From positions 28,148,001-28,212,000 of the forward strand of contig NC_043020.1 of NCBI RefSeq assembly GCF_006345805.1: a DNA stretch of 64,000 bases, written 5' to 3'. The DNA is from Octopus sinensis (lineage: Eukaryota). A program made the position numbers and the translations under genes. The first letter of the stretch is position 1; every line of letters begins with the position of its first letter. The notes beneath the pieces were generated by a model. That model was not told the origin of the DNA. It was given only the letters and a program-made list of their open reading frames with translations, and ran no database searches. This document shows, in pieces, positions 1 through 64,000 of the stretch.

Positions 1-591
1 TTAGTATATATGCTTACATCATTCAAATTATTGGATAATTTAATGATTCGTTAATGTGTATACATAAAATTAATATAAACAGTAGGTTGCAGTGTTTCAC
101 CAAAAAGGAGAAAACAGTTCTCCTTTGTGTATGTGTGTGTGTGTGTGTTTGTCTCCCACCATCACCTGACAACCGATATTGGTGTGTTTACATCTGTGTA
201 ACTTAGCAGTTCAGCAAAAGAGACTGATAGAATAAGTACTAGGCTTACAAAGAATAAGTCCTAGGGTCGATTTGTTCCACTAAAGGCAGTGCTCCAGCAT
301 GGCCGCAGTCAAATGACTGAAACAAATAAAAGACCATGTACACACACACACACACATGCATATATGCGCATGTGTTATTTGCACAATGCCTCAACGTAAG
401 ATGATGGTTGTAAACAAGTGGTGGTGTTTCCAAAGTTCTGTGGAAAGATACCTGGTCGCCGGTTACGGGGGAATATTACCTCACCTGGAAACAGGTGAGG
501 GTTGGCAACAGGAAAGTCATCCAGTCATAGAAAACTGCCTCAACAAATTCCATCCAACTCATACAAACATGGAAAAGTGAATATTAAAACC

Positions 592-598
592 ATGATGA

Positions 599-632
<34 letters not shown>

Positions 633-690
633 GGTGATGGTAGTGGTGATGATGATGATGATGATGATGGTGATGATGATGGTGGTGATG
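592..690. repeat. (ATG)n/(GTG)n compound microsatellite
   Basis: Directly visible; explains the poly-M/poly-H ORFs. Confidence 0.95.
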
Positions 691-712
691 AAAAAATGCT
701 TTTGAAACAAAC

Positions 713-46830
<46,118 letters not shown>

Positions 46831-47100
46831 GTTGCTGCGAAGCGGGACGACAACGGCTAAGAGCGCAAGACGGAGGTCGACTGAAGGTTCACCGACCAGG
46901 ACATTTAAGAGAAGAGTTTTAAGTAGAAAAAGGGATTTTCGACAGGAAGTGAAACCTAAGTATTGTGCGACAGGAAGTAAGTTTTGTATTGACATCCAAG
47001 GGTAGGTAACTCTAAACGGAGAAAAACATGGGATAGGGGGATGGATGGGAACGGAGGTGTGTTTGTGGCGGGGTTTCTACGCATGGAGGTCGTTCTGCCT
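46831..47100 (-). promoter_or_regulatory. Putative RNF17 promoter / 5' UTR
   Basis: Unique, CpG-retaining stretch directly upstream of the ATG; two CAGGAAGT (ETS-type) motifs near 46943 and 46971. Confidence 0.45.
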
Positions 47101-47910
47101 GCTAGAAATAGAAAACAAATCTCCGAAACAGAAGATTATATATTGATTAGCGTCTTCTTGGATGAACTGTGCAGACAAAAAAGACGAGAGAGGAATATAT
47201 ATAATACTTTTGATCTGAATCCTCTCTCTCTCCCTCTCACTCTCTCTCTATATATATTATAGTATTATTGAGTGTGTAGGGGTGGAGAGAGAAATGTAAG
47301 ATAGTACAAGAGGGTGAAGAATGGGGAGAAAGTGAGAAAGAGAGAGAGAGGTGGCTACTGTATTTATGTATATATATATATATATATACATACATATATA
47401 TATATATATACATACATACATATACTATTTTTATATTTATATACATACATACACATATATATATATATATACATACATATATAGTATATATATATTTATA
47501 CACACACACATATATATATAGTGGGGGGCAGTGAGGCAAAAAGAAGTATCTTTATTGCATTTTTGACAAAATATACTTTTTACAAATGTTCACTACCTTA
47601 CAAAACCTACATCAGCCAAGCAAATGGCCTTCCCTAAATACATTAAAATCATTATAACATAATCTGATCACATAGTCCCTCCATCACAAGCAATGCATTT
47701 GTGCCTTTGTTGAACTCAAATCTCAAATTTGAAAACATTCAGATATGCATAATTACATCCACTTCTTTAAAGCCACTTTCACCTTGTATGTGTCACCAAA
47801 TCATTGTCCTGAAATGGAACAAGGAGAACATTGATCTGGGCTTTACAATGGATGGGAAATACCAACCAGCTCAAAATACTGATTGCCTGATTTTTTGCCA
47901 AAGACGTGTG

Positions 47911-48281
47911 TCATCATCATTGTTCGACCGTGGTCGAGACAATGGAATTTACCATACTATGCCAGACTTCACGGTCCATCATGGCATTACGGAGGTCCTG
48001 TTGCTGGATGCCTGTATCCCTGGAGATTACATCAGGGTAGGAGAGTGTGCACCCTCTGGTATCACGAGCAGATGGCTTCCAGAGGAGAAGAGGAGAAATT
48101 ACCTCTTTTTCAGCTCTACAACAATGTCCAGCAAACTGGACTCTCCTACCTTTTACAAGAGATGACACAGGTGGTAGTTTCCCATATATTTGCATTTTGG
48201 TTGGATGGCGCTTCCACGAGAGATTTTGAGCTCTCATAAGGAGGCGAGTGTAGGTTCCATCCAACCGCCTCTCAAGCTTAA
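47911..48281 (-). mobile_element. 5'-truncated RTE-clade LINE, same family as 10261-10672
   Basis: Near-identical translation with FAGHCCR motif retained. Confidence 0.85.
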
Positions 48282-50542
48282 TACCTATGTCTGTCCTTGT
48301 TTGTCTCCCCTATGTTTAGCCCCTTGTGGGTAAGAAGGAAATGATGTGTGTGGTCCTGCGTTGTCATACTGAATGTGGACCATTCTTATATTCTTGAGTA
48401 TCTTGATGTACTGCTCACTGTTCACGTTACAGCCACATTCCACAGAATTGTGGAGAATGTTACTCTTCTAGCAAAGTTTAGAATCAGAACCTTACAGCTC
48501 TTACAACTAGGATCAGACCACACTCAGATCAGTCAACTACCCTGAGTATTAACCAATCAGCTTGCAGCAATATCACCCCATATTATAGAATGTTCTATCA
48601 TGTTCCAGATGTTCCTTCACAAAAAGGGTGATGAAAGCGAAAGTGTGCTAGAATCAGCACAGAGGTTGGACAAGGTTCCAAAGACATTAGGTGAACAGTT
48701 TTCTTGGTCCCTGCTTATCCTGTGTTTAAAAAATCTTTTTCTCTACAATGCACTCTTCCAAGGACATACCTATTTCCTTATTACCCACAAGAGGCAAAAC
48801 ACAGAGGGGACAAACAAGGACAGACATAGGTATTAAGTTGATTACATCGACCCCAGTGCAGAACTGGTACTTAATTTATTGACCCCGAAAGGATGAAAGG
48901 CAAAGTCGACCTCGGCGGAATTTGAACTCACAACGTAACGACAGATGAAATACCACTAAGCATTTCATTCGGCGTGCTAACGTATCTGCCAGCTCGCCGC
49001 CTTCTTCCAAGGACAATACCCTCATTTCTTGCCATACAAATAAGCAGCCATCCAATTTTTAGTATAAAACAAACCTGAGGCACACATAAGATGCACTTTA
49101 AATAAACAAGTTTTTTTGTTTGCAGCTCGACCCTGGGTTAAAGGAATTTGTCAACTGTGATGCAAAGAGTATGTTTCCTGCCTCTCACACGAAGCTAATA
49201 TTTTTTTTGTTATTAATGTAACTATGAAGTACATTTACTTCTAGAATATCACAATACACCTATGAAAAGCAGCTAAATAATTATGCAAGTATTGTGGTAC
49301 ACTCCTGTAAGAATAAATTTTTATTTAAACAACATTGAAATTGGTTTTATTATGGGACAGCAGCAGTCTTAATATCTTACCAATATCGTCTGTCTTTACA
49401 TTCTGAGTTCAACTTTGCCCTTCATCCCTTTGGGGTTGATAAATTAAGTATCAGTTGTGTACTGTGGTTGATCTAGTCTACTGGCCCCCTCCCCCAAAAT
49501 TTCAAGCCTTGTGCCTAGAGTAGAAAAGAATATCTTACCGATACATCAAGATCCATTTAACCTAAGCTACACCCTTGTTGCTCACAAGAAGAAAAAAAAA
49601 GCAATCACCCAGACTGTGCTGATCTTGAGCTTCTTTGGCCATTTCTATGATGGCATCAGAGTTCTGTCTTCTTCCTACTTGCTAAAACTTTAGCCTTTGA
49701 TAAGTTTAGTCTGAGGCATCTTGGTTCTATGCTTCGTTTCTACATTTGAAATTTTTTCTTTCAAAATCTTCCAGTCTCCACTATAAGAACTAGATCATAA
49801 GCTTATAGGACTTCATTTGGACAACCAGTCAAACTCCAGCGTTATGATCTGAAGGACTATAACAAATAGGAGGGGCCTGAGAACCAAGCCTAAGTAGATA
49901 TCTACTTGTGCTCCAGATTCCTCTCTAGACACATTTCTGATTCTCACTTTGCTGGTTGCATCCCTCTGACCAACCATTTATCAACTCCTATTTTTCTTAG
50001 CAACCACCAGATTACAGATCGTAATATTCTATCAAAGGTTTCCTCTGGATCAACAAATGCAAGATAGGGAGATCCTCCATAACCAAAAACATGGGATTCC
50101 GTAAAAAAAACAAACAATATATATCCATTTTACTGTAAGTTATGATGGAAAAATCGGATCTTGGTGAATTTTCCGAAAGTCCCCACCCCACCCCCAGGGT
50201 CATCAGCACACCTTTTTTTTTATATTTGTTTTCCACACACTTGTTTGTACCCCCAAGGCTAGTTTATTACTTTTTTTGTTTCTGGGTGAAGGTCTTTATA
50301 TTGACTGAAATGTGAACATTAAAACAACTAGATAGACAATGAAATACCACTGGGTTTCAAAATCAATATTTGTGGAGATGATACCTCTCTTTACTGCACC
50401 AATTGTATGAAGAAAGCACAAACATCCCAGCAGTTCTTTTTCCTCTTCTCTTTAACAAATCAAATGAAATCAAACACTAACCAATCAAATTAAATAAATA
50501 TATTTTTATTTTTGCAATTGAAGTTTATCATGGTTCTGTGGT

Positions 50543-51981
50543 TTATTCTGATTTGCTTTGCTCTGAATAGGACAAGGGCTGAATGCGAAGAACTTCGGCA
50601 GAATTGTTGAAGAACCAACAAGTAACATGGACTTTGTCCACAGAGAAATAATACAGGCTATCCTTACAAAGGTTTCTCCGATAGACAGAACGGGGATCTT
50701 CGGACAGAATCGAACAGATTGCCTGACAGACTTCGTGTGAGTCTTGCAGGAATTCTAACCGATAATCCTGCCGCTTATTGTGTTGGCTGAACTTTTGCAA
50801 CTGCAGACGGGAACGTTCAGTGAAGAAGACAGTCAATTTGGGAACCGGAGCTTTAACGACCCAGTCTGCAGAAACAAGGGGTTTTGTTGATGTGGGGTTG
50901 AAGGATGGTGTTGTAGCAACTGTGGGTGAGGTTGCAGCGTATTGGATTACAGGAGGGAAAATAACAGAAGATGTAGTAGTAAGAGGTGTGGATTCAGAGG
51001 GAGTTGTAGTAAGAAGAGCGGAATCAGGGGGAGTAGAATCAGTATGAGTTGTTGTGAGAAGAGTGGGAGCAACAGGTGTGAAAGCCATAGATTCTTTTGT
51101 GGTAGGAGATTCAGAGGGAGTTGTAGTAAGAGGAATGAAATCAACCTGGGTTTTGGTAAGAGGAGTGGAATTAACGTGGGTTGTGGTAAGAGGAGTGGAA
51201 TCAACTTGGGTTGTGGTAAGAGGAGTGGAATGAACTTGGGCTGTGGTAGGAGGAGTGGAAACAACAGGAGTTAAGGCAACAGATTCTTTTGTAGTAAAAA
51301 ATGGTGTCACAGCAGCATCTGAGTTCAAATCAAAGTTCGTTACAGCAATTGAGGCTGATTGGGAAGAAGATTTCAAAAGACAAACATTATGATTCTTTGT
51401 AGACGCTTTACTTGTTGTTTCTTCAGCGTCTTCTGATCCTTGTGAACTTGCATGAGTGAAAATCTTTCCTGCCTGAGTCTTCTGAAATTTTTCTTGGCCT
51501 AAAGACTCATCTTCCAGGCAATAATTCTTGGATGTGAAACAAAAGTTTTGTGCTTTTTTTCTTAAATCAAGATCTTCCTCAGTAATTCCAGAAGTGCTGT
51601 TTTCAATGGAATCCACCTCAAGCATTGTTGAATCCTCTGCAAAAACATCTGAAGAATTAGTTGAAGAGGAGCAAATAATTTTTTCTGTATTACTGGAGAG
51701 TTTTCTTTGTTCTGTTGAGCTGACTGAAGAACTGAAGTCTTGTGTTGGTTCTTGGTTCAGTGAAGTGTTGTGTTGGTTAAAGTTAGAACTTGGACAAGGA
51801 AGAACATTTGGGAACTGGTTGCTTGCGGAATGATAATGTGATGAAGGATTGTTTTTCTCCACAGATTCAAATTCAGCATGAGAAGCGCCTAGGGGACAGT
51901 CATATTGTGGTATGTAAGGTTTCACATCCAATACTGGAGTTCCATCTAAAAGATCAATCCCAGAAAAATGGATACTGGCAC
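50543..51981 (-). CDS. TRMO: TRMO terminal exon (end of TsaA barrel, long S/T/P linker, C-terminal domain, TAA)
   Basis: TACAG|GTGCC acceptor; lies within 499-aa ORF; minus-strand AATAAA near 50505-50510. Confidence 0.93.
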
Positions 51982-54974
51982 CTGTAATTAAAAAAAAAAT
52001 GTGAAAGCATTTGAATAAGATGGATGTCAAGAACCATATCACATCATATACCCAGGCCTATTCCCCAATTTTGTTTTAGGAACCAGGTAGTCACAACAAG
52101 ACACACACTAGGCCTTCCATTCATTTCCCAGCTCAAAGAAGCGAGCCCCGTTCTATGCTTGGATCAAGGTGTAGAATGCAACCCCCAATATCAACTGCAG
52201 GGCCCAACAGCATGTGCTGGTTTACCCCTGCCGCATCATGCTGGTTCCGTATCCCTTTGAGCAACATCAAATTCACTCATCCGTCCGCAAAAACCCTCTC
52301 CAAGCTTTCCAATCATTTATAAACTCTCTTGCCTCTCTCTCACTCCAACACCTCTAAAACAAGGGTCATGGAATTCCAAGAAAGACAACAAAATCAAAAA
52401 CACACAACGGATCAACTTTAACACCATTAACAGTAACAGGAATAAAACTACCTACAAAACAGTCCATGCTTCTAAACCATATTGCTCTGGGTTCAATCCC
52501 ACAGTGTGACACTTTGGGCAAGTGTCTTTTACAACCCCAGGCTGACCAAGGCGTTGTAAGTGGATTTGATAGACAGAAATAGAAAGAAGTCTGTTGCACG
52601 AGCGTGTGTTGTGTGCGTGCATGTATGTGTGTGTGTGTCTTCTTGTCTTGACATTGTGTGATAGTCGTAAATGAGTGTCACTGTCATACAAGCAGTCATT
52701 CATTTCCAATACTCCACAAGGACATACCTCAAATAAGCTCCAACCGACTCATACAAGCATAGAAAAATGAATGTTACGGCTGCAAAAGTGTTAAAAAAAC
52801 AAAACAAAACAATAAAACAGAAACATTTTACCAGTAATCTTCTCTATTTTCGCAAGTGTAAGTCCAATCGGGTTCGGCCTGTATGGTGCTCTTGTGGCAA
52901 AAAGACCAATACGTCGACCGTCAAGCCTTGGGGGTCGTACTTTAGCTTTGAAATAAGCATTGTTGTTTTTGTGAAACACAAAGATAATCCTGTAAGATAA
53001 AATTAATGAAATACAGTTAATCCCTTCCTACGAAGGAGGACTGACTGAAAATACGAAGTTAATAACAGAACTAAATGAATAAGTGAGTGCTCTATAACCT
53101 ATTAGGATATAGGGGTTACGACATGAGGATTTTGTAAAAGATCATGTTTGGTTTTTTAACTGGTTTTCTTTACCTAAAATGTTTAAGTTACCAGAACTAG
53201 AAATGAGAGAGAGAGAGAGAACTATAGTGTTAAAATGCCTTGCACACAAGTGAGATGGTGAAGTGGGCAGCAATGGAATCACAAAATCAATACAATACGT
53301 ATTTAGGTAAACCTTTATCTTATAACCATGTGGTCAGAAGCCAAGCATGTTAACCCCACACCTACGGACAGGCAGGCAGAGAGAGAGAGGGAAATGCACA
53401 TACACAACAAGCTTCTTTCAGTCCCCATCTACCAGAGCCACTCACAAGGCTTTAGATAAGGGTAAAAATTCTTCCCAAGTCACATAGACTCATAGGGCTG
53501 GTTTCTCAATTCCAGCAGCACATATATTCTCTGCCCTCCTGGATGGGGCACTGGTCTTTCACAGGATTGCACATTTTAGCAAGCTGAGTGGGCCGGAGCT
53601 ATGTGAAATGAACTGCTCTGCTCAAGAACACAATGTGTTGCCCGGTCCAAGAATCGAAACCATACTCTTATAATCATGATCCTAACACTCTAACCACTAA
53701 GCCATAAGCTTCCACACTCACAAGGCTTTAATCAGCCTTGGGCTTTTAGCAGAAGATACATGCCAAAGGTGCCACTCAGTGGTGTTGAACCCAAAATCAC
53801 AGAGTTGGGAAGCGAACTCCTTCAGCACTTGATACATCATCATCATTATATAACATTCGTCTTCTATGCATGCATGGATAGGACAGTTGATAGGAGCCGG
53901 CCAGGTAGAAAAACTACCCTAGGCTACTGTGTGTTTTGGCAGGGATTTTATGGCTGGATGCCCTTCCTAACACCAACCACTCCGCAGAGTGGACTCAGTA
54001 CTTTTTACGTGGCACTAGCACAGGCAGGGTTAGTTTTGGCACGATTTTTACATCTGGATGACCTTCCAAATGCCAACCACGTTACAGTGTGCAGTAATTT
54101 ATTTCTTGAATTTTTGGCAAATTTCTGAAAATTTTGGAAAATGTAAATGTAAAGATTTTATATTCACAACAGTGAGAGAGAGTGAAATGATTGTTGGTGA
54201 GTTCAGAGGATGTTGTGTGAAACACATGGATAAGGAATTGCTTTCAGTCACCAATACAGAATTATCTCCCTTGCTATAGCATTTGGTGCTCAAAAGGTGA
54301 AGGGTGTCTTTTTTTGAGGAGGTGAAATTACAGTACTGCTTACAACATGATTGATAAAATGCTTTATTTACACTCATGGCCAAAACTTGCAATAGACTAG
54401 CATCCTACCCAGGAGGAGGGGTATTTCTTGAAAACTGCAACACATTCAAGCAATAGTAGAGGAAGAAAAAAATGACATATACAAAAATAACTTAGATTTG
54501 TCATGGGCCCAAGAAGGCTTGGGCTTATCTCCATTTCCATGGGAATGAGATTACAGCCCTTTCTCCTGAATGGGGTACCAGTCTGTTGCAGTGGTAACTC
54601 CCCGGTTATTGCTGCAACTCATTTACAGCTCAATGAAGTGTAACAGTGTGAAATGAAGTGTTTTTGCTCAAAAACACAACATACCATCCTGTCCAGGAAT
54701 TGAAACCATTATTTTACGATCATGAGTGTAACACCCTTACCACTAGGCTACAAAGCTTCATAGAAAAATAAGATATACAAAAGAACATTTACCAAGCATG
54801 AGAGAAGTCTTGTAAACCTTCAAGAGAATGTTCTGGATTGTTAAAGATGGATTTGTCAATGGTTAACGTTCCACGAGCCTGTTGACATATTCCAGCTTGC
54901 CGAGGAGTTCCATTCTTAAACTTGAACAATGTCTGCATGTATCCAATAGTCTGCATTGTGCCAGGAACAGATTT
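50543..54974 (-). CDS. TRMO: tRNA (adenine(37)-N6)-methyltransferase, TsaA/TrmO family; 3 coding exons found, 5' end uncertain
   Basis: Spliced product contains KNGTPRQ, IFNNPEHSLEGLQDFSHAWIIFVFHKN, AKVRPPRLDG, GLFATRAPYRPNPIGLT, GIDLLDGTPVLDVKPYIPQYD and C-terminal LSEDPRSVYRR: hallmark TsaA/TRMO motifs. Confidence 0.93.
50975..51300 (-). repeat. Coding 30-bp tandem repeat (about STPLTTTQVD units) within TRMO linker
   Basis: Repeated GTTGTGGTAAGAGGAGTGGAATCAACTTGG-like units on the + strand. Confidence 0.85.
52832..52989 (-). CDS. TRMO: TRMO exon (IIFVFHKN...RPNPIGLTLAKIEKIT)
   Basis: TACAG / GTAAA, phase 2 to 1. Confidence 0.93.
54793..54974 (-). CDS. TRMO: TRMO exon (KSVPGTMQTIGYMQTLFKFKNGTPRQ...FSHA); possible start ATG at 54956
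   Basis: CTCAG acceptor, TG|GTAAA donor; not in ORF track. Confidence 0.9.
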
Positions 54975-55835
54975 CTGAGGAAGACAAATAAAAATAAATT
55001 ACGAAATTTTCTTTTTCTTTTGTTCCTACTGTAGGCAGAAGACCAGAAATTTTGGAGGATTGGGAATAGTTAATCATGAAGATGGGCACAGGGTCAGCTT
55101 CAGGTAAATGAATAAGGGTTTTAACTATGGGATAATAATTCTAAGACTAAAACCAGTGTGACAAGGTTGGACCAATGAATTACTGGTACAATCCAGTTGA
55201 TGAGCTTCTACATAGTTTGTCAACCTACATTCACTAACAAGGCTTGGGTCACTTGTCCAAGGTAGCCCATTGGGATGGAACCCGGGGTCTTATGGTTGTG
55301 AAGTGAATTTCTTAAGTGTTCAGTCATGCCTACGTCCACAGAGTATAAGGACATAATTAATATATCTTTATTTCTTTACTACCCACAAGGGGCTAAACAC
55401 AGAGAGGACAAACAAGGACAGACAAACGGATGAAGTCAATTATATCGACCCCAGTGCGAAACTGGTACTTTATTTATCGACCCCGAGAGGATGAAAGGCA
55501 AAGTCGACCTCGGCGGAATTTGAACTCAGAACGTAACGACAGACGAAATACGGTTACGCATTTCGTCCGGCGCGCTATCAGGCACCCTACATTATCATCA
55601 TTTTAATGTTCACATTGCCATGCTTGCCTGGGAAGGACGAAATTCCTTGAGGCAGATTTTCTATGGCTGTCTGCCCTTCCTGTCACCAAACCTCACCTGT
55701 TTCCAAACAAGGAAGTATTTCCCCATATCCAGAGTTGTCTTTGCAAAATATTGGAATTGAATGACACTCGCTTACAACTACCATGTGCTGTTAAAGCATG
55801 GACACACACACACACGTGGCGGTATTCAACATTTG

Positions 55836-56273
55836 GCACGGCATATAACCCCTCAAAACGATTTTTTTATTTTCTGGAATTTTCAGAAATTTCTCCCGAA
55901 TTTGTGTTCTACACACGGGAATTCATAAGAACTATGTAACCCCACCCCACAACATTTTTGTGATTGAAGGGGTATTTAGCTGTTATTTTTAGCACATCTC
56001 ACGACCACCTCATACCGTCCTCGTTTGTTTGTCAGTCTGAAGTATTGATATCTTTCTCCAGATAAACACATTTAACGGTCTATTGCCACAATTTAAGCCC
56101 CCCAAAATCAAACTGTCCGTAATTGTGATTAAACATTTTTTCTAATTTCGAAAATTAAAAAAACAGAAGTTTTTTCCCTAGTCATATGAATTCTCGTGAG
56201 TAGAACACAAATTCACAAAGTTTCTGAAAATTTCCCCAAAATAATAAAGTTATGAGTGGGTTATGTGGGGTGC
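55836..56273. mobile_element. Old MITE with ~95-bp degenerate TIRs
   Basis: GAATTTGTGTTCTAC...GAATTCATA versus TATGAATTC...GTAGAACACAAATTC. Confidence 0.65.
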
Positions 56274-56517
56274 TTAAAGCAGAATTCTGTCCCGAAAAAC
56301 ACAACGAAAACAATTATTAATCACATTTAAGCACTAATCTTATATTTAAGCACTAATCTAAGATAAGGATCTGATTGCTACGGAATTTTTAATAAAAACT
56401 AACTGCAGATAATTCTCGTAATTATATTTTTTCTGTATGAACGAAATACATTACCTCTATCATCATCAATTAAATGTAAATTGTAGGATTGTATGTATGT
56501 ATATATATAGTTTGGAT

Positions 56518-56908
56518 GAGTGTCCTCACTTTTACGATCCTGCATTTAACTAGAGAAAGCAGGGGTCCTGCAAGGTTTTACAGCAACTAAAATGCCATTT
56601 CCGAATGTGTAGTAAATTATTATAAAAGCAAGCCAAATAAGAATCAATTAACTAGATATTGGTTAGGTTGGCTTTCCAAACCACAACTGTTTATGAATTC
56701 AAATGATGTTTTGTGCACCGATCAACACAATGAATATCTTATTTCGGAACATATATACCTCATCAAGATCTTTCCATCATCTCGTTTGAGCCAACGATAG
56801 TAATTTTTACGCGTGGAAGTCCTGCTATAAAGAACAACTCAGGACCATGGTGGTACAGTAAAAAAAACGGTTGATTTTGAATTTAGGACCGTAAAAGTGA
56901 GGATACCC
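56518..56908. mobile_element. MITE with ~24-bp TIRs
   Basis: GTCCTCACTTTTACGATCCT / AGGACCGTAAAAGTGAGGAT. Confidence 0.7.
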
Positions 56909-57384
56909 TATTATTTGGACATATATATATATATATTAGGTGATGTTTATAATAGATAGAGCAAGGTACGTCAGGTGCGAGGGCCGCTTAAGTAAATGAG
57001 AATGTAAGAGGAGATCACAAGAGATGGAAGATAGAAAGAAGATTATAGAATGAGAATGGAAAGATTGTGGAAATGAAGAGAATAATGTTGAAGGGAGAGA
57101 GAAATAAAAAGAAAAGCAGAGATACAGAAAAAGAAAGGGAAACTGCAAGAAAGGATAAAAGAATAACAGAAAAAAAAGAGAAAATGAAACCGTGAAAGGA
57201 AAGAAATAAAATGAAAAGAAGGATTTCGTTTTTGGATTTGGTTTGCAAGATTCTTTATATGAGTTCGTGTGTTGAAGCATATTCTGTTGTGTCTGGGGAG
57301 TGTCATTTTCTTTTTGTGCCTTATTATGTAACACACCCACCGGTAAAATTTCCACTTTTTTCTTATTTTTATGTATTTATTTGG

Positions 57385-57783
57385 CGTGGCTGTGTGGTAA
57401 GTAGCTTGTTTACCAACCACATGGTTCCGGGTTCAGTTCCACTAATGGCACCTCGGGCAAGTGTCTTCTACTATAGCCTCGGGCCGACCAAAGCCTTGTG
57501 AGTGGATTTGGTAGATGGAAACTGAAAGAAGCCCGTCGTATATATGTATATATATATATATATGTGTATGTGTGTGTGTTTGTGTGTCTATGTTTGTCCC
57601 CTTAGCATTGCTTGACAACCGATGCTGGTGTGTTTATGTCCCCGTCACTTAGTGGTTCGGCAAAAAACAGGTCGATAGAATAAGTACTGGGCTTACAAAG
57701 AATAAGTGCCGGGGTCGAGTTGCTCGATTAAAGGCGGTGCTCCAGCATGGCCGCAGTCAAATGACTGAAACAAGTAAAAGAGT
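57385..57783 (+). mobile_element. tRNA-derived SINE family A, flanked by ~80-bp inverted repeats
   Basis: Match to family A; flanks 57282-57362 and 57787-57866 are reverse complements. Confidence 0.85.
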
Positions 57784-58103
57784 AAGGAAAAAGTGGAAAT
57801 TTCACCGGTGGGTGTGTTACATTATAAGGCACAAAAAGAAAATGACTCTCCCCAGACACAACAGAAAAGAAGGATTGTTTCTTTTAAAAAAACAAGAAAG
57901 ATAATGAGCGGAGGCATAGCTGAAGAAGCTCACTTTGCAACCATGTGGTTTCGGTTTCGGTTCCAGCACATGACACCCTGGATCAGAGAGTTCTACTCCG
58001 ATCACTCTACCCAGCCCTGTGAGTAGATTTGCTTTGCAAGTGTATGGTTCTGTGTCTGTGTTTGTCCCTCTCCACCGCTTGACAACCGGTGTAACGTTGG
58101 GAT

Positions 58104-58426
58104 CTTTTCCTTTTGATAGCCAGATTTCAACACAATTTCTAGTTAACTAAACACTTTAAAACTTCGTATACTGGTAGAATGTGTCAAAAGAAAACATTAT
58201 TTTCACTTGGCTTTTTTGATAAATTTGTAATTCGTTTGTTTAACGTAGTTTAATTTTTTGAAATGTTAACCAATCTTATTACAAATTACTTATTACAAAT
58301 TTACAAATTTATCAAAAAAGCCAAGTGAAAATAATGTTTTCCTTTGACACATTCTACCACTATACGAAGTTTTCAAGTGTTTAGTTAACTAGAAATTGTG
58401 TTGAAATCTGGCTATCAAAGGGAAAG
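58104..58426. mobile_element. Foldback/MITE with ~125-bp TIRs inserted into a SINE
   Basis: Arms ~58104-58231 and ~58298-58426 are near-perfect reverse complements. Confidence 0.85.
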
Positions 58427-58802
58427 TTTACACTCCCGTAGCCTAGGGGTTCGTCAAAAGAAAACGATGGAATAAGTACCAAACTGCAACACAAATAAGT
58501 CGATTTGTATGACCGAAACCCTTTACGGTGATGCCCCAGGATGACCGCAGCCCAATGTCTGAAACTAGTAAAAGATAAAGATACATCTATAGACGTAATA
58601 AAAATGGAGGTGGGGAATAAAATGGATTGACTGATTAAAGGAAAGAAATAATGACGAATGTAAAAATCTGAAATGGCTTTTCTGAATTACTGAAACGAAT
58701 AGATGAATGCTCCAAAATGGGTAAATCATGCGAACCGATCATTTTTCTATTTTTTCCCAAATGATCTTCAGATTTCTGTATTTTGAAAACCGACTGTACA
58801 AT

Positions 58803-59160
58803 ACTCTTTTAATTGTTTCAGTCATTTTGACTATGGCCATGCTGGAGCACCGCCCTTAGTCGACCAAATCGCCCCCAGGACTTATTCTTTGTAAGCCTAG
58901 TACTTATTCTATCAGTCTCTTTTGCTGAACCGCTAAGTTACGGGGACGTAAACATACCAGCATCGGTTGTCAAGTGATGCTGGTGGGACAAACACAGACA
59001 CACAAACGTATATACACTCACATACATATCTATACATATATACGATGGGCTTCTTTCAGTTTCCGTCTACCAAATCCACTCACAAGGCTTTGGTCGGCCT
59101 GAGGCTATAGTAGAAGACACTTGCCCAAGGTGCCACGCAGTGGGACTGAACCAGGAACCA
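58803..59160 (-). mobile_element. tRNA-derived SINE family A
   Basis: Match to family A. Confidence 0.83.
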
Positions 59161-59277
59161 TCTGTCATTCCTTTCTATCTCTATCTTTCTCATACACCTA
59201 ATCACAAAATCCGTTTATGTCCATCATACTTTCTTGTTCTATATACACATTTACAATATGAATGCATCATTTAAATA

Positions 59278-59749
59278 GAGCGGCTAACCGGCTTCCGTGC
59301 CAGTGATACGTAAAAGGCACCATTCGAGTGTGATCGTTACCAGCATCGCCTTACTGGCACCTGTGCCCCTGCTAGTAGGGTGCCAAGAGCACCACCTGAG
59401 CGTGATCGTTGCCAGAGCGGCTAACTGGCTTCCGTGTCGGTGGCACGTAAAAGGCACCATTCGAGCGTGATCGTTACCAGCGTCGCCTAACTGGCACCTG
59501 TGCCGTTGGCATGTGTAAAAAGATTCGAGCGAGGTCGTTGCCAGTACCGCCTCACTAGCCCCGTGCCGGTGGCATGTAAAAAGGACCCACTACACTCTCG
59601 GAGTGGTTGGCGTTAGGAAGGGCATCCAGCTGTAGAAACTCTTCCAGATCAGATTGGAGTCTGGTACAGCCATCTGGTTGGCCAGACCTCAGTCAAATCG
59701 TCCAACCCATGCTAGCATGGAAAGCGGACGTTAAACGATGATGATGATG
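59278..59749 (+). mobile_element. Retroposon family B, long copy with several internal tandem units
   Basis: Ends GGAAAGCGGACGTTAAACGATGATGATG. Confidence 0.83.
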
Positions 59750-60479
59750 GAATACCCAGTGCATGGACGTGATAACCTACCACTTGGGTGATCCCAGAAA
59801 CGGCTGTAAGACTTCAAATTGACCTTACCATAATTAAAATATTCTAAATGACTTGAGATACTCGTTCTGCCTTGGTTTTTATTTTCCTTCTAATATGATA
59901 TATATACGGCAGGCTTTTTTTGGTTTCTGTCTATCAAACCCTCCCACAAGGCTTTGGTCGGTGCCACGCAGTGGGACCGAAACCAGAACCATGTGGTTGG
60001 GAAGCAAGCTTATCACACAGCCACGCCTGCGCCTATGGATATTTTTTAAAAAACATTTTCGGCAAATATGTTTCAGATTATGATTATGTTGCCATTTGAT
60101 GGGAAAAAAAGGGGGGGTTTATTCACATGCCTCGACTTTGTTTCCTCATATGTTTTGACGAGGTGACAGAACCATCTGCTCCATCCCTCCAAATTATTTT
60201 ATTACATCAAATTCTTATATAATTGTAATCTACACCATCAGAAAGGTGTATTTTGAAAAAAATTGAACAGTATTGGTTTTTTCAGAAAGATATGAGGAAA
60301 TAAAGTCGGGGAAAGCGGTTTTGCATGAAGCAAAAAAAATGAAAGGAAGAAAAATATTCGTTGAAATGGTTCTTGATTTTATTGTTACAATGTAAGACAC
60401 TTCTAGTTGTTGTACACAGATTATTTGTAGATCCTTGCCAAAACTGACCTCACCTGTGCTTGTGCCATGTCTTCTTCTT

Positions 60480-60592
60480 CCTGTCTTGAGACAGCATTCA
60501 CCCGGGGTGGGTTGAGCTGGCTTCATTCATCCTCAATGCTGCATCTCTCACAAACGCCGACCAGGCCTGGCGATTTGAGCCTAACGACCGCC
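60480..60592 (-). mobile_element. Probable RTE-like LINE 3' end fragment
   Basis: Translates as NRQAWSAFVRDAALRMNEASSTHPG*, resembling RTE ORF C-termini. Confidence 0.5.
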
Positions 60593-60708
60593 TGTGTTTT
60601 TGTGTGTTATTTACTTTGCTGGGTAGTCGTTGTAGGATCGACTAGTCACGACTAGCTAGCGCGGATGCGCGACTACGCGCACCGGGACCACTCTTCTCAA
60701 GTAGTACC
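60593..60708. mobile_element. Solo terminal fragment of the same Merlin-type MITE family
   Basis: About 105 bp reverse-complement match to 60987-61090, ending ...CTCAAGTAGTACC. Confidence 0.75.
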
Positions 60709-60986
60709 ATAACTTTTTTATCTTGTATTTCAAACTATCGAACTGTATTTCTTACAACATGCATTGTCTTGGTTCTATTATAACCGTGGGGAGACCGAAC
60801 AAAGCCTTGTGAGATCTGGCAGGCGGAGACTGAAAGAAGCCCATCGCGCGCGCGCGCGTGCGTTTGTGCCTACCACCGGTTAACCGGCGCTGGTTTGTTC
60901 ACACCCCCGCAACCTTAGCGGTTCGGGAAAAGAGACCGACAGAATAACTGCCAGGCTTTTAACCAAGAAAAAGACAAAAAACAAAA

Positions 60987-61376
60987 GGTACTACTTGAGA
61001 ACAGTGGTCCCGTTGCGCGCACTCGCACATCCGCACTAGCTAGTCGTGACTAGTCGATCCTACGACGACTACCCAGCAAACTAAATAAACCACAAAATAA
61101 ATAATTTTTTTACACAAAGTATATATATATATATATATATGGGGGGTTAGGGTTAGGGTTAGGGATGGGAGAAAAGGGTTTCTGTTATCATCAGAAATGT
61201 AAACCACTTCCGGTACGTACAGTACTTATACCGAAGGATCGCCATTTTTTGTTAAACAAAGTAAATAACACGCAAAAACACAAAGTAAGGATCGACTAGT
61301 CATGACTAGCCAGCGCGGATGCGGGGGGGGGGGTACGCGAGTGCGCGCACCGGGACCACTGTTCTCAAGTAGTACC
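60987..61376. mobile_element. Merlin-type MITE nested in a SINE
   Basis: TIRs GGTACTACTTGAGAACAGTGGTCCCG / CGGGACCACTGTTCTCAAGTAGTACC; flanks aaaacaaaa / caaacaaaa (8-9 bp TSD-like); SINE sequence resumes on both sides. Confidence 0.75.
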
Positions 61377-61460
61377 CAAACAAAAAACGTACCGGGGTCG
61401 ATTTGTTCGACTACAACCCTTCAAGGTGGTGTTCCAGCATGGCCGCAGTGCAATGCCTGA

Positions 61461-61497
<37 letters not shown>

Positions 61498-61565
61498 CAT
61501 GGTCTTATTTTTGTGAGTTCTGTCTTCGTGTTCGCATCACCGAACGGTAAACTGGAATGGAATGG

Positions 61566-62141
61566 CTATTGCATCGGGTAGTAATCCCTGATGCATCTGA
61601 TGAAAGACACGAACAGGCTTTGTCGGTGGAACTGACGCCATGTGTATTCTTCGTTTATCTCCAAGACAGCTCCGTTTTCGTCCGTCCGATGGTCGTAACA
61701 CCACATGGAACAAATACCTTTGAAATACTTGAACCAGTTGACAATGGCTTCGGTGCCGATACCAACTTGTCTCCTGATCACAGACTGTTTACAGTCGATT
61801 TCTACCCACCAAAACATAAGTTCAACGAGACGAGGCAACGGCACGCAAGAACCGGAAAAGAAAGAATCGCGCCGGATACTTCGATATCTCTTGCACACGC
61901 AACAACTCCAAGCTTTTCCGTCCGAGAAATTCTGCCGGATAACGAAATGCATCGGCTGGTTACAGCACACCGCTGAATTGTGAATTAATCCGAATGAAGC
62001 AACAAACTCAATCGTAGATTCAATATCACGAGTTATGCAGTGAATATCCCGTAGAAGATAATCCCTTTCACTGAGTTGTTGATCATCCATTACGACCTCC
62101 ACAATTCTGACGGGGGCCTTGGGTCGGCCGCGTACAGCCAT
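61566..62141 (-). CDS. Merlin/ISXO2(IS1595)-like transposase derivative, 191 aa, catalytic core apparently deleted
   Basis: Zn-ribbon-like CCNQPM...WSCCVCKRYRSIRRDSFF, HTH-like segment ending IVNWFKYFKGIC, LEINE (degenerate VEIDE), joined directly to C-terminal EYTWRQ...F...I...YP. Confidence 0.7.
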   Translation of the reverse strand: MAVRGRPKAPVRIVEVVMDDQQLSERDYLLRDIHCITRDIESTIEFVASFGLIHNSAVCCNQPMHFVIRQNFSDGKAWSCCVCKRYRSIRRDSFFSGSCVPLPRLVELMFWWVEIDCKQSVIRRQVGIGTEAIVNWFKYFKGICSMWCYDHRTDENGAVLEINEEYTWRQFHRQSLFVSFIRCIRDYYPMQ

Positions 62142-62994
62142 CTTTCTTTCGGATCTTGTACATGAATTAAATGTTTCGTTTCATTGGCGATTATTGCCGG
62201 TTATTAACGATTATAAAAATTTTCTTTTACTTTTGTTAATTTTGATTTTGTTCCCCATTTTTTTGGTCCATCGATTATAAATAAAATGAGAAAGATCATC
62301 AAGATTAATAACAAATAAAAAAAAACATTCAAATATTTTCCCCATTACCGCCTAATTCTGTCGTCTGATATCTGCTGCCATGGTTACAGTTTACTATGGC
62401 GGTGAAAAATGGAGATTTCGATTGTATTTTATTAATTGAAAATGCTGGTTCCAAATACTGACGAGGACAAAACGTTTTGATAGAAATTTTGAAAGAATCG
62501 AAATTCAAAATAAACTCGATGAAATATTTTTAAAAGTACATTTAATATAAATTTAACAACCGCACAAAAAACTTCTGTTCGTAAACAAATTTAGAAGATT
62601 ACTTTATAACAGGCAAGTTGTTTTCTTTCGATACATAATAAAATTTCAGTTACATGACACTCAAAAAGTAAAAATGAAATAAATTATATGAAACATTATT
62701 GAATTAAAAACATCCTGTACATATATCGTACGTTCTGTTAACTAATTCATAAGCGCAGGTATGGCTGTGTGGAGTGGATGATGATCCTTAGTTGGACAAT
62801 GAGGGAATGGTAAATAAGATGGGAAGCTGGAGGAGAATGGCAGGGAAAAAAGGAAGGAGGAAAGGATTAGTGGTAGAGCCTAAAAAGCAAAAAGAAGGGA
62901 TAGATGAGGTGGAGGTGTAAGGGCAAGGGTTATTGCTATTTAGGAAACATGTAAATAACAAATTGATATAATCTGTGAACATACTCTCTTGTTT

Positions 62995-63099
62995 TATATA
63001 TATATATATGTGTGTGTATATATGTATGTTTGTATGTATGTGTACATATATATATATATGTATATATGTATGTTTGTATGTATGTGTACATATATATAC

Positions 63100-63155
<56 letters not shown>

Positions 63156-63214
63156 TATATATATATATATATGTATGTATATGTGTATATGTATGTTTGT
63201 ATATATATATATAC
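62995..63214. repeat. (TA)n/(TATG)n microsatellite tract
   Basis: Directly visible; similar tracts at ~45720-45820 and 47365-47520. Confidence 0.95.
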
Positions 63215-63603
63215 ACTCTTTTACTCTTGTATTTGTGTCAGTCATTTGACTGCGGCCATGCTGGAGCACCGCCTTTAATTGAGCAAATCGACCCCAGAGC
63301 TTATTCTTTGTAAGCCTAGTACTAATAATATAGCTCTCTTTTACTGAACCGCTAAGTTACTGGGACGTAAACACATCAGCATCGGTTGTCAAGCGATGCT
63401 GGAGGGACAAACAGACACACAAATATACACACACACACACATACATATACATATATATACTTATACAACGGGCTTCTTCCAGTTTCCGTCTATCAAATCC
63501 ACTCACAAGGCTTCGGTCGGCCTGAAGCTATAGTAGAAGACACTTGCCCAAGGTGCCACGCAGTGGGACTGAACCCAGTACCATGTGTTTAGTAAGCAAG
63601 CTA
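63215..63603 (-). mobile_element. tRNA-derived SINE family A
   Basis: Match to family A. Confidence 0.83.
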
Positions 63604-64000
63604 AGTCATAGGAAGTTATGTGTAATGAATTTCATTAGCTTACAGCTGTTTCTGCTATAAGTTACCATGCACTTATACTGACAAAGCTCTAAGGTGATAC
63701 ACAGGCTCTCAAATATGTGTAGAAACAGCTGTAAGCTTATGAAGTTCATAAGATAATTTGTGGTTCCCTTATTATTCATATAACCTCTTATTACACTTTT
63801 TGCGGAAGAATATGTATATTGATCTCTGACACCAGGTCATTACTATTGCTTTGCCTAAGTGAAATCTTCGAATATATATACTCTTTTACTTGTTTCAGTC
63901 ATTTGACTGCGGCCATGCTGGAGCACCGCCTTTTGTTGAGCAAATCGACCCCGGGACTTATTCTTTGTAAGCCCAATACTTATTCTATCGGTCTCTTTTG

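Follow-up and report, generated by a model that had tools for sequence, protein, structure and literature searches.

A single-copy Merlin transposase-derived gene lacking the catalytic core is a candidate domesticated gene in Octopus sinensis

Transposases are well known as a source of domesticated DNA-binding modules. For Merlin elements, PMC8101967 gives a definition of the ends and suggests that some protist ORFs are domesticated. Its putative cases (from Stentor, Symbiodinium, Perkinsus, and kinetoplastids) are described as preserved ORFs, several of them with a DDE domain; in the sections that treat these ORFs no core-excised form is given, and Merlins are described there as lacking the IS1595 zinc-ribbon domain. 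Merlin is absent from the metazoan survey of PMC10027918, where the main text uses none of the words Merlin, ISXO2, and IS1595. Two recently active Merlin families have been reported in O. vulgaris (PMC13282606). The P-element KP repressor, a 207-aa protein, is the product of small non-autonomous members of the very family that it represses (PMC7776569). A search of mainly open-access main texts listed none that reports a domesticated Merlin from a cephalopod; Merlin sequences are also catalogued in the supplements of PMC8101967 and PMC13282606, which may be relevant here.

We analyzed a 64,000-nucleotide stretch of the Octopus sinensis genome (the window) that contains a Merlin-like ORF (Table 1). 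The original prediction, made from the sequence alone, described a stop-free 191-codon frame from which the DDE core seemed to have been excised, and proposed either a domesticated gene or a KP-like repressor. The frame is real and codes for 191 amino acids followed by a TAG stop, but it lies on the minus strand (read from 62141 to 61566); the plus strand across the interval contains stops. The start context is GAAAGAAAGATGG. The motif LEINE (residues 160-164) abuts EYTWRQ...YYP without a gap, and alignment with four full-length paralogues showed that 118-120 residues, the whole DDE core, are absent at this joint and that the first catalytic Asp position holds Asn, as the prediction had read. 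A Pfam search of the ORF protein returned zero matches, PF12762 (DDE_Tnp_IS1595) included, whereas this domain was found in all three full-length paralogues tested. The ORF is 51-55% identical to full-length octopus Merlin transposases over its N-terminal 164 residues and tail, and it matches the paralogues bearing PF12762 at E 3e-61. It therefore has the homology outside the core, in the paralogue match and the tail profile, that marks a Merlin derivative, and it lacks the D-D-E triad of an autonomous Merlin. Four cysteines (C59, C60, C80, and C83), each at least 90% conserved in an alignment of 133 sequences, would be suited to zinc binding; PF12760 is matched in just 2 of the 133 aligned family members.

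Table 1. Positions of the features described in the text (window coordinates unless an identifier is given).
Feature	Position or identifier	Strand	Basis
191-codon single-exon ORF, Merlin (IS1595/ISXO2-like) transposase-derived	61566..62141	-	ORF list, genome search, alignment
In-frame deletion joint, codons 164/165; first catalytic Asp position is Asn163	61649..61650	-	alignment and contigs bridging the joint (6 runs)
Four-cysteine zinc-ribbon-like region (C59, C60, C80, C83)	61893..61967	-	alignment conservation, three short modelled strands
HTH-like region of three helices (residues 96-150); predicted to be the DNA-binding module and to contribute to the dimer face	61692..61856	-	model, fold matches, interface residues
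Retained C-terminal Merlin tail, residues 165-191	61569..61649	-	tail profile E 2.6e-6, helix 176-187 modelled
Upstream sequence in the same contigs as the ORF, 8 upstream ATGs	62142..62485	-	contigs X3, X6, X12
Possible splice donor GA/GTTTGT following codon 45, phase-compatible with TRMO exon 3	62002..62008	-	O. bimaculoides gene model, window sequence
TRMO, neighbouring host gene, synteny anchor	50546..58101	-	protein matches, contigs
TRMO exons	57934-58101, about 56455-56830, 54792-54974, 52830-52989, 50546-51990	-	protein matches, contigs
390-bp Merlin-type MITE, GG...CC ends, 8-9 bp target duplication, downstream of the ORF and outside the gene	60987..61376	.	TIR matches, SINE comparison
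Second MITE copy, lone right-hand end, same family as the 390-bp MITE	60598..60708	.	TIR matches
Other core-less Merlin proteins with N-domain and tail	P0005, P0138, P0174, P0208, P0230, P0231, P0234 (possibly P0189)		profile scan, tree

The origin of the joint was considered separately. Contigs from all six runs, which were selected by this stretch, bridge the joint, and an assembly artefact was rejected on this basis. Deletion through splicing and retro-copying was also rejected: by eye, the codons at the edges in four paralogues, from which the parent may differ, lack a frame-compatible GT...AG pair. The trinucleotide GAA occurs on both sides of the joint, and an origin by microhomology is possible.

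The ORF is present as a single copy and stands apart from other Merlins. A protein search of its own genome returned the ORF once, followed by full-length Merlins at 51-54% identity. At the DNA level, the ORF plus its flanks matched the genome once in full and 29 times in part, all repeat counts from these genome searches being lower bounds; the partial matches longer than 260 bases, which are its nearest DNA relatives, are 67-69% identical. The many near-identical, TIR-flanked copies of an ordinary young deletion derivative were not seen, and a young multicopy derivative was rejected. Synonymous sites between the ORF and four paralogues are saturated (dS about 2). A tree of 40 N-terminal domains placed the ORF as a lone branch within an unresolved group with other octopus Merlins.

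We compared the locus among octopus species using TRMO, which lies downstream of the ORF on the same strand and is 100% identical in the window to an O. sinensis protein. CAI9739943.1 from O. vulgaris is the same protein as the ORF (190/191 residues identical), and its accession number adjoins those of the O. vulgaris TRMO models. The O. bimaculoides TRMO model XP_014781937.1 opens with the first 45 residues of the ORF (43/45 identical, start kept) joined to TRMO exon 3, and these 45 codons are the part of the orthologue that was seen. The ORF is thus next to TRMO in the annotations of three species, in O. bimaculoides by its 5' part only. O. bimaculoides is reported to have split from the vulgaris-sinensis pair ~34 Myr ago, and O. 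vulgaris from O. sinensis ~2.5 Myr ago (10.1101/2023.05.16.540928, citing others), so the locus, seen via the first 45 codons, would be ~34 million years old. No orthologue from beyond these three species appeared among the 150 listed of 728 matches. The fusion in XP_014781937.1 skips the exon with the first part of the TrmO_N domain, and a fused TRMO of this form is likely inactive. None of the four O. sinensis and two O. vulgaris TRMO models is fused. Given these two observations, we treated the fusion as a synteny marker and at most a minor isoform.

Several further features were observed around TRMO. Its upstream exons at 57934-58101 and 56455-56830 are alternatives, one of which is spliced to 54974 in runs X6 and X20; this exon lies directly against an inverted-repeat element (58106-58425). 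A Ser/Thr-rich linker of ~285 residues lies between the conserved halves of the protein (50546-51990). At positions 52896 and 52935, in a TRMO exon, all four runs differ from the window, reflecting a rare allele or an assembly error. An exon of a Tudor-domain gene (PF00567, E 1e-15) is located downstream of TRMO at 15091-15534 on the minus strand.

Variation among the runs points to purifying selection on the frame. The eight listed variable sites in the ORF are all third positions. Seven of them, one being a TAG/TAA stop swap, leave the protein unchanged (P about 0.001 conditioned on change type). From these eight sites, all in RNA-type contigs, omega is about 0.05, far from the value near 1 of an ordinary deletion derivative. 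Dropping one possible A-to-I editing site left 6/7 synonymous (P 0.004). Six of the seven synonymous sites are located beyond codon 45. Runs X3, X11, and X15 show no differences in the ORF, X6 shows one, and X12 shows six; X20 has one new and two shared differences and one more that is unlisted. The X12 contig carries three indels near the ORF, all of them outside the frame. A 141-codon overlapping frame on the plus strand was rejected as the selected frame, five of the six variable sites there being non-synonymous.

Transcription was assessed in six runs from five studies, among 20 listed runs containing the stretch. The runs were selected by the stretch, and none of the listed runs is on record as RNA. 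The TRMO intron is spliced in all four runs checked over TRMO, which identifies those runs as RNA, and contigs of the same four runs also lie on the ORF (strand and level not given). Intronic contigs occur as well in X3 and X6, so these runs contain unprocessed RNA or DNA. The ORF is spanned by contigs from X3 (61510-62485), X6 (61508-62438), and X12 (61508-62358). Contig depths were 5-33 over the ORF, 26-150 over TRMO exons, and 2-6 in the intron, and they do not permit a ranking of expression. The interval 62488-63000 is without contig cover in four runs, and X6 and X20 show some depth beyond 62386. One contig survey recorded extra X3 and X6 depth at 62052-62385 beyond the ORF contig, and another survey did not. 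This depth could represent hidden joints to sequence in 52700-60400; the possible splice donor in the ORF is absent among the 15 listed of 36 contig joints.

We modelled the ORF protein with AlphaFold2 using an input alignment of 133 relatives. The model reached pLDDT 92 and pTM 0.88, a first fold from a five-sequence alignment having given pLDDT 44. Confidence is lower only around the joint (residues 151-170), and the tail helix is modelled with high confidence (pLDDT 96 at residues 181-190). The helices of the HTH-like region span residues 102-114, 119-126, and 130-150. This single high-pTM model implies that the tail would be placed against the N-domain. Because the prediction draws on full-length relatives, the model would report the Merlin family scaffold as much as the ORF protein. 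Foldseek returned zero matches at E 0.001, and VIA-align returned no match with Z of at least 5; its weak matches (best Z 3.7) were mostly to homeodomain, Myb, and HTH chains and covered residues 96-158. A PDB sequence search gave one row (E 0.25). None of these negative results shows that the fold is new. In a protein atlas, the top matches (0.90) were unnamed eukaryotic clusters and lower rows were IS1595 zinc-ribbon clusters, which we take as a lead only.

Homodimer prediction for the ORF protein scored 0.59, compared with 0.01 for the best of three controls. The prediction runs agreed in 100% of the smaller contact set, with partner pLDDT of at least 74, and placed the interface at residues 29-38, 107, and 114-127. 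In calibration, the homodimer mark was reached by 21/30 solved homodimers and 0/23 monomers from microbes, and by 17/29 homodimers and 0/30 monomers from eukaryotes. Full-length paralogues have 7-8 of the 17 predicted interface residues in common with the ORF. The prediction for the ORF protein is a compact zinc-ribbon/HTH fold that homodimerises.

On balance, we favor the model that the ORF is a domesticated gene for a non-catalytic DNA-binding protein kept by the host, and we consider it somewhat probable. The single copy, the synonymous variation, the syntenic 5' part in O. bimaculoides, and the runs with spliced RNA agree with this part of the original prediction. The protein is presumably translated and is predicted to act as a host regulator that binds DNA but does not cut it. 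Binding would occur at fixed genomic sites, most plausibly descendants of old Merlin ends, rather than serve to police current Merlin families. We envision an old Merlin copy from which both the ends and the catalytic insert disappeared. If the RNase H core had been plugged in as an insert, with the N-terminal domain on one side and the tail on the other, its clean removal would have left a stable module, and a foldable zinc-ribbon/HTH/tail dimer would have been retained after core loss. The ORF would then have come under a promoter upstream of TRMO, and purifying selection would now keep it as a non-cutting DNA-binding protein.

The original prediction had noted three TIRs within 1 kb of the ORF and no TIR enclosing it. 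Both observations hold. Matches are present at 60688, 60987, and 61356, where zero were expected (100 shuffles), two of them being the ends of the 390-bp MITE, and they belong to a non-coding MITE family whose 21-mer end has 356 exact genome matches. In a further SINE copy within the window, the sequences flanking the 390-bp MITE are joined directly, which indicates that the MITE is a later insertion into a SINE. A short telomere-like TTAGGG run occurs inside this MITE (61146-61165). A search that allowed five mismatches and reached 30 kb beyond the window end gave no further TIR match. The 6 kb on either side of the ORF likewise contain no GG..CC inverted repeat accompanied by an 8/9-bp duplication. 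The ORF is therefore not enclosed by the GG-ended TIRs and 8-9 bp duplication of an autonomous Merlin, and the MITE ends were rejected as its own. No transposase was linked to the MITE ends, which gave a hit at five mismatches in only one of 12 stretches searched and none in ten 10-kb stretches around the young family described below, L002/L004, and L044. Nothing beyond proximity connects the ORF protein to the neighbouring TIRs. By eye, three of 100 listed MITE-end matches lie at most 5 kb from Merlin transposase remnants (L022:2131-2151; G000:C4:20031667; G000:C2:107393715), none oriented to enclose the remnant, which suggests that Merlin insertions cluster.

The closest young Merlin family comprises three identical 305-aa ORFs (L042-L046 with L066-L070) in copies that are 99.0-99.7% alike over 7.5 kb. 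Its right end is sharp and has 135 exact genome matches, and its left TIR was not found within 17.5 kb in any of five copies; these elements may be very long or have unlike ends. A KP-like repressor would keep current Merlin transposases in check, either by sitting on their ends or by drawing them into dead mixed dimers. The existence of this young family, the helix motif EAIVNW that it has in common with the ORF, the MITE ends close by, and the retention of predicted DNA-binding and dimer parts after loss of catalysis, as in KP (PMC7776569), all speak for such a role. However, the ORF is only 51% identical to the young family and sits on a separate tree branch, 8 of the 17 predicted interface residues are common to the two, and the family's end differs in sequence from the neighbouring MITE end. 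The ORF also lies outside any TIR-bearing multicopy element, whereas KP is encoded within elements of the family that it represses. Strong conservation over ~34 Myr would fit fixed targets better than the chasing of changing elements. We regard a KP-like role as unlikely, and its proposed action on the neighbouring TIRs is not supported, these being ends of a MITE family whose local copy interrupts a SINE.

We also considered whether the ORF is simply an old remnant of an ordinary deletion, one that is open by chance and owes its transcription to a neighbouring promoter. Merlin remnants are abundant (at least 150 scored genome matches), and the core-less form is not confined to this locus. A profile scan for N-domain, core, and tail in 155 proteins recovered ten with N-domain and tail but no core match: the ORF, its O. 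vulgaris copy, and eight others. The core of P0153 (321 aa) has probably decayed, leaving seven other core-less proteins. The others include an O. bimaculoides model of the young family and a sea-spider model, and in the tree the five included in addition to P0005 are dispersed among the branches. They may be real deletions or gene models that skip broken cores. Further points count against domestication. The eight upstream ATGs could hinder translation, 6 of 27 family-consensus positions are altered (including R141K in the last HTH helix), and the variable sites are few and come from RNA-type contigs, so that RNA editing is possible site by site. The 43/45 residues identical in O. bimaculoides are not significantly more than the 247/285 of the TRMO low-complexity linker (Fisher P 0.06). 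In neutral simulations, 43/45 was reached in 6-23% of trials at an assumed 4-6% DNA divergence, and the frame stayed open by chance over the short O. vulgaris split in 45-76% at 1% divergence. Against a remnant, at most two differences in 45 residues arose in 1.5% of trials at an assumed 8% divergence, and simulated frame survival was 0.2-2% at 5-8% divergence with indels. The full-length Merlin pair L003/P0003, whose orthology is presumed, is 34/45 identical over the same stretch. Together with the excess of synonymous sites and the confinement of indels to sequence outside the frame, these results make a remnant improbable.

Other Merlin sequences in the genome drew our attention. L002:1486-2424, L003:1078-2022, and L004:1483-2421 contain full-length open Merlin ORFs in which the first catalytic Asp is replaced by Ala, Gly, and Ala, respectively. 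The dN/dS for L002 versus L004 is 0.056/0.202, and L003 shares 81% identity with P0003 of O. bimaculoides. These three are candidates for further domesticated Merlin genes. A tandem array was also found in which a 370-bp unit, the N-terminal part of a Merlin transposase, is repeated at least four times (L013, L015-L017; G000:C10:58688299-58689834), each repeat being an open frame of 156-159 codons.

Least probable of all is that the ORF is kept mainly as a TRMO 5' exon (a 45-residue leader to exon 3) or for a shared promoter, with the 191-aa product secondary: XP_014781937.1 has exactly such a fusion, the in-phase donor exists in the window, the ORF lies 7 kb upstream on the TRMO strand, and the extra depth at 62052-62385 is unexplained with 15 of 36 joints listed, but the fused form is likely inactive and missing from all six O. 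sinensis and O. vulgaris models, most synonymous sites lie beyond codon 45, and contigs read through the donor unspliced.

The domesticated-gene model raises a broader idea that we offer as speculation. Merlin may be a zinc-ribbon/HTH dimer scaffold with a removable catalytic insert, the excision of which would repeatedly yield DNA-binding dimers in unrelated animals; the octopus gene would then be the selected founder of an unrecognised class of Merlin-derived transcription factors and one of several tamed octopus Merlins. We hold this possibility tentatively and think it doubtful, if less so than a KP-like role. The ORF is in any case a candidate octopus-specific regulator born of cephalopod transposon load. 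No solved structure matches its family by sequence (best E 0.25), and a small, single-exon, catalytically empty Merlin with a confident model provides a tractable handle on DNA recognition and dimerisation by Merlin/IS1595 proteins.

Comparison with known systems places the ORF between several of them. It resembles Merlin/IS1595 (PF12762) transposases in its N-terminal 164 residues and tail but has no DDE domain, TIR, or target duplication and is single copy. Unlike the Merlins described in the text of PMC8101967, the octopus ORF clade has four conserved cysteines. KP is of similar size, also has an internal deletion, and keeps DNA-binding and dimer parts of the kind predicted in the ORF. The ORF, by contrast, is fixed, lacks TIRs, and stands at about 50% divergence from every active family. 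Drosophila CG4570 and cag (PMC13548663) are single-copy host genes under purifying selection that kept a DNA-binding module and lost catalysis, as we propose for the ORF, and the THAP, CENPB, ZBED, HTH-Psq, FLYWCH, and FHY3 groups (PMC10027918) also kept the module without catalysis. The ORF differs from these genes, as those papers present them, in two aspects: its source is a Merlin element, and its core was lost from the interior of the protein, the tail being joined back on instead of cut away.
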